Virus genome (UHGV): UHGV-1813710
Direction: 5' to 3' (one strand)
Source of the DNA: a virus
Length of the DNA stretch: 13,011 nt
Shown here: one piece after another, positions 1 through 13,011 of the stretch
How positions within the stretch are numbered: position 1 is the stretch's first letter
Layout of the letters: the number at the start of each line of letters is the position of its first letter
Translations under genes and position numbers: made by a program
Notes under the pieces: model-generated
What the model saw: the letters and a program-made list of their open reading frames with translations, nothing else
What the model was told of the DNA's origin: nothing
Database searches by the model: none

Positions 1-688
1 ATGACCAAAACTGCTTTATGCCGTGGCGTGTTGATGGGCGCTGCTTACGCTCGATGATCCCCATCCTCTCAAGAATCGTGTTGGCCACTACTGCGCTCAG
101 GTCTGATCCGTGGCGCTTTAATAGCGTAGTGATTGCTGCTGTTGTGCGGCTTGAACCATCTATCGCGCCAGCTGGAGCATCAATAGCATAGGCGGGCATG
201 AGTTGAGGCACGCCCGCAAATTCTTGCAACTTTTGCAGTGCGCCAAGGCGTGATGAGTTAGACAGATTGAGCAATCTGGTTGCCGAGTCGATGATCATCA
301 AGCCGCACTGCACTTTTTCAGCAATAGCCGGATCGGTAGCTACTGGCGGCGCTAACTGCTGCTCTAGCTCTGTCATGTGATCAAATACTTTGGCTTGAAT
401 AGCGTAGCTGTAGCTCATAGCCATCAAGCAGGCTTCGCGCTTTGGAAGTTGCAGGCACGGTAACTCGCGGCCGGTGCTATCTGTATACTGAGCGAAAAAT
501 TTTGCTAAGTGCTTTTCACCCAAAACTTTTGGCGATTTAGTCAAAAAATCCGCGTGTCGGAGTTGTGCGTGTCCCTTGCTAGGAAATTCGCAACCAACAG
601 CCTCGGCTTTCGATTTGCGCTCTGCATTGATGTAGTCCACCAGCTCAAGGCTTGTCATCGTGATTTGAGTTGTGGGTAAATTAATCAT
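1..688 (-). CDS. Phage regulatory protein, Rha/antirepressor-like (N-terminal DNA-binding region plus KilAC-like C-terminal region); C-terminus truncated by window start
   Basis: Open frame on the minus strand from ATG at 688-686 (MINLPTTQITMTSLELVDYINAERK...) to the window edge with no stop. Not in the ORF track because it is incomplete. GAGGGGG Shine-Dalgarno lies 4-10 nt upstream, and the ATG directly follows the TGA of the upstream ORF. Motifs such as PKREACLMAMSYSYAIQAKVFD recall phage Rha/antirepressor families (from memory, unverified). A second in-frame ATG sits at 658. Confidence 0.6.
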   Translation of the reverse strand, partial: MINLPTTQITMTSLELVDYINAERKSKAEAVGCEFPSKGHAQLRHADFLTKSPKVLGEKHLAKFFAQYTDSTGRELPCLQLPKREACLMAMSYSYAIQAKVFDHMTELEQQLAPPVATDPAIAEKVQCGLMIIDSATRLLNLSNSSRLGALQKLQEFAGVPQLMPAYAIDAPAGAIDGSSRTTAAITTLLKRHGSDLSAVVANTILERMGIIERKQRPSTRHGIKQFWS

Positions 689-871
689 TCAGCCCCCTCG
701 CTTCGCTGGATGAGTGATTTGTTCCACAGACCAATGAGCAAAGCTGTGGTTGATAGGTACCCACTCACCCGCTAAATTAACTGCATAGCGTAACGGGGCT
801 GGCGGTCTAGCATTATCGACCGGTAAGCAACGTAATTGCGGAACCTTGCAAGTTGCTGTTAATATGTTCAT
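689..871 (-). CDS. Small hypothetical phage protein (60 aa)
   Basis: ATG at 871-869 overlaps the TGA of the upstream CII-like ORF (ATGA overlap), and its own stop abuts the start of the downstream gene. The ORF track gives a longer version starting at 925 that would overlap the upstream gene. Confidence 0.4.
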   Translation of the reverse strand: MNILTATCKVPQLRCLPVDNARPPAPLRYAVNLAGEWVPINHSFAHWSVEQITHPAKRGG

Positions 872-1395
872 GCGATTGATTCTCCACACAGACAATTTTT
901 CGCCAAGGCGCCCGGAGCTGCACACTCGCGGGCGTCAACTTTTTCAGGCTCGCAATAGACACGAGCCACAAGCGTAAGAAACTGCATCAAGATGATATGG
1001 ATCTGGTGCGCTACTTCATTTAGCCCATCGAACTCTCGCCGCGTAATGACGTTGTCTGCTTTGTACTCACGATACGCGTTCGACAATTCCCCCAGCTTTG
1101 CCACCAGCTCAGCAAACTTATCGCCGATATCTTCGTTATCAATTTGATCAAGTTCTGGAAGCAATAAGAAAACGCCCCCCGAGATCCGCGCAATAGTTGA
1201 TGCAAAGTCTTCTGTCTGGCTGAATGCTTGCATCTGCAGCGCGTCATTGACGCTCATGTATTGAGCCCCGGCACCGCCACGTTCATAAACAAGGTTTTCA
1301 AGCTTGCAGCGGCTGTAACCTAAAGCGGCTGACATTGCATCCCAGCCGCCGGGATATGCCCTGATCATTGACTGGTAACACTTGCGAATTTCCAC
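868..1395 (-). CDS. CII-like early regulatory protein (phage CII/CP76-type, tentative)
   Basis: 175-aa ORF directly downstream of the cro-like gene on the same strand. GTG start at 1395 with AAGGGG Shine-Dalgarno 6 nt upstream; first in-frame ATG is 27 nt inside. Position and sequence style recall phage 186 CII-type regulators; the family assignment is from memory only. Confidence 0.5.
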   Translation of the reverse strand: MEIRKCYQSMIRAYPGGWDAMSAALGYSRCKLENLVYERGGAGAQYMSVNDALQMQAFSQTEDFASTIARISGGVFLLLPELDQIDNEDIGDKFAELVAKLGELSNAYREYKADNVITRREFDGLNEVAHQIHIILMQFLTLVARVYCEPEKVDARECAAPGALAKNCLCGESIA

Positions 1396-1450
1396 ATAGA
1401 CCCCTTATTGGTTGTGGTTTCTGTAAACATATAAATAATTAATAATGGTT

Positions 1451-1684
1451 TTACTTCGAGCCAATGCGCTTCTTGCTTATCTCCAGCAAGTATTTTGCGG
1501 TGTATTTGCCTTTTGAAGCTTTGGCTATTTTGTTTGCGTAATCGGTCTCGCCACAAAAGTCCGTTCGGGGCAAGGAACCTTTTGAGATCCACTTGTAAAT
1601 TGCTCTTGGTGTGCGCCCGCAACAACTTGCAACCAACAGCACGCCTATTTCTTTCAAGGCATCACCTAACGTCTTATTTTCCAT
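1451..1684 (-). CDS. Cro-like HTH DNA-binding protein (Cro/YdaS-type)
   Basis: 77-aa ORF divergent from the repressor gene. AGGTGA Shine-Dalgarno 5 nt upstream of the ATG at 1684. The segment GRTPRAIYKWISKGSLP looks like the recognition helix region of Cro/YdaS-like proteins. Confidence 0.7.
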   Translation of the reverse strand: MENKTLGDALKEIGVLLVASCCGRTPRAIYKWISKGSLPRTDFCGETDYANKIAKASKGKYTAKYLLEISKKRIGSK

Positions 1685-1689
1685 GCTCT

Positions 1690-1773
1690 CACCTATAAAA
1701 TGAACTTAAAGTACATTCTATGTCAGAACTGAAAGTACATGCAAATGATTCTACAATTGAACCCATGGTACAA
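1690..1773. promoter_or_regulatory. OR-like immunity switch: three 17-bp bipartite operator-like repeats with putative divergent promoters
   Basis: Repeats ATGAAC-TTAAA-GTACAT (1700-1716), CAGAAC-TGAAA-GTACAT (1724-1740) and TTGAAC-CCATG-GTACAA (1757-1773). Candidate leftward promoter on the minus strand: TTGCAT (plus 1744-1739), 18-bp spacer, TAGAAT (plus 1720-1715). Candidate rightward promoter: -10 TACAAT at 1752-1757, placing the transcript start near the ATG at 1765 (leaderless, as for lambda cI). Confidence 0.45.
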
Positions 1774-2700
1774 GACGAAAAAGTGCGGAAAGATTTTGCC
1801 CAGCGGCTAGCACTGGCCTGTAGAGAAGCGGGGCTTGATGATCATGGCCGTGGCACTGAAATAGCCAAGGCGCTAAAGGTTACGGCCAAGGCTGTCAGCA
1901 AATGGCTCAATGCTGAGGCGTTGCCTCGTCAGCCCAAGATGGAGGCGCTGGCAAGGTTCCTGAAGGTCGATATGATATGGTTGCAGCATGGTAAGCGTGA
2001 CTCAAGATCTGCTGATGAGCAGGACGGGATCATTAAGTACAAGGATTTCGCAGATAGGCTAAACTCTCTCATGGGCGATAAGGGGGTGGACGTGAATCAA
2101 TTAAAAGAAATCTGCGATGTCACATTTGAAGTAGCGCGAAGTTATACACTTGGTGTATCAAAACCACGGGATGAAGCATTAGAGAAAATAGCTAATTTTT
2201 TTCAAGTTTCAATGCCATTTCTCGACTATGGCGTAGTTGATGACTCGCAACCATCTTCCGATACTGAAAAATTACAGCAGTTAGCTGTTTACGCCTCGGC
2301 TGGACGTAGCGGATATATAAATTCAGAGTTCCCAGAGGTCATCCGATCGATTGAAATACCCAAAGAGAGGATCTATGAGCTTTTTGGGAGAAAAAGCCTT
2401 GATGGTATCAGCATCATGAACATCAACGGCGATAGTATGATCCCAACTCTCAACCCTAGAGATCTTCTTTTTATTGACACTAGAATTGATAGTTTTAATG
2501 GCGATGGCGTCTATGTATTTTGTTTTGAAGATGCAATGTTTGTTAAGCGATTACAAAGAGTTAAGGGTAGAAGGTTATCAGTAATTTCAGATAATAATGT
2601 TTACCCTCCATTTACAATTGAAGAAAATGAAATGTTTGAGCTGTACATATATGGAAAGTTGATAAAACAATTACCAATGAAGCTCATTGATTTCGCTTAG
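1765..2700 (+). CDS. CI-type prophage repressor with two tandem HTH (XRE-type) domains and a C-terminal S24 (LexA-like) autopeptidase domain
   Basis: C-terminal region contains GDSM (catalytic Ser) and FVKRL (catalytic Lys) plus an Ala-Gly candidate cleavage site (YASAGRSG). Two separate HTH-like segments precede it (…TEIAKALKVTAKAVSKWLN… and …LKEICDVTFEVARSYTLGVS…). Start ambiguous: ATG 1720 (track) or ATG 1765; 1765 is preferred because 1720 lies among the operator repeats and the putative leftward promoter. Confidence 0.85.
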   Translation: MVQDEKVRKDFAQRLALACREAGLDDHGRGTEIAKALKVTAKAVSKWLNAEALPRQPKMEALARFLKVDMIWLQHGKRDSRSADEQDGIIKYKDFADRLNSLMGDKGVDVNQLKEICDVTFEVARSYTLGVSKPRDEALEKIANFFQVSMPFLDYGVVDDSQPSSDTEKLQQLAVYASAGRSGYINSEFPEVIRSIEIPKERIYELFGRKSLDGISIMNINGDSMIPTLNPRDLLFIDTRIDSFNGDGVYVFCFEDAMFVKRLQRVKGRRLSVISDNNVYPPFTIEENEMFELYIYGKLIKQLPMKLIDFA

Positions 2701-2717
2701 CCCTGCCAACCAAACTT

Positions 2718-2745
2718 AAAGCCGACAACTGTCGGCTTTTTTTTT
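2718..2745 (+). terminator. Rho-independent terminator downstream of the repressor gene
   Basis: Stem GCCGAC (2721-2726) pairs with GTCGGC (2731-2736) around a 4-nt loop, followed by nine T residues (2737-2745), 18 nt after the stop codon. Confidence 0.8.
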
Positions 2746-2783
2746 GCAATAATTTCAATAAATTAAATACAACAACCAATAAA

Positions 2784-2830
2784 ATGTACTTCTGGTACTT
2801 GATTAAATTGAACCAATAGTACATTATAAA
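2784..2830 (+). promoter_or_regulatory. OL-like site: two more copies of the operator motif overlapping a putative rightward promoter
   Basis: TTGAAC-CAATA-GTACAT at 2808-2824 (same orientation as the OR copies) and ATGTAC-TTCTG-GTAC at 2784-2800 (inverted copy with a perfect GTACAT half-site on the minus strand). Centres are 24 bp apart, the same spacing as OR copies 1 and 2. TATAAA at 2825-2830 is a possible -10. Confidence 0.4.
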
Positions 2831-2898
2831 TCCATCAACCGCAGTCACTAGCACTATCAGTGGTTGTGGATACTTAAGAGACTTAGGTGGGAGTTCAA

Positions 2899-3159
2899 AT
2901 GACTAGTTATTACACGTGCTCTTTTTGCGGGATACGCGAGCAGGATGCTAAAAGGATTGTTGCCAAGGGTGGCAGAGATGAGCCAGCAATCTGCTCTAAG
3001 TGCATTGTCTCATGTGTAAATGTCATTATTAACGCAGGAACAGTAATGGAAATAGAGAAAAAAGGCGCCAATAAGGGTGAATTAATCCTTGATATGGAAT
3101 TGGCACCTCGATCAGAAAAAATGTCATTTACTCAGACTGAGGTAGCTCAATCGGATTAA
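2899..3159 (+). CDS. Small protein (86 aa) with a ClpX-type C4 zinc-finger (ClpX N-terminal zinc-binding-domain-like) and no ATPase domain
   Basis: Sequence MTSYYTCSFCGIREQDAKRIVAKGGRDEPAICSKCIVSCVNVII has C-x2-C-x19-C-x2-C and parallels the ClpX N-domain (recalled E. coli motif YCSFCGK…RKLIAG…ICDECVDLCNDII). GGGAG Shine-Dalgarno 6 nt upstream of ATG 2899; the track's 2887 start is GTG. Confidence 0.65.
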   Translation: MTSYYTCSFCGIREQDAKRIVAKGGRDEPAICSKCIVSCVNVIINAGTVMEIEKKGANKGELILDMELAPRSEKMSFTQTEVAQSD

Positions 3160-3403
3160 GCGCCATTGACGCCATTGGTAGCTGAATCAATGAGATCGGC
3201 AAGTTGGATAAACTTCTCTCTACCAGTTGACCTTAAGACACTACTGGCATTAGCAGAACAAGCATCACTGGAATATGCCGCTAGCAAGCATATAGCGGTC
3301 TTTAAAGCGCCGAGTTCTTCAATTAAACCTTCTGGCGTTACGTCGTTATCAAGTGACAGTGTGAAATTTGGCATTTTTATCTCTATGTGATTGGTGTACG
3401 ACA

Positions 3404-3440
3404 GGTGGCGACATTGGCCACCACGCTCTTTAAAAATCTG
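3404..3440 (+). terminator. Hairpin with weak T-tract between the convergent genes (possible terminator)
   Basis: GGTGGC (3404-3409), 7-nt loop, GCCACC (3417-3422), followed by ACGCTCTTTAAAAATCT. The T-tract is interrupted, so termination efficiency is uncertain. Confidence 0.3.
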
Positions 3441-3458
3441 GATATCCCTAGTCGATAG

Positions 3459-3971
3459 TTAGAAGATCATTGGAGCGATATCTATTGGCTCATATGCCGA
3501 TTTGTTCATTAGAAAAAGGCTGGCGCAATGAAAGCATTTGCATTGTTCAAAGTAACAAGAGTTATTCGAATTATATCCAACCTCTCCTGTTGGCTGGAGT
3601 ATCGATACTATTTTTTGTGTGAAGCATTTTGGGCAAAGATGCACGGCTATTTGCATTCCGTTAACAGATTCATTCTTAGAATAAACAAACGTTCCAGAAT
3701 CAAGCTGGTTCAGAGCATAACCTTCAGTCTGGCTTTTAAAGTCTTCGAACTCTGCAATTTTTGCTTTGAGCGTTACGGCTTCTTCCTGATAAAAGCGTGC
3801 AAGCTCAATGAGCGACATGCATTCACGCTGCACAGACGTAAGCTTTAAAACCATATCGCTAACAGCAGAATTTATCTCTGCCTGTGTTTTTGCATTTGAA
3901 ATAACTTTCGCCAAAGCAGTCGTTTCTTTAATTGCCGACATTGCAGCTGTGATTTCAACAAACACTTTCAA
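3459..3971 (-). CDS. Hypothetical protein (170 aa): helical/coiled-coil N-terminal half, Cys-rich C-terminal half; AT-rich moron-like gene
   Basis: Protein-like ORF convergent with the flanking rightward genes; the opposite-strand ORFs (3528-3848, 3808-4008) look like antisense artefacts. C-terminal half has a CPKC…C…CKCFHC pattern suggesting metal binding. TTG start at 3971 with no clear Shine-Dalgarno; alternative ATG at 3941. Sequence is visibly more AT-rich than neighbouring phage genes. Confidence 0.5.
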   Translation of the reverse strand: MKVFVEITAAMSAIKETTALAKVISNAKTQAEINSAVSDMVLKLTSVQRECMSLIELARFYQEEAVTLKAKIAEFEDFKSQTEGYALNQLDSGTFVYSKNESVNGMQIAVHLCPKCFTQKIVSILQPTGEVGYNSNNSCYFEQCKCFHCASLFLMNKSAYEPIDIAPMIF

Positions 3972-4269
3972 TACTCATATAGTCGTTGGGGATATTCAGA
4001 CTAACTGAATTCTTGTTGTTGGGGAATAGCAGGAACCACTGCCGCCTGAAGTGGAAAAATAAACAGGCTAAATAAGTTACATGTGAATCATCAGCAGCAG
4101 ACCAGCCGGCGGTGTCTTAACACCGGCAGTACATAATGAATAGCCACTACTCTCCGGGTATTCATGTATGCACGGACAGCTCGGAAAGACGTAGCCGCCT
4201 GATCCACGTTAAGGATCACACAACCGCATGGGTATTTAGATTCAGGGGCGTTTCGAGTACCCAGCCGGT

Positions 4270-4313
4270 TGTGGTGTAGCGGTTACGCGCTGGTTCAAGT
4301 CCAGTCACCACAA
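4270..4313 (+). other. tRNA-like minihelix (acceptor stem, U8-A9, short hairpin and T-arm, but no anticodon arm)
   Basis: TGTGGTG (4270-4276) pairs perfectly with CACCACA (4306-4312). TA follows at 4277-4278, then a GCG-GTTA-CGC hairpin (4279-4288), then T-arm GCTGG-TTCAAGT-CCAGT (4289-4305) with a canonical T-loop sequence, then an A at the discriminator position. Confidence 0.35.
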
Positions 4314-4339
4314 AATATGTTCCATCGCTGTGTAGTCTT

Positions 4340-4406
4340 GGCGGTTGCAGGGTTTCAACCTTTAGAGGATTGATGACTGTTATTTGTCCTGTAACCGCCC
4401 TTTTTC
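4340..4406 (+). terminator. Long hairpin followed by T-tract upstream of the early operon (candidate terminator or attenuator)
   Basis: GGCGGTTGCAGG (4340-4351) pairs with CCTGTAACCGCC (4388-4399): 12 bp including one G-T pair, 36-nt loop, followed by CTTTTTC (4400-4406). Confidence 0.35.
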
Positions 4407-4493
4407 ACCACACAGAGAGAAGTGCTTGTTGAGTGCTGCCCTGTGTGTGGAGAACGTATCGCGATGTGCATCGCACTTTCTGAGGGTCAAACA

Positions 4494-4868
4494 ATGAGTA
4501 AAGAAAATCGCATGACAGTAGTGCCCGAGTTCTTGGGCGAACTGGATGCAGGGATCTTTGAAAATAAGATTGCTGCAGCGTTAAACAGTACCGCTTTAGG
4601 CGTTCTAAACAACGGCGGTAAAGGTCAGGTTGTTGTTACGTTTGATATTGATCGACTGAGCAATTCGGTTGAAGAAAAACGCGTTGGTATTAAGCATAAG
4701 TTGAAGTTCGTTACACCTACCCCACGGGGCAAAGTGTCAGAAGAAGACACCACGGAAACGCCTATGTACGTAGGGAAAGGTGGCAAGTTAACAGTATTGC
4801 AAGAAGATCAAGGGCAACTGTTTTCAATCGATGGCGCCCCGGATGGAAAATTGCGCCAAACGCAATAA
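4494..4868 (+). CDS. Hypothetical phage early protein (124 aa)
   Basis: ATG at 4494 with GAGGG Shine-Dalgarno 7-11 nt upstream. The track's longer form starts at 4422, but that extension is encoded by a palindromic leader and is Cys-rich. Confidence 0.6.
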   Translation: MSKENRMTVVPEFLGELDAGIFENKIAAALNSTALGVLNNGGKGQVVVTFDIDRLSNSVEEKRVGIKHKLKFVTPTPRGKVSEEDTTETPMYVGKGGKLTVLQEDQGQLFSIDGAPDGKLRQTQ

Positions 4869-4925
4869 TCTTGGCAATTAAATAAACCTCACCATTTTAT
4901 TACTTAATTAAAGCAAGGATAAAAC

Positions 4926-5753
4926 ATGTCACAAGTAGACGGTTCAGCTATTCAACAAATTAAAGATCTTTCACTGGCTGCATTTTATTTAGACCCAATT
5001 AAATCAACTAACTGCCCTGCAGTTATTATTCCGTCTGATTATCAAGTTAAGAGCTTGGAAAGCTTAAATGATGGTCGTTTTCGTTTTCGCGGCAAATTAA
5101 GCACAACTAGCATTGCTGATTTTGTTCGTTATTCATCTGCATACTCTGAAGGTCAGCCGGGCGCCAGTTGTTTTATTGACGCTGACAATATGTGTGCAAC
5201 ATCCGTTTTCAACCTAGGCACGCTTGAGAGCGCAGGCCACGCTGATAACACTGCAGCAATCGCTTTGAAAAAAACAGCACCATTCTGTGCTCTGCTTGAT
5301 TTCAATGGCGAAAAGTCACGCCAAAAGCAGCTTGCAGAATGGCTAGAGGATTGGAGCGACTTCCTCACCGCCTTTGATGCAGACGGCAAGGTACTTCCAA
5401 TTAAACAAGCTGTTAGCGCCATTCGCCGTATTACCATTGAATCAGTGCAAAGTGCGGATCATGAAGATGCTGATTTCAGCGGTAAGCAGTCATTGATGCA
5501 AAGTGTAGAGGCTAAAAGCAAAGAGATCATGCCTGTGGCCTTTGAATTTAAGTGCGTACCTTATGAGGGCTTATCCGAGCGCCGTTTCAGTCTGCGTAAT
5601 AGTATTCTGACGGGGGACACGCCTTTATTCGTTCTGCGTATTGTTCAACTGGAAGCTGTAGAGGAAGAAATTGCAAACGAATTCCGTGATCTGCTCACAG
5701 AGCAATTCACAGGCAAATCAATTGAAACCTTTATTGGTAATTTTAAAGCCTAA
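4926..5753 (+). CDS. Hypothetical phage protein, DUF2303/YfdQ-like (recollection, unverified)
   Basis: 275-aa ORF with AAGGA Shine-Dalgarno 7 nt upstream of the ATG. Its size and the following HD-domain gene resemble the yfdQ-yfdR arrangement of the E. coli CPS-53 cryptic prophage. Confidence 0.65.
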
Positions 5754-5779
5754 TTATTAATAACATTTAATACAGCCTT

Positions 5780-5803
5780 AAGCACCGAGCATATTCGGTG
5801 CTT
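5780..5803 (+). other. Perfect 8-bp stem hairpin in the intergenic region between early genes
   Basis: AAGCACCG (5780-5787), 8-nt loop, CGGTGCTT (5796-5803). The downstream tract is only moderately T-rich, so it may be an attenuator or processing/stability element rather than a strong terminator. Confidence 0.3.
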
Positions 5804-5843
5804 AGTGAAGTGTTATCTGTTTAATGTGTGGAGAAATTAAAAA

Positions 5844-6377
5844 GTGAATAGCCCTTATATTATTACCTTCTCAGGTAAAGCATTTAATTTAATCGAGCCT
5901 CAGCGCGAGCAAATAGTGATCGAGGATATTGCTCATGCGCTAGCGAGAGAAAACCGCTTTAACGGTCACACTAAGGCCGCATACAGCGTTGCCCAGCACT
6001 GCTATCACGCATCATTTTGTGTACCGCCAGAGTTCGCACTTGAGGCGCTAATGCATGATGCTGCCGAGGCTTACATCAAAGATATTCCATCACCAATAAA
6101 GCTTCTTTTGCCAGATTATCGCGCATTAGAAAAACGCGTTGAAATGGCTATCTGCGAACGATTTGGCCTACCACTAGCGCTGAGTAGCTGCGTCAAATAT
6201 GCAGACCTCATCATGCTGGCATCAGAAAAACGCGACCTTGGCATCGTCGATGAAAAACCGTGGCCACTTTTGGAAGGTATTCCAGTTGCTGATTTCACTA
6301 TCGAACCAATGACTGCAGAAGTTGCCGAGCATCTCTTTATGGGGCGCTACGTAGAATTGACGGAGCTATGCAAATGA
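5844..6377 (+). CDS. HD-domain phosphohydrolase (YfdR/YfbR-like nucleotidase family)
   Basis: HD-domain signature H…H…HD: IAHALARENRFNGH…YSVAQHCYH…EALMHDAAEAYIKDIPSPIK, plus VKYADLIMLASEKRDLG. GTG start at 5844 with GGAG 11 nt upstream. Confidence 0.75.
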   Translation: MNSPYIITFSGKAFNLIEPQREQIVIEDIAHALARENRFNGHTKAAYSVAQHCYHASFCVPPEFALEALMHDAAEAYIKDIPSPIKLLLPDYRALEKRVEMAICERFGLPLALSSCVKYADLIMLASEKRDLGIVDEKPWPLLEGIPVADFTIEPMTAEVAEHLFMGRYVELTELCK

Positions 6378-6754
6378 CGCACATCAGTGAAATACCAGCA
6401 GGAACATTAGTTAAGCAAGCGCATGCAGGCGTGAAGCTTATTGCTGAACAGTATCCAGAGGCAGCGGCAATATTACGTGAAGCCATTACACGCTTTGATG
6501 TGTTGCGTGAGGTCCACCAGCTGACCAACCACAAAGTTAAAAAGCCCGTTACTGATGTGAAGCCTAATGATGTTGTTTGTGTTTTTGGTAAGTGCTACCG
6601 GCTGCGATACATCAACTATTACGGGAACCATTCAGTATTGCGCTTTCAGCCAGCTAGAGAGCCACTATCTCCATATACAGAAAATGATGTGATCAGCATC
6701 GATTTAGCAAATGACATTCTGATTGAGGTTGTGGGGGGGCTGAACAATGTCTGA
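6374..6754 (+). CDS. Hypothetical phage protein (about 126 aa)
   Basis: ATG at 6374 overlaps the TGA of the HD-domain gene (ATGA), with GGAG 8 nt upstream; the track uses the in-frame ATG at 6368. Confidence 0.55.
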   Translation: MTHISEIPAGTLVKQAHAGVKLIAEQYPEAAAILREAITRFDVLREVHQLTNHKVKKPVTDVKPNDVVCVFGKCYRLRYINYYGNHSVLRFQPAREPLSPYTENDVISIDLANDILIEVVGGLNNV

Positions 6755-7499
6755 ATTATCAACTGAGCGTTTAGAAAAATTCGTCAACGATATTAAAACT
6801 GATGGGATGTGCGACATAACTGATTATCAAGTTGCGTTGGCGTTACGTCAGTTACTGGCATACGAGCAAGCAGTACCGGTATTACCTAAACAGCCTGAGA
6901 CTCAGTTCGATGAAATCGCGCTTGATACTGCAAGAGAGATTATGCGTGATGTAAACCAGCGCCATGAATTGATTGGCGGTGAGTGTCAGTTGCTTGCGCG
7001 CACTCAGTGTCGAATTAATGACGTACTGTGTAACGTCGCAGCACCAGCACAACCTGTAATACCAGAACAAGCTAAGCCTGTGGCATATACAGACAATAGA
7101 AACTTAAAAAGTCTACAGAAAGGATGTAATACGGCATTGCTCTGGCTTAAGCATAACGCCGAAGTTGGTGATATTCCTCTATATACCGAAGTGCCGACAC
7201 AACCTGTAAGCGAGCCTTACAAGCTACCAGTCGGATATTTTTCTTATGGCTCTGAGTGTGGTTTTGATTGGCACAATACAGAGAAAGAAGCGATTGAAGC
7301 TGCCGAGGCTGTAATTGACAACTATCGCGGTGATGCGTGCGACGGCTGGTCTGAGGAAACAGACAGTGTCTGCTGGGGTGTCATTTTGCAACAGGCAACA
7401 AAGGTCGATGAGCGCCCACGTACTGATGATGATAAATGCGATCCGGCTATTGATACGGTCTGTGATTACGCGCTACTACCGGCGCAGGAGAGCGAATAA
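6747..7499 (+). CDS. Hypothetical phage protein (250 aa), Cys-containing C-terminal region
   Basis: Start overlaps the upstream gene by 8 nt, with a GGGGG Shine-Dalgarno. Ends in …AQESE, whose codons form the Shine-Dalgarno for the next gene. Confidence 0.6.
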   Translation: MSELSTERLEKFVNDIKTDGMCDITDYQVALALRQLLAYEQAVPVLPKQPETQFDEIALDTAREIMRDVNQRHELIGGECQLLARTQCRINDVLCNVAAPAQPVIPEQAKPVAYTDNRNLKSLQKGCNTALLWLKHNAEVGDIPLYTEVPTQPVSEPYKLPVGYFSYGSECGFDWHNTEKEAIEAAEAVIDNYRGDACDGWSEETDSVCWGVILQQATKVDERPRTDDDKCDPAIDTVCDYALLPAQESE

Positions 7500-8263
7500 T
7501 GCGCCCTCACTTTCACGGAACCCCGATTTGGGGGAATGCTGGCGATGTTTTGCGTGTTGCTGTTAGCGGAGCTGGTGCATTCGTTTCTTACGTTAGACCA
7601 GACCAGATTGAGCGCTGTTTTAAATATGCGGATAGTGTAGCTATCGATAACGGCGCGTTTTCAGCATGGAAAAGCGGCAAGAAATTGGATTGGAATAAAT
7701 TCTATGAATTCCTGTACAGGCATTATCACCGCTCAAAGCTTGCATTTTTTTGTATTCCAGACGTTGTGGAAGGTGGTGAAAGCGATAACGACGCAATGAT
7801 TAAAGCCGTTCCGCACATATTCAAAGAAAAAGCAGCTCCGGTTTGGCATTTACACGAATCTATCGAGCGCTTAATTCGTTTGTGCGAAGAGTGGCCGCGC
7901 GTGTGTTTTGGCTCGTCTGGTCAGTACGCGCGAACATTAACAAAGCTATGGCATGAGCGCATGAAAGAAGCTTTCACGGAGATTTATATCAAGCGCCAAC
8001 TGACAACGAAAATACACGGACTACGCATGCTTGATGGTCGCATTTTGGGTAACTACCCGCTACACAGCGCAGATAGCACAAACCTAGCATGCAACGTTCC
8101 AAAATTTAACATGAAGTATCCAGAGCTAACCCGAGCTGTATTAGATAAGGGGTATGGTCAAGACATGGTTCAACTACACCGTTGCGCGATTCTAAAAAAC
8201 TCAATTGAGTCAGTAACACCGCCGAGCATCGCGGCGTGGGTAGCTGCACAGGAGAGCGAATAA
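7499..8263 (+). CDS. Hypothetical phage protein (254 aa); weak, unverified resemblance to tRNA-guanine transglycosylase (TGT)/DpdA-type proteins
   Basis: TAATG overlap with the upstream gene. Segments HGTPIWG, VAIDNGAFSAW and GLRMLDG loosely parallel the TGT segments PVGTYG, LTDSGGFQV and GIDMFDCV (recollection, not a computed alignment). Confidence 0.6.
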   Translation: MRPHFHGTPIWGNAGDVLRVAVSGAGAFVSYVRPDQIERCFKYADSVAIDNGAFSAWKSGKKLDWNKFYEFLYRHYHRSKLAFFCIPDVVEGGESDNDAMIKAVPHIFKEKAAPVWHLHESIERLIRLCEEWPRVCFGSSGQYARTLTKLWHERMKEAFTEIYIKRQLTTKIHGLRMLDGRILGNYPLHSADSTNLACNVPKFNMKYPELTRAVLDKGYGQDMVQLHRCAILKNSIESVTPPSIAAWVAAQESE

Positions 8264-8264
8264 T

Positions 8265-8549
8265 ATGGCTCGGACGATTAACGACTCTATAGATGCAACT
8301 ATAGCCTCTCTCGTTAGTAACATTCACAACTTGCGCAAAGAAGTAGAAGAATCAGCCGTTCTACGACTGGCAAGCTTCCGCCAGCGCGAACTAATGATCG
8401 AAGGCGTTCGACAAATGTCCGCGCATTACAAAAAGGAGGCGAAAAGCTTTATGGACTCACAAGATCAAGTTGAGGCCATTGATTGCAGCTATATCGCTAA
8501 AAAGTGTGATGCATTTATTGCGCACATTATGAAGCAGGAGAGCAAATAA
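8265..8549 (+). CDS. Hypothetical phage protein (94 aa), predicted helical
   Basis: ATG 2 nt after the upstream stop, preceded by the same CAGGAGAGCGAATAAT junction motif. Confidence 0.55.
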   Translation: MARTINDSIDATIASLVSNIHNLRKEVEESAVLRLASFRQRELMIEGVRQMSAHYKKEAKSFMDSQDQVEAIDCSYIAKKCDAFIAHIMKQESK

Positions 8550-8911
8550 TGCCGACTAACAAGATAACAGAGCATTATCTTAGTTCATTGATCGTTAGAT
8601 TGCGCCGCCGCGCGTTTGAACTGACAGGGACTCAATCAGCGAATCTTATGAATGAAGCAGCTAAAGCGATCTATGAATTTCGTGAGTATAGAAGAGCTAA
8701 TCCAGCGTTGCCCGCCGGCTGGAAGATAGCCCCGCGAGATCCGGATGAGGAAATGATTATAAGGGGTTTTGAGTCTGAACCCGATGAATCATTCAGCACG
8801 CCGGAGGATTGGGAGCGGTACGAAAAAATGAGTGGATGCGAGCAAGCTGCGCATAGAGTCAAATTAAGTTGGACTGCAATGTTTGATGCAATACCCCCCA
8901 TTAAGGATTAA
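8549..8911 (+). CDS. Hypothetical phage protein (120 aa)
   Basis: TAATG overlap with the upstream gene; third copy of the junction motif (CAGGAGAGCAAATAATG). Confidence 0.55.
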   Translation: MPTNKITEHYLSSLIVRLRRRAFELTGTQSANLMNEAAKAIYEFREYRRANPALPAGWKIAPRDPDEEMIIRGFESEPDESFSTPEDWERYEKMSGCEQAAHRVKLSWTAMFDAIPPIKD

Positions 8912-9505
8912 ATGATGATCGACTCAATTGTTATTGATACCGAAACTATGGATGTGCGCCCATCTGCATTATTGCTTTCAATCGGCGCAATTGCATTCGA
9001 TGTGACAGATCTCGAAGCGCTTCGCTACAACATTTCTTATGCAGTTAAAGCGGAGCACCACAGCAGTGAGTCATATGTTTTCTATCATCTGCTAGATGCT
9101 AATTCACAGATCATGGTAGGCCGCACCGTGTCTAGAAGCACTCAGATGTGGTGGAGGGGGCAAGGTGATTCAGCAAAAGCAGCGTTGGATGGCGATAAGC
9201 AAGATCTAAAAGAAGTACTTGAAGCATTGACGCACTGGATAGCTCAATATCCAGATGCACAGATTTATTTTCGTGGTACTGACTTTGACGGTTCTATTCT
9301 CGAGAGTGCGTATCGAGCTTACGACTTGAAATGTCCGTGGAAATATAATGGCAAGCGCGATGTACGTACATTCATTGATGCATTGAGCGGGAGCGATAAG
9401 GGTTATATTGCAGATCATGAACCTTGCTTTGCAATGATTAAGCATAATTCACTTCATGATGCGATGAACGATGCAGAGCAAATGGCTATAGCTCACTCTC
9501 TTTAA
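8912..9505 (+). CDS. DEDDh-type (DnaQ-like) 3'-5' exonuclease
   Basis: Exo I-like IVIDTETMD, Exo II-like FRGTDFDGSILESAY and Exo III-like HNSLHDAMNDAEQ are present in the expected order and spacing. ATG immediately follows the upstream TAA. Confidence 0.75.
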   Translation: MMIDSIVIDTETMDVRPSALLLSIGAIAFDVTDLEALRYNISYAVKAEHHSSESYVFYHLLDANSQIMVGRTVSRSTQMWWRGQGDSAKAALDGDKQDLKEVLEALTHWIAQYPDAQIYFRGTDFDGSILESAYRAYDLKCPWKYNGKRDVRTFIDALSGSDKGYIADHEPCFAMIKHNSLHDAMNDAEQMAIAHSL

Positions 9506-9513
9506 TAATTTAC

Positions 9514-9545
9514 GGCCCGTGTGCAGCGGGCCATATTTAATTTAT
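9514..9545 (+). terminator. Hairpin with AT-rich tail between the exonuclease gene and xis (weak terminator or attenuator)
   Basis: GGCCCG (9514-9519), 7-nt loop, CGGGCC (9527-9532), followed by ATATTTAATTTAT. Confidence 0.35.
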
Positions 9546-9563
9546 CTGTGTGGAGTTTTAATC

Positions 9564-9782
9564 ATGGCGAAAGAAGCTAAATTGATGCGCGCGAGCGCGT
9601 GGGGCAAGCGTGAGTTCGAGGTGGGTTCTATTCCTGATAATAGAACTATTAGGCGCTGGATAGAAAATGGCCGTTTGCGTGGCCGGATTGTTGATGGAAC
9701 CATTTTGGTTTATTCATCTGAACGCTGGGGTATTGAGTCTGTTGTATCCCACCACGTACATAATTTAATTAGTGAATCATGA
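9564..9782 (+). CDS. xis: Excisionase (lambda Xis-like)
   Basis: Lies immediately upstream of int with an ATGA overlap. Segment RTIRRWIENGRLRGRIVDGTILVYSSE parallels lambda Xis ETVRRWVRECRIFPPPVKDGREYLFHES. GGAG 9 nt upstream of ATG 9564; the track's 9519 start lacks a Shine-Dalgarno. Confidence 0.75.
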   Translation: MAKEAKLMRASAWGKREFEVGSIPDNRTIRRWIENGRLRGRIVDGTILVYSSERWGIESVVSHHVHNLISES

Positions 9783-10960
9783 TGGCAGCTCGACCACGCA
9801 AGCGTGAAAACCGGCACCTTCCCGATCTGCTGTATTTCGATAAAGTTGCCGGCGTTTATCGCTTTACCCTAATCACGGGAAAGAGAAAATCATTAGGCTC
9901 TGACCGTGCTTTAGCAATCGCTATTGCGCGTGAATATAACAATAGAATGCGACCGGATATAGTTGTATCAGTTGACTCGCTTATTAGTGAATCGGGCGGC
10001 TTGAAGGGGGAATCCCTGCCCTTCTCCAGTCATGTTGATCATATTCTCGCTCGTGCTATCACGGACGAGAAACCAAGCCCTGATACAAAGGCTGACTGGA
10101 TGAATGATGCAAAACGAGTGAAAGAATTCTTCATTGACATTCACTGCTGCGATATTGAACTAGAGCACGTCAATGCGTTCATTCAGCATTATCATGCTGA
10201 AGCATCAGCAAACGTACAAAACCGCAAAGTTAGTTTTCTAAAGAAATTATTTAGTTATGCAGTAGACGAATCGTTAATGTTCGATAATCCAGCAACTAGA
10301 AAGAAAATGCGGAGAATTGAGGGGAAAGTTCGCCAACGCTTATCTTTCGACAATCTGATGGCTATACGAAACGCCGCGGATCGATGGCTGCGAACTGCGA
10401 TAGATCTAGCTCTACAGACAACGCACGCCCGGCTTGAAGTTTCCCGAATTCGCTATTCAATCAAAGAGCCCAAAAATGGCGTGTGTGGCTGTGTGTGGTT
10501 CGACGCTCCAGAGAGTGGGATTTATGGCGTTATGTATATACACAGGCAGAAAGTGCAGCACAAAGAAGCATCACACGTCGCAATACCAATCGGGCCTGAA
10601 CTTAAAAGAATTATTGATGATAGCCGCGACAATGCTGCTAGCCCATACATTGTTCATCGTTTACCAAAACGCAATAATAAGCCAAGCAAAGAGGTTTCAC
10701 ATCCTACACAAGTAGCGCCAGACTACTTGAGCCGGGCATTCTCAACACTTCGAGATGAGCTCGGGATTTGCTCACATCTTGAAATGGATGAACGTCCGAC
10801 ATTCCATGAAATCCGAGCGCTTGCTGCACACCTATTTGATACGCAAGGCATTGACCCACAGGGCCGCATGGCTCACAGCGACGCTAAGTCGACTAAGATA
10901 TACACGCAAAATCATATCGATTGGGTCATGGTGCCGCACGGCGAGATCAAGACGGGATGA
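9779..10960 (+). CDS. int: Tyrosine site-specific integrase, lambda Int family
   Basis: N-terminus RENRHLPDLLYF…GKRKSLGSDRALAIA parallels lambda Int HERRDLPPNLYI…GKEFGLGRDRRIAIT. C-terminus has PTFHEIRALAAHLF (H-x-x-R box) and …STKIYTQNH (catalytic Tyr). Adjacent to xis and to the tRNA-derived att core. Confidence 0.95.
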   Translation: MMAARPRKRENRHLPDLLYFDKVAGVYRFTLITGKRKSLGSDRALAIAIAREYNNRMRPDIVVSVDSLISESGGLKGESLPFSSHVDHILARAITDEKPSPDTKADWMNDAKRVKEFFIDIHCCDIELEHVNAFIQHYHAEASANVQNRKVSFLKKLFSYAVDESLMFDNPATRKKMRRIEGKVRQRLSFDNLMAIRNAADRWLRTAIDLALQTTHARLEVSRIRYSIKEPKNGVCGCVWFDAPESGIYGVMYIHRQKVQHKEASHVAIPIGPELKRIIDDSRDNAASPYIVHRLPKRNNKPSKEVSHPTQVAPDYLSRAFSTLRDELGICSHLEMDERPTFHEIRALAAHLFDTQGIDPQGRMAHSDAKSTKIYTQNHIDWVMVPHGEIKTG

Positions 10961-10991
10961 TTGATGGTAAAACCCATACTTAAGCTATTGA

Positions 10992-11037
10992 TGTATATAC
11001 ACCAACTTTTGCGAATTATGCACTGTTTGTATATACA
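10992..11037 (+). repeat. Two direct copies of TGTATATACA between int and the att core (candidate integrase arm-type or IHF sites)
   Basis: TGTATATACA at 10992-11001 and again at 11028-11037, 36 bp apart, in the roughly 130-bp AT-rich stretch between the int stop and the tRNA fragment. Confidence 0.35.
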
Positions 11038-11094
11038 GTCGACAACCTAGAGAAACCAGTGCTGGCGCGGGTTTCAGCGTGTTGAATACGCTAA

Positions 11095-11140
11095 CATGGG
11101 GTGTCGGGGGTCGGAGGTTCAAATCCTCTCGTGCCGACCA
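11095..11140 (+). other. Partial tRNA: 3' about 45 nt of a tRNA-Pro-like gene (anticodon loop to CCA), i.e. the att core repeat at the prophage boundary
   Basis: T-arm GGAGG-TTCAAAT-CCTCT (11113-11129), acceptor 3' strand CGTGCCG, discriminator A and CCA (11138-11140). No complementary 5' acceptor strand (CGGCACG) upstream, so the tRNA is not intact. GGG sits at the inferred anticodon position and the string matches my recollection of enterobacterial tRNA-Pro. Confidence 0.65.
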
Positions 11141-11152
11141 AATAATCCCAAG

Positions 11153-11182
11153 AAAACCAACCTATTATGGGTTGGTTTTTTT
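11153..11182 (+). terminator. Rho-independent terminator (tRNA-gene-type) just outside the att core
   Basis: AAAACCAACC stem, TATTATG loop, GGTTGGTTTT pairing, followed by a run of T residues to 11182. Confidence 0.7.
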
Positions 11183-11453
11183 ATGTCTTCAATTTGTCAC
11201 TACGGCCAATATTACGCGCAGCAAGAAGTAAAAAAGCCCCCAAAGTGATTGGGTGGCGGGCTGAGGAAGTGCTCGAGATGGCTGAAGCAGGACTGATATA
11301 CGACGAATTTAGGGTAGTCTAAAGCTATTTGAATCCTCATGACCACGCTGAGGTTGAGGTATACTGCTTCAGAGCGGGGTAAATAAATTACGTCGCTATA
11401 GACAGACATAGGGATTGTCGCAGTTCTGGTCAGAAGACATTAGGATTGAGAAT

Positions 11454-11780
11454 ATGGAAATAAATCACTGCGAATTATATGTCAAAGACCTTGTCGGCCT
11501 GTCCCTGATTTTGATTGTGTGGGCTGTACTCGTCTGGAACTTCATTTCCTGCTGTTTCACAGGGCGTGCTAGCTTTATGTTTTCCCGTTATAGCTTCAGA
11601 CGCACCAAGGACGAATTGGGAATCATTGGGGATCGAACGGGAAGTAAGATACTCTATTTCTTAGCTATGGCGCTCAAGTTACTTTTAATTGTATTTTTTT
11701 CATACAGTGTATTTGTGCCATTGTTCAGCCCTGGAGTATTTGAGGAAGTAATGGGCCACATTTTTACCTGCCATAAATGA
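11454..11780 (+). CDS. Possible small membrane protein (two hydrophobic segments); doubtful
   Basis: ATG at 11454 with AGGA 9 nt upstream; the track form starts at TTG 11415. Two hydrophobic stretches (LVGLSLILIVWAVLVWNFI and ILYFLAMALKLLLIVFFSYSVFVPLF). Could equally be a degraded region. Confidence 0.25.
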   Translation: MEINHCELYVKDLVGLSLILIVWAVLVWNFISCCFTGRASFMFSRYSFRRTKDELGIIGDRTGSKILYFLAMALKLLLIVFFSYSVFVPLFSPGVFEEVMGHIFTCHK

Positions 11781-11989
11781 GTTCTGATACTCTACCCTCC
11801 CCCCACGGTGAACTTTTAATGTTAATAAGTTTGTTCATTTCGTTACGTTGCTTCTGCAGATGGAGCCCCTCTATAACGAATAAAAAAACAATCATTAGGG
11901 TCTTTTAATACCTAATTAACCAAAAGTAACATAGCATTTTCATAATAGATAAAATTAGATATAATCAAATATTATCTATTATTAATAGC

Positions 11990-12997
11990 ATGGCTAATTT
12001 TTATTACATGGATACAGACAAAAATTTCAATCATGAAAATGATTCACTATTCAAAAAAAACACTATTAAAACAAGCAATAACAATCTAAAAGTACTAAAT
12101 ATTGCATTCTGTTTTGATGATAATTTTGTGATGCCAACAGGTGTAGCCATTGCATCTGTCATTGAAAACAATAAAGACTCGCACCTCCACTTTCATTTAT
12201 TCTTCGAATCCATTTCTGAAAAAAACAAATCTAGAATACTTGAGATACAAGGTGATAACGTTTCAATAACAACATATGAACTTCAGGAAGAACTATCCGT
12301 CAATCCTAATACACTCATTCTGGGAATCCCAAAGTCCACGTGCTTAAGATTTATGGTTCCTTTTGTTCTACGGCATGAGGTTGATTCTGTTTTATATTTG
12401 GATGGCGATATGATTTGCTTAGATTCATTACACGCCTTACATGACCTAAACCTTAAAGGACATATTGCCGCTGTAGTTGCTGACTCTAAAGAGATGCAAC
12501 AGAAAGCCAGCACACTAGGATACGGTATTGATACCGATAAATATTTCAATGCAGGATTTTTATTTATCAATGTATCTGAGTGGAATTTTAAAAATGTCAC
12601 CGCCGTGGCATTTAACATGATCAATAGCGGTACAATTTATAAATATGCCGATCAGGATGTATTAAATATACTCTTAAACGAAAACATTAAATTAATTGAC
12701 AAGAAATATAATAAAACTATAACGCTAAGCCCTATCGATAGGGTAGATGATAATGCATCTCGTGGCACAACCATTTTGCATTATGTTACAAAAAATAAAC
12801 CGTGGTTTATGATATTTGAGTCTCAGATTTTCTTTTATTACCTGAATCAATCTCCATGGAAAGACACGCAATTAAAACTGACACCTAATGCTAGCCTGCT
12901 TAGAATAAAGGCAAAAAAACTCCTTTCTGATAAGAAATTTGTCGATTGGATAAAATATTTCTCCCTATATATTAAATATAAATTATTTAGCAAATAA
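11990..12997 (+). CDS. Glycosyltransferase family 8 (LPS/LOS glycosyltransferase-like, RfaJ/LgtC type)
   Basis: GT8 hallmarks: NIAFCFDDNFVMPTGVAIASV (nucleotide-sugar binding region), YLDGDMIC (DxD motif), NAGFLFINVSEW, YADQDVLN and HY…KPW. Very AT-rich gene preceded by an AT-rich promoter-like region. Confidence 0.8.
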   Translation: MANFYYMDTDKNFNHENDSLFKKNTIKTSNNNLKVLNIAFCFDDNFVMPTGVAIASVIENNKDSHLHFHLFFESISEKNKSRILEIQGDNVSITTYELQEELSVNPNTLILGIPKSTCLRFMVPFVLRHEVDSVLYLDGDMICLDSLHALHDLNLKGHIAAVVADSKEMQQKASTLGYGIDTDKYFNAGFLFINVSEWNFKNVTAVAFNMINSGTIYKYADQDVLNILLNENIKLIDKKYNKTITLSPIDRVDDNASRGTTILHYVTKNKPWFMIFESQIFFYYLNQSPWKDTQLKLTPNASLLRIKAKKLLSDKKFVDWIKYFSLYIKYKLFSK

Positions 12998-13011
12998 AAC
13001 CATCAGCATTA

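Follow-up and report, generated by a model that had tools for sequence, protein, structure and literature searches.

The region from 1690 to 2830 of a 13,011-nt viral DNA sequence (the window) raises the question of how a CI-type repressor with two helix-turn-helix (HTH) segments, instead of the single one of lambda CI, reads the five repeated sites that lie on either side of its gene. An earlier note had described these sites as non-palindromic, bipartite direct motifs, (T)TGAAC-N5-GTACAT, with half-sites about one helical turn apart, and had suggested that a single polypeptide could reach adjacent major grooves on both halves of a site, using one HTH domain for each. Our analysis indicates, with a probability of about 0.75, that this is where a lambdoid prophage of the 933W operator class has its immunity switch; the operators would be read by dimers through the first HTH domain (HTH1), and the second (HTH2) would be a passenger. 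The coordinates of the features are given in Table 1.

Table 1. Features of the immunity region (positions are those of the window; residues are counted from Met 1765)
Feature	Position	Strand	Details
cro-like gene, 933W-type	1451..1684	-	77 aa; divergent; aligned with other cro genes
OR1	1701..1715	.	TGAACTTAAAGTACA; orthologous to annotated phi24B OR1 in alignment
Putative PR-like promoter for cro	1715..1744	-	-35 TTGCAT (1744-1739), 18-nt spacer, -10 TAGAAT (1720-1715)
OR2	1725..1739	.	AGAACTGAAAGTACA; 24 bp from OR1
Putative PRM-like promoter	1729..1757	+	-35 CTGAAA, 17-nt spacer, -10 TACAAT; promoter scan
OR3	1758..1772	.	TGAACCCATGGTACA; 33 bp from OR2; spacer holds cI ATG (1765-1767)
cI-type repressor	1765..2700	+	311 aa from Met 1765; longest ORF from 1720, 326 aa
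HTH1, 933W-type N-terminal domain	1765..1992	+	Residues 1-76; GC 54%
Inter-HTH linker	1993..2040	+	Residues 77-92; holds mosaic junction; pLDDT <50 at residues 76-87
HTH2, from second repressor lineage	2041..2232	+	Residues 93-156; GC 40%
Predicted autocleavage site	2299..2304	+	Ala179-Gly180; ASAG motif; putative cleavage
S24 autopeptidase/dimerisation domain	2332..2697	+	Pfam PF00717, E = 3e-15; Ser224 (2434-2436), Lys261 (2545-2547)
Intrinsic terminator 3' of cI	2718..2747	+	Hairpin 2718-2739: 9-bp stem, 5 G-C pairs, then T-run
OL2	2785..2799	.	TGTACTTCTGGTACT; fifth site, core match at 2786
Putative PL-like promoter	2799..2827	+	-35 TTGATT between OL2 and OL1, 17-nt spacer, -10 CATTAT; read from sequence
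OL1	2809..2823	.	TGAACCAATAGTACA; 24 bp from OL2

The repressor carries two HTH domains and an S24 domain

The open reading frame at 1720-2700 on the plus strand contains, according to Pfam, two HTH_3 stretches, both of the XRE type, and a Peptidase_S24 domain. In the AlphaFold2 model the two HTH domains form distinct bundles of five helices each (residues 2-75 and 93-155), which are connected by a disordered linker, and the S24 beta domain follows the second bundle. This bears out the earlier description of a CI-type repressor in which a tandem HTH pair precedes S24. The protein has the features of an autocleavable repressor of the LexA/CI type, namely the Ser/Lys dyad in the S24 domain and an Ala-Gly pair in the flexible linker that precedes it: S224 and K261 were invariant in an alignment of 42 sequences (A2), and the ASAG motif, which sits in linker residues 177-190 (pLDDT <50), was conserved across the relatives of HTH2. 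A sequence search of solved structures with the repressor returned weak generic XRE matches only.

Sequence comparison suggests that cI likely starts at ATG 1765 and not at ATG 1720. The upstream ATG is not present in L001, a related locus and the only other tandem one; most single-HTH relatives of HTH1 start at the equivalent of Met 1765 (e.g. P0063, P0065, P0068 and P0072-P0079), and the extra 15 codons from ATG 1720 are OR2 and OR3 read in frame. We considered whether HTH2-S24 might be made separately from an internal start and rejected this, as there is no in-frame ATG, GTG or TTG near the junction in either tandem gene.

The repeated sites are symmetric operators of the 933W class

The core GWAC-N5-GTWC was found exactly five times in the window, against 0.32 expected, and a count of five was reached in none of 200 shuffles; for TGAAC-N5-GTACA with one mismatch at most, the window holds four copies (1701, 1725, 1758 and 2809; 0.62 expected). 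All five core sites are at OR-like or OL-like positions, three between cro and cI over the putative divergent promoters, as in lambda, and two just beyond the hairpin and T-run of the cI terminator, in agreement with the placement given in the earlier note. Its claim that they are non-palindromic direct motifs did not hold. Since the reverse complement of GTACA is TGTAC, the sites are pseudo-palindromes, each a 15-bp inverted repeat at four of the five positions per half-site, and are ordinary symmetric operators in which G-(A/T)-A-C at positions 2-5 fits 10 of 10 half-sites.

The same arrangement is found with single-HTH repressors. In an alignment, the five sites correspond in every column to the annotated OR1, OR2, OR3, OL2 and OL1 of phi24B and to the sites of L007 and L009, two 933W-type loci. 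The spacings are 24, 33 and 24 bp in the window versus 24, 32 and 24 bp in these three. The OR2 core, GAACTGAAAGT, is identical in phi24B, L007 and L009, the spacer of phi24B OR3 (CGTACTCATGGTTCA) likewise holds the cI ATG, and the layout of three OR and two OL sites, with OR3 over this ATG, matches phi24B. At the same positions and spacings, these five operators accompany repressors that have a single HTH, the CI of phi24B/933W and likewise P0063 and P0065, two relatives from metagenomes. The operators can be accounted for without HTH2.

The 933W operator has been defined by DNase I footprints, binding assays and in vitro selection as a 15-bp rotationally symmetric site. Binding depends critically on positions 2-5, the base at position 1 does not matter, and position 3 may be T or A, T being bound more tightly; the repressor contacts both half-sites and reads both GAAC and GTAC (PMC3317979). 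The A/T difference between the half-sites falls on position 3 and is not kept in L001. In the window, A occupies this position in four of the five left halves and in none of the five right halves (Fisher p about 0.05), and the fifth site, TGTACttctgGTACT, has T in both. Taken within the window, this skew is a point against the homodimer reading. The same base stands at position 3 of both halves in window OL2, L001 OR2 and the fully palindromic phi24B OR1, and mixed A/T half-sites are also present in single-HTH phages.

By sequence, the cro gene belongs to the 933W immunity type, and HTH1 appears to do so as well. The cro-like gene, whose product gave weak HTH matches only in Pfam, can be aligned with cro of L007 and L009, both 933W-type loci, and with cro of L001, but not with that of L005, which belongs to the HTH2 lineage. 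HTH1 is 72-74% identical to the CI N-terminal domain of Salmonella, lambda-like and Stx phages, including phi24B, and its recognition helix (residues 41-48) retains K42 and K46, while the counterpart of Ser41 of 933W is Ala in the window and Pro in L001. In the 933W repressor, K46 is essential for specific binding as determined by mutation, K42 makes a modelled base contact, and Ser41 affects affinity and the reading of position 2 (PMC3317979). Because a whole extra domain lies between HTH1 and the dimerisation domain, the geometry may differ from that of 933W.

Promoters and proposed working of the switch

The PR-like promoter was read by eye and is under the threshold of the promoter scan; OR2 fills its spacer, and OR1 adjoins its -10 element, just downstream on the leftward strand. 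At the PL-like promoter, a CTTG core (TTGATA in phi24B) is kept at the same spot between the OL sites in five of five aligned loci. The PRM-like promoter would yield a leaderless cI mRNA from about 1764-1765, for which lambda PRM provides an analogue.

As homology suggests, the repressor would dimerise via its S24 domain, and the two HTH1 copies of the dimer would read both halves of the 15-bp pseudo-palindrome N-G-W-A-C-N5-G-T-W-C-N. Occupation of OR1 and OR2 would switch off the leftward cro promoter, that of OL2 and OL1 would switch off the rightward PL-like promoter, and OR3, located over the start of the probably leaderless cI message, would mediate negative autoregulation. RecA-stimulated self-cleavage at Ala179-Gly180 would free both HTH domains from the dimerisation domain, resulting in prophage induction.

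The repressor is a natural in-frame fusion

The sole unusual feature of the region is the repressor, a 933W-type DNA-binding head fused onto a complete second repressor. HTH2 owes its presence to a natural in-frame fusion, in which a 933W-type N-terminal domain plus linker, about 90 residues, takes the place of the first few residues of the other repressor. Homologues covered either residues 1/16-97 or residues 106-326 of the ORF, and both parts were covered by P0001 and P0002 only. Orthology to 933W does not extend to the whole repressor, as the 933W-type likeness stops at about residue 91-97 and the rest is of the other lineage. The DNA similarity shifts accordingly from L007 and L009 (up to 1994) to L005 (from 2047), which places the junction at 1994-2047, where the GC content drops from 54% to 36-40%. 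HTH2 and S24 together make up an almost complete repressor of a lineage whose operators are CTAC-N5-GTAG; the single-HTH relatives of HTH2 (L005, L006 and L011) have such operators and no GWAC sites. Since the sites, cro and HTH1 are 933W-like and HTH2-S24 comes from another lineage, the switch is of a known type, that of the Shiga-toxin phage 933W, and its repressor is a rare chimera.

The tandem family comprises two protein clusters among 5.8 billion. A near-identity DNA search with 1400-3200 against phage records and E. coli genomes gave no match, two scans of species-representative genomes, one using the HTH1-HTH2 segment and one an alignment of the two tandem proteins, gave no relative, and a scan of viral contigs returned one single-HTH phage of the second lineage only (L011). 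A literature search for tandem-HTH S24 repressors found no description of them; a Neisseria cI paper covers single-HTH proteins only.

The role of HTH2

HTH2 may be a passenger domain or may confer a second immunity specificity. The window and L001 repressors are 70% identical in HTH2, 71% in HTH1 and 25% in the inter-HTH linker, with dN about 0.22 in both HTH domains and dS saturated. HTH2 as a whole is thus conserved about as well as HTH1, suggesting that the domain does something. This signal counts for less because L001 has a C-terminal module that lies nearer to P0003 and P0004 (80-84% and 92-95%), both single-HTH proteins, than to the window, and we downgraded the dN/dS conservation as evidence of function; the L001 module may have been re-acquired by recombination.

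The recognition helix of the window HTH2 (residues 121-129) is FEVARSYTL. At the YEMARRY segment common to 39 cluster representatives of the HTH2 lineage and L001, the window has FEVARSY, with three lineage-invariant residues lost, among them an Arg replaced by Ser at the equivalent of the essential K46 of 933W (helix register from the AlphaFold2 model). Exact CTAC-N5-GTAG sequences, the candidate cis targets of HTH2, were found neither in the window nor in L001. Copies with one mismatch numbered three in the window and four in L001, against about five expected, and lay well clear of the OR and OL control regions, those of the window all inside listed ORFs. The flanks common to OR1/OL1 and OR1/OL2 (families D3 and D4) were rejected as HTH2 contacts, being A/T-rich, promoter-proximal and not conserved in L001. 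We infer that HTH2 in the window folds but serves as a passenger or spacer, and that its ability to recognise specific DNA has probably disappeared or been altered.

It is unlikely, given the lineage-invariant residues missing from its helix, that the window repressor has a dual specificity, with HTH1 serving its own 933W-type switch and HTH2 binding the CTAC-N5-GTAG operators (CTACTTATAGTAG-type) of incoming phages that have the second immunity type. Such a function would fit the retention of almost the entire second repressor, from about its fifth residue, with HTH2 still adjoining its native S24 dimerisation domain, as well as the conservation of HTH2 next to a poorly conserved linker and the wide spread of the second lineage in Enterobacterales (Yersinia, Providencia, Citrobacter, Enterobacter, Erwinia and Pantoea). 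L001 also keeps the lineage-invariant helix, although this may merely reflect recent recombination with a single-HTH phage, and the rarity of the tandem family gives no hint of a strong advantage. We are equally doubtful that the fusion is a natural two-immunity protein, with dimers of HTH1 on its own operators and dimers of HTH2, on their native S24 scaffold, repressing superinfecting phages, and that the recurrent HTH-HTH-S24 proteins of other lineages (P0165, P0171, P0187 and P0070) arose likewise, by capture of a foreign N-terminal domain; a two-immunity function is more credible in L001 than in the window, where the HTH2 helix has diverged.

The mode of binding proposed in the earlier note, here taken as HTH1 on TGAAC and HTH2 of the same polypeptide on GTACAT, is highly improbable. 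The arrangement of A on the left and T on the right in four of the five window sites would suit it, the modelled flexible linker of about 17 residues between the HTH domains could physically permit bridging, and a monomeric two-domain mycobacteriophage repressor that binds an asymmetric site offers a precedent (PMC9283540). Nevertheless, the single-HTH repressors of phi24B/933W, L007 and L009 use the same operators, and the 933W site is experimentally symmetric, with both half-sites contacted, GAAC and GTAC both read, and A or T accepted at position 3 (PMC3317979). The asymmetry is not conserved, with A in both halves of L001 OR2, T in both halves of window OL2 and the opposite orientation in L001 OL1, and mixed half-sites are seen in single-HTH phages too. 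Moreover, the relatives of HTH2 use a different operator with CTAC half-sites, the window HTH2 has lost the lineage-invariant Arg, and the protein carries a dimerisation domain.

That the tandem ORF is an artefact, an assembly chimera or a frameshift joining two genes, is next to inconceivable despite the sharp GC break at the junction and the metagenomic or read-archive origin of all source assemblies, as the identical 326-aa protein is encoded on contigs of three independent samples, a 72% identical gene (L001; 70% DNA identity) has the same architecture, junction and open frame, and no in-frame ATG, GTG or TTG for a separate second gene lies near the HTH2 start. The fusion is real.

Comparison with known systems

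The closest system for the operators is 933W/phi24B (Koudelka laboratory; EF517298), with which the locus shares 15-bp operators with a G-W-A-C core, three OR and only two OL sites at near-equal spacings, OR3 over the cI start codon, a -35 element between OL2 and OL1, a homologous cro and the N-terminal HTH with its two lysines. It differs in that operator position 1 is mostly T here and C there, Ala stands in place of Ser41, the C-terminal domain belongs to a type other than that of 933W, a complete extra HTH lies between HTH1 and S24, and no stk gene is present between cI and OL. The operator half of the locus is already explained by the experimentally dissected 933W switch, here extended to a diverged non-Stx prophage, and natural variation falls on operator positions 1 and 3, in keeping with predictions from the binding experiments on 933W.

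The C-terminal part resembles the 'HI_1476-like' enterobacterial single-HTH S24 repressors (P0003-P0041), which are 55-77% identical over the 221 residues of HTH2, linker (with ASAG) and S24; cI of Providencia phage PSTCR8lys, of the same lineage, is 58% identical. The neighbouring genes CP76-type cII, YfdP and DUF2303 are common to both. In contrast to the window protein, these repressors start about four residues before the junction and are without HTH1, have CTAC-N5-GTAG operators and an unrelated cro, and keep the invariant recognition-helix residues that the window HTH2 has lost. With the lambda CI/LexA family in general, the repressor shares the N-terminal HTH, the flexible Ala-Gly linker and the S24 Ser/Lys domain, and the locus shares the divergent cro and the OR and OL control regions; the tandem HTH pair and an OL of two sites, not three, set it apart.

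The monomeric repressor of cluster-A mycobacteriophages, which served as the precedent above, has two DNA-binding domains in one polypeptide on an asymmetric site; its folds (an HTH and a second domain) are unrelated and it has no S24, and its sites are genuinely asymmetric and dispersed throughout the genome, whereas those of the window are pseudo-palindromic and confined to OR and OL (PMC9283540).

As a natural experiment in modularity the repressor is a rare case: a foreign DNA-binding head has been added in frame to a complete repressor that retains its own. It raises the questions of whether a CI-type repressor can function with its operator-reading domain one domain away from the dimerisation and cleavage module, whether such fusions carry two immunities, and what becomes over time of a displaced HTH, which here appears to be losing its recognition residues. 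If the dual specificity were true, one gene would give immunity against two heteroimmune groups; unless it holds, the understanding of phage switches is unchanged. Hybrid repressors have been made in the laboratory, for example by exchanging helices or domains between the 434 and P22 repressors. Like them, the window repressor combines a DNA-binding module from one immunity type with an oligomerisation module from a second; unlike them, it is a natural fusion in which the recipient's own HTH was kept and not replaced.

Architecture of the repressor and its start codon

Pfam assigned two HTH_3 stretches and a Peptidase_S24 domain to the longest ORF over the feature, and an AlphaFold2 model built from a 42-sequence alignment (mean pLDDT 85) contained two separate five-helix HTH bundles, at residues 2-75 (HTH1) and 93-155 (HTH2; numbering from the Met at 1765), as well as the S24 beta domain, in agreement with an earlier note that had described two HTH domains ahead of S24. 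The linker between the bundles (residues 76-87) was modelled as disordered and a second linker (residues 177-190) with low confidence, and a pTM of 0.49 means that the domains are not packed against one another in a fixed way. Ser224 and Lys261, the catalytic pair, did not vary across the alignment, and the second linker carries an Ala179-Gly180 pair within a conserved ASAG motif. Since the ATG at 1720 is not kept in L001, the other locus with a tandem-HTH repressor, and most HTH1-type proteins start at the Met encoded at 1765, the likely start of cI is ATG 1765 rather than 1720; the extra N-terminal residues SELKVH produced by the 1720 start are OR2 translated in frame.

Coordinates and sequences of features in the window and in the loci compared with it
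Locus	Feature	Position	Strand	Details
Window	cro-like gene, divergent	1451-1684		77 aa
Window	OR1	1701-1715
Window	OR2	1725-1739
Window	OR3	1758-1772
Window	putative cro promoter, leftward	-35 1744-1739; -10 1720-1715	-	TTGCAT; TAGAAT; then good Shine-Dalgarno AGGTGA
Window	longest ORF over the feature	1720-2700	+	326 aa
Window	intrinsic terminator after cI	2718-2739		clean
Window	OL2	2785-2799
Window	OL1	2809-2823
Window	zinc-finger gene	2899-3159	+	86-90 aa; ClpX-type C4 zinc finger (PF06689, E = 4e-7; phrog_5259)
Window	5'-deoxynucleotidase-like gene, early-left region	5844-6377	+	phrog_318; weak YfbR-like Pfam match
Window	gene annotated 'queuine tRNA-ribosyltransferase', early-left region	7499-8263	+	phrog_887 match; no Pfam match
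Window	lambda-type integrase	9779-10960	+
Window	tRNA-Ser(tga) gene, after integrase	11057-11140	+
Window	family-8 glycosyltransferase, after tRNA-Ser(tga)	11990-12997	+	in 32% GC stretch
L005	CTAC-N5-GTAG sites	2963-2975, 3031-3043, 3818-3830, 3841-3853
L011	CTAC-N5-GTAG sites	about 2428-2440 and 2496-2508
phi24B	OR1			CGTACTTTCAGTACG
phi24B	OR2			TGAACTGAAAGTTTT...
phi24B	OR3			CGTACTCATGGTTCA
phi24B	OL2			CGTACCAATAGTTCT
phi24B	OL1			CGAACTATTGGTTCA

Mosaic origin and rarity of the repressor gene

Among 5.8 billion proteins, only two matched the repressor over its full length, an identical protein found on contigs from three samples (P0001) and one that was 72% identical (P0002), and no further full-length close relative emerged when 1.84 billion cluster representatives were scanned exhaustively with HMMER. 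Single-HTH repressors of 228-262 aa (~40 clusters) matched ORF residues 106-326, covering HTH2 and S24, with 55-77% identity, and a second set of 181-266 aa, nearly all single-HTH S24 repressors, matched only residues 1/16-97 (HTH1), with 60-74% identity. At the DNA level the likeness of the window to HTH1-type loci stops at 1994, and from 2047 on it is an HTH2-type locus that the window resembles. GC content was 54% for HTH1, 40% for HTH2 and 36% for S24. The switch in likeness and the drop in GC mark cI, as judged from its sequence, as an in-frame mosaic gene. In the alignment, one lineage has contributed its N-terminal domain plus linker, which take the place of just the first few residues of the other lineage's repressor and leave the rest of it complete.

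The composition break within the gene (1765-2697) is sharp and extends to GC3, which was 57% in HTH1 and 34% in HTH2 plus S24 (GC 36-40%). The tandem gene of L001 is without such a break (51, 48 and 46% GC), and this difference suggests that the C-terminal modules were swapped by recombination after the fusion, differing between the window and L001.

The HTH1-HTH2-S24 fusion is very rare, being limited to two protein clusters and four contigs, and no further copy was found in the species-representative genomes and viral contigs searched. The HTH-HTH-S24 architecture recurs in unrelated lineages (P0165, P0171 and P0187, each with two HTH_3 stretches), and P0070, from a Neisseria MAG, combines HTH_23, HTH_3 and S24. 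The P0070 gene adjoins a CP76-type cII in its locus, L012, where the cro/cI gap (1925-1985) holds three TACC-N4-GG[TG]A repeats; TACCCCTAGGTA and TACCTGTAGGTA are perfect palindromes and TACCCATAGGGA an imperfect one, none being an asymmetric site. Two S24 repressors of ~323 aa (P0093 and P0179) gave a weak match, below the Pfam gathering score, to an AHJR-like restriction-endonuclease fold between HTH and S24, and on this match the insert is another insertion type at the same linker. Four to six stretches of P0114 (1002 aa) and P0132 (703 aa) matched the query, the best covering both query HTH domains, and these proteins may consist of arrayed XRE-type HTH domains.

Operator sites in the window

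With at most one mismatch, TGAAC-N5-GTACA occurred in the window at 1701, 1725, 1758 and 2809 (0.62 expected), and the GWAC-N5-GTWC core exactly five times (0.32 expected), the added site being 2785-2799; none of 200 shuffles had five such cores. The repeat counts, the post-cI terminator and the divergent cro-like gene described in the earlier note were all recovered, and the motif search of the whole prophage that it had proposed placed the core nowhere in 13 kb beyond the five sites. The repeats had been read there as asymmetric direct motifs, but the reverse complement of GTACA is TGTAC, so each 15-mer is an inverted repeat. Its halves, TGAAC and TGTAC, differ solely at the third base, and the fifth site, TGTACttctgGTACT, has T at that base in both halves. 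G2, A4 and C5 were kept in all ten half-sites of the window, and position 3 was A in four of five left halves and in none of the five right halves (Fisher p ~0.05 by our own arithmetic, which is marginal); the window and L001 sites are orthologous and hence not independent observations.

The A/T-rich flanks of OR1 extend into likeness with OL2 (ACCwATAAAATG...) and OL1 (TAAAwTGAAC...GTACATTmTA), as seen by comparing window positions 1691-1720 with 2775-2828. These common flanks are not kept in L001, and are probably promoter-proximal sequence or the trace of an OR/OL duplication.

Contribution of the two HTH domains

For each domain, loci that encode its single-HTH relatives were compared. The HTH1-type loci L007, L008 and L009 had NGWAC-N5-GTWCN sites in the same arrangement as the window, with two sites in the cro/cI gap and a degenerate third between them, a further site covering the cI ATG and, to the right of cI, two more spaced by 24 bp. 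No NGWAC-N5-GTWCN sites were found in the HTH2-type loci searched (L005, L006 and L011), which carried CTAC-N5-GTAG palindromes at equivalent places, with the cI ATG in the third-site spacer. The window cro was homologous to that of the HTH1-type loci and not to the cro of L005. In 933W, K46 is essential for specific binding, as established by mutation, and K42 is a modelled base contact (PMC3317979); HTH1 of the window retains both lysines, with S41 changed to Ala.

For the second, 'HI_1476-like' lineage, which is widespread in Enterobacterales, CTAC-N5-GTAG appears to serve as its own operator, in a layout homologous to the 933W type. Its third-site spacer with the cI ATG, CTACTTATGGTAG, encodes M-V-E, and its half-sites differ from the 933W type mainly at the outermost base (C vs G).

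Between the tandem genes of the window and L001, HTH2 was conserved like HTH1 (70% and 71% identity, dN ~0.22 each, dS saturated) and the inter-domain linker was not (only 25%), which suggests that HTH2 is maintained as a folded unit. Its recognition helix reads YEMARRY in all 39 HTH2-lineage cluster representatives and in L001, and FEVARSY in the window, where two further changes lie in the helix and turn before it. With the register taken from the AlphaFold2 model (recognition helices 41-48 in HTH1 and 121-129 in HTH2), the Arg-to-Ser change would fall at the equivalent of 933W K46. The window HTH motif was 64% identical to those of the single-HTH repressors P0003 and P0004 and the rest of HTH2 67-73%, so both are equally diverged; the L001 motif was 91% identical to them. 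The C-terminal module of L001 may have been refreshed by recombination, as its identity to P0003 and P0004 is 80-84% in HTH2 and 92-95% in S24, against 70% and 86% to the window. A CTAC-N5-GTAG target was sought in the window and L001 loci and found in neither. In the window, HTH2 most likely serves as a passenger or spacer whose DNA recognition is relaxed or altered; a second immunity specificity is a less probable alternative, more plausible for L001.

Other genes in the window

The zinc-finger gene, the first downstream of the PL-like promoter, is kept in the identical contigs L002 and L003; in lambdoid phages this position is usually occupied by N. The two genes tabulated for the early-left region may form a DNA-modification or nucleotide-metabolism module. 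The integrase/tRNA-Ser(tga) region is probably the prophage end, with its attachment site at the tRNA gene and host or LPS genes beyond.

Proposed switch and comparison with 933W and phi24B

The evidence best supports a switch of the 933W type, in which repressor dimers formed through S24 would bind each pseudo-palindromic operator with a pair of HTH1 domains. OR1 and OR2 would lie over the putative leftward cro promoter, and OL2 and OL1 would flank a putative PL-like promoter (TTGATT, 17 nt, CATTAT). Upstream of cI, the + strand has a promoter-like site (CTGAAA, 17 nt, TACAAT) that could give a leaderless cI message from ATG 1765, within OR3; we infer these promoter assignments as well as the leaderless start. 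Self-cleavage at A179-G180 would cut the dimerisation domain off from HTH1 and HTH2 alike.

The earlier note had proposed that one polypeptide places one HTH domain on each half-site. Its observation was largely real, but this headline mechanism is unsupported, as phages with single-HTH repressors have orthologous sites in which A and T halves are also mixed, and the L001 sites include one with A at position 3 of both halves (OR2, TGAAC..GTTCT) and one with the asymmetry reversed (OL1, TGTAC..GTTCA). No description of a tandem-HTH S24 repressor turned up in our literature search; the mechanism proposed in the note has its closest precedent in a monomeric mycobacteriophage repressor (PMC9283540), which is unrelated to that of the window and lacks an S24 domain. 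The repressor of the window is a rare natural chimera.

The 933W repressor recognizes a rotationally symmetric 15 bp site with conserved positions 2-5, in which position 1 has nearly no effect and position 3 tolerates T or A, T being bound >3-fold tighter, and its DNase I protection is symmetric, with both half-sites contacted (PMC3317979). The asymmetry seen in the window is, by sequence comparison, A vs T at precisely this tolerated position. In a translated search of phage records, HTH1 was 72-74% identical to the CI N-terminal domain of a large phage group, among them Stx-converting phages and phi24B; the phi24B record carries the annotation 'similar to bacteriophage 933W' and lists five operators. 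The OR and OL regions of phi24B, L007, L009 and L001 align column for column with those of the window, with spacings of 24, 32-33 and 24, and all have a -35-like CTTG core between OL2 and OL1 (TTGATA in phi24B, TTGATT in the window). Judged by these alignments, the operator system is one already known, and the switch belongs, in diverged form, to the 933W immunity type.

Follow-up and report, generated by a model that had tools for sequence, protein, structure and literature searches.

The window, by which we mean the whole 13,011-nt stretch of DNA analysed here, carries at positions 2899-3159 of the plus strand a gene for an 86-aa protein built around a standalone zinc finger of the ClpX type. 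Judged from its sequence and context, this is a real, selected and accessory immediate-early gene of a lambdoid Hafnia prophage. The predicted product consists of a Zn(Cys)4 treble-clef domain of about 47 residues, of the ClpX N-terminal (ZBD) type, and a disordered acidic tail. We propose, as the simplest mechanism, that the finger acts as a free competitor for ligands of the ClpX N-domain, a reading to which we assign a probability of roughly 0.3.

Genomic setting and transcriptional control

The window corresponds to the left arm of a prophage of the lambdoid kind, integrated beside tRNA-Ser(UGA) (11057-11140). The host is Hafnia paralvei or H. alvei, with both the integrase and a flanking family-8 glycosyltransferase falling in Hafnia-named protein clusters. 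Genes for a YmfL/CII-like regulator (868-1395) and a Cro-like protein (1451-1684) lie on the minus strand, and the plus strand carries the gene of a cI-type repressor (1720-2700; 326 aa as listed; PHROG 4 / 6201), which has two HTH_3 domains (Pfam, E 1e-11) and a Peptidase_S24 self-cleavage domain (Pfam, E 3e-15). An alternative start of the repressor is found at M16 (position 1765). A strong intrinsic terminator of the cI transcript on the plus strand (2718-2746; a 9-bp stem with 5 GC pairs, then T9) separates cI from the promoter of the finger gene. When the immunity region was compared by megablast with E. coli genomes, only the S24 domain was matched, at 77-78%, and there was no match in the phage collection.

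Perfect copies of the motif GWACNNNNNGTAC occur at exactly five places in the window, namely 1702, 1726, 1759, 2786 and 2810. Three of them are the operator cores of an OR region between cro and cI (1702-1771; cores 1702-1714, 1726-1738 and 1759-1771), and the other two, 24 bp apart, are the cores of an OL operator pair with an inverted repeat, I7 (2784-2824; cores 2786-2798 and 2810-2822). The direct-repeat families D2, D3, D7 and D10 also link OR with OL. The two OL operators flank or overlap a pL-like promoter that can be read on the plus strand at 2799-2827 (TTGATT-17-CATTAT), with the -35 hexamer at 2799-2804, a 17-nt spacer, the -10 hexamer at 2822-2827 and a predicted transcription start at about 2834. 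A promoter consensus scan did not list this promoter, which is therefore weaker than consensus. The preliminary description had named the finger gene as the first gene after an OL-like operator pair and had expected it to be expressed as soon as the repressor is inactivated. The identity of both OL cores to the three at OR bears out the former, and the operators at the pL-like promoter lend sequence support to the latter. The view that the finger gene is immediate-early and directly controlled by the repressor is thus well supported at the level of sequence.

The 5' leader of the finger gene (2828-2898, plus strand) contains two hairpins, one at 2830-2871 and a small one at 2872-2888, and a GGGAG Shine-Dalgarno sequence at 2889-2893, 5-6 nt upstream of the ATG at 2899. 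Beyond the finger gene follow two minus-strand genes. The nearer one encodes 72 aa (3156-3374; PHROG 7249) and is convergent, its stop codon overlapping the stop of the finger gene; in L026 and Salmonella phage 118970_sal3, its homologues and the finger gene show the same convergent arrangement. The farther one encodes 168-170 aa (3459-3971; PHROG 1244), is antisense to the pL transcript, and specifies a product with a coiled coil at the N-terminus and a Cys cluster at the C-terminus; a 53% identical homologue is present in the prophage of E. coli MEI008, where the finger gene is lacking. The early-left operon on the plus strand then comprises a YfdP-like gene, DUF2303/YfdQ, a YfdR-like gene, a 3'-5' exoribonuclease-like gene and xis, followed by the integrase gene (9779-10960). 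PADLOC gave no match for the finger gene or eight neighbours, and a role as a defence-system component was rejected.

The identical 86-aa protein is encoded behind three different immunity modules, those of the window, L004 and L006, which differ in Cro type and whose repressors (326, 232 and 210 aa), all of the self-cleaving S24 type, are only 17-31% identical to one another. The finger protein is therefore not acting on one particular repressor, and an anti-repressor role was rejected. The three sequences are unrelated up to the -10 hexamer and nearly identical from the next base, so that the mosaic junction coincides with the predicted transcription start; the -10 hexamers align in register directly 5' of the conserved leader. 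Thus, the leader of about 65 nt and the finger gene form one module, placed behind the promoter and operator set of any immunity region. The A-to-G differences among leaders keep pairing as G-U in the 5' hairpin. The Hafnia-type leader has a minimum free energy of -19.5 kcal/mol (z -1.66), and the E. coli-type leader is predicted to fold no more stably than shuffled sequences. The leader was rejected as a known RNA: against Rfam there was no match reaching the gathering score, the sub-threshold matches (E <= 1) lying mostly over the cI terminator, and a blastn-short comparison of both leader types with HK022 24000-32000 (the put region) returned chance 8-12-mers only.

A finger of the ClpX type

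The finger occupies residues 1-47 (2899-3039) and the tail residues 48-86 (3040-3156), followed by a TAA stop codon at 3157-3159. Residues 6-43 of the protein match positions 2-37 of the 39 in Pfam PF06689 (zf-C4_ClpX) with 30.5 bits (E 3.3e-7), above the gathering cut-off of 27 bits, in agreement with the preliminary assignment to the ClpX zinc-binding domain. The families PHROG 5259 and PHROG 20296 are both matched, with E-values of 4.8e-22 and 2.1e-21. A sequence search of the PDB found ClpX N-domains as the sole matches (pairwise E 0.03-0.1, in the small PDB set), and the protein matched no other family in Pfam, NCBIfam or the PDB. The alignment to the ClpX N-domain is in register over CSFCG, a (K/R)(L/I)(I/V)A strand and IC-x2-C-(V/I)-x2-C.

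The zinc ligands are C7, C10, C32 and C35, with a fifth cysteine at C39. The two CxxC pairs had been recognised in the preliminary description, which gave the distance between them as 19 residues; the spacing is in fact CxxC-x21-CxxC. The finger shares with the ClpX ZBD this paired arrangement, the CSFCG motif with its pocket Phe, the fifth Cys and a length of about 45 aa. The ClpX ZBD differs in being joined to an AAA+ ring, in its spacing (x18 in E. coli) and in having I46 where the finger family varies, and identity to the E. coli ClpX ZBD is about 29% (11/38 positions). Compared with E. coli ClpX, a 3-residue insertion before the third Cys lengthens the beta-hairpin.

An AlphaFold model built with 14 homologues is confident over residues 1-50 (block pLDDT 73-88) and disordered over residues 53-86. 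In Foldseek, the model superposes on the E. coli ClpX ZBD structures 2DS5, 2DS6 and 2DS8 with a target-normalised TM of 0.80-0.85 and an rmsd of 1.4-1.7 A, and no other family scores close to them. The predicted fold, a beta-beta-alpha treble clef as in the ClpX ZBD, thus agrees with the one that had been expected from the preliminary reading. As had also been noted there, no AAA+ module follows: the ORF stops at residue 86, the ORFs that come next lie on the other strand, and matches to the NCBIfam ClpX models PRK05342 and TIGR00382 cover model positions 6-57 only, scoring 24.1 and 17.8 bits (cut-offs, 359 and 371 bits). Since the AAA+ module is absent, the finger protein is evidently not a ClpX.

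Among 14 family members, the four zinc ligands, the fifth Cys and the CSFCG motif including its Phe are invariant. This Phe, F9, is the equivalent of ClpX F16. The residue equivalent to ClpX I46, V42, varies in the family (V, I, K, S, T, A or M), and the adjacent position 43 is always hydrophobic. The dN/dS of the finger domain is 0.09-0.32, with dS saturated, and the gene is under purifying selection. Residues 1-47 begin with MTSYYTCSFCG and contain 6 K+R and 4 D+E, for a net charge of +2. The tail is acidic and predicted to be disordered, and reading its sequence revealed no recognisable XB-like L(R/K)xh motif.

Distribution and prior annotation

The finger protein belongs to a known prophage family that is already annotated and whose function is uncharacterised. 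RefSeq names it "ClpX C4-type zinc finger protein" (WP_016240143-like), its relatives in UniRef and UniProt are called "ClpX-type ZB domain-containing protein", and the function of PHROG 5259 and 20296 is listed as unknown. The impression of novelty in the preliminary description therefore does not extend to the family itself; as regards function, full-text searches covering few subscription journals found no description of what the family, or any phage-encoded free ClpX N-domain, does.

Relatives with 43-64% identity over the finger domain occur in Salmonella phages F1055 and 118970_sal3, an E. coli Stx-phage fragment, E. coli Nissle 1917, Citrobacter freundii and several metagenomic contigs. 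Homologues occupy an equivalent position in four genera. In every context examined, the gene is the first of the early-left genes, 185-245 bp 3' of an S24 repressor gene and on the same strand. Conservation is confined to the first ~45 residues; the tails are unrelated and sometimes nearly absent, and the full proteins measure 57 to 127 aa. The Hafnia member shares the finger and the slot with the rest of the family and differs from it in having its own tail and its own leader sequence. An AlphaFold model of a 121-aa E. coli variant had a pLDDT of 41, too low for reading the fold of its tail. In Kluyvera-type prophages, the place of the finger is taken by an HTH protein of the AlpA family, which has its C-terminal tail in common with this 121-aa variant.

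Of 5426 complete E. coli genomes, 131 carry the finger gene, Nissle 1917 among them, whereas 1382 have the ~65-nt leader that precedes it in the E. coli and Salmonella relatives. The leader is thus ten times commoner than the gene, and it also occurs in 51 phage records from many genera. In E. coli MEI008, the leader is directly followed by the terminator of the reverse gene, and the finger gene is absent. The finger gene is therefore an accessory gene inserted at a hot spot immediately after pL, and not a core function of the lineage.

Beyond these prophages, an exhaustive search of 1.84 billion representatives gave 42 significant hits, none of ClpX length, and those inspected turned out to be ClpX-type fingers of many bacteria, either free or in tandem repeats; P0031 carries four tandem copies of the finger as judged by Pfam. 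The fold is thus a module in wide use, and a link to ClpXP does not follow from homology alone. A scan of genome contigs found only four Clostridia or Ruminiclostridium loci, at ~30-33% identity, and no prophage relatives. Standalone ZBD-like proteins are also found in unrelated phages, namely Pseudomonas PP9W2, Bacillus G (gp683) and Clostridium phiCPV4.

A candidate decoy of the ClpX N-domain

The ClpX ZBD is a constitutive dimer (PMC7226468), in which F16 and I46 form a hydrophobic side pocket that docks lambda O, trigger factor, SspB and RssB (PMC7804408). When supplied in trans, the free ClpX ZBD inhibits RssB-dependent degradation of sigma-S by ClpXP in vitro (PMC7226468, Fig. 1d). The mechanism that we propose therefore works with the authentic domain, and this is what makes the decoy idea plausible for the phage protein by analogy. 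Under such a mechanism, self-cleavage of the S24 repressor would allow pL to fire and the finger protein to accumulate. The protein would probably dimerise like the isolated ClpX ZBD, with a comparable hydrophobic docking surface, and would compete in trans for ligands of the ClpX N-domain, whether adaptors (SspB, RssB) or N-domain-dependent substrates. ClpXP proteolysis that depends on the N-domain would then be selectively dampened, and pore-recognised, ssrA-like degrons would be left untouched. Candidate beneficiaries would be a phage protein, sigma-S, or an antitoxin that must persist if abortive infection is to be avoided. It counts against the idea that in Staphylococcus ClpX is needed for completing prophage induction (PMC10584840), so that blanket inhibition of ClpX would be counterproductive. 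Applied to the whole family, the idea describes a possible phage-encoded, trans-acting mimic of the ClpX N-domain that would be made within the first minutes of repressor loss, would soak up adaptors or N-domain-dependent substrates, or cap ClpX N-domains, and so may switch ClpXP from adaptor-guided to pore-only selection of substrates; we hold this wider form as tentatively as the narrower one.

Several observations argue for a ClpXP mechanism, which by analogy is plausible. By profile and predicted structure the domain is ClpX-specific, with ClpX ZBDs as its only credible PDB matches. The zinc site, the CSFCG motif with its invariant Phe and the hydrophobic core are all retained in the phage protein, which is also indifferent to the type of immunity module. 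A conserved finger with variable tails would fit a domain-autonomous competitor, the accessory distribution (131 versus 1382 E. coli genomes) is typical of host-modulating early genes, and standalone ZBD-like proteins recur in unrelated phages. On the other side stand the low identity to the ClpX ZBD together with the loop insertion and the variable I46 equivalent, all read from the alignment, and the free and tandem fingers that make up the 42 hits, which point to the fold as a general module. The related prophages also seem to lack a lambda O-type initiator. Their initiators are of the Phg_2220_C or HTH_36 type, with no match to the lambda O family in those examined, and the earlier suggestion that the finger might stabilise phage replication proteins thus found no support.

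Alternative explanations

The same low identity, the variable I46 equivalent and the fact that the closest relatives among the 1.84 billion representatives are not ClpX itself but other fingers of its type, free or in tandem, with four tandem copies in P0031, would also suit a generic small interaction module whose ClpX-type treble clef is only a scaffold, as in the many proteins other than ClpX in which this domain is found, and whose target lies outside ClpXP. It might, for instance, inhibit a host protein of defence, the nucleoid or replication. The accessory distribution would be compatible with any host-takeover or anti-defence function. We consider such a module as probable as the decoy. 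Against it, the most conserved surface motif of the family, CSFCG with the invariant Phe, contains the ligand-pocket residue of ClpX, and no alternative partner is suggested by PADLOC or by the Pfam, NCBIfam and PDB searches. The finger could alternatively heterodimerise with the N-domain of host ClpX as an adaptor or poison subunit, its tail delivering cargo or blocking the N-domain. The constitutive dimerisation of the ClpX ZBD (PMC7226468) is favourable to this idea, the diversity of tails is what would be expected for different cargos, and the adaptor-like gp53 of phage SPO1, which acts on ClpCP, is a precedent (PMC6873191). We nevertheless regard it as unlikely, since ~29% identity and the loop insertion make a matched heterodimer interface doubtful, some members (57 and 61 aa) are almost tailless, and the tail encoded in the window is predicted to be disordered and has no XB-like motif.

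The position of the gene, first after pL and behind a conserved structured leader, is also that of lambda N, and a transcription regulator or antiterminator in this slot could act on the leader or on a downstream nut-like site and so let transcription from pL continue past the two antisense genes and reach the early-left operon. Pseudomonas AlpA is a processive antiterminator, and it is an AlpA-family protein, with the tail of the 121-aa finger variant, that fills the slot in Kluyvera-type relatives. A hairpin with a boxA-like sequence, GCTCTTTAAAAA, lies on the pL strand at 3403-3436, but it can also be read as the 3' flank and terminator of the reverse gene; boxA-like matches across the window are as numerous as expected by chance, and there is no boxA in the leader of the finger gene. 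Furthermore, MEI008 keeps the hairpin and a perfect boxA, GCTCTTTAACAA, without a finger gene, so that site and protein do not co-occur, and the gene is absent from ~90% of the E. coli prophages with the same leader. The finger lacks an arginine-rich motif and carries a net charge of only +2, conservation does not extend to the tails, and the ClpX ZBD is not known to bind nucleic acids. A regulator or antiterminator is accordingly quite improbable. That the ORF arose by chance, or is the decaying remnant of a captured clpX 5' end, might be suspected from the short length and from a Pfam score only 3.5 bits over the cut-off; against this stand the PHROG matches (E ~1e-22), homologues at an equivalent position in four genera, a dN/dS of 0.09-0.32 (dS saturated), a Shine-Dalgarno sequence and promoter of its own and a confident AlphaFold domain model, and for practical purposes this explanation is excluded.

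Comparison with known phage systems

Lambda CIII, from the pL operon, inhibits FtsH as an amphipathic-helix competitive substrate, and lambda RexB, a membrane protein, protects lambda O and antitoxins from Clp proteolysis. Both resemble the role proposed for the finger, as small proteins of the pL operon or next to the immunity region that blunt a host AAA+ protease, and the analogy is one of role, there being no relationship to the finger in sequence or fold. T4 PinA and T7 Gp4.5 are inhibitors of Lon. Together with gp53 of Bacillus phage SPO1, they would parallel the finger as early phage proteins that retarget or inhibit a host ATP-dependent protease; they differ in acting on another protease and in having unrelated folds, and none of them mimics the docking domain of the protease itself. 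For the CIII/FtsH and RexB/Clp precedents, PMC11077077 cites PMC51794 and PMC28068, and SPO1 gp53 is an adaptor-like modulator of ClpCP (PMC6873191). With lambda N, HK022 put and AlpA-type antitermination, the finger gene has in common the slot first after pL and a conserved leader. Unlike them, it is dispensable in most related prophages; the protein differs from lambda N in having no arginine-rich motif, and the leader has no similarity to HK022 put.

Implications

ClpXP controls sigma-S, the SOS response, antitoxin turnover and replication proteins of the lambda O/MuA type, and the ClpX N-domain is the hub of its adaptor-guided substrate selection. The finger gene is carried by the well-studied E. 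coli Nissle 1917 and by the monophasic S. Typhimurium prophage 118970_sal3. Should the decoy idea fail, the gene would be one more accessory early-region ORF without an assigned function. If it is true, the finger would provide the first known case of a virus disarming a host AAA+ protease with a copy of that protease's docking domain, and would serve as a compact natural tool for telling ClpXP proteolysis that needs adaptors from proteolysis that does not. The free and tandem ClpX-type fingers of bacteria could then have a comparable role as endogenous regulators, and the prophage family would offer an entry point to hundreds of uncharacterised standalone "ClpX-type ZB domain" proteins.

Candidate RNA elements of the early-left transcript

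The leader that follows the repressor-controlled pL-like promoter of the Hafnia prophage (window 2828-2898) differs in sequence from the pL leader of E. coli and Salmonella, and a search of the phage collection returned no match to it. The Hafnia leader is kept downstream of three unrelated promoters, and A-to-G changes within it leave the 5' hairpin (2830-2871) paired as G-U. The retention behind three promoters, together with the preserved pairing, indicates a constraint on the plus strand at the RNA level.

A non-coding element of ~65 nt, CGAACAGGCAGGACGCCCACGAAGTAGCCGCCGGTGGCATAYGAATRACCGGATGATTCG, is located immediately 3' of pL in the E. coli and Salmonella relatives (L007:5904-5970, L020:3001-3060 and L002:4914-4980) and is absent from the window. 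It is carried by 1382 of the 5426 complete E. coli genomes and was found at 82-100% identity in 51 phage records, e.g., ST64B, SfII, SfV, ZF40, YeP1-3 and phiNP, the hosts of which are Salmonella, Shigella, Citrobacter, Klebsiella, Yersinia, Pectobacterium, Pantoea, Providencia and Aeromonas. The element generally lacks annotation, and in most cases the zinc-finger gene is absent alongside it. The Rfam search of the element gave no match, and no similarity to the put region of HK022 was found. One of its stems shows a compensatory change, CCGGT...ACCGG versus CCTGG...CCAGG in the E. coli prophage MEI008. The ~65-nt element may function in cis as an RNA within the early-left transcript.

Farther along the pL-transcript strand, a hairpin followed by GCTCTTTAAAAATCTGGATAT was observed at window 3403-3445, and in the MEI008 counterpart (L020:3074-3115) the sequence after the hairpin, GCTCTTTAACAATCTGGGTAT, contains the rrn-type boxA core in perfect form. 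Read on the opposite strand, the element forms the 3' flank of the reverse gene for a PHROG 1244 protein, and in MEI008 it is the hairpin-plus-T-run terminator of that gene. The boxA-like element may be a nut-like site, a terminator only, or both.

Reverse genes downstream of the zinc-finger gene

The PHROG 1244 gene itself (window 3459-3971, minus strand) opposes pL transcription and encodes a 168-170-aa protein that has a coiled coil in its N-terminal part and a CPKC...C-x-C-x2-C cluster in its C-terminal part. A homolog with 53% identity occupies the same place in MEI008, and searches of Pfam, NCBIfam and PADLOC yielded no match. This protein could be the product of a lysogen-expressed moron or an exclusion gene.

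A 72-aa gene of PHROG 7249 (window 3156-3374, minus strand) is convergent with the zinc-finger gene (2899-3159), the stop codons overlapping. Homologs with 33-38% identity adjoin the zinc-finger gene in the related locus L026 and in Salmonella phage 118970_sal3, likewise in convergent and overlapping orientation; other relatives have unrelated small reverse genes at this position. The zinc-finger and PHROG 7249 genes may constitute a module, or may be linked through antisense or transcriptional interference.

Immunity regions

The third OR operator (window 1759-1771) overlaps an in-frame ATG of the repressor ORF (M16, at 1765), and the annotated cI start at 1720 leaves just 35 bp between cI and cro. 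M16 is probably the true start of cI. In the early-right region of 118970_sal3, L002:2655-2843 matches two Rfam families, C4 antisense RNA at 79.7 bits and isrK at 64.3 bits, adjacent to a "putative antirepressor". This lambdoid prophage contains a P1/P7-type immI-like module.

Exchanged heads and tandem fingers

The last ~60 residues of a 121-aa E. coli variant of the zinc-finger protein (Nissle 1917; P0003, L021:4202-4567) share ~80% identity with the tail of a Kluyvera protein (P0027, L032-L034:4001-4393) headed by an AlpA-family HTH, the gene of which fills the same slot, first after cI. This is a common tail with swapped heads, zinc finger versus HTH. The structure predicted for the tail reached a pLDDT of only 41, with no usable fold.

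The search of representative proteins further revealed numerous bacterial proteins built from ClpX-type zinc fingers in tandem arrays of 2-4 or more (P0031, P0033-P0036, P0038, P0040 and P0055), one of which, 2059 aa long, contains 10 matched stretches. None of these proteins has an AAA+ module. This uncharacterized tandem-finger architecture bears on the general role of free ClpX-type fingers.

Follow-up and report, generated by a model that had tools for sequence, protein, structure and literature searches.

Why should a lambdoid prophage carry, within its early left region, a gene that is read in the opposite direction from nearly everything around it, and what would such a gene do for the lysogen or for the phage itself? 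The question is raised by a locus in the UHGV virus genome UHGV-1813710, from which one stretch of 13,011 nucleotides was analysed (hereafter called the window). The window covers the left arm of a lambdoid prophage that is integrated beside a tRNA-Ser gene at positions 11057-11140. Near-identity DNA searches returned no phage record and only partial matches to two E. coli prophages, and an Rfam search gave no family at gathering thresholds, with just sub-threshold small RNA matches around the terminator of the cI transcript. The genes and signals that define the layout of the region are the following.

868-1395, minus strand: CII-like gene
1451-1684, minus strand: cro-like gene
1720-2700, plus strand: gene for the cI repressor, a 326-aa S24 peptidase with two HTH domains
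2718-2739, plus strand: intrinsic terminator of the cI transcript, a 9-bp stem followed by a T9 run
2780-2828, plus strand: OL operators TGTACTTCTGGTACT (2784-2798) and TGAACCAATAGTACA (2808-2822), which repeat the OR copies and overlap a PL-like promoter
2899-3159, plus strand: ClpX-type zinc-finger gene, 86 aa, predicted first gene of the PL operon (Pfam PF06689, E 3.7e-7; phrog_5259; gene calls on contigs L021-L025)
3156-3374, minus strand: orf72, 72 aa, just downstream of the rip1-like gene (phrog_7249, E 3e-9)
3459-3965, minus strand: rip1-like coding sequence, 168 aa, GTG start (homologue alignment, gene calls, full-length phrog_1244 match, Rip1 homology)
4422 up to and including the integrase gene (9779-10960), plus strand: long operon

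The initial annotation had described a 170-aa gene at 3459-3971, which is the extent of the mechanically delimited open reading frame on the minus strand, counted from a TTG codon at 3971. This reading frame is a real one, but its length needs correction. The true start is almost certainly the GTG at 3965, giving 168 aa, because the N-termini of homologues (MIAE..) align with VFVE.. of the window, because the nearest relative (P0001) is also 168 aa long, and because independent gene calls on identical metagenome contigs (L021 and L022) use the GTG. The gene runs against cI, the ClpX-type gene and all genes from 4422 to the integrase, and orf72 lies on the same strand. An appreciable AT-richness had also been reported. 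With a GC content of 0.394, the gene is the lowest among those of the prophage and falls at the 7th percentile of its 513-bp windows (mean 0.447, s.d. 0.034). The deviation is nonetheless modest and unremarkable, because its GC3 (0.368) is equalled by those of DUF2303 (0.366), orf72 (0.356) and the ClpX-type gene (0.374), and because the entire stretch from 2.0 to 4.0 kb is approximately 40% GC. Composition is consequently a weak argument for regarding the gene as a moron. The remark that a clear ribosome-binding site is missing was accurate, as the only remnant of a Shine-Dalgarno sequence is a GAG located 8 nt ahead of the GTG. However, the weak site is kept across at least ten genera together with the GTG codon, and the two therefore represent a trait of the whole family and no mark of a spurious open reading frame.

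The position originally given to the gene, between the immunity region and the early operon, does not strictly hold. The operator motif TGAAC-N5-GTACA is present at OR (near 1700, 1724 and 1757) and recurs just past the cI terminator, where a PL-like promoter can be recognized (TTGATT at 2799-2804, a 17-nt spacer and CATTAT at 2822-2827), with hexamers that were read by eye and that fall below the threshold of the promoter scanner. These operators place PL upstream of the ClpX-type gene, and the rip1-like gene therefore resides antisense within the early-left operon. PL is predicted to fire into the ClpX-type gene and then to continue antisense through orf72 and the rip1-like gene toward the early genes. 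Three contigs of other immunity types carry the same trio of genes behind different repressors, and the spacer between the repressor and the ClpX-type gene holds copies of each phage's own OR operators. At 8 of the 12 loci examined in species-representative genomes, the homologue of the rip1-like gene and the prophage repressor gene are immediate convergent neighbours, and the same is true of E. coli SX45.

Transcription of the ClpX-type C4 zinc-finger gene converges on orf72 and the rip1-like gene, and the stop codons of the ClpX-type gene and orf72 overlap. We considered both small genes as possible partners of the rip1-like gene and rejected them. They co-occur with it in a few contigs of different immunity and are absent from all other rip1-like loci, which places them outside the system. 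Across prophage loci L001-L014 and the window, the rip1-like gene is a stand-alone, prophage-borne gene whose neighbours are not conserved with it.

The 168-aa protein has no match in Pfam, NCBIfam or PADLOC. In PADLOC 2.0, which includes RexAB, Abi and PD systems and is older than Rip1, no family was found at E<=1. PHROGs offers a full-length match to phrog_1244 (E 3e-43), whose function is unannotated. A word-indexed search yielded 77 relatives, chiefly from Enterobacteriaceae and every one named 'hypothetical', and an exhaustive profile search yielded 2301 cluster representatives at E<=0.001, the best 150 of which are mostly single-stretch proteins of 145-180 aa. The gene is conserved among enterobacterial prophages.

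Homology search and structure prediction, the two checks first named in the initial annotation, agree in assigning the protein to a characterised family. When compared with the PDB by phmmer, it matches chain 9oox_L (E 6.2e-10, residues 7-158 of 168), and a profile built from 41 family members matches the same protein with an E value of 2.7e-17 over residues 5-156. Entry 9oox contains Rip1 ("ring interacting pore 1") of phage HK446 together with the small terminase of phage T6. The AlphaFold2 monomer model (pLDDT 88) consists of helices at residues 2-26 and 30-81 and, beyond them, a beta-rich domain at 86-157, and Foldseek gives no hit to it at E<=0.001 other than 9oox_L (E 2e-7) and 9oox_M (E 6e-7), each with a probability of 1.0. 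TM-scores to the 9oox cryo-EM chains are moderate (0.38-0.68), which fits the comparison of a monomer model with an assembled pore and is no proof of the same assembly. BLASTP finds 28% identity to HkaP of phage HK620 (E 5e-16) and 26% to DMS3-25 (E 2e-18). The DMS3-25 gene is reversed and lies between the small and large terminase genes, which is where a review (PMC13434031) places Rip1 of Pseudomonas phages, and we count this position as support for the kinship. Although identity to characterised Rip1 proteins is just 17-28%, conservation extends over the full length of Rip1 and takes in each of its halves, the pore-lining N-terminal helices among them. We conclude that the gene is a new, divergent member of the Rip1 family described in 2026.

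The long helical N-terminal half and the cysteine-bearing C-terminal half that had been noticed in the sequence are both borne out, by helices 2-81 of the model and by four cysteines (C113, C116, C146 and C149) that are invariant among 41 homologues. Residue P114 is conserved alongside the first pair. All four cysteines align with LCAQC...CHRC of 9oox, and the CxxC...CxxC pattern as a hallmark of Rip1 was read from that sequence rather than from a statement in the review (PMC13434031). Four-cysteine ribbons commonly bind nucleic acid, and two relatives (P0014 and P0036) bear the JGI label 'predicted nuclease with TOPRIM domain', which might suggest that the protein is a nucleic-acid-binding regulator or a nuclease built from a zinc ribbon and a coiled coil. 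We rejected the label because neither a TOPRIM domain nor such a fold was found. The Pfam search brought up no domain of any other kind, none of the fold matches above the Rip1 hits resembles a nuclease, and a TOPRIM label is typical of automatic matching to long helices. We therefore regard a nucleic-acid function as highly improbable.

Rip1 is an experimentally characterised anti-phage system that consists of a single protein (Patel et al. 2026, Nature 651:1060; via PMC13434031). According to the review, this one prophage protein is harmless alone and protects lysogens, and escape mutants that arise in the invading phage are altered in the portal protein if it is a Pseudomonas phage and in the small terminase if it is a coliphage (PMC13434031). 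The review also describes a cryo-EM structure in which twelve Rip1 subunits surround an 11-mer terminase ring, with the C-terminal half touching the ring and the N-terminal amphipathic helices making a pore; liposomes become leaky, and the membrane of infected cells loses its integrity ahead of phage maturation (PMC13434031). The function of the family is also summarised in a meeting report (PMC12908700).

Features of the window protein are compatible with this mode of action. Its N-terminal half is helical and moderately amphipathic, with a hydrophobic moment (muH, a crude measure) of 0.33-0.39 over residues 7-48, and it has no transmembrane-grade stretch, the top 18-residue Kyte-Doolittle mean being 0.94. 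Amphipathic helices without a transmembrane segment fit a soluble precursor. In the family alignment, the N-terminal half is strongly conserved and the C-terminal half, which corresponds to the ring-contacting part, is the most variable. By homology with Rip1, the protein would be made in the lysogen from its own weak promoter and would remain soluble and harmless. The trigger would be the ring-shaped morphogenesis proteins of a superinfecting phage, namely the small terminase of a coliphage or the portal of a Pseudomonas phage. Such a ring would be bound on its outside by the C-terminal zinc-ribbon domain, approximately twelve copies would gather around it, and the N-terminal amphipathic helices would then form a pore in the inner membrane, such that the cell would die or lyse before progeny are complete.

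The DNA that precedes the gene also bears on its role. About 110 bp on its 5ʹ side are conserved across genera beyond the protein itself, and this upstream region is 77-81% identical to the promoter and leader of sieB in phages lambda and P22. A blastn search with the leader matches lambda at 34394-34492 (77% identity), directly before sieB, and P22 at the feature annotated 'sieB: promoter'. The hkaP gene of HK620 has the first 38 nt of the upstream region in common. The initial annotation had likened the position of the gene to that of sieB, and because the upstream regions are homologous, the sieB comparison describes the actual locus. The elements that can be assigned by this homology are the following.

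3961-4086, plus strand: predicted sas-like antisense RNA, processed from PL read-through (ends of P22 sas projected by alignment)
3966-3992, minus strand: predicted mRNA leader, 27 nt, from the second CCCCAAC motif (P22 sieB RNA start, BK000583, projected by alignment)
3998-4028, minus strand: equivalent of the mapped P22 sieB promoter (alignments and P22 annotation)
4036-4068, no strand assigned: conserved boundary element or 30-mer, consensus GCCTGTCTTTTAACCACATCAGGCTCGGTGG (alignments; P22 sas sequence)

By homology with P22, the transcript of the rip1-like gene probably starts near 3992. The corresponding promoter type drives a gene that is expressed from the P22 prophage (PMC10883804).

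The resemblance to sieB does not extend to the protein. The window protein has no Pfam match to SieB, whereas the SieB proteins of P22 and lambda hit PF14163 at about 1e-29, and hhalign gives a probability of 0.1%. No esc-like internal start is apparent; the lone conserved internal Met is codon 9 and has no usable, properly spaced Shine-Dalgarno sequence. The lack of SieB similarity bears on the idea that the protein excludes phages without forming a pore, by sequestering terminase or blocking packaging in a manner nearer to SieB-type abortive exclusion. Occupation of the sieB slot behind a sieB control region favours this idea, as do the low identity to proven Rip1 proteins (17-28%) and the modest hydrophobicity of the N-terminal helices. 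However, the absence of SieB similarity in both searches and the conservation of the pore-lining helices within a full-length Rip1 match make exclusion without a pore improbable. The Rip1 homology and the sieB-type upstream region together support the original proposal of a defence or superinfection-exclusion factor, and the gene probably encodes a Rip1-family, one-protein abortive-infection defence of prophages.

If the product is a pore-former triggered by phage rings, the phage that carries it must also be spared, and the sieB-type region suggests how this might be accomplished. The sieB/esc arrangement with its sas antisense RNA reportedly goes back to Ranade and Poteete in 1993. In P22, sas switches the translation of sieB, so that the phage is not harmed by the exclusion system that it carries (PMC12197685). 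The published sequence of sas from P22 is 127 nt long (PMC13397905). Once reverse-complemented, it is identical to the P22 row of our alignment, and it extends from codon 2 of sieB through the leader and promoter to 18 nt past the 30-mer GCCTGTCTTTTAACCACNTCAGGCTCGGTGG; the boundary element forms the 3ʹ end of the RNA. The sas sequence aligns with the plus strand of the window. An equivalent RNA of the window phage, as predicted from this alignment, would cover the start codon, leader and promoter of the rip1-like gene.

Structural support for the antisense RNA comes from covariation in a single hairpin. Among 22 antisense sequences, the hairpin that presents GUUGGGG or GUAGGGG shows three compensatory pairs, whereas the 3ʹ stem is invariant and hence uninformative. 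When folded alone, the antisense segment of the window is no better than its shuffles (z -0.94), and the fold of P22 sas RNA is marginal by the same comparison (z -1.8). The window also departs from its relatives at several points. Its -10 element is GTTAGT (4005-4000), where most homologues have GATAAT or GTTAAT, and its copy of the 30-mer has changed to GCCTGTTTATTTTTCCACTTCAGGCGGCAGTGG; both elements have diverged further than those of relatives. In addition, an insertion of 148 nt lies beside the 30-mer when the window is compared with the nearest contig. Expression and antisense control of this particular gene copy may therefore be weakened.

During lytic growth of the prophage, PL transcription would read through the rip1-like region and yield a sas-like antisense RNA over the start codon, which would turn off synthesis of the Rip1-like protein. 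With shut-off upon PL activation, the pore would not be triggered by the terminase or portal that the phage itself makes, and in this way the phage would survive its own induction. We infer such a layer of control by the prophage's own PL operon with evenly balanced confidence. To our knowledge, antisense control of this type is known only for sieB in P22, and Pseudomonas Rip1 genes lack a sieB-type cassette. The locus suggests that a sas-type antisense module, like the one that protects P22 from its own SieB, may be the means by which a ring-triggered pore-former spares its own phage at induction.

The boundary element is not restricted to sieB and rip1-like genes. A scan of viral contigs for the 30-mer located at least 120 stretches that carry it, and among the 120 listed the first open reading frames behind it fall into about 25 unrelated sequence clusters. 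In these listed stretches, SieB-like cargo accounts for 30 open reading frames and Rip1-like cargo for 20, the HK446 type included, and the others belong to about 23 further unrelated families of 60-165 aa, nearly all unannotated. For these further families, 19 of 20 tested proteins fall below every Pfam gathering threshold, and one is BssS-like. Two types of leader follow the element. The long type has two CCCC[AT]ACA motifs, and the short type consists of the 30-mer plus TATnCT, then a clearly co-varying hairpin, and then AAGGA as a strong ribosome-binding site. Beyond the 30-mer as seen from the cargo, 94% of the DNA is coded on the opposite strand. In the short-leader cassettes, the 30-mer and TATnCT can be read as an extended -10 promoter, but this reading clashes with the long-leader cassettes of sieB and rip1, in which the promoter mapped in P22 is located some 40 nt downstream. 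The 30-mer could also be drawn as a putative H-type pseudoknot in which CCAC/GUGG and GCCUG/CAGGC cross and the third loop is rich in A, but its stems are invariant or were set by the search pattern, and we do not propose it.

Among otherwise similar prophages the rip1-like gene is present or absent, and unrelated cargo replaces it. The pattern resembles a single, hypervariable slot for cargo whose boundary and control module are shared. In the window, orf72 is probably a second cargo of the slot rather than a conserved partner of the rip1-like gene. It forms two clusters only among 5.8 billion proteins, and it is 33% identical to the first-cargo open reading frame of another phage.

This exchange of cargo is relevant to the possibility that a protein with the Rip1 fold serves the phage's own cycle, for example by timing lysis or controlling packaging through the phage's own rings. 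The family binds terminase and portal rings, which every tailed phage makes, it is very widespread (2301 representatives), and Pseudomonas phages carry the gene between two terminase genes, all of which would suit such a role. Yet the gene is missing from some otherwise similar prophages and replaced by unrelated cargo at its slot, and it is transcribed against the lytic operon from a promoter type that serves a gene expressed from the P22 prophage (PMC10883804). Moreover, the review reports that lysogens are protected and that escape mutants appear in the invading phage (PMC13434031). A function in the phage's own cycle is accordingly unlikely, and we retain the interpretation of the gene as a prophage defence.

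More generally, and more tentatively than for the window gene itself, it is possible that the 30-mer GCCTGTCTTTTAACCACATCAGGCTCGGTGG and its leader constitute a portable control module that marks a hypervariable slot in the early-left operon of lambdoid phages. Cargo in this slot would be expressed by the prophage and silenced by a sas-like RNA from the PL transcript once the lytic programme starts. If this is true, the roughly 23 further cargo families are candidate defence or exclusion genes with built-in self-immunity, and the 30-mer becomes a simple sequence tag by which unknown defence candidates could be collected from lambdoid prophages. Hotspots in P2 and P4 have already been used to find defence candidates. 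We found no description of the slot or its control module in the searchable literature, whose coverage is incomplete. For the gene itself the advance is modest, in that a divergent enterobacterial subfamily, usually located next to the prophage repressor, is added to Rip1.

The relationship of the locus to known systems can be summarized by comparing protein and control region separately. Rip1 of HK446 and of Pseudomonas phages is similar in size (164 versus 168 aa) and architecture, with a pair of long N-terminal helices ahead of a four-cysteine beta domain, is alignable over its full length, and is likewise a single, prophage-borne gene opposed to its neighbours. It differs in sequence (17-28% identity) and in the loop between the cysteine pairs, which is long and dissimilar. 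Members of the window subfamily are usually convergent with the repressor gene, whereas Pseudomonas Rip1 lies between terminase genes.

A parallel in both respects is HkaP of phages HK620, HK629 and HK630, annotated as 'putative superinfection exclusion protein'. It belongs to the same protein family, occupies the same slot antisense in the PL operon, and has the same 30-mer at its 5ʹ boundary. However, the leader of HK620 is the lambda/P22 version, with CCCCTACAG loops, whereas the window carries the CCCCAACAAC version, and the slot is preceded in the PL operon by N plus hkaQ in HK620 and by the ClpX-type zinc-finger gene in the window.

The sieB/esc and sas antisense system of P22 and lambda (PMC12197685, PMC13397905) shares with the window the position and orientation of the gene in the early-left operon and a homologous promoter, leader and antisense-RNA template, together with an expected expression from the prophage, but its SieB protein (PF14163) is unrelated to the window protein. 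RexAB of lambda is also a prophage-expressed abortive defence beside the immunity region that ends in the loss of membrane integrity. Unlike the single rip1-like gene, however, it comprises two genes co-transcribed with cI, and it has no similarity to the window protein in sequence or fold.

Among the matches listed, the conserved 30-mer, a boundary element that lies 5ʹ of the rip1-like gene in the window, is followed by approximately 25 unrelated first ORFs in the viral-contig stretches that carry it (loci L027-L146). These ORFs encode SieB, Rip1-like proteins and small unannotated proteins that fall into 23 further families, and the spacing between the 30-mer and the first ORF is fixed at either about 68 or about 100 nt among the same matches. 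In lambdoid phages, the 30-mer looks like the marker of a hypervariable slot for cargo genes within the early-left operon. One further ORF on the strand of the rip1-like gene, and located after it, resembles the contents of this slot:

3156-3374, minus strand: orf72, following the rip1-like gene

This ORF and the convergent gene for a ClpX-type zinc finger protein (ClpX-ZnF) overlap at the stop codon of the latter. orf72 shares 33% identity with an ORF that is the first cargo of the same slot in another phage. Only two clusters of orf72-like proteins were found among 5.8 billion proteins. A separate observation concerns the Trabulsiella odontotermitis locus L008, in which a 78-aa ORF (6704-6940; MLAEFTASLSAIKASFDLLQVINDAD...) resides directly upstream of a full-length rip1-like homologue. 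Its similarity is confined to the N-terminal helices of the family, and it represents a second copy that is truncated, or else a duplication of only part of the gene.

Short-leader cassettes in loci L027-L146 present the sequence GGTGG-TAT[ACGT]CT, which is readable as an extended -10 promoter, followed by a hairpin and then by AAGGA and an ATG codon. The stems of this hairpin co-vary between cassettes (GCTGG/CCAGC, ACTGG/CCAGT, TCTTGG/CCAAGA and TCCTTT/AAAGGA). Because the hairpin overlaps the -10 element, it would form in full only in an antisense transcript.

The window copy of the 30-mer, at 4036-4068, is unusually diverged. Between it and the flank (...gcggttgtgt) lie approximately 148 nt (4069-4216) that have no counterpart in L018, the closest contig, at 97% protein identity. 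Non-coding plus-strand RNA from 4200-4320 is predicted to fold far better than its shuffled counterparts (-43.9 kcal/mol, z -4.1), with two consecutive elements:

4219-4273, plus strand: long hairpin
about 4272-4312, plus strand: tRNA-like acceptor/T-arm mimic, GUGGUG...CUGG-UUCAAGU-CCAG-U-CACCAC, directly after the long hairpin

Neither ARAGORN nor Rfam makes a call in 4200-4320, and the structure might be where the PL transcript is processed.

Three other features of the window lie outside this region:

7499-8263, plus strand: early protein of 254 aa, matching phrog_887 ‘queuine tRNA-ribosyltransferase’ (E 5e-82)
11057-11140: tRNA-Ser(TGA), called by ARAGORN, adjoining the integrase gene
11990-12997: very AT-rich (32% GC) glycosyltransferase-like gene, beyond the tRNA

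The first of these, judging from its match, is a putative DpdA/TGT-like enzyme. In phages, enzymes of this type are associated with the modification of DNA by 7-deazaguanine. The window contains no genes for preQ0 synthesis. The tRNA, which is absent from the Rfam gathering search list, is likely the attachment site.

Two genes flank the left operators and early-left promoter (OL/PL):

1720-2700, plus strand: repressor of 326 aa, with two HTH_3-type domains followed by an S24 peptidase domain
2899-3159, plus strand: ClpX-type C4 zinc finger protein of 86 aa (PF06689, E 3.7e-7)

The repressor is unusually long, and two of the three OR-like operator copies in the region 1696-1772 (at about 1724 and 1757) fall within its annotated 5ʹ coding region. 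Therefore, the true start may reside further downstream than annotated. The same ClpX-ZnF gene occurs in other contigs, where three different repressors precede it. The window has no recognisable N-like antiterminator. In lambda, N occupies the position after OL/PL, whereas in the window the first gene at this position is instead that for ClpX-ZnF.

Follow-up and report, generated by a model that had tools for sequence, protein, structure and literature searches.

Background

tRNA genes may lie within mRNA operons, as in the tufB operon of E. coli, and the 3' trailers of tRNAs may become small RNAs, as with 3'ETS-leuZ. In these systems a tRNA-shaped module sits in a longer transcript and is followed by a spacer and an intrinsic terminator. 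The prophage leader described here has the same layout, whereas its tRNA-shaped part is truncated and non-decoding, and a stable trailer RNA is putative. Further described RNAs also come close to it:

i) Phage tRNAs (RF00005), among them the gene annotated as tRNA-Gly in Hafnia phage Pocitis76 and unannotated in Hafnia phage yong2. Their acceptor stem and T arm (CTGG-TTCAAGT-CCAG) are identical to those of our element, and in yong2-type phages the genomic position is the same. However, our copy is without the D arm, the anticodon arm, most of the variable region and an encoded CCA. The Hafnia parents are atypical as well: the form called variant A below has G33, U1-A72 and G73, and variant B has no anticodon arm.

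ii) Acceptor/T-arm minihelices and RNase P substrates, such as pre-tmRNA and the P1/P7 C4 precursor. The likeness consists of 12-13 bp of coaxial acceptor and T stem and a 7-nt T loop, placed within a phage regulatory transcript.

iii) STnc100 (RF02076), a prophage-encoded, Hfq-associated enterobacterial sRNA without assigned function. Its canonical copies lie in late regions, for example downstream of stx2 (PMC12370729). An STnc100-like domain occupies the same slot in the homologous leaders of SfV and ST64B, has the same closing stem and ends in a terminator module (TGTGTAGTC, a hairpin and a U-run) that our locus retains. Unlike STnc100, our locus has a tRNA-like body in place of the multi-hairpin body, and this tRNA-like body was then truncated.

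The element matches neither the tRNA nor the STnc100 covariance model, and it shares defined parts with both. In the searchable literature we came across neither a tRNA-like RNA placed in this leader slot nor its relation to STnc100, and searches on lambdoid early-leader tRNA-like elements, Hafnia phage descriptions and SfV nut sites gave nothing relevant. One GenBank record annotates the full-length form simply as tRNA-Gly.

Organization of the prophage and position of the leader

The window, that is, the whole stretch of 13,011 nucleotides (13 kb) analysed here, is the integrase-proximal portion of a Hafnia-type lambdoid prophage. The closest sequenced phage is Hafnia phage yong2, with 89% identity over 4472-6522. 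The following features define the position of the leader:

868-1395, minus strand: CII-like gene.
Between the CII-like and cI-like genes, order read on the + strand: cro-like ORF.
1720-2700: cI-like S24 repressor, long, with its own terminator directly after it.
2775-2830, + strand: PL/OL-like region, right after the cI terminator.
2887-3971: block of three genes, two of them on the minus strand, between the PL-like operators and the leader.
3972-4493, about 523 bp: leader gap with the tRNA-like element, between the three-gene block and yfdP.
4494-4868, + strand: yfdP family gene (124 aa), the first gene past the leader, with its true start at ATG 4494.
9779-10960: integrase, with a partial host tRNA-Ser at the junction.

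The PL/OL-like region was recognized by operator repeats in common with the OR region at 1691-1740 (direct repeats D1, D2 and D5, inverted repeats I5 and I14), and yong2 and ST64B show the same order of cI, terminator and TTGACA promoter with operators. The leader lies around 1.4 kb from PL because the three-gene block, with two genes antisense to the early-left direction, intervenes. The yfdP assignment comes from PF27127 (YfdP) on an identical Logan contig and from phrog_204; in the relatives, yfdP homologues of 54-90% identity are found directly 3' of the tRNA-like element. Downstream of yfdP follow yfdQ/DUF2303, an HD phosphohydrolase and more early-left genes.

The original prediction took the gap for a non-coding leader, and indeed 3972-4493 holds only short, unconserved ORFs. 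It also considered this leader unusually long for a promoter region alone. A long promoter region at the start of the early transcript is not what we found: the operators and the PL-like promoter are at about 2775-2830, upstream of the inserted block, and the gap is part of a leader that is found across genera. In complete E. coli genomes, the segment 4000-4500 had no homologue except for a 67-nt piece.

Some minor points on this region can be added. The cI-like repressor has 326 aa, which is unusually long, and carries two helix-turn-helix regions before the S24 peptidase domain. The three-gene block consists of o90 on the + strand, a Cys-x2-Cys zinc-ribbon protein (phrog_5259, with a weak "protease" phrog), and of o72 and o170 (phrog_1244) on the - strand. 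The motif GTGTGGAG near the yfdP start was tried as a special element and discarded: it also forms the Shine-Dalgarno context before other genes, and with 11 occurrences against 5.8 expected it is not enriched.

A tRNA-like minihelix of 44 nt

The element at 4270-4313 reads TGTGGTG-TA-GCG/GTTA/CGC-G-CTGG/TTCAAGT/CCAG-T-CACCACA-A. Its parts, all on the + strand, are:

4270-4313: the whole truncated tRNA-like element (minihelix), delimited by its isolated fold and by alignment to full-length copies.
4270-4276 with 4306-4312: closing/acceptor stem.
4277-4278: UA dinucleotide.
4279-4288: small hairpin of 3 bp between the acceptor stem and the T arm.
4289-4305: T arm with loop TTCAAGT.
4313: A at the "discriminator" position.

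When 4270-4313 is folded alone, the originally proposed structure of acceptor-like stem, small hairpin and T arm is recovered, with the amendment that the T stem is not Watson-Crick throughout, as G4289-U4305 is a wobble pair. The A in the place of the discriminator had been described as unpaired; actually T4269 is able to pair with A4313, and therefore the isolated fold has a closing stem of 8 bp. Nevertheless, only part of this structure is kept when 4205-4420 is folded as a whole. The small hairpin and the T arm persist, whereas the acceptor-like stem is not formed in the minimum-energy structure, where TTGTG 4269-4273 pairs with an upstream CACAA in the hairpin 4219-4234/4258-4273.

The isolated fold has a predicted energy of -19.1 kcal/mol (z = -2.3), and 4 of 200 shuffled sequences were equally stable. 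By itself, this energy would be weak evidence for a real element. The element stands above chance because it is homologous to full-length tRNA-like genes that have the same position in the relatives.

Regarding tRNA features, the element has a 7-bp acceptor stem (TGTGGTG/CACCACA) and a 5-bp T stem (GCTGG-TTCAAGT-CCAGT) with a 7-nt loop of the TTCRANY type and one G-U pair. The four-arm cloverleaf is absent from 4270-4313, where we found neither a D arm nor an anticodon arm with its 7-nt loop and U33. ARAGORN and the Rfam tRNA and tmRNA models gave no match at 4270-4313, even at E <= 10 on a 201-nt slice, while the full-length relatives reach 51-72 bits with the Rfam tRNA model (RF00005), whose gathering threshold is 29 bits. 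Neither ARAGORN nor Rfam called a tmRNA (tRNA-like domain plus tag reading frame) anywhere in the window. The statement that this is not a functional tRNA gene was thus borne out by the absence of the D and anticodon arms and by these scans. As everything needed for decoding has been lost, the element is unable to decode.

The 8-mer CCAGCCGG had also been noticed as a nearby repeat, with its second copy put at 4262-4269. In fact this copy is at 4261-4268 and makes up the 3' arm of an upstream hairpin that is conserved. The window has 3 copies of the 8-mer, where 0.19 would be expected, and the repeat is not conserved in the relatives.

Full-length relatives and origin by internal deletion

Between cI/PL and the yfdP homologue, yong2 carries a 73-nt RNA gene, which ARAGORN calls tRNA-Gly(CCC) and which scores 51.1 bits with the Rfam tRNA model. 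Its acceptor stem TGTGGTG/CACCACA and its T arm GCTGG-TTCAAGT-CCAGC match the element of the window. Scanning viral and metagenome contigs with DNA patterns gave around 29 related loci; in the related Hafnia-type prophages the full-length form has 73-81 nt. The loci are placed between cII/cI and yfdP or its downstream neighbours, with the exception of unrelated phage tRNA clusters. In this family the acceptor stem, the D arm and the T arm are invariant, while nt 27-46 differ wholesale:

Variant A: loop CGCCCGA, with G33 in place of the near-universal U33; 17 loci, counting single-base variants.
Variant A2: loop CGCCAGA.
Variant B: 81 nt, no recognisable anticodon arm, no call by the Rfam tRNA model at its gathering threshold; 8 loci.

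Comparison with these relatives leaves it well supported that the element at 4270-4313 derives, by an internal deletion, from a tRNA-like RNA gene carried by phages, which is full-length in related Hafnia-type prophages. Aligned to the 81-nt variant B of two loci (L004 and L015), the window shows a single gap of 37 nt (TAGCTCAGTTGGTAGAGCGTCGCAAGCGTTCATAGCG), which lies between two GTAGC repeats:

4276-4280, + strand: deletion junction GTAGC; in variant B, two GTAGC flank the 37 nt.

The 55 nt upstream of the element are identical between the window and the variant B copy of L004, and the neighbours of the window copy and of the L004 and L015 copies also agree, with the cI side upstream and yfdP-yfdQ-HD downstream. 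Besides the gap there are two point changes, both structure-neutral: G to T at 4283, in a loop, and C to T at 4305, which gives a G-U pair. The D arm CTCAGTTGGTAGAGC is common to variants A and B and to unrelated phage tRNAs (Dinoroseobacter phage DFL12phi1, which is L011, and L073-L075), and for this reason its absence from the window is a derived state. The idea of a relic of a tRNA with an internal deletion was therefore confirmed, with the qualification that the parent is itself a non-canonical tRNA-like RNA.

The sequence of events is as follows. The parent was the 81-nt variant B, which lost the 37 nt between the GTAGC direct repeats, and with them the D arm and the whole anticodon region. 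Deletion between short direct repeats is typical of replication slippage or of microhomology-mediated deletion. Left over are the closing/acceptor stem, the T arm and a small hairpin that goes back to the former variable arm. Even the parents were non-canonical: variant A has G33, and variant B is without a proper anticodon arm.

Conservation in other prophages, which had been proposed as a check, holds for the full-length form, found at the same position in the relatives, but not for the truncated form, found nowhere else among the around 29 related loci. A scan of viral contigs for short forms gave 0 hits, and the metagenome matches were all full-length. The deletion is on record only once more, in Logan SRR2566013, with 100% identity over 740 nt; this record is possibly not an independent one.

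Alternatively, the hairpin could have arisen by chance, or integrase recombination could have left a piece of a host tRNA as an att-site scar; we regard such an origin as next to negligible. The isolated fold is only modestly above shuffled sequences (z = -2.3), and prophages do carry tRNA fragments at their att sites. Actually this one has such a fragment, at about 11100-11140. However, the real att junction, where the 3' part of tRNA-Ser lies beside int, is 7 kb off, and the element has both acceptor strands and is collinear with full-length copies at the same internal position in around 29 prophage loci. In addition, the pattern of T arm and acceptor stem gave 0 hits in a set of one representative genome per bacterial species, so there is no such host tRNA in that set. 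The one-gap alignment to variant B of L004 and L015 effectively refutes this origin.

As for the junction itself, ARAGORN calls a "tRNA-Ser" at 11057-11183, which reaches only 19.4 bits with Rfam and is the 3' part of the host tRNA-Ser. The remnant at about 11100-11140 keeps the variable arm, the T arm, the 3' strand of the acceptor and CCA, and is followed by a terminator at 11150-11183. This 3' part adjoins the integrase and therefore marks the junction between prophage and host.

In our opinion, the deleted copy of variant B in its conserved leader slot is probably a decaying or neutral remnant, of which the top half may still be active. The simplest reading is that of a remnant, given a deletion of the slippage type and a short form that only this prophage has; rarity and parsimony in the sequence comparison make it the most likely one. 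Against it, the constant part of the family is exactly what the window keeps, i.e. acceptor stem and T arm. Copies that are otherwise identical (variants A, A2, B and L062) differ by exchange of the whole anticodon region, and the stem substitutions seen in the family (C66U, A67G, C68U and C4305T of the window) all retain pairing as G-U. Furthermore, the two records with the deletion may not be independent, and Kosakonia has a natural 56-nt short form of the STnc100-like domain with the same three-helix architecture. The constant top half, the wobble-keeping changes and the Kosakonia form together imply that the top half may be the functional core, and that the truncated copy need not be dead.

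Some relatives deserve a separate mention. The element of L062 (metagenome contig Ga0068877_10079721) has 108 nt and the same acceptor stem and T arm; its D loop is enlarged by a hairpin of around 37 nt, its central region is different, and the element is flanked by a stem like hairpin A (see below) and a terminator; this form is intermediate between the tRNA-type and the STnc100-type versions of the slot. A variant A copy in L076 (IMG/VR 2513237377_000003) has the T loop TTCTCTT instead of TTCAAGT and is another allele that breaks a canonical tRNA feature. In DFL12phi1, an N4-like roseophage, a tRNA-Ile (L011 2025-2097) equals the Hafnia-prophage tRNA-like RNA, including the parent of the window copy, at all 53 backbone positions outside nt 27-46. 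The two RNAs differ in the anticodon stem-loop and in part of the variable region, as though a cassette had been swapped, and residue 33 is not U in either of them.

A conserved structured leader

Prophages of many genera (Escherichia, Shigella, Salmonella, Citrobacter, Kosakonia, Buttiauxella, Kluyvera, Erwinia, Serratia and others) have a long structured leader upstream of yfdP, to which the window is homologous between about 4076 and 4493, and the modules of this leader are conserved in 45 yfdQ-linked loci. In the window, on the + strand, the leader comprises:

4076-4218: proximal leader, with GCTCGGAAAGACG at 4179-4191 and a small hairpin GATCC-ACGTTAA-GGATC at 4201-4217, just before hairpin A.
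4219-4273: hairpin A, with 5' arm CACAACCGCATGGGTA at 4219-4234 and 3' arm TACCCAGCCGGTTGTG at 4258-4273.
4328-4405: T1 module, with CTGTGTAGTC, a hairpin of GGCGGTTGCAGG (4340-4351) and CCTGTAACCGCC (4388-4399), and C plus TTTTT at 4401-4405.
4406-4493: distal leader, with a second CACCACA at 4406-4412, GGAG at 4449-4452 and a GAGGG ribosome-binding site before ATG 4494.
4409-4415 with 4441-4447: distal stem, CACACAG/CTGTGTG.
4461-4474: distal small hairpin, GCGAT-GTGC-ATCGC.

The motifs of the proximal leader are also found in the leaders of Phytobacter (L046) and Buttiauxella (L037). Hairpin A corresponds to inverted repeat I6, 88% complementary, and is present in the in-context minimum-energy fold. 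In the relatives its base CACAAC/GUUGUG is kept and its interior covaries, and 16 of 25 distinct versions had z < -3 when per-sequence duplex energies were compared with those of shuffled sequences. A gapless alignment of the arms with RNAalifold was tried before settling on these scores as the measure and was set aside; since bulges move the arms out of register, no more than the 6 basal pairs came out of it.

Next comes module 2, which measures 56-150 nt and is closed by UUGUGGUG/CACCACAA; directly against the 3' strand lies a 5-bp hairpin, for which six different sequences were seen. Module 3 (TGUGUAGUC, a hairpin and a U-run) is terminator-like, and the ribosome-binding site belongs to module 4, together with a small covarying hairpin and a second long stem. 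Of these, hairpin A, the terminator module and the distal leader are kept in the window, and module 2 is kept in truncated form. T1 is a terminator-like 3' module of the STnc100 type, which forms in the in-context fold and has homologues (TGTGTAGTC, hairpin and T-run) in many genera, and the one of SfV aligns to the terminator part of Rfam STnc100. The distal leader is homologous to those of yong2, Phytobacter, Citrobacter and Kosakonia, with covarying small hairpins.

In the Hafnia phages and in two Phytobacter ursingii prophages, module 2 consists of a tRNA or tRNA-like RNA, and the stem that closes the module is the acceptor stem of this RNA. ARAGORN found a tRNA only in the two Phytobacter ursingii loci among the 45 yfdQ-linked loci of other genera, and therefore a tRNA in the leader slot is the exception. 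In most relatives the slot holds a multi-hairpin domain like the STnc100 sRNA. The Rfam STnc100 model covers modules 2 and 3 with 39.5 bits in SfV (E 4e-6) and 35.1 bits in ST64B (E 6e-5), both below its gathering threshold of 47 bits; it gave no match in the window at E <= 10, nor in 16 other loci at the gathering threshold. Of the STnc100 features, the window has the closing stem 4269-4276/4306-4313 (UGGUG/CACCA), the abutting T arm and T1 (4328-4405), while the inner hairpins, such as CCGGG-AGGCA-CCCGG, are absent from the window and from all tRNA-type copies. A closing stem with an abutting 5-bp hairpin is the geometry of all STnc100-like versions of the slot, with their six hairpin sequences, and of the Rfam STnc100 consensus. 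The Pas sRNAs (bioRxiv 10.64898/2026.05.13.724894) were also considered as the identity of this RNA and were rejected, as they are located in late regions near Q, holin and tail genes and not in the leader.

The 3' arm of hairpin A enters the first 4 nt of the acceptor-like strand (4-5 nt across leaders). A conformational switch or attenuator could be built on this overlap: UUGUG 4269-4273 would pair either with the upstream CACAA or with the downstream CACCACAA, and so gate termination at T1 or processing, and early-left expression. The sequence CACAAC ... GUUGUG ... CACCACAAC is kept in nearly all leaders while the interiors vary, for the window as well as for yong2 the minimum-energy in-context fold has the full hairpin A and not the acceptor stem, and in the window, Phytobacter, SfV, ST64B and others the element precedes a terminator-like hairpin. 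However, the order of element and terminator is not fixed, because the yong2-type phages have no terminator after the element and in L004, L010 and L014 T1 lies upstream of it. Thermodynamic folds also ignore the tertiary structure of tRNAs. We consider such a switch improbable.

[quoted passage not shown] The element is promoter-proximal in the early-left operon, with a terminator-like hairpin downstream, a first gene like N is not apparent, and many relatives have UGCUCUUU (the rrn boxA core) in two places, the 3' arm of hairpin A and that of the distal long stem. The put and nut sites are paired, with one in the PL and one in the PR operon (PMC9378689), whereas on the PR-operon strand there is no second copy in the window or in around 50 related loci, which makes this role unlikely. 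Besides, the boxA-like motif is base-paired, in the window it is degenerate (UGCUGCCC), and put is a two-stem RNA of about 70 nt, unlike our element.

Possible activity of the truncated copy

The element would be transcribed on the + strand within the early-left leader. Any residual activity would be that of the acceptor/T-arm top half, which would serve the leader in its structure or in endonucleolytic processing, and not in translation. Should the element be active, it would most plausibly act in processing or as a structural module that is read through the top half; RNase P is the obvious candidate.

The original prediction had already named an RNase P or RNase E processing signal, an option that we favour only weakly. 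As a working minimal module, the minihelix would direct processing of the early-left transcript by RNase P at 4269/4270 and by RNase E or exonucleases on the 3' side. The upstream RNA would then be split from the yfdP mRNA, or the cut would produce the 5' end of an STnc100-type RNA of around 135 nt ending at T1 (4405). This is possible but rather unlikely. In the predicted fold of the isolated element, the 7- or 8-bp stem is stacked on the 5-bp T stem with the 7-nt loop TTCAAGT. Such a 12-bp helix with a T loop is what bacterial RNase P measures (PMC10731613). Position -1 (4269) is U, the anticodon region is dispensable or variable in the family, the changes in the window copy are all structure-neutral, and closing stem plus abutting hairpin recur in every STnc100-like version and in the Rfam consensus. 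RNase P is also known to cut phage small-RNA precursors. Nevertheless, unlike the usual substrates, the element has no single-stranded 3' RCCA, with AAAAU following the stem, and +1 is U and not G. Its 5' leader, instead of being unpaired near the cleavage site, is tightly paired in hairpin A, which competes for nt +1 to +4, a known anti-determinant. Finally, the short form is found in one prophage only.

A broader reading of the slot, which we regard as doubtful, would see in it a module like a tRNA top half with an exchangeable interior. The fixed parts would be hairpin A and a 5-bp hairpin, the former overlapping an 8-bp closing stem on its 5' strand and the latter adjoining the 3' strand of that stem; the interior would be an STnc100-type body, a complete non-decoding tRNA, the 56-nt form or the 44-nt form. 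The STnc100-family sRNAs and the phage tRNA-like RNAs would then be interconvertible versions of one device, the early-left transcript would be matured or gated by a reader of the top half (RNase P or other), and the window copy would represent a minimal yet functional version found in nature.

Returning to the probable remnant, the truncated copy alone would be an ordinary pseudogene-like case, and its value is as a pointer to a wider pattern. Some temperate enterobacterial phages carry a non-decoding tRNA-like RNA in the early-left leader, exactly in the STnc100-like slot of most relatives. Both versions share the closing stem and the top-half geometry, and a conserved hairpin competes for the acceptor strand. 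STnc100 is widespread in prophages of pathogenic E. coli, Shigella and Salmonella, and a link with the architecture and processing of tRNA-like RNAs would give a concrete hypothesis for its function. If this link holds, the minihelix allele and the anticodon-arm variants would be ready-made deletion and swap mutants.

Additional observations on the leader family

Besides the modules described, the segment 3954-4075 of the window has 78-82% identity to Klebsiella, E. coli and Shigella phages. Within it, at 4036-4068, CCAC-tgccg-CCTGA-a-GTGG-aaaaataaa-CAGG forms two interleaved complementary pairs in a pseudoknot-like arrangement, which is found with other spacers directly upstream of hairpin A in L013, L041, L043, L048, L051 and others. 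The rrn boxA-like core UGCUCUUU recurs in the 3' arms of the two long stems across leaders. Structured leaders of 400-700 nt with an STnc100-like domain below the Rfam threshold are present in L067 (1455-1860), L068 (1500-1896) and around 40 other loci. In a Pseudocitrobacter faecalis prophage (L016, 125-326) there is an antisense C4 RNA of the P1/P7 type (79 bits) with its a1/b1 targets and an isrK-like sRNA, and this set lies a few kb upstream of the same leader family.

Follow-up and report, generated by a model that had tools for sequence, protein, structure and literature searches.

Conserved sense-strand RNA hairpins and a putative terminator in the early-left leader of a lambdoid prophage

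Gene order and leader elements of the window

We analyzed a stretch of 13,011 nt from the virus genome UHGV-1813710 (here referred to as the window), which represents one end of a lambdoid prophage. A CII-like gene (868-1395, minus strand) and an S24 repressor gene (1720-2700), an HK022-like cI with 36% identity to HK022 cI, are followed by a small gene of the ClpX zinc-finger type (2887-3159), a phrog_7249 gene (3156-3374, minus strand) and a phrog_1244 gene (3459-3971, minus strand). After a non-coding stretch of 520 nt (3972-4493) a plus-strand operon begins with a YfdP-family gene (phrog_204, 4494-4868), whose ATG (4494-4496) is preceded by the Shine-Dalgarno sequence GAGGG (4482-4486). 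The operon continues with DUF2303/YfdQ, the HD phosphatase YfdR, a DpdA-like gene, an exonuclease and an integrase (9779-10960), and a tRNA-Ser representing the att site is located downstream (11057-11140). Among characterised phages, Hafnia phage yong2 is the closest, its counterpart of the protein encoded at 4494 being 89% identical.

The cI terminator including its T-run is located at about 2718-2745. Directly after it, an HK022-like pL promoter with its operators is present on the plus strand at about 2784-2836 (ATGTACTTCTGGTACTT; -35 TTGATT, -10 CATTAT). This region can be aligned to HK022 pL and has operator words in common with the OR region of the window; operators of the cI type lie at 1703-1717 and 2784-2830, and operator words at 1703-1717 and 2713-2825. 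Because of this pL-type promoter-operator region directly behind the cI terminator, the long hairpin described below (here named H1), ~1.5 kb from pL, was assigned to the early-left transcript. A second, weak promoter-like site is possible at 3955-3983. An earlier note on this DNA had placed the hairpin upstream of the first early gene. This wording is imprecise, since the first gene after pL is the one at 2887-3159 and the gene at 4494 is the first of the YfdP/YfdQ/YfdR block.

Between the two minus-strand genes and ~900 nt upstream of H1, the plus strand carries a hairpin (3404-3409 / 3417-3422) followed by boxA CGCUCUUUA (3424-3432), with the conserved sequence AAAAUCUGGAUAUCC, in total spanning 3404-3447. 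The boxA (CGCTCTTTA) is canonical and conserved in relatives. The module, (C/U)GCUCUUUAACAAUCUGGAUAU, recurs in eight other loci, and in one of these (L035) it lies ~95 nt after the pL start, which is the classical nutL position. The hairpin precedes the boxA, and the conserved UCUGGAUAUCC downstream forms no convincing stem. Judged from its sequence, the segment 3404-3447 is a candidate nutL-like or rrn-like site on the pL transcript. Given this canonical and conserved boxA upstream on the same strand, an antitermination context of the leader is plausible. Among the ORFs scanned no Pfam or PHROGs match to an N-like arginine-rich protein was obtained, the gene after pL being the ClpX-type zinc-finger gene.

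The plus strand from 4000 to 4500 is unusually structured (z = -3.57). Hairpin X (4219-4273, plus strand, CACAACCG... / ...CGGUUGUG) has a predicted energy of -27.2 kcal/mol (z -4.59) and an apex that is hypervariable among relatives. It overlaps by ~5 nt the acceptor-like helix (4269-4276 / 4306-4313) of a truncated tRNA-like domain (4267-4313, plus strand) with a T arm at 4289-4305. Relative to the related locus L001, 37 nt comprising the D and anticodon arms are deleted from this domain between GTAGC repeats. ARAGORN and Rfam called no tRNA in the leader of the window. The related loci L001-L008 and yong2 carry a full tRNA-like gene at the corresponding place (ARAGORN; Rfam tRNA 48-51 bits), which has an aberrant anticodon loop, CGCCCGA, without U33. 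The domain is followed by a linker named 'A' (4313-4339, plus strand, ..CCAUCGCUGUGUAGUCUU); in relatives UUGCUGUGUGUAGUCUUU is found directly 5' of H1.

H1 (4340-4399, plus strand) is a terminator-type hairpin. Its lower stem is formed by the arms GGCGGTTGCAGG (4340-4351) and CCTGTAACCGCC (4388-4399), which are 12 nt each, 92% complementary and separated by 36 nt. The stem consists of 11 Watson-Crick pairs and one G.T (G.U in RNA), is G+C-rich and begins with GGCGG/CCGCC. Directly 3' of it lies the tract C-U5-C (4400-4406, U5 at 4401-4405). The earlier note had described this hairpin and its CTTTTTC, about 90 nt before the gene, correctly; the T-run ends 88 nt before the ATG. As RNA the segment 4340-4399 folds with -25.7 kcal/mol compared to -12.7 +/- 2.5 in dinucleotide shuffles (z = -5.15; none of 200 as good), and the opposite strand folds more weakly (-19.5 kcal/mol). 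The U-tract is present on one strand only and the 5' side lacks an A-run. The stable G+C-rich stem together with the one-sided 3' U-tract makes H1 a candidate intrinsic terminator, and the leader RNA is predicted to terminate, and so to have its 3' end, at 4400-4406.

For a strong intrinsic terminator H1 is nevertheless unusual. Such terminators typically have loops of 3-8 nt, and that of H1 measures 36 nt and is structured; in addition the 5-U tract is one C away from the stem. The built-in terminator scan missed H1 because it permits loops of 3-8 nt only. The "loop" (4352-4387) is itself partly paired and represents a diverged copy of an apical motif, UCUUCAACC...GGnGAAGAUAAUGUUCUG, which is conserved in relatives. 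A pairing competing with the H1 stem, as in an antiterminator, was sought and none was found; the CA-rich and GU-rich segments of the leader compete with each other and not with H1.

An Rfam covariance-model scan of 3972-4493 gave no match at E <= 1. With BLASTN of the leader (3950-4520), the matches in phage and E. coli collections were confined to 3954-4075, outside the hairpins. In 10 related loci the Rfam matches were limited to the tRNA-like genes and a sar RNA match below threshold (33.9 bits; gathering 43), the latter outside the leader at 582-650 of L002.

Downstream of H1 follows a duplex named H2 (4405-4453, plus strand, CACCACACAG... / ...CUGUGUGUGGAG; -21.6 kcal/mol, z -4.14), whose apex is shorter in the window than in relatives. 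In the consensus fold the base of H2 is formed by GGAGAA (4450-4455) and the U-tract of the read-through RNA. The third element, H3 (4461-4474, plus strand), forms an RNA stem of 4461-4465 / 4470-4474 with the loop GUGC and lies about 8-10 nt upstream of the Shine-Dalgarno sequence. It had been described before as a perfect 14-bp palindrome 20 nt before the start codon. The distance holds, as H3 ends 19 nt before the ATG. The palindrome is not perfect: the reverse complement of GCGATGTGCATCGC is GCGATGCACATCGC and hence not identical, 6-bp arms flanking a non-palindromic TG (GCGATG-TG-CATCGC). About 3 inverted repeats of this 6/2/6 type are expected by chance in 13 kb (13011 x 4^-6). As RNA the 5-bp stem reaches -5.5 kcal/mol (z = -1.2), a stability matched by 22 of 200 shuffles.

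Conservation of the leader hairpins in related prophages

Relatives of the protein encoded at 4494 were collected from 80 viral contigs and 80 species-level genome loci, to which yong2, SfIV and an E. coli prophage were added. Leaders with H1 and H3 precede YfdP-family genes in lambdoid prophages across the Enterobacterales. On the strand of the gene the order of elements recurs: linker (often UUGCUGUGUGUAGUCUUU), H1, C(C)-U5-7, H2, H3, a spacer of 8-10 nt, GAGG and ATG. In the relatives H2 is composed of a CA-rich 5' strand (ACACA...), a variable apex and a GU-rich 3' strand ending in UGUGUGGAG(A)AA. The unsupervised RNAalifold consensus of 8 diverse leaders recovered H1 to H3 and, within H2, the pairing of the U-tract with GGAGAA. 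Each of H1, H2 and H3 is a conserved RNA structure of the sense strand with a fixed position.

The stem of H1 was evaluated in 23 representatives. In total, 48 alignment cells were changed on both sides of the stem compared to 23.6 +/- 4.5 in shuffles, and the covariation score was 0.355 compared to 0.17 in shuffled alignments and 0.04-0.19 when the 3' partner was slid. Positions 6-8 and 11 change on both sides (UA/CG/UG; AU/CG/UA/GC; CG/AU/GC/GU; GC/CG). G.U pairs occur in the gene-sense strand only, and the T-run is invariant. A hairpin followed by T5 or more was present at -340..-80 in 109 of 144 distinct upstream regions, compared to 11 of 144 on the reverse complement.

For H3, 22 sequences were aligned, three rows of which are out of register. 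Here, 88.8% of the cells were paired, compared to 29-58% when slid, and five of the six pairs had changes on both sides, which none of 500 shuffles equalled. An H3-like hairpin was found at -30..-10 in 120 of the 144 upstream regions (reverse-complement control: 16). The loop sequences vary (GUGC, ACAU, GAUC, GGCA, UGCA, GCGA...), and the versions from Proteus, Providencia and Morganella have no counterpart of H3. H3 of the window by itself is within chance; it is the comparative data that show it to be real. Taken together, the covariation counts and the census of upstream regions identify H1 and H3 as plus-strand RNA structures and not as DNA palindromes.

Two forms of H1 can be distinguished. 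The plain form, for example UGCCCAUC-ACAUC-GGUGGGCA-CC-U6 with its 5-nt loop, is present in many E. coli contigs. In the elaborate form the lower stem co-varies, the upper stem reads UCUUCA(A)CC / GG(n)UGAAGA and a bulge on the 3' side, AUAAUGUUCUG, is conserved; diverged versions of this form are found in the window, L001 and L008. From a MAFFT alignment of the elaborate hairpins RNAalifold derived no structure, the stems being out of register, and the structure was therefore assigned by hand and counted. A search in cis for complementarity to the conserved bulge, or to its variant in the window, gave no consistent site.

A covariance model built from the elaborate form (R1) matched the window at 4340-4407 with 48.9 bits (E 5e-10). 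Among the 80 species-level genome loci, 36 had a match above 40 bits and none had one elsewhere in the locus. The matches were always on the strand of the gene and ended ~90-350 nt before the gene match; the genera include Serratia, Yersinia, Rahnella, Proteus, Providencia, Xenorhabdus, Sodalis and Kosakonia. A pattern scan of viral contigs followed by R1 revealed 30 further copies, 29 of them above 50 bits and one at 35.5 bits. In 17 of the 30 no YfdP-like gene was found downstream within the available DNA (in one case only 792 nt). By their sequence these 17 leaders look like heads of operons with other first ORFs (RdgC-like, HD-phosphatase or other), and several have a tRNA-like domain after the hairpin.

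The position of H1 relative to the tRNA-like element differs as well: it lies before this element in L001 and after it in the window, and it is absent from L002 and yong2. Unrelated first genes and the varying order indicate that H1 is a shuffled leader module, and its absence from yong2 and L002 indicates that it is dispensable in some lineages. Many E. coli leaders have only a 5-nt loop, so the apical motif with its GAAGAUAAUGUUCUG bulge is unneeded for termination and the elaborate form probably does more.

The homologous sRNA-17 of E. coli K1

An experimentally described relative of the leader was found in the small RNA sRNA-17 of E. coli K1 strain RS218. This RNA of 193 nt is encoded by an mEp460-like prophage, its ends were mapped by RACE and it was confirmed by Northern blot (PMC7719688; Front Microbiol 2020). 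Its terminator, leader context and family are undescribed in that report (PMC7719688). We placed sRNA-17 by the published primers on an identical E. coli locus (L085), where it corresponds to 2514-2707 (194 nt between primer ends) on the yfdP-sense strand. The orientation follows from the oligonucleotides: those for 5' RACE, like the Northern probe, are antisense to this strand, and those for 3' RACE are sense.

The 5' end of sRNA-17, CGUUGUGGUGAAUGCG, belongs to the 3' arm of a CACAAC/GUUGUG hairpin located upstream. Its 3' end consists of GGCGGTACCAG, the loop, CTGGTACCGC and TCTTTT, that is of the H1 homologue with its T-run, 139 nt before yfdP. Read as RNA this is GGCGGUACCAG, 19 nt, CUGGUACCGC and UCUUUU, after which ACAAAACAGAGAAGAGCA (H2), the H3 hairpin and yfdP follow. 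The E. coli homologue is direct evidence that RNA 3' ends form in vivo at this element.

The two leaders share their place between the cI/pL region and a yfdP-family gene and their sense orientation. At the 5' end of sRNA-17 a closing helix GUUGUGGUG / CACCACAAC is present, to which the acceptor-like helix of the window (4269-4276 / 4306-4313) corresponds, followed there by the linker and H1 with its U-tract (4340-4405). At the 3' end both have a hairpin GGCGG...CCGC with a U-tract, then the 5' strand of H2 (ACA..AGAG) and the H3 hairpin. They differ in that nucleotide similarity is undetectable by BLASTN outside the stem base. Inside the closing helix E. coli has ~110 nt of unrelated sequence, whereas the window has the truncated tRNA-like domain, and the plain-loop hairpin of E. 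coli contrasts with the diverged elaborate apical motif of the window. From this correspondence the counterpart of sRNA-17 in the window is most likely a leader RNA of ~140 nt (about 4267-4405).

Since the RACE-mapped 3' end of sRNA-17 lies on the homologous U-tract, H1 most likely terminates or attenuates transcription of the leader. The earlier suggestion of a termination or attenuation point on the early transcript is thus supported by the covariation of the stem, the near-invariant U-tract and the mapped 3' end of the homologue.

The published replacement of sRNA-17 by a CmR cassette led to an increase of yfdP (log2 6.6, about 95-fold) and of yfdR (PMC7719688). We did not accept the increase of yfdP as proof of termination. 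The deletion keeps H1 and carries the cassette, and is for both reasons an unclean test. An increase of yfdP despite the retained hairpin could mean that H1 is leaky.

Proposed role of the leader and alternative readings

As a whole, the data are probably best explained by H1 and its U-tract acting as an intrinsic, strand-specific terminator or attenuator, which yields a leader sRNA of ~140 nt, with H2 and H3 forming in the read-through RNA. H1 would stop a fraction of the leader transcripts in an early-left operon of the YfdP/YfdQ/YfdR ... xis/int type. The stopped transcripts would become an RNA similar to sRNA-17, composed of the truncated tRNA-like domain, the linker and H1. Termination would limit entry into the YfdP-to-int operon and may keep it quiet in the lysogen. 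Read-through, perhaps helped by the upstream boxA site, would allow the U-tract and the CA-rich segment to pair with CUGUGUGUGGAGAA into the long H2 duplex. H2 is a candidate RNase III substrate by analogy with the N leader of lambda, and cleavage there would leave H3 near the new 5' end. Just before the Shine-Dalgarno sequence, H3 may act as a stabiliser or insulator of the translation start. An RNA hairpin at this distance from the Shine-Dalgarno sequence fits the earlier proposal of a hairpin that controls translation of the first gene.

Similar arrangements are known. The early-left transcript of lambda contains a structured leader and terminators that polymerase must pass. Like the lambda pL leader (nutL, RNase III hairpin, N start) with tL, the leader studied here has a boxA upstream on the early-left transcript, a long structured untranslated region, a long duplex just before the ribosome-binding site of the first gene and a terminator in the path of early transcription. 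Here, however, no N homologue or recognisable boxB was found, and the terminator already lies in the leader, ahead of the first gene in the block. The hairpin precedes the boxA and does not follow it as in lambda nutL. This is the order of the rrn leader antiterminator (boxB-boxA-boxC), with which the leader shares a hairpin and then boxA (C/U)GCUCUUUAACAA on the sense strand, and a downstream GU-rich UGUGUGG resembling boxC; it differs from it in that boxA lies 900 nt upstream of H1. BoxA together with host Nus factors counters Rho, and complexes of the rrn type counter Rho-dependent and not intrinsic terminators. A Rho-countering boxA would be useful for an RNA that remains untranslated over > 1 kb, and boxA may also aid the passage of polymerase through H1. 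There is also a resemblance to sRNAs derived from leaders by premature termination (attenuator-derived sRNAs; prophage DicF), which likewise are small stable 5'-untranslated RNAs ending at an intrinsic terminator. They differ in that for H1 no sensing mechanism or alternative antiterminator pairing was found.

A different emphasis would be that H1 is mainly the body of a trans-acting sRNA or of a protein-binding RNA made in the lysogen, in which the bulge and the apical motif are the binding surface (e.g. for Hfq, ProQ or an mRNA target) and termination is secondary. The apical motif UCUUCAACC...GAAGAUAAUGUUCUG is indeed conserved in sequence from Serratia to Proteus and Providencia, the H1 module also occurs in leaders with unrelated first genes, and sRNA-17 is detectable in the lysogen with reported trans effects on host genes and virulence (PMC7719688). 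These effects stem from the cassette-bearing mutant, however, and many E. coli leaders have only a plain hairpin at this place. In the window the apical part has diverged, and no conserved complementary site was found in cis. We consider this reading unlikely, though not negligible; it is compatible with the terminator explanation and does not exclude it. A role of H1, with or without H2 and H3, as a cis-acting processive antiterminator RNA of the HK022 put type, which needs no phage protein, has much less in its favor. It could be suspected from the HK022-like cI and pL, the multi-hairpin leader, the lack of an evident N-type gene and a weak likeness, seen by eye, between the upper stem and bulge of H1 (UUCA..UGAAG-AUAAUG) and put stem II (GUUCA-GGA-UGAAC-GGCAAUG). 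But put directly follows the promoter and has no U-tract, whereas H1 lies ~1.5 kb from pL, has an invariant U-tract and ends in a mapped 3' end in the homologue; moreover, its elaborate part is missing in many relatives. The comparison with put elements, carried out as a covariance search of HK022 (L082) with R1 and filters off, gave no match at putL (~740-815, minus strand) or putR (~1960-2030, plus strand). The identity of H1 with put was rejected on this basis, and we regard put-type antitermination as a whole as highly improbable. Of the lambdoid antitermination site assumed by the earlier note, the boxA upstream on the same strand remains, and neither an N-like gene nor a put match could be added to it.

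Antitermination or translational regulation could also depend on H3, if this were a boxB-like or otherwise protein-binding RNA that recruits a regulator together with the boxC-like GU-rich UGUGUGGAG. The conserved hairpin of 5-6 bp at a fixed distance to the conserved GU-rich element and the Shine-Dalgarno sequence would agree with this, as would a boxA-like GCUCUU in the 3' strand of H2 and X in relatives. In contrast to boxB loops, those of H3 are not conserved, and H3 lies downstream of the terminator that would have to be suppressed, is absent in the Proteus, Providencia and Morganella versions and has no candidate protein among the genes found. This reading therefore appears improbable, if slightly less so than the put type. 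Even less can be said for an action at the DNA level, in which the palindrome would serve as a repressor operator or the long inverted repeat as a cruciform or recombination site. It could be suspected since both features are inverted repeats and a regulatory region is close by; yet the palindrome is imperfect, the T-run is one-sided, and both helices keep their pairing via G.T, which on the other strand is a mismatch. The cI-type operators are located elsewhere (1703-1717; 2784-2830), and no 8-mer is common to the OR region (1600-1730) and 4340-4500, the matches falling at 2713-2825. H3 differs in sequence between prophages of the same pL/operator type, such as yong2/L001 on the one hand and the E. 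coli locus L085 on the other. The possible operator raised by the earlier note was rejected on account of the compensatory substitutions, the sense-strand G.U pairs, the operator words elsewhere and the differences within one immunity type, and we give DNA-level action hardly any credence.

Within the terminator explanation, termination alone does not account for the elaborate apical motif of H1, which is the part most likely to hide novelty. A broader reading, which we put forward tentatively and hold to be possible but somewhat doubtful, is that the early-left leaders (300-600 nt) of many temperate phages of the Enterobacterales are assembled from shared RNA modules. These would be the hairpin-boxA site, CACAAC/GUUGUG hairpins with hypervariable tips, tRNA-like domains and H1. 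In this reading the elaborate H1, with its lower stem, the upper stem UCUUCAACC/GGnGAAGA, the conserved bulge AUAAUGUUCUG and the U-tract, would belong to an undescribed class read by a factor, and would also give rise to an sRNA acting on the host in the lysogen. A host or phage factor would set termination versus read-through at the hairpin. As a leader terminator and source of a leader-derived sRNA, the feature has one relative described by experiment; the family of modular leaders to which it belongs is undescribed.

In a widespread group of enterobacterial prophages, a checkpoint would thus stand between the immunity region and the genes for recombination and integration. The isolated report of a virulence-associated prophage sRNA, sRNA-17, becomes tied to a leader architecture conserved from Serratia and Yersinia to Proteus. 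In SfIV-like phages and E. coli genomes, regions for which the present annotation gives hypothetical proteins are structured RNA. If the elaborate hairpin is a regulated terminator or a factor-binding RNA, it would constitute a new class of cis-regulatory RNA of temperate phages.

The early-left promoter and its surroundings

In the window the cI terminator (plus strand, 2718-2739, followed by T9) leads directly into a promoter-operator region on the same strand (within 2718-2836), which aligned closely with the early-left promoter, pL, of phage HK022. The repressor was 36% identical to HK022 cI but had an additional HTH domain. No put-like sequence was found downstream of the window pL. A terminator-like hairpin with T6 (minus strand, 3056-3107) falls within the zinc-finger gene and closely follows the end of 3156-3374, a gene of the minus strand. 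The hairpin was matched partially (15.7 bits) by R1, our covariance model of the elaborate form of H1, the terminator-type leader hairpin.

Between two minus-strand genes, at 3404-3447, the plus strand carried a canonical boxA (CGCTCTTTAAAAATCTGGATATCC) with a hairpin in front of it. This module recurred on the gene-sense strand of eight other loci (L035, L098, L107, L111, L129, L138, L139 and L150). Its appearance is that of an antitermination site, of nutL or rrn type, in the pL transcript; no N-like gene was found nearby. Within the early operon, the plus-strand gene 7499-8263 was similar to DpdA and queuine tRNA-ribosyltransferases (phrog_887, E 5e-82), a likeness that suggests a 7-deazaguanine DNA-modification function.

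Structured domains of the leader

Only one part of the untranslated leader, 3954-4075 on the plus strand, had nucleotide matches elsewhere. These were approximately 80% identical and were present in 1139 of 5426 E. coli genomes, in SfIV-like phages and in Klebsiella phages, the segment usually being annotated as 'hypothetical protein'. It contained two direct repeats of GTTGTTGGGGA (3982-3992 and 4015-4025) spaced 33 bp apart as well as a GCCTG...CAGGC hairpin, and may serve the divergent genes as a promoter region or as a binding region for a regulator.

Hairpins with a CACAAC..AGAGCA / UGCUCU..GUUGUG base were found in one to three copies per leader (window 4219-4273, plus strand; L002 2287-2366; L008 2265-2366; L085, an E. 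coli prophage locus, 2450-2522). The base was kept among relatives and the apical sequences were wholly different. Their 3' strand is boxA-like and shares nucleotides with the helix that follows it (GUUGUGGUG / CACCACAAC), which makes the two structures mutually exclusive. Four other leaders (L023, L050, L071 and L092) contained a long-range helix, GGUGUCUUCGGGAGGGG ... CCCCGCCCGAAGAUACC, enclosing ~100 nt and lying about 300-470 nt 5' of the gene, and had a conserved pL-proximal segment in common (CAACAGCGAAnAGGCAGGACGCC..GAAGUAGCCGCC). Both are further structured domains; the one locus of this type that was scanned, L050, gave no Rfam match for them.

A tRNA-like gene was present in the early-left leader of the Hafnia-type relatives (L001 2353-2434; L002-L008 2361-2434; Hafnia phage yong2, L083, about 3361-3434). 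ARAGORN assigned it as Gly-CCC or Asn, it scored 48-51 bits against the Rfam tRNA model, and its CGCCCGA anticodon loop was without U33. In the window (4267-4313, plus strand) a 37-nt deletion left only the acceptor-like helix and the T arm. The leaders of L063 and L220 carried tRNA-like fragments of other kinds. Such elements might act as decoys or as signals for processing by RNase P.

The prophage small RNA sRNA-17

The small RNA sRNA-17 of E. coli K1 RS218 is drawn as its reverse complement in the published alignment file (PMC7719688). Comparison of the supplementary tables of that paper with L085 2514-2707 gave 194 nt between the primers, not 193, and the orientation of the RACE primers and Northern probe shows the RNA to be yfdP-sense. 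Since the published deletion retained the terminator hairpin and left a CmR cassette behind (PMC7719688), the up-shift of yfdP and yfdR is probably a cis effect.

Distribution and annotation of H1

In Shigella phage SfIV (L084, NC_022749; 2439-3351) the structured leader, with CACAAC/GUUGUG-base hairpins, H1, the duplex H2 and the small hairpin H3, is covered by annotated coding sequence: the CDS SfIVp35 and an extension at the 5' end of SfIVp34. SfIVp35 and this extension are probably not genes.

The elaborate H1 with its U-tract also preceded first genes that were not YfdP-like (L220, L237, L198, L240, L207, L204, L182 and L205, further L214, L193, L235, L196, L234, L224 and L209). By reading of the sequences, these looked like RdgC-like, HD-phosphatase or other ORFs. 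H1 therefore moves between leaders as a module of its own, whatever gene lies downstream.

Follow-up and report, generated by a model that had tools for sequence, protein, structure and literature searches.

Genes and features of the locus

The window, by which we mean the whole 13,011-nt stretch of DNA that was analysed, carries four consecutive genes on its plus strand between positions 4494 and 6754. The initial annotation had drawn a module of three ORFs at 4926-6754, i.e. a DUF2303-like ORF, an HD-domain ORF and a small coupled gene, and all three are present there. The first (4926-5753) is a YfdQ-family gene encoding 275 aa. It matches DUF2303 over its full length (Pfam PF10065; 2.5e-70, 237.2 bits against a cut-off of 26.6, residues 8-273 of 275) and shares 59% identity with YfdQ of E. 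coli K-12 (276 columns, E 4e-117), which bears out the DUF2303 assignment. The protein also matched phrog_210 (1e-98), while in BFVD its AF2 model (pLDDT 89.6) had no matches beyond DUF2303 proteins (E 1e-16 to 6e-8). Family model, similarity to K-12 YfdQ and shared fold all place it in the YfdQ family. DUF2303 itself is widespread, with 1359 representative clusters at 50% identity and 182 phage records. A Foldseek search of the PDB library, from which entry 9o7m was absent, gave no match to the YfdQ model better than E 0.03. By sequence, YfdQ matches the solved 'YfdQ protein' of PDB 9o7m (2e-43), which comes from a Xanthomonas/Xylella CP2-like phage and for which we found no describing publication. 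The entry comprises 36 chains, and the homologue is thus a large oligomer.

Directly upstream, and overlooked in the initial annotation, lies a YfdP-family gene (4494-4868, plus strand) with a GAGGG ribosome-binding site 8 nt 5' of its ATG at 4494; its end is separated from the start of yfdQ by 57 nt. The encoded protein is 124 aa long (homologues have 123 aa) and is 58% identical to K-12 YfdP (E 1e-47). It matches phrog_204 at 3e-37, and the Pfam family PF27127 'YfdP' has been precomputed on an identical protein from an identical metagenome contig. Both the model match and the place directly upstream of a DUF2303 gene are thereby as expected for the YfdP family. The AF2 model of YfdP (pLDDT 70.5) combines one long helix with a three-stranded sheet and ends in a C-terminal tail that is disordered yet conserved. 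Compared with PDB folds it gave nothing significant, with NTF2-like and RAD52 matches at E 0.04-0.3; an HU/IHF-like topology was considered for YfdP, and the fold search lent it no support. No YfdP partner of the 9o7m protein is found in the PDB.

The third of the four genes (5844-6377, plus strand) starts at a GTG codon, is preceded by a GGAG ribosome-binding site and encodes an HD-domain phosphohydrolase of 177 aa. It had been proposed to be YfdR-like, and the protein is indeed 52% identical to K-12 YfdR over 174 of the 177 residues (E 1e-60). The HD signature is retained as H52, H71-D72, E75, D80 and D121, and the protein hence combines the H...HD...D metal-ligand motif with full-length similarity to K-12 YfdR. 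Among 33 YfdR-type sequences, conservation is 100% for H52, D72 and D121 and 97% for H71. With significant homology of both YfdQ and YfdR and with conserved HD residues, the YfdQ-YfdR-like reading of the locus has passed the comparisons on which it could have failed. The HD protein matches phrog_318, 'deoxyribonucleoside 5' monophosphate phosphatase' (5e-79), and is 98.9% identical to the 'HD phosphohydrolase' of Hafnia phage yong2; K-12 YfdR is named 5'-deoxynucleotidase in RefSeq.

Residues H71, D72, E75 and D121 of the window protein align with residues of YfbR. The score against the YfbR-like Pfam family PF12917 (25.4 bits) is below the cut-off of 25.9, as is that of K-12 YfdR itself (24.3), so that this cut-off leaves out the whole YfdR group. 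Against the NCBIfam 5'-deoxynucleotidase equivalog NF003009 the protein scores 18.4 bits, where 122 are needed. Judged by its sequence, it is an HD relative of YfbR and not a YfbR equivalog. Among solved structures, A. tumefaciens Atu1052 (PDB 2gz4) aligns with the whole protein (E 2e-19), while E. coli YfbR (PDB 2paq), which belongs to the same HD fold family and shares the H...HD..E....D...D motif, matches around the HD motif only (E 0.09). YfdR of the window is probably a catalytically active phosphohydrolase. YfdR-type HD genes are spread over 337 phage records, mostly without DUF2303, and jumbo phages and phages of Gram-positive hosts are among the carriers.

The fourth gene (6374-6754, plus strand; listed as ORF128 from 6368) likely starts at the ATG at 6374, giving a product of 126 aa. 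The same start is annotated in yong2, and its ATGA overlap with the stop of the HD gene indicates that the coupling claimed in the initial annotation is real. The likeness to the yfdQ-yfdR-yfdS arrangement, also proposed there, stands by homology for yfdQ and yfdR; for yfdS only the position is alike (BLASTP E 24). An HMM of the N-terminal module, built from other loci, recognizes ORF128 (E 6e-6) and misses K-12 YfdS (E 1.2), and a YfdS or YfdT identity was rejected. Over its N-terminal 56 aa the protein is 88% identical to a yong2 protein of 290 aa; beyond that point the sequences part, and the C-terminus matches phrog_8705. From these matches the protein appears as a mosaic, with a conserved N-terminal module of ~45 aa and a variable C-terminus, the module being all that it has in common with position-equivalent prophage genes. 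The gene after yfdR is usually such a mosaic with the common N-terminal module, K-12 YfdS being the exception. Tblastn with YfdS and YfdT over the whole window gave nothing below E 0.1, a TorI homologue was likewise absent from the window, and DUF551 had no match in the scanned ORFs of 4422-9782 nor in the ORFs scanned outside. The protein itself has no Pfam, PDB or PADLOC match. An Ea22-like identity was also discarded, as there is no Pfam match and the likeness in the literature is architectural only (conserved N-terminus, variable C-terminus). PADLOC matched none of YfdP, YfdQ, YfdR and ORF128, and their membership in a defence system was rejected.

The surroundings are those of a lambda-like left arm. 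The minus strand carries cII-like and cro-like genes, and the plus strand carries an S24-peptidase repressor gene, operator repeats, the cassette, xis, int and tRNA-Ser. The leftward early strand accordingly carries the cassette, with the immunity region on one side and xis/int on the other, a layout shared with yong2 and at least 20 genome loci. No structural or lysis genes are found within the 13,011 nt, and contigs with exactly matching proteins measure at most 10.3 kb; the intact, inducible state of the prophage put forward in the initial annotation is thus presumptive. Operator-like repeats at 2775-2828 (plus strand), a putative OL/pL, are situated just past the repressor gene terminator, with a terminator-like hairpin (I4) at 2711-2746. 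Repeats of the same GAAC..AAGTACA type are found also at 1691-1772, a putative OR that separates the cro-like gene from the cI-like gene, the two sites having in common the repeat families D1, D2, D5 and D8 and the inverted repeat I5. The leftward early operon with the cassette would begin at the repeats of 2775-2828. Pfam and PHROG matches in the window included no recognizable Red, Erf, RecT or Gam gene. Beyond the coupled gene follow ORF250, a DpdA/TGT-like gene (7499-8263), two small ORFs and then a gene for an Rv2179c-like DEDDh 3'-5' exonuclease (8912-9505, plus strand; Pfam PF16473 7e-32, phrog_255 'exonuclease' 6.5e-55), which is a recurrent downstream neighbor.

Conservation of yfdP-yfdQ and of the following hairpin

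By comparing loci we found that the boundaries of the module had to be redrawn, as the conserved core is yfdP-yfdQ, while yfdR is a frequent but dispensable addition. In all of 45 loci yfdP is located upstream of yfdQ. An yfdR was scored in 37 of the 45, or in ~39 (~85%) when one fused and one contig-truncated copy are counted. The pairing extends to phages of Vibrio, Xanthomonas and Psychrobacter. In VvAW1, CP2, D71, Psymv2 and VT2phi_272, YfdP adjoins DUF2303, and in none of these is there an adjacent yfdR. The YfdP HMM found its target in five distant phages at E values between 1e-43 and 7e-21. Thus, yfdP-yfdQ is an invariant two-gene unit, to which yfdR and the mosaic coupled gene are attached downstream. 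Genes of DNA metabolism are among the neighbors. A homolog of the DEDDh exonuclease occurs 3' of yfdQ in 21 of the 45 loci, SSB or exonucleases are found near the pair in VvAW1 and in locus L045, and a gam-recT-exo-ssb module is situated directly 5' of the pair in VT2phi_272. That YfdP and YfdQ associate physically is, in our view, somewhat more probable than not.

The space between yfdQ and yfdR holds a hairpin at 5780-5803 (plus strand), with a 9-bp stem (5780-5788/5795-5803) and the loop GCATAT. The fold of 5751-5846 has a free energy of -25.3 kcal/mol and a z score of -3.75. Of 38 distinct loci, 36 have a hairpin at the matching place whose stem measures 7 bp or more. In an alignment of 22 sequences all of the 198 cells (100%) pair, with compensatory changes in six of the nine base pairs; none of 500 shuffles reached the observed level, and slid controls pair at 39-59%. 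Neither the hairpin nor the region belongs to an Rfam family, the search giving only sub-threshold terminator-like matches near the cI terminator. At the position of the hairpin, VvAW1 and locus L045 have canonical U-tract terminators. The enterobacterial copies come without a long U-tract; in the Stx2a phage VT2phi_272 the hairpin is not obvious. We infer that the hairpin is terminator-like or mRNA-stabilizing. By its position, the covarying hairpin closes the yfdP-yfdQ unit and marks a boundary ahead of yfdR.

Relation to other prophages and phages

Taking gene order and protein similarity together, it is practically certain from the sequence that the stretch is an ordinary copy of the yfdP-yfdQ-yfdR cassette, and its three products are orthologue-level relatives of K-12 YfdP, YfdQ and YfdR. 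The cassette is an early-gene component carried by many lambda-like phages of enteric bacteria and is as such not unusual; a published survey reports the yfdP/yfdQ/HD cluster to be frequent in the early-left operons of lambdoid phages (PMC12315714, Genome Res 2025). The RefSeq name 'YfdQ family', the Pfam families for YfdP and YfdQ and the K-12 genetics are likewise already on record. A single new instance therefore adds little; it is the comparison that sharpens the unit to study, i.e. yfdP and yfdQ rather than yfdQRS(T).

In the cryptic prophage CPS-53 (KpLE1) of E. coli K-12, yfdP, yfdQ and yfdR have the same order and orientation as in the window, at 58%, 59% and 52% protein identity, respectively. 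Both have a hairpin 3' of yfdQ and a gene that overlaps the yfdR stop (by 10 nt for yfdR/yfdS in K-12), and in both the prophage is integrated at a tRNA gene and has the cluster between its immunity side and its xis/int end. The differences are that CPS-53 has yfdS (DUF551) and yfdT, whereas the window is without YfdS, YfdT and TorI homologs and carries the mosaic 126-aa gene instead, and that CPS-53 is integrated at argW and the prophage of the window at tRNA-Ser(UGA). There is no megablast-level DNA similarity between the window and complete E. coli genomes.

Hafnia phage yong2 (MZ516527) is closely similar, with 89-93% DNA identity that runs through yfdP, yfdQ and the HD gene into the first ~150 nt of the gene behind it. 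Its layout, namely cI, yfdP, yfdQ, HD, more genes, 3'-5' exonuclease and integrase, matches that of the window. The DNA identity ends at window position 6522, beyond which the genes differ. Furthermore, the yong2 cI encodes 185 aa and is found directly 5' of yfdP, whereas in the window a 326-aa two-HTH repressor is followed by ~1.7 kb of extra genes before yfdP.

The same three-gene cluster occurs in the early-left operon of the LLS/ST64B/phiNP group of 'no Rec module' lambdoid phages (PMC12315714), and the YfdQ proteins of ST64B and phiNP are 64-65% identical to that of the window. Here the difference is the Hafnia-type host, and the likeness is judged from the left arm only. The prophage is probably of the ST64B/SfV/LLS/CPS-53 type, without a recognizable recombination module.

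Possible functions of the cassette

As an overall explanation we favor, and consider likely, that a lambdoid prophage of Hafnia carries a yfdP-yfdQ-yfdR cassette in its pL operon and that the cassette works as follows. After repressor cleavage or infection, pL would transcribe the operon, and the hairpin would let yfdP and yfdQ build up above the distal genes. YfdR would act as a divalent-metal HD phosphohydrolase with low-affinity hydrolysis of 5'-dNMPs. Like its K-12 homolog it would also bind DnaA domain I in competition with DiaA and DnaB, and thereby damp initiation at the host oriC during phage replication. YfdP and YfdQ would act jointly, probably as a large oligomer, on a step in DNA replication, recombination or repair; since the fold searches gave no informative match for either protein, it is the gene neighborhood alone that points to DNA metabolism.

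The functions assigned to the cassette are transferred from proteins that are 52-59% identical, and a host-takeover or nucleotide-pool role of the module, as proposed in the initial annotation, is plausible by analogy to the 52%-identical K-12 YfdR. The background given there on YfdR-type proteins, namely nucleotidase activity and an effect on host replication initiation, proved accurate, and RefSeq has the 5'-deoxynucleotidase name. In K-12, YfdR binds DnaA domain I in a Phe46-dependent manner (Noguchi & Katayama 2016, PMC4776307), and yfdQRS or yfdQRT, when present in multicopy, inhibit initiation from oriC, the phenotype requiring yfdS or yfdT besides yfdQR (PMC4776307). Deletion of yfdQRST has no replication phenotype, and by the authors' own account the effect of overexpression may be an artefact (PMC4776307). 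That the window has neither a YfdS nor a YfdT homolog counts against initiation inhibition of the K-12 type, and the occurrence of HD genes in 337 diverse phage records, including phages without DUF2303, points to a generic nucleotide function over a DnaA-specific one. We consider it rather unlikely that DnaA-directed inhibition is the natural role of YfdR in the window.

The strongest of the alternatives is that YfdR is a nucleotide-pool enzyme only. It would be a phage 5'-deoxynucleotidase, functionally analogous to T5 Dmp/YfbR, acting on dNMPs or non-canonical nucleotides in lytic growth, with DnaA binding as a curiosity of overexpression in E. coli and with YfdP and YfdQ as unrelated neighbors. 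An intact HD catalytic set speaks for this, as do the phrog_318 annotation as a dNMP phosphatase, the RefSeq name of K-12 YfdR and the spread of the HD family over very different hosts, mostly without DUF2303. The conserved hairpin that splits yfdR from yfdPQ is also in line with it, together with the absence of yfdR from ~15% of the loci and from all distant phages examined. T5 Dmp is an early phage gene too and has the same proposed dNMP phosphatase chemistry. The analogy is, however, functional: pairwise similarity to the HD protein is not detectable (E 19), by which T5 Dmp was discarded as a homolog, and T5 is a lytic phage in which the setting is host-DNA degradation. Breakdown of dNMPs by a temperate phage still calls for explanation. 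The protein is moreover far under the NCBIfam equivalog cut-off (18 against 122 bits), and YfdR's affinities for nucleotides are reported to lie far below those of YfbR, its function having been called 'elusive' (PMC4776307). All in all we regard this restricted reading as rather unlikely.

YfdP-YfdQ could also be a recombination or repair module, i.e. a new single-strand-annealing or DNA-end-handling machine that replaces the absent Red/Erf/RecT in 'no Rec module' lambdoids. The early-left operon of the window lacks a known recombinase, 'no Rec module' phages of the LLS type characteristically have the cluster (PMC12315714), and SSB and exonucleases are neighbors in distant phages. The solved homolog with its 36 chains is a large oligomer, as with annealing proteins, and K-12 yfdQ mutants are weakly MMS-sensitive (PMC4776307). 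Nevertheless, the pair coexists with the complete gam-recT-exo-ssb module in VT2phi_272, and also in ArgO145, from which the authors of PMC12315714 held a recombinase role to be unlikely. In Foldseek searches, moreover, neither Rad52, Redβ and RecT nor any other PDB fold came out as significantly similar (the best RAD52 match of YfdP being at E 0.28), and the uniform acidity of the family (median pI 5.1), though not decisive, is a further argument against. We find this alternative improbable.

HD phosphohydrolases are chemically capable of cleaving nucleotide messengers. An anti-defence cassette, in which the HD enzyme destroys nucleotide immune signals or counters dNTP-depletion defences and YfdQ serves as an oligomeric sponge or decoy, is nonetheless very improbable: it would suit the accessory early-left location beside counter-defence-like genes (the DpdA/TGT-like gene at 7499-8263), the mosaic, fast-varying genes downstream and the large acidic YfdQ oligomer, but the strict conservation of yfdP-yfdQ across phages of Gammaproteobacteria is unlike the patchy distribution of anti-defence genes, PDB and BFVD searches gave no similarity to known anti-defence proteins, and the missing PADLOC matches weigh weakly in the same direction, since that library holds defence systems and not anti-defence.

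A tentative further suggestion, somewhat less likely than not, is that YfdP-YfdQ, and not YfdR, is the true functional unit. The two proteins might constitute an early machine, a megadalton oligomer with its own covarying terminator-like hairpin that serves an undescribed step of host takeover or of phage DNA replication or recombination; the HD enzyme and the mosaic N-terminal-module proteins would then be accessories open to exchange. The pair makes a reasonable experimental target, being widespread, having copies in Stx2a-converting phages and including, in YfdQ, a protein whose structure has been solved.

Identity of the cassette genes

All three ORFs on which the initial annotation had built a YfdQ-YfdR-YfdS-like module (4926-6754) were recovered at the same positions. 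By direct comparison with the proteins of the CPS-53 region of Escherichia coli MG1655, the plus-strand ORF at 4926-5753 (275 aa) was found to be 59% identical to K-12 YfdQ (E 4e-117), and it matches DUF2303 of Pfam over its full length (2.5e-70; 237 bits, cut-off 26.6) as well as phrog_210 (1e-98). Upstream lies a gene which had been overlooked, at 4494-4868 on the plus strand and with a GAGGG ribosome-binding site. Its product is 58% identical to K-12 YfdP (E 1e-47) and belongs to Pfam PF27127, a family now named 'YfdP'. The HD gene (5844-6377, plus strand; 177 aa, GTG start with GGAG before it) was aligned to K-12 YfdR over 174 of 177 residues with 52% identity (E 1e-60), and further matches were obtained to phrog_318, annotated as a deoxyribonucleoside 5' monophosphate phosphatase (5e-79), and to PDB 2gz4 (Atu1052; 2e-19). 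The identity of these three proteins as YfdP, YfdQ and YfdR is thereby close to certain.

The HD signature of the window protein is complete (H52, H71-D72 and D121, plus E75 and D80). In a set of 33 YfdR-type sequences H52, D72 and D121 never vary and H71 is retained in 97%, while H71, D72, E75 and D121 line up with the corresponding residues of YfbR. Two outcomes had been named beforehand as counting against the module, i.e. no similarity to YfdQ/YfdR and loss of the HD residues; the alignments display both the similarity and the residues. With this catalytic set, the window YfdR is probably catalytically active. Its score against Pfam 'YfbR-like' (25.4 bits) falls below the cut-off of 25.9, a trait of the whole YfdR group rather than a defect of this copy, since K-12 YfdR itself reaches 24.3 bits. 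As a YfbR equivalog the protein was rejected (18 vs 122 bits), and it has no sequence similarity to Dmp of phage T5, the classical phage dNMP phosphatase.

For YfdQ, a solved homologue was identified by sequence, PDB 9o7m ('YfdQ protein'), which is about 97-99% identical to proteins of CP2-like Xanthomonas/Xylella phages (MET23-P3, Usme), not of E. coli. The entry, with 36 copies of the chain, demonstrates a large assembly for the family, and nothing further. It is the only solved YfdQ; as chain 'C' is given for its example, chains A and B would be something else, possibly nucleic acid. Our literature search found no publication for the entry, and a YfdP partner of this protein is absent from PDB. 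Members of the YfdQ family are acidic throughout (median pI 5.1). In the YfdP model (pLDDT 70.5) a long helix is combined with a sheet of three strands and a tail that is disordered but conserved, and a fold search with the model gave no significant match.

The yfdP-yfdQ pair and its hairpin

Neighbors were scored in 45 YfdQ-encoding loci, the window included, taken from contigs representing one genome per species. Wherever upstream DNA was present, yfdP lay immediately upstream of yfdQ (45/45). Downstream of yfdQ, clustering identified yfdR in 37 loci, a number that rises to about 39 with one fused and one contig-truncated copy; six loci lack it. A YfdP HMM likewise matched the gene immediately preceding DUF2303 in five distant phages, namely in the Stx2a phage VT2phi_272 (E 1e-43), Vibrio VvAW1 (6e-33) and D71 (7e-25), Xanthomonas CP2 (9e-23) and Psychrobacter Psymv2 (7e-21), and none of them has an adjacent yfdR. 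The YfdR-type HD gene occurs in 337 phage records, including jumbo phages and phages of Gram-positive hosts, and DUF2303 in 182. From the linkage, the distant phages and the separate HD records it follows that the core is yfdP-yfdQ, to which yfdR is often added in Enterobacterales as a separately mobile gene. In VT2phi_272 (5991-9822) the order is gam-recT-exo-ssb-yfdP-yfdQ, without yfdR, and the pair is thus carried by medically relevant Stx phages.

About 25 nt past the yfdQ stop, the plus strand can form a hairpin with a 9-bp stem (5780-5788 paired with 5795-5803; fold energy z-score -3.75). In 36 of 38 distinct loci the equivalent position carries a hairpin whose stem has 7 bp or more. In an alignment of 22 sequences all 198 cells pair, with compensatory changes in six of the nine pairs; none of 500 shuffles reached the observed values, and register-shifted versions paired at 39-59%. 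Rfam has no family for it, and VT2phi_272 has no clear hairpin. VvAW1 and a locus from an Endozoicomonas relative carry a canonical U-tract terminator at this position, the enterobacterial copies only a short U-run. The hairpin is probably a terminator-like or mRNA-stabilizing element that closes yfdPQ and separates it from yfdR.

The gene overlapping yfdR

A small gene was proposed to be coupled to the HD ORF, and this was borne out: it lies on the plus strand, ends at 6754 and overlaps the HD stop codon; the ORF is listed from 6368, but its likely start is ATG 6374 (an ATGA overlap), the one used in the closest annotated relative. Its assignment as yfdS was positional only, and did not hold, as the protein has no similarity to K-12 YfdS (E 24) and neither YfdS nor YfdT nor TorI gave a tblastn match anywhere in the window. 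No Pfam match was obtained either. Genes overlapping the yfdR stop fall into 18 sequence clusters in 32 loci, most of them sharing an N-terminal segment of about 45 residues (...KELVAAAHAAA..LPPA.A.LMREVATRLDV..AL.E) that corresponds to phrog_12248, whereas the C-termini are mosaic. An HMM of this segment, built without the window, K-12 and the Hafnia phage yong2, matched the first gene after yfdQ in yfdR-less loci (E 4e-27 to 7e-10) and the window gene (6e-6; best control 3e-3), but not K-12 YfdS (E 1.2). The window gene is therefore of the common type and YfdS the outlier. The module spans 6374-6540 in the window, and the same one is seen in genes after yfdR in loci L003-L043 of the comparison. 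Such a combination of constant N-terminus and variable C-terminus is reminiscent of the pattern described for Ea22 (PMC10834534).

The best DNA match is yong2, with 89-93% identity across 4472-6522 and the same layout as the window; the closest proteins also come from Hafnia. The similarity breaks at 6522, inside the third gene, which marks a recombination junction. In the comparison, this third gene (ORF126) and the following ORF250 are confined to the window and yong2.

The module as first described was consequently largely right for YfdQ and YfdR, and wrong in its third gene and in missing the core partner yfdP. The cassette is an ordinary one, already named and surveyed. The comparison yielded by-products that are useful pointers to YfdP/YfdQ function (yfdP-yfdQ as the core, a hairpin conserved after it, and the N-terminal module shared by downstream genes), but they do not make the window special.

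Operon context and possible functions

The region represents the early-left operon of a lambdoid prophage without a Rec module: Red, RecT, Erf and Gam are not recognizable in the window, which also lacks structural genes. Contigs encoding the identical protein do not exceed the window in length. Genes for a cII-like (868-1395) and a cro-like protein (1451-1684), both on the minus strand, precede a plus-strand repressor gene (1720-2700; two HTH domains and an S24 peptidase domain). At 326 aa the cI-type repressor is unusually long; with just 35 nt between the listed ATG and the start of the cro-like gene, its translation may in fact begin at an internal Met. Operator-like GAAC..AAGTACA repeats at 1691-1772, between cro and cI, and at 2775-2828, just past the repressor terminator, are the putative OR and OL/pL. 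The first ORF beyond the latter (2887-3159, plus strand) encodes a small protein of 90 aa whose C4 zinc finger of ClpX type scores above the Pfam cut-off (3.7e-07) and which also matches phrog_5259; it could be a protease-adaptor mimic. Leftward transcription would need antisense read-through of a minus-strand gene inside the operon (3459-3971; 170 aa, phrog_1244, Cys-rich C-terminal motifs). Tightly packed plus-strand ORFs then run from about 4.4 to 11 kb, in the order yfdP, yfdQ, HD gene, ORF126, ORF250, a DpdA/TGT-like gene, two small ORFs, an Rv2179c-like DEDDh exonuclease, xis and int.

Upon induction or infection, the operon would be read from pL, and YfdP and YfdQ may act together, as a large oligomer, on a step of DNA replication, recombination or repair. 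A physical complex of the two is somewhat favored. YfdR would use 5'-dNMPs as substrates of a metal-dependent phosphohydrolase activity; it may in addition slow host initiation by binding DnaA domain I. The literature account in the initial annotation is accurate. For the K-12 genes it is reported that over-initiation is suppressed and initiation at oriC inhibited when yfdQRS or yfdQRT is present in multicopy, that deletion of yfdQRST gives no phenotype in replication, that no role is defined for YfdQ, YfdS and YfdT, that YfdR's affinities for nucleotides lie far below those of YfbR, and that the overexpression effect is possibly an artefact (Noguchi & Katayama 2016, PMC4776307). That DnaA-directed inhibition is the natural role of YfdR here is doubtful. 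It is also rather unlikely that YfdR is purely a nucleotide-pool enzyme with unrelated neighbors. An unrecognized recombination module is less probable still; the yfbR-like/yfdQ/yfdP cluster, fairly common in lambdoid early-left operons, includes two proteins of no known function according to a 2025 Genome Research survey, which, on the ground that a complete Rec module can accompany the cluster, considered a hidden recombinase role unlikely (PMC12315714); such a co-occurrence is seen here in VT2phi_272. An anti-defence cassette is very improbable, and PADLOC returned no matches.

A homologue of the DEDDh 3'-5' exonuclease (8912-9505, plus strand) lies downstream of yfdPQ(R) in 21 of the 45 loci and in yong2, so the enzyme may be functionally linked to the cassette. 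The DpdA/queuine-tRNA-ribosyltransferase-like gene (7499-8263, plus strand; phrog_887, 5e-82) has no Pfam, NCBIfam or PDB sequence match. Homologues were found in 107 phage records, among them those of lambdoid HK106 and the Salmonella phages SEN1 and SW9; of the other YfdQ loci only L015 has one. The gene is suggestive of a temperate phage with 7-deazaguanine-type DNA modification. About 100 nt past the integrase gene lies a plus-strand tRNA-Ser(UGA) (11057-11140), which probably serves as attachment site. Past this tRNA gene, G+C falls to 31-37% (11400-13011), and this stretch, with a family-8 glycosyltransferase at 11990-12997 (Pfam 6.6e-47), is probably a host LPS or other island rather than phage DNA.

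Follow-up and report, generated by a model that had tools for sequence, protein, structure and literature searches.

How phages come to be mosaics is a long-standing question: modules may be exchanged through homologous linkers, or they may be joined illegitimately and then sorted by selection. The DNA examined here, a stretch of 13,011 nucleotides from the virus genome UHGV-1813710 (hereafter, the window), belongs to a prophage, of which it forms the early-left (exo-xis-like) operon, and it poses the question at the scale of single genes, since one short element, t1, stands at three of its consecutive gene boundaries. Is t1 a linker at which modules are exchanged, or a start signal that has been fixed again and again?

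A junction element repeated at three gene boundaries

The genes and t1 copies that concern this question are the following:

6747-7499, + strand: Ea22-like mosaic gene, 250 aa; its modules are joined by linkers H, Y, A, B and C, and t1 closes it (...LLPAQESE, stop)
7485-7501, + strand: linker t1, copy 1; exact CAGGAGAGCGAATAATG, read as CAG GAG AGC GAA TAATG and encoding QESE
7499-8263, + strand: cassette 1, DpdA-like / queuine tRNA-ribosyltransferase-like protein, 254 aa; linker-encoded tail ..W-VAAQESE, stop
8249-8265 (8249-8267 including the ATG), + strand: linker t1, copy 2; CAGGAGAGCGAATAATA, one mismatch; CAGGAGAGCGAATAAT-ATG
8265-8549, + strand: cassette 2, 94-aa protein, function not assigned; ends ..MKQESK, stop
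8535-8551, + strand: linker t1, copy 3; variant CAGGAGAGCAAATAATG, one mismatch, encoding QESK and the stop
8549-8911, + strand: 120-aa gene whose start is supplied by copy 3; last before the exonuclease, xis-like and int genes

The first-pass annotation had reported a near-identical 17-nt element at these boundaries, and the element is real: three copies are observed against 0.06 expected by chance with up to three mismatches allowed, 200 shuffles gave at most one match and none gave three, and t1 is the top direct-repeat family of the operon. The copies had been correctly located, except that their start positions were given one base too low. Their composition can be read directly in the sequence as had been described, each copy providing the last codons of one gene, an AGGAG, the stop and the next start. 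The upstream genes end in ...LLPAQESE, ...VAAQESE and ...MKQESK, respectively, and the next ones start at 7499, 8265 and 8549. Overlap or near-abutment of same-strand ORFs is present at all three junctions: in copy 1 (TAATG at 7497-7501) and in copy 3 (8547-8551) the stop overlaps the ATG, while in copy 2 the stop (8261-8263) is separated by one T from the start at 8265 (TAA-T-ATG, 8261-8267). The TAATG overlap is therefore not common to all copies. The AGGAG lies within the upstream ORF, 8 nt from the next ATG in t1 and 9 nt in the sister linker t2 described below, that is, within the 5-10 nt 5′ of the start where a Shine-Dalgarno sequence is placed. Stop/start overlap is the classic layout of translational coupling, and from knowledge of such junctions translation of each downstream gene is probably coupled to that of the upstream one.

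The proteins that carry the common tail are mutually unrelated (BLASTP E>2); the sharing of a C-terminal tail by unrelated proteins, already recognized earlier, thus stands, but it concerns three proteins and not two. No same-strand promoter-like or terminator-like site was found on any linker; one weak opposite-strand promoter-like match (8555-8526) overlaps copy 3, and such matches are fewer in the region than in shuffled sequence. The inverted-repeat scan gave neither inverted repeat nor palindrome at the three t1 copies or close by, RNA folding of the three junctions revealed no common structure, occluding or other (z-scores -1.5, +0.4 and -2.3), and the search for known RNA families in the window returned none.

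The cassettes and their linker-encoded tails

The product of 7499-8263 matches phrog_887, “queuine tRNA-ribosyltransferase”, with E=5e-82, and has no match in Pfam or NCBIfam; indeed, NCBIfam gave no matches for any of the four genes around the t1 copies. Among the best 120 of 5,331 DpdA-like homologues the names are nearly all “hypothetical” or “uncharacterised”, with one “transcriptional regulator”. The conserved domain terminates at ..PPSIxxW, and within the same best 120 of 5,331 a QESE or QEQK tail is found only in the window protein and in one 95%-identical homologue; on these sequence grounds the QESE tail is foreign to the DpdA-like enzyme. Close homologues end in quite different tails. 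In the relatives of the window phage, unrelated proteins end in ..AQESE or ..AQEQK, including DpdA-like, C5 methylase and PAPS-reductase-like proteins and small ORFs, and the tail-bearing proteins belong to unrelated folds. The family of the 94-aa gene recurs in Hafnia phage yong2 (L211) and in L228, with t2 on both sides and other neighbours.

Distribution of the linkers among related phages

t1 occurs at junctions of the same operon in the Hafnia phages Meifeng, yong1 and yong2 and in about 50 viral contigs, together with its sister linker t2 (CAGGAGCAGAAATAGATG), which gives the tail QEQK before the stop. Copy 3 of the window occupies the place where t2 sits in most relatives. In the cultured Hafnia phages the linker operon is always located 5′ of the integrase gene. 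The 30-nt extended linker was matched, among cultured phages, in Hafnia phages only, and 5,426 complete E. coli genomes gave no match for it; a near-identity search with 6700-9000 found in phages a single 138-nt piece of Meifeng and nothing in E. coli genomes. Matches to these cultured phages, the sole basis for a host assignment, suggest Hafnia as the host of the window phage. A scan of 596 Gb of genomes with a 16-mer, which is too short for such a search, yielded, among the matches listed (at least 120), mostly chance matches in unrelated taxa; the seven Enterobacterales ones among those listed lie inside one conserved chromosomal gene and not at a junction. The window sequence itself was independently recovered in two other assemblies.

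The integrase of the window, at the prophage end, is of the ordinary lambda type and has an arm-binding domain. No recognisable recombinase was found in the window's operon, and yong2 is likewise devoid of an extra enzyme; the yong1 operon carries an HNH endonuclease and a recombinase, and no extra enzyme was found to be conserved across the linker loci.

Linkers inside the Ea22-like gene

The protein encoded by 6747-7499 has PHROG matches that span only parts of it and none in Pfam or NCBIfam, while its genomic position fits the ead/Ea22-like family. Inside the gene there are short conserved segments whose flanks are unrelated:

6760-6775, + strand: linker H, CAACTGAGCGTTTAGA, ..TERLE..; conserved head segment, from a de novo 16-mer screen
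6855-6873, + strand: linker Y, CTGGCATACGAGCAAGCAG, LAYEQA; from the de novo 16-mer screen, with a place in the linker order
6870-6899, + strand: linker A, GCAGTACCGGTATTACCTAAACAGCCTGAG, A-V/A-PVLPKQPE; 27 distinct sites
7035-7069, + strand: linker B, ..GCAGCACCAGCACAACCTGTAATACCAGAACA, AAPAQPVIPEQ; 22 distinct sites
7198-7228, + strand: linker C, CACAACCTGTAAGCGAGCCTTACAAGCTACC, (A)QPVSEPYKLP; 32 distinct sites

Linkers A, B and C are about 30 nt long, in frame and upstream of t1. Sharing is limited to the linker itself in 307/351 pairs of sites for A, 205/231 for B and 429/496 for C, and conservation at third codon positions is 0.97, 0.94 and 0.92, respectively. A diverged linker C is present in annotated Ea22, ead/Ea22-like and DUF551 genes of E. 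coli and Salmonella, at about 80-88% nucleotide identity; the peptide PVSxxYKLP is kept in the Ea22-like proteins of both, and therefore a constraint at the protein level contributes at C.

t1 is accordingly one of several ordered linkers that Hafnia-type temperate phages carry in their early accessory region. Across 49 loci the linkers stand as H>Y>A>B>C>t1>t2, and no array reverses this order. Among 175 adjacent linker transitions there is a single backward step, t2 followed by H 1,347 nt later (L239), which is the start of a second linker array.

Flank diversity and homology breakpoints

The loci were picked for carrying the motif, so identity within it is given by construction, and only flank diversity and breakpoints count as evidence. 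For t1, 37 distinct junctions were compared and 588 of the 666 pairs have nothing but the motif in common; t1 and t2 together give 87 distinct junctions, with 44 upstream and 36 downstream clusters in 81 combinations. Identity is about 0.97 (0.96-1.0) inside the linker and falls to about 0.25 from +18 and from -15 outward. Both flanks are kept together in 3/46 pairs at linker junctions versus 101/271 at other junctions of the same loci, where mosaicism is also high (63% of informative pairs). The search in related phages that had been proposed for the motif thus finds it recurring at gene junctions with combinatorially different flanks.

The linker itself measures 17 nt, or up to 29 nt if the AAPA codons are counted, and 27 of the 43 distinct t1 junctions have the exact 17-mer. 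Conservation of the core GCA-CAG-GAG extends to third codon positions, and there is little variation in the spacer codons AGC GAA or in the GCA and CCA codons just 5′. The residues before QE vary widely (LLPA, VAA, IMK, TVA, AMA and others), and either tail, QESE or QEQK, occurs within members of one gene family. Linker type goes with the downstream gene as a trend only, mixed clusters being 3/20 downstream versus 8/19 upstream.

All three t1 copies of the window coincide with homology breakpoints (7501, 7505, 8254, 8247 and 8561). The segment from linker C to t1 is common to the window and L175 and ends exactly at 7501; dpdA homology with L212 covers 7505-8254 and ends inside the CAGGAG of copy 2; homology of the 94-aa gene with yong2 extends over 8247-8561. 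Further upstream, homology with L202 stops at 6779; at the right edge of the variable region, homology with relatives is back at 8915, where no linker was found. A clean recombinant pattern involves three contigs: a 666-nt block of L152, reaching from linker B as far as the final base of t1, matches L148 with 100% identity, and an 891-nt block of L152 that begins 13 nt 5′ of t1 matches L123 with 96.4% identity. Elsewhere, cassettes are swapped in order (L142 versus L194) or one is inserted between two linkers (L122 versus L211). The suggestion that the 17-mer marks mosaic breakpoints is thus borne out at every copy in the window and in the three-contig pattern; with the combinatorial flanks, the breakpoints also support the likeness to lambdoid module-shuffling linkers that had been noticed at first.

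Probable exchange at a coding linker

Taken together, the comparisons of sequence make it probable that t1 is a recombination linker of the type proposed by Botstein, doubling as a translational-coupling junction. The codons for Q-E-S-E end the upstream protein while the AGGAG inside them precedes the next ATG; with the AGGAG in the tail codons and the ATG at the TAA, any downstream gene therefore gets the same ribosome-binding site and start. Linkers t1, t2, H, Y, A, B and C are the sole sequence common to otherwise unrelated modules, and, as the comparative pattern suggests, homologous recombination between co-resident phages or prophages would cross over within these tracts of 17-30 nt. Crossovers in two different flanking linkers would replace one module with order and reading frame kept, and crossovers between repeat copies of one linker would lead to gain or loss of cassettes; the window holds three t1 copies. 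Frequent exchange would keep the linkers near-identical, third codon positions included, and unrelated proteins all ending in ..AQESE or ..AQEQK would be its by-product. The minimum for Red-beta recombination is cited as about 30 bp (PMC3945230); linkers being shorter than this, exchange at t1 must be rare per infection. Other points tell against exchange at linkers as well: no recombinase is recognisable in the window's operon, junctions that have no linker are highly mosaic too, the variable region's right edge at 8915 is free of any linker, and at C the protein-level constraint contributes.

The same observations can be read in other ways, which have to be weighed against exchange at linkers. 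t1 might be purely a translation signal: selection would have arrived separately, at every junction, at the optimal combination of Shine-Dalgarno, spacer and stop/start, and mosaicism would stem from illegitimate recombination elsewhere, with intact genes then selected, as in the Hendrix/Juhala view. The AGGAG 8-9 nt 5′ of the ATG and the overlap typical of coupling agree with this, and so do the other junctions of these operons, which are mosaic without any linker; however, other coupled junctions in the same operon have quite different sequences, and expression therefore has no need of the exact 17-mer. Moreover, the AGC GAA spacer and the upstream GCA and CCA codons would not be expected to be largely invariant, it is implausible that dozens of junctions converged independently on the same 17-29 bases, A, B and C behave alike inside a gene, a place that calls for no start signal, and homology blocks terminate inside the linker, as in L152; this explanation is consequently improbable. 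That the DNA is kept because of a functional C-terminal peptide, AAPAQESE or AAPAQEQK, acting as a protease, partner or localisation tag, is more improbable still: third codon positions are conserved as much as first and second ones, the two tails alternate within one gene family, and the wide variation before QE and the differently tailed close DpdA-like homologues do not fit a tag, even if the same final 4-8 residues are found on many unrelated proteins and the linker C peptide is conserved across genera.

A site-specific cassette system, in which the linkers are recognition sites of a recombinase or nuclease (integron attC-like, shufflon-like or homing-type), is brought to mind by the arrays in which small cassettes, all in one orientation, share a repeated boundary and lie next to an integrase, and by the HNH endonuclease and recombinase of yong1. 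It is about as unlikely as the peptide tag, as neither inverted repeat nor palindrome is present in the linkers, which also lack a common RNA or DNA fold, the integrase is of the ordinary lambda type, no additional enzyme is conserved (the window and yong2 have none), and seven linker sequences in fixed order suit homology-guided exchange rather than one recognition site. Chance, or chimeric metagenome contigs joined at a repeat, could be invoked given that the 16-mer is short, with genome-wide matches that are mostly unrelated chance ones among those listed, and that many related loci are metagenomic. The excess of copies over expectation speaks against chance, and the same architecture is present in three cultured, completely sequenced Hafnia phages, the window sequence was found independently in two other assemblies, and the assembler k-mer (k141 in contig names) exceeds the 17-30 nt of the linkers, which makes this the least credible of the explanations.

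Beyond exchange at linkers as such, it is conceivable, though rather doubtful, that the linkers are more than remnants of earlier crossovers and form a selected, ordered “plug-and-play” scaffold, in which at least seven of them (H, Y, A, B, C, t1 and t2) define slots. Within a phage population, these slots might accept domains of proteins as well as entire accessory or anti-restriction genes, with frame and order preserved and, for t1 and t2, expression too. Among the slot contents would be DpdA-like proteins, C5 and SAM methyltransferases and PAPS-reductase-like proteins. If true, such a scaffold would resemble an integron driven by homology instead of by a recombinase of its own, and would offer a clear example from nature of Botstein's linker hypothesis at the resolution of single genes and single domains.

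The locus is an unusually clean natural example, with dozens of junctions having the same 17-30-nt linker between unrelated flanks, exact breakpoints inside linkers, a fixed order and three cultured Hafnia phages. The linker explains the odd common C-terminal tail on unrelated accessory proteins, which bears on their annotation and expression, and it suggests a natural design for phage engineering, in which genes are swapped with constant expression.

Comparison with known systems

As described in PMC3029335 and PMC2839356, Botstein/Campbell linkers are short, conserved boundary sequences of lambdoid phages, at fixed map positions between non-homologous interchangeable modules, and homologous recombination in them was proposed to keep modules placed and expressed. 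The criteria of the modular theory are found here as well: a conserved short sequence with non-homologous flanks, the same position and order, and breakpoints in the linker, along with combinatorial flanks. Unlike those boundaries, the present linkers are in-frame coding sequence and operate at the scale of single genes or domains rather than of large functional modules, and t1 and t2 encode stop, Shine-Dalgarno, start and a common peptide tail. The likeness is one of description; the linkers described here were matched in Hafnia-type phages only.

Linkers A, B and C resemble the glycine-rich motifs (GRMs) of the T-even gp38 adhesins, small conserved in-frame motifs between hypervariable segments, for which segment-swapping crossovers were shown experimentally (Tetart 1998; Trojet 2011, PMC3157838). 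GRMs, however, build up the structural core of a single domain in a single protein, whereas the linkers described here are Pro/Ala/Gln-rich, join unrelated domains or genes and cross gene boundaries. The PeSL of T4-type phages are repeated boundary elements around small accessory genes, that is, shuffling linkers carrying expression signals (PMC2839356); they consist of a non-coding early promoter and a stem-loop terminator that isolate each cassette transcriptionally, while here promoter, terminator and hairpin are absent and the cassettes appear to be chained translationally in one operon. A PeSL-like reading was rejected, as was an attC-like one, after the promoter/terminator and inverted-repeat scans found nothing functional at the linkers.

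The lambdoid exo-xis genes ea22, ead/Ea22-like and DUF551 have a common N-terminal part and unrelated portable C-terminal domains (PMC10834534, PMC7093339). In these two papers the term “linker” is absent and no junction common with downstream genes is described. The Ea22-like gene of the window has the same genomic position, and a diverged linker C lies in the E. coli and Salmonella genes; in contrast to that family, its product is unrecognised by Pfam and NCBIfam models.

Integron attC sites are imperfect palindromes recombined by IntI. The linker arrays are like integron cassettes in being promoterless and same-orientation, with unrelated functions and a recurring boundary element; they differ in that the linkers are coding and have no palindrome, and no IntI-type partner was identified, and exchange here is best explained by homology.

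Operon organization and the three t1 copies

The window covers the right end of a prophage, with its early-left, exo-xis-like operon; the sequence was also recovered from two independent assemblies. The + strand carries, in order, a cI-like repressor, homologues of yfdP, yfdQ and yfdR, a 128-aa gene, a 250-aa gene, a DpdA-like (phrog_887) gene, 94-aa and 120-aa genes, an Rv2179c-like exonuclease, a small xis-like ORF and a lambda-type integrase, followed by a host glycosyltransferase gene. The strongest direct repeat of this operon is a 17-mer linker, t1, which forms near-identical junctions at three gene boundaries, as claimed in the first-pass annotation; the sites reported there are correct, with start positions one base low. 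When up to three mismatches are allowed, 0.06 copies are expected and three are found, a number reached in 0 of 200 dinucleotide-preserving shuffles.

t1 copies and genes with t1-encoded ends
7485-7501, + strand: t1 copy 1, exact 17-mer CAGGAGAGCGAATAATG
8249-8265, + strand: t1 copy 2, one mismatch (last base A); start ATG at 8265-8267
8535-8551, + strand: t1 copy 3, one mismatch (G>A), giving QESK
6747-7499, + strand: gene ending ...LLPAQESE, stop; next start 7499
7499-8263, + strand: gene ending ...VAAQESE, stop; next start 8265
8265-8549, + strand: gene ending ...MKQESK, stop; next start 8549

The open reading frames confirm the gene ends and starts as previously described, and AGGAG lies 8 nt ahead of the ATG at all three copies. 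The proposed stop/start overlap is present at copies 1 and 3; copy 2 reads TAATATG, without the TAATG overlap. The tail is indeed shared by unrelated proteins, which are three rather than two and have no mutual similarity (BLASTP E>2). Elsewhere in this operon, coupled junctions have sequences unrelated to the 17-mer, and therefore the exact 17-mer is dispensable for expression.

Distribution of t1 and of the sister linker t2

The extended linker (CGCAGCCCCAGCA plus the 17-mer) was searched for in 50,697 cultured-phage records and matches only Meifeng, yong1 and yong2, all Hafnia phages; in every one of them it occupies a gene junction in an operon whose end is formed by the integrase gene or adjoins it. 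No match was found among 5,426 complete E. coli genomes. Scanning of viral contigs for the motif gave 88 stretches. About 30 of these make up a clear family, with Ala/Pro codons ahead of the motif (typically AAPA-QESE, stop) and ATG after it. A k-mer screen of start regions revealed t2, CAGGAGCAGAAATAGATG (..AQEQK, TAG then ATG), which marks 26 additional junctions in these operons and occurs in 42 stretches of viral contigs. The core common to t1 and t2 is GCA-CAG-GAG, with conservation of 0.82-1.0, third codon positions included.

The bare 16-mer also lies inside a conserved chromosomal gene, on one strand and not at a junction, in seven loci (L019, L046, L052, L068, L075, L092, L110); carriers among the matches listed are the Enterobacterales Rosenbergiella, Mixta, Scandinavium, Atlantibacter and Morganella. 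These were rejected as linkers, being unrelated chance occurrences away from gene junctions. In the family loci, the start region TAGGAGATATTCATG recurs ahead of 8-9 genes with differing beginnings and may be another junction type; several terminator-like sequences, e.g., TTTGCCCCTCTCGTTAGGGGCTTTTTT and CGGCGGGGTTTTTTATTGCC, recur with unrelated flanks (e.g., L122-L239), pointing to another class of boundary elements, non-coding ones, elsewhere in these phages.

Combinatorial flanks and homology breakpoints

The 37 distinct t1 junctions were compared as 666 pairs: 588 have nothing but the motif in common, 20 share only the upstream gene end, 41 only the downstream gene start, two share both flanks and 15 show intermediate similarity. 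Mean identity is 0.96-1.0 across the t1 16-mer and falls to background (~0.25) from the first base past the ATG, while upstream it decays gradually over 12 nt. When one flank is shared, both are kept in 3/46 cases at linker junctions versus 101/271 at non-linker junctions of the same loci, an approximate control that also reveals mosaicism across the whole region. Pooling of t1 and t2 gives 87 distinct junctions, with 44 upstream-end clusters and 36 downstream-start clusters in 81 combinations. The gene families PSRAAFSAP- and CPICGHRLAA- end in either QESE or QEQK; members of the 94-aa family likewise carry either a QESE/QESK-type or a QEQK tail, and the DpdA-like gene ends in QESE in the window and in QEQK in locus L212. 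Linker type is mixed in 3/20 downstream clusters versus 8/19 upstream clusters, a trend hinting that the 3′ half of the linker may travel with the downstream gene.

A search of related phages for the 17-mer, proposed earlier as a check for mosaic breakpoints, located it at junctions with combinatorial flanks, and breakpoints occur at all window copies. Homology with L175 spans 7200-7501, ending on the final base of copy 1; the L212 DpdA-like gene is 85% identical over 7505-8254, an interval that starts just past copy 1 and reaches the CAGGAG in copy 2, and has t2 on its 3′ side and no linker on its 5′ side. Phage yong2 shares the 94-aa gene (8247-8561, bounded by copies 2 and 3) among other neighbours, with t2 on both sides. 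Over 666 nt, from linker B (described below) to the G of the t1 ATG, locus L152 matches L148 with 100% identity; over 891 nt, starting 13 nt ahead of t1, it matches L123 with 96.4% identity. The only overlap between these two stretches is GCAGCCCCAGCACAGGAGAGCGAATAATG. Cassette chains differ by an order swap (L142 vs. L194) and by an insertion between two like linkers (L122 vs. L211).

The L212 gene (4001-4765), the closest DpdA-like relative, is part of a prophage whose integrase module differs; a simple ATGA overlap forms its 5′ junction, and only a very short ORF comes after its t2.

The tailed cassettes

The product of gene 7499-8263 has no Pfam or NCBIfam match; it matches phrog_887 (DpdA-like/queuine tRNA-ribosyltransferase-like, E=5e-82) and has 5,331 homologues. 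Among the best 120 of these, the conserved domain ends ..PPSIxxW, tails beyond it vary, and the QESE/QEQK tail occurs only in the window protein and one 95%-identical homologue; the t1/t2-encoded tail is thus foreign to the proteins carrying it. The named sequences among the same 120 are from Enterobacterales plus one Shewanella, almost all "hypothetical", and no preQ0 synthesis genes are visible within the window. The tail is also carried by, among other cassettes, a C-5 DNA methylase, a SAM methyltransferase and a PAPS-reductase-like protein; one linker-started slot contains a DUF4406 protein with a differing end, ..LERK.

Linkers inside the probable Ea22-like gene and their order

BLAST of the window against the compared loci gave isolated ~30-nt matches within 6747-7499, corresponding to three further conserved in-frame segments, linkers A, B and C; an unsupervised 16-mer screen of the window yields only these, two more (H and Y) and two of the three t1 copies.

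In-frame linkers of gene 6747-7499
6760-6775, + strand: linker H, unsupervised 16-mer screen
6855-6873, + strand: linker Y, unsupervised 16-mer screen
6870-6899, + strand: linker A, AAPVLPKQPE; 27 distinct sites; 307/351 pairs share the linker alone; third-position conservation 0.97
7035-7069, + strand: linker B, AAPAQPVIPEQ; 22 distinct sites; 205/231 pairs share the linker alone; third-position conservation 0.94
7198-7228, + strand: linker C, AQPVSEPYKLP; 32 distinct sites; 429/496 pairs share the linker alone; third-position conservation 0.92

Identity in A, B and C is 0.9-1.0 over ~27 nt and ~0.25 outside, third codon positions being conserved like the first and second. The 250-aa product is not recognized by Pfam or NCBIfam; the gene is probably best called Ea22-like, because a diverged linker C (~80-88% nucleotide identity; peptide PVSQTYKL in two translated examples) is found within E. 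coli/Salmonella genes annotated as Ea22, ead/Ea22-like or DUF551, and because Ea22 genes are known to be mosaic, with portable C-terminal domains (PMC10834534).

Across 49 loci the linkers follow the order H>Y>A>B>C>t1>t2, with one backward step in 175 adjacent transitions (t2 then H, the start of a second array in L239). Arrays show skips and duplications (t1-t1 nine times, t2-t2 three times, B-B twice); that of the window is t1-t1-t1, without t2. B, C, t1 and t2 have in common a (P)A-Q core, GCACA(A/G), which could allow occasional crossovers between different linkers and may explain the skips. A 13-nt core, GCACAACCTGTAA (A-Q-P-V; window 7037-7059 and 7187-7209), is common to B and C, and t1/t2 begin with the related GCACAG.

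Possible mechanism of module exchange

The comparisons show the anatomy of the junction and its recurrence, combinatorial flanks, breakpoints within linkers, a fixed linker order, and conservation at the DNA level that extends to third codon positions. An integron-attC-like mechanism was rejected, since the linkers have no inverted repeats and folding of the three t1 junctions gave no common RNA fold; a PeSL-like mechanism was likewise rejected, as no promoter-like or terminator-like site lies on the same strand at any linker. The window contains no Rfam family.

Modules would instead be exchanged by homologous recombination inside the short linker tracts, whose lengths fall below the ~30 bp cited for Red-beta (PMC3945230). 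Frequent exchange would homogenise the linkers, and t1/t2 would provide any resident cassette with translational coupling and a uniform start signal. The initial likening of the 17-mer to linkers proposed for module shuffling is supported by the combinatorial flanks, the breakpoints inside linkers and the fixed order. The set agrees with the concept of linkers in modular phage evolution (PMC2839356, PMC3029335) and resembles the conserved motifs of T-even gp38, where crossovers are experimentally supported (PMC3157838); it is therefore regarded as an unusually clear example of this known kind. No description of this linker set was found in the literature searched, which did not extend to the original lambdoid boundary-sequence report.

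Other features of the prophage

The cI-like repressor (1720-2700; 326 aa) is above the usual size for such proteins, its S24 peptidase domain being preceded by a pair of helix-turn-helix regions (residues ~26-88 and ~113-164); just 3′ of its gene, a 90-aa ORF (2887-3159) has a match to the C4-type zinc finger of ClpX (PF06689, E=3.7e-7). The homologues of yfdP, yfdQ (DUF2303) and yfdR (HD phosphohydrolase), at 4422-6377, follow the gene order of CPS-53, a cryptic prophage of E. coli, and lie directly upstream of the linker array, a layout also found in yong2. The prophage right end is at ~10960-11990, followed by the host GT8 glycosyltransferase gene (11990-12997). In prophage-free contigs (L242-L244) the GT8 gene lies ~1 kb downstream of a DUF3413/sulfatase gene, and the integration site is therefore placed between these two genes.

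Follow-up and report, generated by a model that had tools for sequence, protein, structure and literature searches.

A lone DpdA-like gene in the early operon of a lambda-like Hafnia prophage encodes a predicted minimal-barrel DNA-guanine transglycosylase

Among phage DpdA proteins, that of phage CAjan is tied to DNA modification by genetics, as its deletion leads to loss of dPreQ0 from that phage (PMC6884629). Other phages carry a dpdA gene and no preQ0 genes, as in the complete genomes of SEN1, HK106, MED16 and 7-11 (PMC6884629, PMC8306585). Hutinet et al. 2019 (PMC6884629) list the accessions of the SEN1, HK106 and 7-11 proteins under DpdA in their Supplementary Data. Phages 7-11 and MED16 carry dADG, not dPreQ0, with approximately 0.02% of G replaced in 7-11 and 0.13% in MED16 (PMC6884629, PMC8306585), and MED16 DNA is cut by most of the restriction enzymes tried (PMC8306585). 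As a general statement, the hosts of these DpdA-only phages, save Clostridium and Mycobacterium, encode the full Q pathway, and the same authors ask whether singleton DpdAs have functionally diverged (PMC6884629). For the DpdA-only subgroup the dADG found in 7-11 and MED16 gives correlative data only, and no genetic or in vitro test of such a protein was found in the literature searched.

The DNA analysed here, termed the window, is a stretch of 13,011 nucleotides from the virus genome UHGV-1813710. It represents one arm of a lambda-like prophage, whose host is Hafnia alvei/paralvei according to exact-sequence matches; the GT8 gene on its flank encodes an LPS glycosyltransferase of Hafnia. The main features are the following.

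868-1395, minus strand: CII-like gene
1720-2700: cI-type repressor with HTH and peptidase S24
Same-strand early run: YfdP-like, DUF2303 and HD-domain genes, two unknowns, the dpdA-like ORF, two small unknowns and a Rv2179c-like 3'-5' exonuclease
7499..8263, plus strand: dpdA-like ORF within this run, whose product has a minimal (beta/alpha)8 TGT fold and belongs to the "DpdA-only" phage group
After the early run: an excisionase-sized ORF, then a tyrosine integrase at 9779-10960

The ORF at 7499..8263 runs from ATG to TAA and encodes 254 aminoacids, and its antisense strand is crowded with stop codons. The earlier note had read it as a possible TGT/DpdA-like protein, based on the segments HGTPIWG, VAIDNGAFSAW and GLRMLDG. 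The ORF and all three segments are present, the latter at residues 6-12, 47-57 and 174-180, and their likeness to TGT is not due to chance, given a match to phrog_887, "queuine tRNA-ribosyltransferase" (PHROGs, E = 5e-82), and thousands of homologues. CAjan DpdA also falls in PHROG 887. With tblastn, the window protein matches 107 records among GenBank phages, with these best relatives.

Salmonella phage SEN1 gp38 (YP_009217891): 64% identity
Escherichia phage ECO111 5-P: approximately 60%
Flyfo siphovirus Tbat1_6: approximately 60%
Pantoea phage vB_PagS_MED16 gp38: 56%
Escherichia phage HK106 gp29 (YP_007151699): 45%
Salmonella phage 7-11 gp032 (YP_004782407): 41%

By sequence, the protein is a member of the gamma-proteobacterial "DpdA-only" group (group 3, Hutinet et al. 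2019). A word-indexed search returned 5344 homologous proteins, nearly all from Enterobacterales prophages and mostly named hypothetical, and an exhaustive search gave 742 homologue representatives at the 50% identity level. The closest relative beyond Hafnia has less than 70% identity to the window protein, and megablast found no near-identical DNA to the ORF in phage or E. coli collections. NCBI labels the protein only as "hypothetical protein". Two observations concern the length of homologues. Several representatives from the exhaustive search with 300-420 aminoacids (e.g. P0121, P0126) bear additional sequence, and in Rosenbergiella metrosideri (locus L011, 7953-9686) the dpdA-like frame runs on as a 577-aminoacid ORF. 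The latter may stem from a frameshift in sequencing, or else from fusion with, or read-through into, the gene that follows, which in SEN1-like prophages is the P2 A-type replication gene.

The link to the validated CAjan protein is found at the profile level. In hhalign, CAjan DpdA is matched at 98.75% probability (E = 1.4e-16) by a family profile drawn from 63 diverse relatives; the same profile matches a CAjan-type profile of 25 sequences at 98.87% (E = 3.2e-17) over 174 columns, in the barrel core. In Pfam, NCBIfam, PADLOC and the sequence of every PDB chain, neither single-sequence nor profile HMM searches matched the window protein to TGT or DpdA. PF01702 (TGT) and the solved TGT sequences, in turn, were matched neither by the window protein, nor by any of the 63 relatives, nor by profiles A1, A2 and A4. 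These negatives say little, because the profile of the validated CAjan DpdA fails the same tests (CAjan DpdA and its relatives have no Pfam match and no PDB sequence match) and E. coli TGT itself reaches the solved bacterial DpdA at merely E = 1.7e-4. With hhalign, E. coli TGT alone or a two-sequence alignment of E. coli and Z. mobilis TGT gave less than 2% probability; the result was the same for DpdA1, so this template is too thin. A published HHpred comparison of MED16 gp38, 56% identical to the window protein, with T. maritima TGT (2ASH) gave 99.18% (PMC8306585).

An AlphaFold2 model built from a 57-sequence alignment (pLDDT 94.5, pTM 0.90) comprises eight repeats of a strand and a helix and ends in three C-terminal helices, that is, a TGT-type (beta/alpha)8 barrel with approximately 60 residues past strand 8, all helical. 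Structural ranking of the model gave the following scores.

First: Cap10, the TGT-like protein of type IV CBASS, 16.2
Second: Salmonella Montevideo DpdA (7UI4), 15.1
Third: archaeosine TGT, 13.9
Fourth: bacterial TGT, 13.5
Fifth onward: unrelated TIM barrels, 13.4 and below

The margin is narrow, yet the top four places belong to one superfamily. Foldseek against the PDB is unspecific, with assorted TIM barrels on top. Against predicted viral structures, it returned 32 matches at E <= 1e-3, and those with a name are nearly all phage "queuine tRNA-ribosyltransferases", including proteins of Arthrobacter, Microbacterium and Mycobacterium phages.

The earlier note had also described the protein as short and without an obvious zinc subdomain. 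This is confirmed by the helices that follow strand 8 and by the cysteines, since Cys occurs in at most 30 of the 63 sequences at any alignment position and there is no conserved Cys cluster. The structural Zn2+ site (CxCxxC...H), which in bDpdA and TGT sits in a large insertion after strand 8 (PMC10164549), is absent from the window protein. The CxCxxC motif is absent from CAjan DpdA too, and therefore the missing zinc site is no argument against DpdA function. The zinc site marks TGT and bDpdA, not phage DpdA.

In the 63 relatives, six residues are invariant (63/63): D50, D88, H117, H173, D192 and S193. In the AlphaFold2 model, strands 3, 4, 5, 7 and 8 of the barrel have these residues at their C-terminal ends or directly past them. 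The active sites of TIM barrels sit at these strand ends. When CAjan-type DpdA is added to the alignment, D50, A53, H117, H173, D192 and S193 stay invariant. The segments that hold the predicted active site are listed below.

7637..7669, plus strand: VAIDNGAFSAW (residues 47-57), D-x-G-x-F motif at the end of strand 3, D50 codon at 7646-7648
7760..7762, plus strand: D88 codon (IPDVV, just past strand 4)
7847..7849, plus strand: H117 codon (in PVWHLHE, where strand 5 ends), paired in the alignment with the invariant H132 of CAjan-type DpdA
8015..8038, plus strand: HGLRMLDG (residues 173-180, strand 7), H173 in 63/63, L175 in 60/63, R176 in 60/63, D179 in 22/63
8066..8083, plus strand: SADSTN (residues 190-195, end of strand 8), D192 codon at 8072-8074

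The strand 3 motif VAIDNGAFSAW aligns with LDSGAFSA of CAjan DpdA, which places D50 opposite CAjan D63, and visual comparison shows a likeness to E. coli TGT (TDSGGFQ). Position 54 is F or Y in 63/63 sequences of the family alignment, and the four-residue spacing of D50 and F54 is that of D95 and F99 in bDpdA (PMC10164549). D50 is predicted to be the general acid/base and F54 the base-stacking residue, as counterparts of Z. mobilis D102 and bDpdA D95/F99, judged from motif and strand position. The roles of the bDpdA residues and the barrel position of the nucleophile (bDpdA D256, TGT) are taken from PMC10164549. D192-S193 stays invariant in the joint alignment with DpdA1 (SCDSSS), with D192 aligned to the invariant D206 of DpdA1, and D192 is likely the covalent nucleophile, the counterpart of bDpdA D256 (Z. 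mobilis D280), on the evidence of alignment and model. For base recognition, D88 is the predicted Asp, which may correspond to bDpdA D130 (Z. mobilis D156), with a weak point in this equivalence, as the invariant Asp of DpdA1 (SVLDG) lies three alignment columns after D88. H117 would be the base-recognition His, the counterpart of bDpdA H181.

One part of the earlier reading needs correction, namely the placement of the catalytic Asp in GLRMLDG. This residue, D179, is Asp in only 22 of the 63 diverse relatives and is therefore not the catalytic one; the invariant Asp after strand 8 is D192. GLRMLDG is instead the strand 7 element (H173-G-L-R), which aligns with VHGFGIT of DpdA1, and G174-L175 probably match the GGL base-pocket segment of TGT. 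With this change, the DpdA/TGT-like reading is supported by PHROG 887, the CAjan profile match, the fold and the conserved residues. Membership of the window protein in the DpdA family is secure, with little room for doubt. The speculative reading in the earlier note is essentially right, and the gene is a new member, so far unannotated, of the described phage DpdA family and not a new kind of system.

The position of the gene is that of an operon member, because it overlaps the preceding stop codon by 1 base, has 1 base between its own stop and the next start, and no convincing internal promoter or terminator was found. Following the lambda paradigm, transcription from the early-left promoter would be expected on induction or infection. 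A short repeat is found at the gene junctions.

7485..7500, plus strand: junction repeat CAGGAGAGCGAATAAT (16 nt), upstream copy, made of the closing codons of the ORF before it, including the stop, the Shine-Dalgarno and the A of the dpdA ATG
8249..8264, plus strand: perfect downstream copy at the 3' end of the dpdA-like ORF
8535-8550, plus strand: third copy, with one mismatch

The repeat, CAGGAGAGC[G/A]AATAAT, closes three consecutive genes, encodes ...QES(E/K)-stop and gives the next gene its Shine-Dalgarno. Three copies were found, where chance would give approximately 0.01. The dpdA-like ORF is framed precisely by the two perfect copies, an arrangement suggestive of a cassette boundary at which genes are exchanged by recombination. 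None of the other dpdA loci compared has the repeat.

Other elements of the window were also inspected. The 250-aminoacid ORF translationally coupled to dpdA (6747-7499, plus strand) has no Pfam match, is the sole member of its 90%-identity cluster and is found only on two metagenome contigs of the same prophage. Upstream of dpdA, positions 4422-6754 (plus strand) encode a YfdP-like protein (PF27127, on the identical contig L006), a DUF2303 protein (E = 2.5e-70), an HD-domain protein and a 128-aminoacid unknown. This module may be akin to yfdP-yfdQ-yfdR-yfdS in the E. coli prophage CPS-53. The HD-domain protein resembles YfbR-type 5'-deoxynucleotidases, with a weak match just under the Pfam cut-off, and its place as a nucleotidase adjoining a DNA base-exchange enzyme may be a coincidence. 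After the repressor and a strong bidirectional terminator (2718-2739), a 90-aminoacid protein with a ClpX-type C4 zinc finger (E = 3.7e-7) is encoded at 2887-3159 (plus strand). A 170-aminoacid ORF at 3459-3971 (minus strand), with no family match and in a low-GC stretch (~39-40% GC), may be an accessory gene expressed in lysogeny.

At the integrase end, ARAGORN reports a tRNA-Ser(tga) at 11057-11140 (plus strand), which is an artefact: with the tRNA model of Rfam it reaches 19.4 bits, where 29 are required. The 3' 46 nt of E. coli tRNA-Pro(GGG) proL recur without change at 11095-11140, preceded by an unrelated 5' part. This truncated tRNA-Pro 3' half adjoins the integrase and therefore marks the attachment-site boundary of the prophage. 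A terminator-like hairpin follows it at approximately 11157-11183. Just outside the prophage, GC drops to 32-35% at 11400-13011, over the Hafnia GT8 LPS glycosyltransferase gene (11990-12997). Low GC is typical of horizontally exchanged LPS-core or O-antigen loci. No preQ1 riboswitch or other Rfam family was found in the window.

Regarding the source of the base, Pfam scans of all sizeable ORFs, which cover one prophage arm, found no homologues of queC, queD, queE, folE or yhhQ in the window, as the earlier note had remarked for the first four. Since a preQ0 synthesis gene is missing from the window, the base would have to be a product of the host queuosine pathway. We also compared every window protein by BLAST with 13 other dpdA loci, including those of P2-like prophages, a lambdoid phage and lytic phages; the alignment of closer relatives gave 10 loci. 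There is no conserved partner gene. The dpdA-like gene thus travels alone, because no window neighbour recurs beside it in the 13 other loci, which also argues against a dedicated neighbouring enzyme that converts preQ0 to ADG; no DpdC-like neighbour is conserved among the loci. In Flyfo siphovirus Tbat1_6, the 60%-identical homologue lies directly after a transporter of the Vut_1/YhhQ family (above the Pfam cut-off), and the CAjan preQ0 cluster holds a transporter of the same kind. This ties the DpdA-only subgroup to 7-deazaguanine salvage.

Taken as a whole, these results are best explained by a phage DpdA, that is, a DNA-guanine transglycosylase of the TGT superfamily reduced to a bare TIM barrel and using a base supplied by the host. 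We give this complete explanation a probability of roughly 0.7. Beyond family, fold, conserved residues of catalytic type, operon position and the lack of biosynthesis genes in the window, which are direct observations, we infer the chemistry, the DNA substrate, which base is inserted, how much DNA is modified and any protection from restriction. By analogy with TGT and bacterial DpdA, D192 would attack C1' of the target deoxyguanosine, with D50 as general acid, displacing guanine, and enzyme and DNA would be covalently joined in an intermediate. Next, preQ0 or a near relative such as ADG, as the free 7-deazaguanine base, would enter between F54 and L175, be read by D88 and H117, and be joined to the sugar. 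The base would be drawn from the host queuosine pathway. From its early-left operon position, the protein would appear upon induction or infection, and its target would be phage DNA that has replicated. A protective DNA modification is the probable outcome.

The explanation that survives best among the others, itself unlikely, is a sparse, sequence-specific enzyme for DNA base exchange or excision, that marks or processes a few sites, as a counter-defence or a recognition signal, and does not provide bulk protection from restriction. It is in line with the 0.02-0.13% of G replaced in the measured relatives and the little restriction protection gained by MED16, with a gene that moves as a one-gene cassette between unrelated phages, both temperate and lytic, and keeps no fixed partner, and with the question raised in PMC6884629 of whether singleton DpdAs have diverged in function. 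On the contrary, there is no direct evidence for site specificity or a target defence system, the low levels may merely reflect limited host precursor, and both bDpdA and DpdA2 modify less than 0.1% of G and are yet accepted as DNA modifiers.

Slightly less likely again is a protein that keeps the TGT-type 7-deazaguanine pocket and acts on a target other than phage DNA, either host tRNA or a protein-linked deazaguanine as for CBASS Cap10, so that trace dADG would be a side reaction. Cap10 ranks first in structure, but its score is only marginally above that of bDpdA, and the nearest characterised relative by sequence profile is the DNA-modifying CAjan DpdA. No CBASS operon (CD-NTase, QueC-like Cap9, effector) is present in the window or in related loci, neither a CD-NTase, nor a Cap9/QueC-like gene, nor a conserved partner adjoins the gene here or in the 13 other loci, and PADLOC gives no match. 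A generic TIM barrel unrelated to TGT, with a coincidental likeness in motifs, could draw on the missing HMM-level matches to TGT families or solved TGT chains and on the assorted barrels that top Foldseek against the PDB, but is highly improbable and already largely refuted.

For the short DpdA-only proteins of temperate enterobacterial phages in general, it is conceivable, if doubtful, that they insert a 7-deazaguanine, perhaps ADG supplied straight by QueC of the host, at a small number of particular sites, or that like Cap10 they have a target other than DNA. If true, this would mean a signalling or anti-defence role distinct from that of Queuovirinae DpdA.

With the DNA-guanine transglycosylase reading preferred, a Hafnia prophage is added to the DpdA-only phages and a "hypothetical protein" annotation is corrected. 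DpdA-only proteins are common in enterobacterial prophages, and trace dADG is the sole measurement for them. An inducible prophage, with a single-gene cassette and a host with a standard queuosine pathway, would be a convenient system for questions on the base, the site and the protection. Such prophages are also flagged as possible targets of deazaguanine-DNA-sensing defences.

Finally, in terms of known systems, the window protein differs from bacterial TGT, archaeosine TGT and eukaryotic QTRT1, with no detectable profile similarity, no zinc subdomain and no tRNA-binding C-terminal domains, and it is approximately 120 residues shorter than tRNA-guanine transglycosylases. Cap10 of type IV CBASS (9NTN) works with Cap9 and a CD-NTase bearing an N-terminal Gly-rich tag, whereas the window gene has no such neighbours. 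The bDpdA of the Dpd restriction-modification island (Salmonella Montevideo, 7UI4) has 413 aminoacids and a 128-residue insertion after strand 8 with a structural Zn2+, which the window protein lacks. bDpdA needs the DpdB ATPase, and DpdC acts next (PMC10164549); neither is present here. Beside the ORF, dpdB (ParB-like ATPase), dpdC and dpdD-K are all absent, and the neighbours are DUF2303, HD-domain, exonuclease, xis and int genes.

A closer picture is seen with DpdA1 of the Queuovirinae (Escherichia phages CAjan and 9g), a validated preQ0 DNA transglycosylase. The D, H, H and D-S invariants are common to both, and neither has the zinc motif or a Pfam match. Identity is approximately 16-17%, and DpdA1 is approximately 50 residues longer, with other N- and C-terminal extensions. 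Its gene lies within a folE-queD-queE-queC-yhhQ cluster, whereas the window gene is alone, and it replaces approximately 30% of G with dPreQ0, in contrast to the trace dADG of the singleton group.

The closest systems are SEN1 gp38, MED16 gp38, HK106 gp29 and 7-11 gp032 (Šimoliūnienė et al. 2021; Hutinet et al. 2019), with 41-64% identity over the full length and sizes of approximately 235-276 aminoacids. They have the same invariant residues, and all are lone genes without preQ0 genes. The window gene differs from them in its prophage backbone and host (Hafnia), with no neighbours common to the other loci. In HK106, dpdA is found at the same place of a lambdoid genome, between the recombination genes and xis-int.

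What the first reader, a model, noticed from the sequence alone, without database searches (positions are those of the whole stretch)
8912..9505. DEDDh exonuclease as the only recognisable nucleic-acid enzyme in the early operon
Exo I/II/III motifs are all present, but no Bet/RecT/Erf-type recombinase, Gam, or lambda Exo-type nuclease is recognisable in the 4.5-10 kb early region. The DnaQ-like exonuclease, next to xis-int, may therefore serve recombination, primer or RNA processing, or anti-defence (for example degrading signalling nucleotides).
Basis: partly seen in the sequence, partly recalled or inferred. Interest (0 to 1): 0.35.

Follow-up and report, generated by a model that had tools for sequence, protein, structure and literature searches.

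The report
Prophage DexA-like 3'-5' exonuclease gene
This is an ordinary accessory gene of a lambda-like prophage: it encodes a small DNA-end-chewing (3'-to-5') exonuclease of the same family as phage T4 DexA, a gene type already described near the integrase gene of many temperate phages, and its exact job in the phage life cycle is still unknown.

Summary
The ORF at 8912-9505 (+; real start probably 8915) is a real gene. It encodes a DEDDh 3'-5' exonuclease of Pfam PF16473 (Rv2179c-like/DexA family; E 7e-32). All five catalytic residues are present: D9, E11, D126, H178 and D183. Its closest solved relative by sequence profile and by fold is phage T4 DexA.

It is the last tightly packed gene of the repressor-controlled early-left operon of a lambdoid prophage inserted at a tRNA-Pro gene. 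A conserved hairpin, xis and int follow it.

"Only nucleic-acid enzyme" is overstated: the operon also holds an HD 5'-deoxynucleotidase-like gene (YfdR type) and a TIM-barrel gene labelled queuine tRNA-ribosyltransferase-like.

In about 100 related prophages the gene always sits between the cI-type repressor and xis/int. Sometimes it is the only gene there; often an HD gene lies directly upstream.

Zheng et al. 2025 already describe DnaQ-type nucleases near int in lambdoid phages. Kang et al. 2025 describe bacterial DexA homologues as anti-T4 nucleases.

Verdict: new member of a known kind, low interest. It is most likely a stand-alone DexA-like DNA 3'-end/oligonucleotide exonuclease made during lytic growth.

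The parts
8912..9505 (+). DexA/Rv2179c-family DEDDh 3'-5' exonuclease gene (197 aa from 8912; probable true start ATG 8915, 196 aa)
   Evidence: ORF list; PF16473 E 7.3e-32 and phrog_255 E 6.5e-55; AlphaFold model pLDDT 87.7; top PDB fold and profile match is T4 DexA
8903..8907 (+). Shine-Dalgarno AAGGA. The upstream ORF's stop codon TAA (8909-8911) abuts the ATG, which indicates translational coupling.
   Evidence: Sequence read directly
8930..8947 (+). Exo I motif VIDTET (D9, E11)
   Evidence: Aligns to T4 DexA D7/E9; D 190/191 and E 191/191 in the family alignment
9272..9301 (+). Exo II motif RGTDFDGSIL (D126)
   Evidence: Aligns to DexA D119; D in 189/191 sequences
9443..9460 (+). Exo III motif HNSLHD (H178-x4-D183), the 'h' of DEDDh
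   Evidence: Aligns to DexA H186/D191; H178 in 189/191 sequences; H178 and D183 invariant in alignment A3
9514..9542 (+). G+C-rich hairpin GGCCCGTGTGCAGCGGGCC followed by a T-rich tail, directly after the exonuclease stop codon. It is either a terminator-like or an RNA-stability element.
   Evidence: Terminator scan. The same hairpin follows the gene in the 10 closest related loci, whichever xis/int type comes next.
5844..6377 (+). HD-domain phosphohydrolase (YfdR / dNMP-phosphatase-like) in the same operon. It is a frequent direct upstream neighbour of the exonuclease elsewhere.
   Evidence: phrog_318 E 4.9e-79, Pfam YfbR-like E 1.3e-5. Immediately upstream of the exonuclease in 22 related loci, and present in 33 of 85 operons.
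4422..5753 (+). YfdP-like (4422-4868) and YfdQ/DUF2303 (4926-5753) genes at the head of the tightly packed block
   Evidence: PF27127 precomputed and PF10065 E 2.5e-70; YfdQ matches PDB 9o7m at E 2e-43
7499..8263 (+). phrog_887 TIM-barrel protein labelled queuine tRNA-ribosyltransferase (possible TGT/DpdA-like base-exchange enzyme; unconfirmed)
   Evidence: phrog_887 E 5e-82; AlphaFold pLDDT 89; only weak fold matches to Cap10 and ArcTGT; no Pfam or PDB sequence hit
9564..10960 (+). Putative excisionase (9564-9782) and tyrosine integrase (9779-10960) downstream of the exonuclease
   Evidence: Integrase: phrog_1 E 1.2e-25. xis is assigned by position, by 75% identical ORFs upstream of int in related loci, and by a weak TIGR01764 hit, E 0.067.
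11095..11140 (+). 3' 46 nt of a tRNA-Pro gene, marking the attachment-site end of the prophage
   Evidence: 95.7% identical to E. coli tRNA-Pro plus its terminator over 11095-11188; the Rfam tRNA score of 19.4 bits is below the 29-bit threshold
2780..2823 (+). oL-type operator copies downstream of the cI terminator. These place the start of the early-left transcript that would reach the exonuclease.
   Evidence: TGAAC-N5-GTACA at 1701, 1725, 1758 and 2809; 4 matches against 0.62 expected; direct-repeat families D1, D2 and D5

Best explanation
The gene encodes a small, single-domain, metal-dependent DEDDh 3'-to-5' exonuclease of the DexA/Rv2179c family. Shown here: the fold and the complete catalytic pentad D9, E11, D126, H178 and D183. 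Inferred from the family: the four acidic residues hold two Mg2+ ions, and H178 activates the water that removes one nucleotide at a time from a free 3'-OH end, releasing 5'-monophosphates. Inferred from the nearest characterised relative, T4 DexA: the preferred substrates are DNA 3' ends, single-stranded DNA and short oligonucleotides, and the protein probably works as a dimer. Inferred from anatomy: it is translated as the last member of a translationally coupled block of the cI-controlled early-left transcript, so it is made after induction or infection, not in the quiescent lysogen. It works on its own rather than as the dedicated partner of a phage annealase. It would trim or clear 3' tails, single-stranded DNA and oligonucleotides during phage replication and host-RecBCD-dependent recombination. 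Where an HD nucleotidase is encoded next to it, the dNMPs it releases would feed that enzyme.
For: Family and catalytic residues. Structure: the AlphaFold model has pLDDT 87.7. The best PDB fold matches are T4 DexA 8ken/8kel (E 7.6e-12, TM 0.67-0.70), followed by RNase T. The best viral matches are phage DexA / exonuclease A proteins (TM 0.7-0.8). Sequence profiles hit DexA over its full length at E 1.1e-11 (close relatives) and E 1.5e-31 (80 diverse relatives). DexA is an experimentally characterised 3'-5' DNA exonuclease used for host-DNA scavenging and for 3'-end processing in intron homing (PMC12153337). Operon anatomy: gaps between successive genes from HD to the exonuclease are -10, -8, -1, +1, -1 and 0 nt (coordinates). 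No convincing promoter lies directly upstream. Operator repeats define oR and oL upstream, and CII-, Cro- and CI-like genes are present. Autonomy: in about 100 related prophages the gene always lies between the cI-type repressor and xis/int. In 9 of them it is the only ORF of at least 50 aa on that strand in that interval. Link to nucleotide turnover: an HD gene is directly upstream in 22 loci and present in 33 of 85 operons. No Rec module is present, and there are three same-strand Chi sites against 0.28 expected. This fits the 'no Rec module, Chi-rich' lambdoid class of PMC12315714.
Against: No biochemistry exists for this protein or for any relative above about 30% identity. DNA versus RNA preference is inferred only from DexA, which is about 27% identical. 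The family's namesake, Rv2179c, is an exoribonuclease. Temperate lambdoid phages are not known to degrade host DNA, so a scavenging role as in T4 is not obviously needed. In E. coli, 3'-5' exonucleases usually inhibit rather than promote recombination (noted in PMC12315714). Sixty-one percent of related operons lack the HD gene, so the HD link is optional. Expression timing is inferred from gene order, not measured. Two opposite-strand ORFs (3156-3971) and a 450-nt non-coding stretch lie between oL and the block, so an internal promoter cannot be excluded.
Confidence: 0.55

Rival explanations
1. Prophage-encoded defence (HREX-like). The exonuclease is made in the lysogen and selectively degrades the modified DNA of superinfecting phages, as reported for the E. 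coli DexA homologue EcD against 5hmC-containing T4.
For: Kang et al. 2025 (PMC12153337) show that a bacterial DexA homologue cleaves T4 DNA but not unmodified DNA and protects E. coli when expressed from a plasmid. They propose that changes around DexA D169 could retarget such enzymes to other modifications. The window protein is a full-length DexA homologue. One homologue (P0046, 44% identity) carries an N-terminal Lar restriction-alleviation-type zinc ribbon, which links the family loosely to restriction biology.
Against: The gene is embedded in, and translationally coupled to, the repressor-controlled early-left operon. The residues reported to recognise 5hmC are not conserved: DexA W152 aligns with N146 and D169 with K163. 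By contrast, the E. coli lambdoid homologue of mEpX2 keeps a Trp at that position. PADLOC gives only a partial hit to a generic Cas-associated DEDDh model, E 2e-5.
Confidence: 0.12
2. Dedicated recombination nuclease. The exonuclease is the nuclease component of a non-canonical recombination module, working with an unrecognised annealase (for example YfdP/YfdQ or RdgC) or with host RecA/RecBCD.
For: Distant homologues sit inside canonical Rec modules: Rad52-type SAP-SSB-exonuclease-Abc2 in mEpX2, and the DnaQ-type nuclease in epsilon34 per PMC12315714. RdgC homologues occur in 20 of 85 related operons, and the YfdP-YfdQ pair directly precedes the exonuclease in L010 and YfdQ does in L012. YfdQ has a solved structure with 36 chains in one entry, suggesting a large oligomer.
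Against: No annealase, SSB or anti-RecBCD family is detected in the window or in the close relatives sampled. The gene persists as the sole gene of the interval in 9 loci. Zheng et al. state that int-proximal DnaQ-type nucleases are not counted as Rec-module members and often coexist with a separate full module. A 3'-5' polarity destroys the 3' tails that annealases and RecA use.
Confidence: 0.15
3. Exoribonuclease. The protein trims RNA 3' ends (as Rv2179c or RNase T do), for example processing or degrading host or phage transcripts or tRNAs.
For: The Pfam family is defined by the M. tuberculosis 3'-5' exoribonuclease Rv2179c. NCBI names several close homologues '3'-5' exoribonuclease'. After DexA, RNase T is the next-best fold match.
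Against: The only solved relative found by sequence profile is the DNA exonuclease DexA, at E 1.5e-31; no Rv2179c entry was retrieved. The RNase T fold matches are much weaker (E about 1e-6, 11-16% identity). The database names are automatic transfers of the Pfam label, not experimental results.
Confidence: 0.1
4. Anti-defence enzyme that destroys immune signalling nucleotides or other small nucleic-acid signals.
For: The early-operon position is typical of anti-defence genes. DEDDh enzymes such as oligoribonuclease degrade short linear oligonucleotides (general knowledge). The CBASS-associated Cap18 appears among the weak fold matches.
Against: DEDDh exonucleases need a free 3'-OH, and cyclic oligonucleotides have none. 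There is no similarity to known anti-CBASS, anti-Pycsar, anti-Thoeris or ring-nuclease families in the Pfam, PHROGs or PADLOC scans. The family is huge and sits in many contexts, including lytic jumbo and T4-like phages.
Confidence: 0.04

Closest known systems
Bacteriophage T4 DexA (exonuclease A; PDB 8KEL/8KEN)
   Same: Same Pfam family. The profile aligns over the full length (E 1.5e-31). It is the best fold match (TM 0.67-0.70). The catalytic pentad is identical in register.
   Different: Only about 27% identical. DexA carries extra loops and helices and is 227 aa. The DexA 5hmC-recognition residues W152 and D169 are not conserved here (N146, K163). T4 is a lytic phage that degrades host DNA and has modified DNA; this is a temperate lambdoid prophage.
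DnaQ-type nucleases of lambdoid phages (Zheng, Casjens, Davidson, Amundsen & Smith, Genome Res 2025, PMC12315714)
   Same: Same gene type in the same place: the early-left operon, very near int, in a phage without a canonical Rec module that carries the yfdP-yfdQ-HD cluster and Chi sites.
   Different: That study covered 325 mainly E. coli/Salmonella phages. This one belongs to a Hafnia/Serratia/Edwardsiella-type lineage, and its exonuclease is 27% identical to the one Rec-module example aligned here, mEpX2. The paper assigns no function to the int-proximal copies.
EcD / HREX bacterial DexA homologue (Kang et al., NAR 2025, PMC12153337)
   Same: Short bacterial or prophage-borne DexA homologue with an intact catalytic site.
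   Different: EcD keeps the Trp and acidic residues proposed to read 5hmC; the window protein does not. The defence role was shown with plasmid expression only.
Mycobacterium tuberculosis Rv2179c (founding member of PF16473)
   Same: The Pfam model built around it matches at 110.9 bits over residues 5-190.
   Different: Rv2179c is a chromosomal exoribonuclease. No Rv2179c structure or sequence was retrieved by my profile searches, so no residue-level comparison was made.
Hafnia phage yong2 gene product QXN68752.1 ('3'-5' exoribonuclease')
   Same: Closest sequenced phage relative (67% identity). It has the same operon: cI, YfdP-like, YfdQ, HD, several small genes, then the exonuclease at the int end.
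   Different: The yong2 integrase is on the opposite strand and of a different type. The genes between HD and the exonuclease differ. Nothing is known experimentally.
Lambda Exo / Rac RecE
   Same: They occupy the same general region of the early-left operon in other lambdoid phages.
   Different: They have an unrelated PD-(D/E)XK fold and the opposite (5'-3') polarity, and they work with Bet/RecT. No such family is detected here.

Membership tests
DEDDh (DnaQ-like) 3'-5' exonuclease superfamily | Exo I motif D-x-E | tested here: met
   D9 and E11 in VIDTET; 190/191 and 191/191 conserved; invariant in A3
DEDDh (DnaQ-like) 3'-5' exonuclease superfamily | Exo II aspartate | tested here: met
   D126 in GTDFDGSIL aligns with DexA D119; 189/191 conserved
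DEDDh (DnaQ-like) 3'-5' exonuclease superfamily | Exo III H-x4-D (the 'h' subtype rather than 'y') | tested here: met
   H178-NSLH-D183 aligns with DexA H186/D191; both invariant in A3
DEDDh (DnaQ-like) 3'-5' exonuclease superfamily | RNase H-like alpha/beta fold | tested here: met
   AlphaFold model pLDDT 87.7. Foldseek matches DexA, RNase T, Cas2-DEDDh, the DnaQ domain, Cap18 and TREX-like enzymes, all at probability 1.00.
DEDDh (DnaQ-like) 3'-5' exonuclease superfamily | Metal-dependent 3'-5' exonuclease activity | not testable with these tools
   Needs purified protein
PF16473 Rv2179c-like / DexA family | Score above the Pfam gathering threshold over the whole domain | tested here: met
   110.9 bits against 27; residues 5-190 match profile positions 2-172 of 177
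PF16473 Rv2179c-like / DexA family | Full-length homology to an experimentally characterised member | tested here: met
   Profiles A1 and A3 hit T4 DexA (8kel) at E 1.1e-11 and 1.5e-31 over residues 5-204
PF16473 Rv2179c-like / DexA family | Homodimeric (or dimer/tetramer) assembly | not testable with these tools
   Only single-chain prediction was available
HREX (EcD-type modification-dependent defence exonuclease) | Trp equivalent to DexA W152, which stacks on 5hmC | tested here: not met
   W152 aligns with N146. That position is N, G or Y in close relatives, while mEpX2 keeps a Trp there. Caveat: a conserved W143 lies three residues upstream, and the alignment in this loop is not certain.
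HREX (EcD-type modification-dependent defence exonuclease) | Acidic residue equivalent to DexA D169 | tested here: inconclusive
   D169 aligns with K163, but D162 is adjacent, and the column is highly variable and gapped
HREX (EcD-type modification-dependent defence exonuclease) | Loss of the tetramer-forming D90 | tested here: inconclusive
   D90 aligns with E101, so the acidic character is retained, in a poorly conserved helix
HREX (EcD-type modification-dependent defence exonuclease) | Expressed in the uninfected cell or lysogen, and protects against modified-DNA phage | not testable with these tools
   Gene order and operator positions argue for repression in the lysogen, but this was not measured
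Lambdoid Rec module nuclease (sensu Zheng et al. 2025) | [quoted passage not shown] | tested here: not met
   No such families are found in the window. The gene lies at the int end. This contrasts with mEpX2.
Lambda Exo / RecE 5'-3' exonucleases | PD-(D/E)XK (YqaJ-type) nuclease domain | tested here: not met
   No hit to these families for any ORF in 4.4-9.8 kb

The most novel reading that the evidence does not exclude
The exonuclease could be the one indispensable early-left gene of a Hafnia/Serratia/Edwardsiella lineage of lambdoid phages. It persists even where it is the only gene between cI and xis-int, and it carries its own conserved 3' hairpin. One reading is that it performs a modification- or structure-selective DNA degradation step. 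Often paired with a Dmp-like HD nucleotidase, it would degrade a particular class of DNA or oligonucleotide and dispose of the resulting dNMPs. That class could be a competitor phage's modified DNA, or host defence-derived single-stranded DNA. This would amount to a retargeted HREX-like or counter-defence module rather than housekeeping end-trimming.
Probability: 0.1. Interest if true: 0.55.

Novelty: new member of a known kind. Interest (0 to 1): 0.17.

Why it matters
The finding matters little by itself. It is a correctly spotted but ordinary member of a very large phage exonuclease family: 7,365 clusters at 50% identity and 541 sequenced phages carry relatives. Its presence near int in lambdoid phages without a recombination module is already in the literature.

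Its modest value is as a well-defined test case. The physiological role of these int-proximal DnaQ/DexA-type nucleases in temperate phages is unknown. This lineage shows the gene can stand alone in the early-left operon, often next to an HD nucleotidase. That makes a clean deletion or biochemical test straightforward, for example in the cultivable Hafnia phage yong2, whose homologue is 67% identical.

Tried and rejected
1. Megablast of the locus against 5,426 complete E. coli genomes found no match; the phage is not an E. coli phage.

2. NCBIfam gave no meaningful hit for any operon gene.

3. PADLOC gave only a partial hit to a generic Cas-associated DEDDh model (E 2e-5, residues 95-192). I rejected this as evidence for a defence system.

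4. I first read Exo III as H182/D187 from the close-relative alignment. The 191-sequence alignment with DexA showed that the true pair is H178/D183, and that H182 and D187 are subfamily-specific.

5. Single-sequence phmmer against the PDB gave only E 0.03 to DexA. Profiles were needed to reach significance. No Rv2179c structure was retrieved, so a direct comparison with the RNA-specific founder was not possible.

6. I scanned longer family members for informative domain fusions. Nine of ten had no second Pfam domain; only P0046 carries a Lar-type zinc ribbon.

7. I looked for annealases among unknown neighbours in related loci using Pfam and PHROGs. These turned up RdgC, ParB-like, DndB-like, a DNA methyltransferase and a nucleoside 2-deoxyribosyltransferase-like protein, plus a PAPS-reductase-like assignment made by eye only (no Pfam hit), but no annealase.

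8. I tested whether the phrog_887 gene is a DpdA/TGT enzyme. There was no Pfam TGT hit and no PDB sequence hit, and the fold matches were weak (E 1e-3 to 4e-3) among generic TIM barrels. This remains undecided.

9. Rfam found nothing at E up to 0.1 across the window.

10. A literature search on 'DexA' was swamped by dexamethasone papers. Searches for PF16473/DUF5051 and for PDB 9O7M found nothing useful.

11. The EcD sequence (HAK9828821.1) could not be obtained, so there is no direct alignment with it.
Full report
**Observation**

The window is the immunity-to-attachment arm of a lambdoid prophage. CII-like (868-1395, -), Cro-like (1451-1684, -) and CI-like (1720-2700, +) genes are recognisable. 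A quasi-palindromic operator, TGAAC-N5-GTACA, occurs three times between cro and cI (1701, 1725, 1758). It occurs again just after a terminator hairpin that follows cI (2809, with a variant at 2780). That is 4 matches against 0.62 expected, so oR and oL can be placed.

A block of nine same-strand ORFs runs from 4422 to 9505. From the HD gene onward, the gaps between successive genes are -10, -8, -1, +1, -1 and 0 nt (coordinates). The ORF in question (8912-9505) is the last of this block. Its ATG abuts the TAA of the preceding ORF, and an AAGGA lies at 8903-8907. The second ATG (8915) has the better spacing and matches the MIN/MID N-termini of homologues, so the gene product is probably 196 aa.

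Downstream come three features:
- a G+C-rich hairpin with a T-rich tail (9514-9542);
- a 72-aa putative excisionase (9564-9782);
- a tyrosine integrase (9779-10960; phrog_1).

What ARAGORN calls tRNA-Ser is in fact only the 3' 46 nt of a tRNA-Pro gene with its terminator. It is 95.7% identical to E. coli tRNA-Pro, and the Rfam tRNA score is below threshold. This is the attachment-site junction.

**What the ORF is**

It matches Pfam PF16473 (Rv2179c-like 3'-5' exoribonuclease domain) at E 7.3e-32 over essentially the whole domain, and PHROG 255 'exonuclease' at 6.5e-55. Close homologues (41-68% identity) come from prophages of Hafnia, Serratia, Rouxiella, Sodalis, Edwardsiella, Gilliamella and others. 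Where named, they are called '3'-5' exonuclease' or '3'-5' exoribonuclease'. The nearest sequenced phage is Hafnia phage yong2 at 67% identity.

The family is very large. There are 7,365 representatives of 50%-identity clusters at E up to 1e-3, and 541 phage genome records hold a relative.

An AlphaFold model is confident (pLDDT 87.7, pTM 0.85). Its best matches in the PDB are the two crystal forms of phage T4 DexA (E 7.6e-12, TM 0.67-0.70). RNase T, Cas2-DEDDh, a DnaQ domain, Cap18 and TREX-like enzymes follow. Among predicted viral structures the best matches are phage DexA / exonuclease A proteins (TM 0.7-0.8). Sequence profiles reach DexA over its full length at E 1.1e-11 (22 close relatives) and E 1.5e-31 (80 diverse relatives).

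**Catalytic residues**

I rebuilt DexA residues 5-198 from the printed alignment. All residues named in the DexA paper (D7, E9, S87, D90, D119, W152, D169, H186, D191) fall at the right positions. I then aligned it with 190 family members.

The DexA catalytic residues map to D9, E11, D126, H178 and D183 of the window protein. D9, E11, D126 and H178 are conserved in 189-191 of 191 sequences (D183 was not tallied). D9, E11, H178 and D183 are invariant in the 80-sequence alignment. My own first reading of Exo III (H182/D187) was wrong; those two residues are specific to the close subfamily.

**The rest of the operon**

'Only nucleic-acid enzyme' is too strong:
- 5844-6377 is an HD-domain phosphohydrolase of the YfdR / phage dNMP-phosphatase group (phrog_318 E 4.9e-79; Pfam YfbR-like E 1.3e-5).
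- 7499-8263 belongs to PHROG 887, labelled queuine tRNA-ribosyltransferase (E 5e-82).

For the second gene the label is not secure. It has no Pfam TGT hit and no PDB sequence hit. Its confident model (pLDDT 89) is a TIM-barrel-like fold. The best PDB matches are weak and mixed with generic TIM barrels: Cap10 has TMq 0.58 at E 1.4e-3, and archaeosine TGT has E 4e-3. Homologues in HK106, BTP1, SPN3UB and SW9 carry the same automatic label. All 5,344 database homologues that have names are 'hypothetical'.

4422-5753 encode YfdP- and YfdQ-like proteins. YfdQ now has a PDB entry (9o7m, 36 chains), for which I found no paper.

**Context elsewhere**

I collected 23 genome loci and 80 viral-contig loci encoding relatives of 38-68% identity and clustered their ORFs.

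The exonuclease gene is always on the same strand as, and downstream of, the cI-type repressor gene, with xis/int genes of several unrelated types downstream. The genes in between are mosaic. Of 85 loci with the repressor in view:
- 33 have the HD gene;
- 20 have an RdgC homologue (Pfam E 1e-42);
- 13 have YfdQ.

Across all related loci, the HD gene is the immediate upstream neighbour in 22.

Other recurrent neighbours are a DNA methyltransferase, a DndB-like protein, a PAPS-reductase-like protein (assigned by eye; it had no Pfam hit), a nucleoside 2-deoxyribosyltransferase-like protein and a ParB-like protein. No annealase was found.

In 9 loci the exonuclease is the only ORF of at least 50 aa on that strand between the repressor and xis/int. 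One example is L085: cI, a 450-nt gap, exonuclease, xis, int. The GGCCCG...CGGGCC hairpin follows the gene in the ten closest loci, whichever xis/int type comes next, so it travels with the gene.

More distant homologues (27-29% identity) can sit inside a canonical recombination module. In mEpX2 the order is Rad52-type annealase, SSB, exonuclease, Abc2. In PY54 an RdgC-type gene lies upstream.

**Literature**

Zheng, Casjens, Davidson, Amundsen and Smith (Genome Res 2025, PMC12315714) analysed 325 lambdoid phages. They report the following:
- DnaQ-like 3'-5' nucleases inside some Rec modules.
- 'Sporadic' DnaQ-type nuclease genes usually very near int. They do not consider these Rec-module members.
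- The yfdP-yfdQ-HD cluster is common in early-left operons.
- Phages with no Rec module are enriched in Chi sites and rely on host RecBCD.

The window has three Chi octamers, all on one strand, against 0.28 expected.

Kang et al. (NAR 2025, PMC12153337) solved DexA. They showed its role on unmodified and 5hmC DNA. They reported that a bacterial homologue, EcD, degrades T4 DNA and protects E. coli when expressed from a plasmid ('HREX'), with DexA W152 and D169 proposed to read 5hmC.

In my alignment those positions are N146 and K163 in the window protein, whereas the mEpX2 homologue keeps a Trp. Noguchi and Katayama (PMC4776307) showed that E. coli YfdR binds DnaA and that yfdQRST overexpression inhibits initiation.

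**Interpretation**

Shown: this is a real gene for a DexA-family DEDDh exonuclease with an intact active site. It sits at the int-proximal end of a repressor-controlled early-left operon of a lambdoid prophage that lacks a Rec module.

Inferred from the family: two-metal 3'-5' hydrolysis from a free 3'-OH, releasing 5'-mononucleotides. Inferred from DexA: the substrates are most likely DNA 3' ends, single-stranded DNA and oligonucleotides.

Inferred from gene order and operators: the protein is made on induction or infection. Inferred from its persistence as the sole gene of the interval: it acts autonomously.

Inferred from adjacency: where the HD nucleotidase is present, the pair could convert oligonucleotides to nucleosides. 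This resembles the DexA role in T4 and the Dmp role in T5; the T5 point is my own knowledge, not tested here.

I give this reading 0.55. The rivals are:
- an HREX-like defence (0.12), weakened by operon position and by the missing recognition residues;
- a dedicated recombination nuclease (0.15), weakened by the absence of any annealase and by the wrong polarity;
- an exoribonuclease (0.10);
- destruction of signalling nucleotides (0.04), which is mechanistically implausible for cyclic molecules.

**Novelty and verdict**

The enzyme family, its presence in temperate phages and even its typical position next to int are all published. Only the physiological role is open, and nothing in this copy is unusual. 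It is a new member of a known kind, and interest is low (0.17).

The most novel reading not excluded is a retargeted, modification- or structure-selective degradation module, often paired with an HD nucleotidase. I put that at about 0.1.

Noticed in passing
window 11057-11188: ARAGORN's 'tRNA-Ser (tga)' is not a tRNA gene. Only 11095-11140 is tRNA-like: it is the 3' 46 nt of tRNA-Pro, followed by that gene's terminator (95.7% identical to E. coli tRNA-Pro loci). The Rfam tRNA score is 19.4 bits, below the 29-bit threshold. It marks the prophage attachment junction at a tRNA-Pro gene.
   Followed up: yes
window 7499-8263 (+): A 254-aa protein of PHROG 887, labelled queuine tRNA-ribosyltransferase, with a confident TIM-barrel-like model. 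It has 5,344 database homologues, and all that carry a name are 'hypothetical'. Homologues occur in HK106, BTP1 and SPN3UB. It may correspond to the 'singleton DpdA' group of gamma-proteobacterial phages mentioned by Hutinet et al. 2019. However, it has no Pfam TGT hit and only weak fold matches (Cap10, ArcTGT), so a DNA 7-deazaguanine transglycosylase role is unproven.
   Followed up: partly
window 4422-6377 (+); related loci L004-L109: This is a YfdP-YfdQ-HD(YfdR) cluster like that of E. coli prophage CPS-53. In related prophages the HD gene is the immediate upstream neighbour of the exonuclease in 22 loci and is present in 33 of 85 operons. That suggests an optional exonuclease-nucleotidase pair.
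   Followed up: partly
window 4926-5753 (+): The YfdQ/DUF2303 protein matches PDB entry 9o7m ('YfdQ protein', 36 chains in one entry) at E 2e-43. No paper describing that structure was found in the library. The large assembly hints at a ring or filament of unknown function.
   Followed up: partly
window 637-644, 1101-1108, 6514-6521 (all - strand): Three Chi octamers (GCTGGTGG), all in one orientation, against 0.28 expected by shuffling. This is consistent with the 'no Rec module, Chi-rich' class of lambdoid phages that depend on host RecBCD.
   Followed up: partly
window 1701-1772 and 2780-2823; hairpin 2711-2746: The repeated operator TGAAC-N5-GTACA occurs three times between cro and cI and again after a strong terminator hairpin downstream of cI, which defines oR and oL. 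The oR copies overlap the 5' end of the 326-aa cI ORF as listed, so the true cI start is probably further downstream. The cI protein has two HTH regions plus an S24 peptidase domain.
   Followed up: partly
window 2887-4421: Four features lie between oL and the early-left gene block: a small zinc-ribbon (ClpX zinc-finger-like) ORF (2887-3159, +); two opposite-strand ORFs of unknown function (3156-3374, phrog_7249; 3459-3971, phrog_1244, with C-terminal Cys pairs); and a 450-nt non-coding, relatively G+C-rich stretch with inverted repeats (4102-4120 and 4219-4273). The opposite-strand pair looks like an inserted cassette. The non-coding stretch could hold an antitermination or promoter element.
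   Followed up: no
window 9514-9542 (+); L033, L034, L037, L045, L047-L051: The hairpin GGCCCG(N5-7)CGGGCC with a T-rich tail directly follows the exonuclease stop codon. It is conserved in the ten closest loci, although different xis/int types follow. It may terminate or stabilise the early-left transcript ahead of xis-int.
   Followed up: partly
protein P0046 (Gilliamella prophage homologue, 44% identical): A natural fusion of a Lar restriction-alleviation-type zinc ribbon (PF14354, E 4e-13) to the N-terminus of the exonuclease domain. It was the only informative domain fusion found among ten longer family members.
   Followed up: partly
protein P0019 (Rouxiella badensis homologue), alignment A1: This close homologue has Asn in place of the first catalytic Asp (IINIET instead of IDTET), so it may be a catalytically impaired copy.
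   Followed up: no
window 11400-13011: Beyond the attachment site, G+C content drops to 31-37%. A 335-aa ORF (11990-12997) and a 121-aa hydrophobic ORF (11415-11780) lie there. I labelled the larger ORF 'GT8 glycosyltransferase' from its sequence alone. It had no PHROG hit and was not scanned against Pfam, so this is flanking host or island DNA of unverified function.
   Followed up: no

Follow-up and report, generated by a model that had tools for sequence, protein, structure and literature searches.

The attachment site of phage lambda carries the arm-type integrase sites P1 and P'1-3, and the lambda int gene adjoins the short P' arm. When a tDNA island integrates, it interrupts a tRNA gene, which is made whole again by sequence from the island, and the displaced piece of the gene marks where the island ends (PMC4383910). 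Crossover takes place in one of two parts of the tDNA, the anticodon loop and the T-loop/acceptor region (PMC4383910), and, as set out in the article on Islander, a catalogue of islands and prophages in tRNA genes, class A denotes the anticodon-loop sites (PMC4383910; citing Williams 2002). Two free Escherichia phages, Flotzy and Eeyore, together with Phi06_2987 S and a proL prophage of E. coli ST131, are among the systems with which we compare the present locus; a literature search on proL prophages and on the Flotzy/Eeyore phages found nothing specific.

We analysed a stretch of 13,011 nucleotides from virus genome UHGV-1813710 (the window) and read it, with a probability of roughly 93%, as containing the integrase-side junction (P-O-B', attR) of a lambdoid prophage in proL, the tRNA-Pro(GGG) gene of Hafnia paralvei. 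The junction is of an ordinary, well-understood kind, and a palindrome in the phage arm is its one unusual feature. As in class A tDNA islands, a displaced 3' tDNA fragment, beginning at the anticodon loop, adjoins the gene of a tyrosine integrase and marks the end of the element precisely; in relatives, a regenerated tRNA is found at the opposite end. There is no difference in principle; here int stands at the fragment end and is transcribed towards the fragment. The likeness to lambda extends to a heterobivalent integrase with a lambda-type arm-binding domain, a small, putatively xis-like gene that overlaps the start of int, transcription of int towards att, and a candidate arm-type site that lies some 130 bp from the core beside an IHF-like site, while relatives of the element share with lambda three tandem candidate arm-type sites in the other arm. 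In contrast to lambda, the integrase adjoins the long arm, it is only about 25% identical to lambda Int, and its target is a tRNA gene instead of the gal-bio attB. Flotzy, Eeyore, Phi06_2987 S and the ST131 prophage stand much nearer, with integrases 74-75% identical in protein, arms of 75-79% nucleotide identity, an identical 46-nt core, the same target proL and the palindrome at the same place. They differ from the element in the window in that its host is Hafnia, its arm-type motif has the form GGTAAAA instead of GGGGAAA, cargo genes are lacking between its int and its arm, and the segment directly 5' of the core is not the same.

The left side of the window is phage DNA according to Pfam and PHROG annotation, which assigned repressors, early genes, an exonuclease and int (Table 1); besides the genes in the table, this part encodes YfdP/YfdQ/YfdR-type early genes, a DpdA-like gene and the exonuclease, of Rv2179c type. 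The integrase scored 29.1 bits with PF09003 (Arm-DNA-bind_1; cutoff 22) and matched the PHROG integrase family phrog_1 with E=1e-25. Over residues 5-360 it could be aligned to lambda Int chains (E=4e-8), with residues 5-47 aligning with the lambda Int N-terminus. The HxxR box region reads PTFHEIRAL compared with PTFHELRSL in lambda, and in the C-terminal AHSDAKSTKIY the His and Tyr are, judged by eye, 9 residues apart like lambda H333 and Y342. Pfam Phage_integrase gave 21.7 against a cutoff of 27.1, and the first Arg and the Lys are without a confident alignment. The 72-aa open reading frame that precedes int had no Pfam or PHROG match, and its only similarity is between TIRRWIENGRL and TVRRWVRECRI of lambda Xis, 11 residues with a pairwise E=0.01; we regard it as a candidate excisionase, a suggestion that draws on its position, its size and this short resemblance. 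About 11 kb of the element are visible, and it could be a truncated remnant.

Table 1. Positions of the annotated features in the window
Feature	Position	Strand	Evidence
CII-like gene	868-1395	-	
Cro-like repressor gene	1451-1684	-	
CI-like repressor	1720-2700		HTH and S24 peptidase domains
Candidate excisionase, 72 aa	9564-9782	+	4-nt overlap with int start; position and size as lambda xis
Lambda-type tyrosine integrase, 393 aa, N-terminal arm-binding domain	9779-10960	+	Pfam, PHROG, lambda Int alignment
GATGGTAAAAC, best candidate for an arm-type Int site	10963-10973	+	Covaries with tandem repeats of the motif on the other arm in relatives
IHF-like site CATCAATAGCTTA	10981-10993	-	12/13 positions of consensus WATCAANNNNTTR
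First TGTATATACA copy	10992-11001	.	Overlaps conserved TTGATG-T-TA block
Promoter-like site TCGACT-16-CATAAT, leftward towards int, bracketing the palindrome	11015-11042	-	Consensus scan, 9/12 matches
CACTGTTTGTATATACAGTC, CTGT-N8-ACAG palindrome resembling a LexA/SOS box	11021-11040	.	Matrix score and conservation
Displaced tRNA-Pro(GGG) proL 3' fragment, att core	11095-11140	+	Identity with proL; host identity from 11095
proL trailer and host intrinsic terminator	11141-11187	+	Hairpin 11150-11182; identical in empty loci L009 and L010
Host DNA downstream of proL: 121-aa ORF and GT8 glycosyltransferase gene (11990-12997)	11188-13011	+	100% identity to unoccupied loci

The right part of the window proved to be bacterial chromosome. 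From 11095 to 13011 the sequence is identical at 1917 of 1917 positions to two unoccupied Hafnia paralvei loci (L009 and L010), in which yejK-yejL-yejM and then the 5' half of a tRNA-Pro(GGG), intact there, come before the same bases, and nothing to the left of 11095 in the window matched either locus. Because host identity begins exactly at 11095, we place the junction at 11094/11095, and because the phage arm is here joined to the host 3' tRNA part, its trailer, its terminator and the downstream genes, the junction is of the P-O-B' type. The product of the gene at 11990-12997 matched Pfam Glyco_transf_8 with E=7e-47. An exact-sequence look-up of this protein returned ten contigs, in eight of which the gene lies 3' of yejK-yejL-yejM and an intact tRNA-Pro(GGG) in a phage-free setting, and the sources of the protein cluster name it Hafnia paralvei. 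A search for YejM homologues, continued from the Hafnia representative, reached empty sites only, all from a different Hafnia lineage in which a fimbrial operon follows. For the exact integrase the sole recorded source is a 10.3-kb contig, whose end lies 3 nt past the CCA.

The host identity opens with the tRNA fragment itself. Window positions 11095-11140 are an exact match, over 46 nt, to the 3' part of E. coli K-12 proL, tRNA-Pro(GGG), and this match occurs once in the window and in none of 200 shuffles. The same 46 nt form the 3' end of the intact proL of both H. paralvei and E. coli. They begin with the final anticodon-stem base and the anticodon loop ATGGGGT (11096-11102), include the 3' anticodon stem, variable loop, T arm, 3' acceptor strand and discriminator base, and extend to the CCA end. 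Throughout the family, each lineage shows identity from one base 5' of the anticodon loop onwards, which is the class A pattern. An earlier note on this DNA, made from its letters alone, had recognized a prophage-host junction at a tRNA-Pro, and the identity to empty loci with an intact tRNA-Pro bears this out; its further claim, that the CCA-ending fragment without a 5' half is the integrase-side copy of the att core, also stands, as int adjoins the fragment and the host flank is continuous with that of the unoccupied loci, and its length of 45 nt becomes 46.

Integration of relatives at the same site could be followed at both ends. In the free phages Flotzy and Eeyore, whose integrases are 74.6% identical in protein to the one described here, a homologous int and arm are followed, inside the genome, by the identical 46-nt core, a terminator of their own and UmuD-like and DinI genes; we interpret this region as an intact attP, because arm, core, own terminator and tandem arm-type repeats all lie within the genome. 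The E. coli ST131 chromosome NZ_CP015085 carries two exact cores 46.2 kb apart. Its left core is part of an intact proL after yejK-yejL-yejM and is followed by a phage-type terminator as in Flotzy (AACCAGCC...GGCTGGTT), a DinI-like gene and then a lambdoid prophage, at whose right side are found the integrase, some cargo genes, a homologous arm and the second exact core, which is followed by the native K-12-type terminator (AACCAACC...GGTTGGTT), yejO and narP. Locus L006 represents a second related prophage at the same Hafnia site, with an arm 95% identical to the one in the window and an extra DUF4760 gene between int and arm. A metagenome scan with the host sequence upstream of proL recovered three loci, one of which (L075) was informative. 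Here yejM and an intact tRNA-Pro are followed by a remnant of 4.8 kb, which encodes two acyltransferases and a tailspike, a second core, and then DNA that is 98.8% identical to window positions 11094-12626. The direct repeat of L075 measures 93 bp, comprises core, trailer and terminator and matches window positions 11095-11187. Its tRNA-side copy is one base off the host consensus, in the variable loop, as expected if this copy arrived with the element. A regenerated tRNA at the other end has thus been seen in both E. coli ST131 and Hafnia L075. These data bear on the earlier note's placing of the prophage end to within a few bp: the limit of host identity is exact, at 11094/11095, and the crossover could not be placed with that precision from sequence alone if the attP of this phage resembles L075. 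The right boundary of the H. paralvei prophage is thereby fixed, and proL can be named as the integration site. As a separate observation, if the attP shares a 93-bp block of the L075 type, the terminator could formally be of either origin, and the sequence by itself would not show at which point of 11095-11187 phage-derived DNA stops.

We propose that the phage attP contained its own copy of the tRNA gene's 3' part and that the lambda-type integrase, through its arm-binding domain, would have recombined this attP with the chromosomal proL, most likely by crossover within the 7-nt anticodon loop, as class A tDNA sites suggest (PMC4383910). The host 3' tRNA part, trailer and terminator would have been left beside the phage arm as positions 11095-11187, and at the opposite prophage end, beside yejM, the phage-borne core copy is expected to restore a functional tRNA. 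We would expect the core copy at that far end to be fused to CGGCACGTAGCGCAGCCTGGTAGCGCACCGT and to be followed, about 57-90 nt after the CCA, by two to three tandem ATGGTAAAAC-like sites. The 134-bp arm would contribute accessory sites for the recombination complex, namely the probable arm-type site (10963-10973), the IHF-like site (10981-10993) and the conserved palindrome (11021-11040). We infer both the roles of these arm sites and the position of the crossover, and likewise, by analogy with the relatives and given the need for a functional proL, that the far end of this genome has an intact tRNA. Scanning viral contigs for exact patterns from the window arm and from the L075 P' arm gave no matches.

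Among the alternatives, the one that survives best holds that the junction belongs to a defective prophage remnant, whose far end has been deleted or rearranged so that it has neither an intact phage nor a matching attL. Remnants are known at this very locus, since L075 retains its acyltransferase and tailspike genes between the repeats, the ST131 element of E. coli has a recombinase fragment beside its arm, and the visible part of the present element amounts to 11 kb only. Against a remnant, every gene in view is intact, and the immunity region, early operon, xis-like gene, int and arm are each complete and collinear with the inducible phages Flotzy and Eeyore; moreover, a need for proL is expected, and every other locus examined had an intact copy. 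On balance we consider a remnant improbable and retain the junction of a lambdoid prophage in proL.

The end of int is separated from the tRNA fragment by a non-coding arm of 134 bp (10961-11094). We aligned 30 distinct arms, from the window, the free phages, IMG/VR contigs, Serratia, Enterobacter, Rosenbergiella and other genomes. The best candidate for an arm-type site, GATGGTAAAAC, starts 3 nt past the int stop codon, and within the window it is a single copy that has no statistical significance by itself. At its position the alignment shows two lineage forms, GGTAAAA and GGGGAAA, and in attP-type relatives (L001, L003, L062, L021, L027 and L072, including Flotzy and Eeyore) the same form reappears 57-90 nt after the CCA, in two to three tandem copies spaced at about 11 bp. 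The Hafnia attL in L075 has GATGGTAAAAC-TATGGTAAAAC at the same distance after the CCA, and attR-type loci with host DNA after the core, including the window, have no copies of the motif there. By this covariation GATGGTAAAAC probably behaves as expected of an arm-type Int site, resembling lambda P1 and P'1-3.

The neighbouring IHF-like site was recognized in a different way. IHF consensus matches occur in the window at chance frequency (18 compared with 21 expected), and since they do, its assignment is drawn from the conservation pattern alone: in the 30 arms the block TAA-NNNN-TTGATG, which is the reverse complement of the CATCAA-NNNN-TTA at 10981-10993, keeps TAA and TTGATG invariant while its middle 4 nt vary. 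Comparison of the relatives thus gives a usable arm map for this integrase family, with an arm-type site, an IHF-like site and the core. A rightward promoter, with TTGATG separated by 19-20 nt from AATTAT or AAAAAT, was also considered for the arm and set aside, as its spacer is too long and it is lost in Serratia arms.

The earlier note had taken two TGTATATACA repeats between int and the core as candidate arm-type or IHF sites, and its arm-type reading was not supported. There is some ground for such a reading, as the two exact 10-mers (10992-11001 and 11028-11037) lie 36 bp apart within the arm, both within conserved blocks, and TGTATATACA is enriched in the window, where it occurs three times compared with 0.41 expected, a count reached in 0 of 200 shuffles; the third copy is at 10533, inside int. 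However, the first copy adjoins the IHF-like site, and the second is the AT-rich centre, that is, the spacer, of the palindrome at 11021-11040. The 10-mer is exact in two Hafnia arms only (the window and L006) and is replaced elsewhere by, for example, TGTATATAGT or TGTGTATAGG, and the blocks of other relatives also differ from each other (TTGATGTATATAG compared with ACTGTTTGCATATACAGT). In addition, the P' arms of attP-type relatives contain no TGTATATACA-like motif, whereas GGTAAAA or GGGGAAA is present there and covaries with the arm, and TGTATATACA is its own reverse complement, unlike directional arm-type sites. The repeats are therefore probably not arm-type sites, and we judge the opposite reading to be quite unlikely; GATGGTAAAAC remains the preferred candidate.

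We also considered whether positions 11057-11140 could be a complete tRNA gene, functional or degenerate (tRNA-Ser, anticodon TGA), in place of a fragment. ARAGORN calls an 84-nt tRNA-Ser(tga) over exactly this segment, with its anticodon at position 27, and makes a tRNA call again in L015; TGGCGCG at 11063-11069 is able to pair with CGTGCCG, and an anticodon arm is imitated by a 5-bp hairpin whose loop has 7 nt (AGCGT GTTGAAT ACGCT). By contrast, an Rfam scan of the whole window found no family at its gathering score, and with permissive settings the tRNA model reached 19.4 bits at the junction, compared with a gathering score of 29 and with 54.9 bits for the intact tRNA-Pro of the unoccupied locus at the same search size. 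With the anticodon at position 27 the segment is left without a D arm, and its minimum-energy fold is not a cloverleaf, its energy being ordinary for its composition (z=-0.47 compared with shuffles). Its upstream part is not kept in Flotzy-type arms and is unlike any tRNA-Pro 5' half: the 45 nt 5' of the core resemble the true tRNA-Pro 5' half only as much as shuffles do (P=0.85 in the window), and the idea that these 45 nt are a decayed 5' half was rejected, as local alignments of nine arm variants also equalled shuffles (P=0.09-1.0). Since the covariance score, the fold and the upstream similarity all speak against a whole tRNA, we conclude that a real 5' half is absent. The ARAGORN tRNA-Ser is rejected as a false positive, given its 19.4 bits and shuffle-like fold, and its source is a chance 7-bp complementarity (TGGCGCG/CGTGCCG) together with the small hairpin with a 7-nt loop. 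A complete tRNA gene at this place is thus extremely improbable, and a displaced proL fragment is the reading that we keep. The earlier note had suggested a check with a tRNA covariance tool, which showed no intact tRNA, ARAGORN alone reporting one; ARAGORN accordingly mis-calls att junctions of this kind as tRNA genes. Weak matches of the Rfam small-RNA families AbsR25, STnc240 and HPnc0260 over the terminator stay far under the gathering scores of these families; the tRNA T-arm and the hairpin account for them.

Directly after the fragment, as the earlier note had claimed, a terminator is retained: the hairpin at 11150-11182 has a folding energy of -17 kcal/mol (z=-4.2) and is followed by a U run. 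The identity of 11095-13011 to the unoccupied loci identifies it as the host's own proL terminator; it is orthologous to the E. coli K-12 proL terminator, which it closely resembles, and is less like the terminators of the free phages. The host trailer after the CCA occurs as two alleles, AATAATCCC and AAGAACTCCC, and the window, L009 and L010 all carry AATAATCCC. The remaining alternative, that this is an unintegrated phage or plasmid-like prophage in which the region forms an intact attP (P-O-P') with phage-borne terminator and downstream sequence, can draw on the same int-arm-core-terminator order in the Flotzy and Eeyore genomes and on bacterial-contig loci that look P-O-P' (L072), and is effectively refuted by the 1917 bp from the core on that are 100% identical to phage-free chromosomal loci with yejM-proL, by the absence from the window of the tandem arm-type repeats found 57-90 nt after the CCA in attP-type loci, and by downstream genes that are chromosomal in Hafnia, where the GT8 glycosyltransferase gene is followed by AraC and HdeA homologues.

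The palindrome in the arm shares with gammaproteobacterial LexA operators the geometry CTGT-N8-ACAG, and its score is above the median of known E. coli boxes: with an approximate matrix built from 23 E. coli boxes, it reached 21.0 bits compared with a leave-one-out median of 18.4 for the 23 boxes. The next best LexA-type site in the window scored 9.6 bits, and 0 of 200 simulated 13-kb sequences reached 21.0. A site is found at the same position in all 30 distinct arms (median 18.7 bits, range 12.4-21.8), with CTG and CAG kept and changes concentrated in the spacer. The most conserved block of the whole arm is ATGCACTGTTTG, followed by 6-7 variable nt and ACAGTC. In contrast to LexA operators, the palindrome is not upstream of an obvious SOS gene and lies inside a recombination arm, downstream of int, and its left half with the 5' flank (ATGCACTGTTTG) is more conserved than LexA binding alone requires, as is evident from the invariance of ATGCA and TTTG on one side.

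In lambda, Xis and Fis sites are located at the corresponding arm position. This, together with the one-sided extra invariance, makes an accessory site for recombination a serious alternative to a LexA site. That the palindrome in the arms of Hafnia, Escherichia, Serratia and other Enterobacterales is a genuine and functionally relevant LexA operator within an attP/attR arm is a tentative proposal, drawn from motif score and conservation, which we hold with more doubt than confidence. If LexA did bind there, the host SOS repressor would be tied directly to the phage attachment site, an arrangement for which we found no precedent, as our literature search turned up no description of a LexA box within a phage att site. 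It is tempting to speculate on two possible consequences. LexA could physically keep the excisive complex from assembling until the SOS response clears LexA away, which would place a direct host-repressor check on excision beside cleavage of the phage repressor. Alternatively, LexA could gate a leftward promoter into a variable cargo slot, antisense to int.

The sequence around the palindrome is compatible with such a leftward promoter, which we consider putative from its consensus matches. Its -35 element reads TTGACT in most relatives, where the -10 element is weak (CATTTT or CATTTC). In this phage, in which no cargo lies between int and the arm, a leftward transcript would cross the arm and then run antisense into int. 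Three other lineages have minus-strand cargo between int and the arm, which a leftward promoter could serve: in L062 and L021 the cargo consists of pairs of a CapH-like HTH gene and a CapP/IrrE-like peptidase gene, and in ST131 of DUF2971/PDC-S31 and TPR genes. The cargo gene of L006 is on the plus strand.

Relatives have a cargo-gene hot spot in the slot that follows the stop codon of int and precedes the attachment arm (in the window, the non-coding 134 bp that separates the integrase gene from the tRNA-derived core). Occupants of this slot range from paired HTH and peptidase genes to a DUF4760 gene in a related prophage at the same Hafnia site, and the slot in the window's phage is empty, with no cargo gene. 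Within the arm itself lies a palindrome resembling a LexA/SOS box, the single such site in the window, whose position is constant in all 30 distinct related arms compared, drawn from several genera. A third exact copy of the repeat TGTATATACA was found inside the integrase coding sequence (window 10533-10542). In the early operon, a DpdA-like gene hints, from its sequence similarity, at possible 7-deazaguanine DNA modification; a gene of the free Escherichia phage Eeyore carries the same queuine tRNA-ribosyltransferase annotation.

Features of the window and of the loci compared
Feature	Locus	Coordinates	Context or score
CapH-like HTH + CapP/IrrE-like M78 peptidase pair	L062	11561-12498	int-arm slot
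CapH-like HTH + CapP/IrrE-like M78 peptidase pair	L021	11521-12422	int-arm slot
DUF2971/PDC-S31 + TPR genes + recombinase fragment	L016 (E. coli ST131)	46435-49015	int-arm slot
DUF4760 gene	L006	7972-8976	int-arm slot
LexA/SOS-box-like palindrome CACTGTTTGTATATACAGTC	window	11021-11040	within att arm; 21.0 bits
DpdA-like gene	window	7499-8263	early operon; PHROG 887 'queuine tRNA-ribosyltransferase', E=5e-82
93-bp direct repeats (core + trailer + terminator)	L075	130-222 and 4902-4994 (reverse complement)	bounding remnant
proL trailer allele AATAATCCC	window, L009, L010, L075, L077	window 11141-11149	
proL trailer allele AAGAACTCCC	L005, L006, L007, L008, L011, L012, L014	L005 9158-9167	

The proL trailer of Hafnia paralvei is found in two circulating alleles. 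The proL locus in Hafnia where the window's prophage sits also houses a 4.8-kb remnant (L075), which contains two Acyl_transf_3 genes and one gene with a tailspike N-terminal domain; each copy of its bounding repeat has one private SNP.

Further attachment arrangements were observed in other loci. In Serratia microhaemolytica (L072, 11194-11500) and in L073, the arm, core and terminator lead into three tandem ATGGTAAA(A/G) sites instead of host flank, an attP-like P-O-P' layout within a bacterial genome contig that may stem from prophages in tandem or from an episomal form. L017 (~11360-11530) contains another partial tRNA 3' fragment, CCTCTCATGCCGACCA with the same trailer, about 120 nt past the first, suggesting that the two fragments are stacked integration scars. 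The 7.2-kb viral contig L060 has core-like sequence at each end (10-113 and 7086-7183). This contig is a small element flanked by the two att sites, or else its assembly is circularly permuted.

Only one other contig on record (L015) encodes exactly the same integrase. It is 100% identical to window 820-11143 and ends 3 nt beyond the CCA of the tRNA fragment, a stop point that would fit a break in the assembly where the sequence is repeated or polymorphic.
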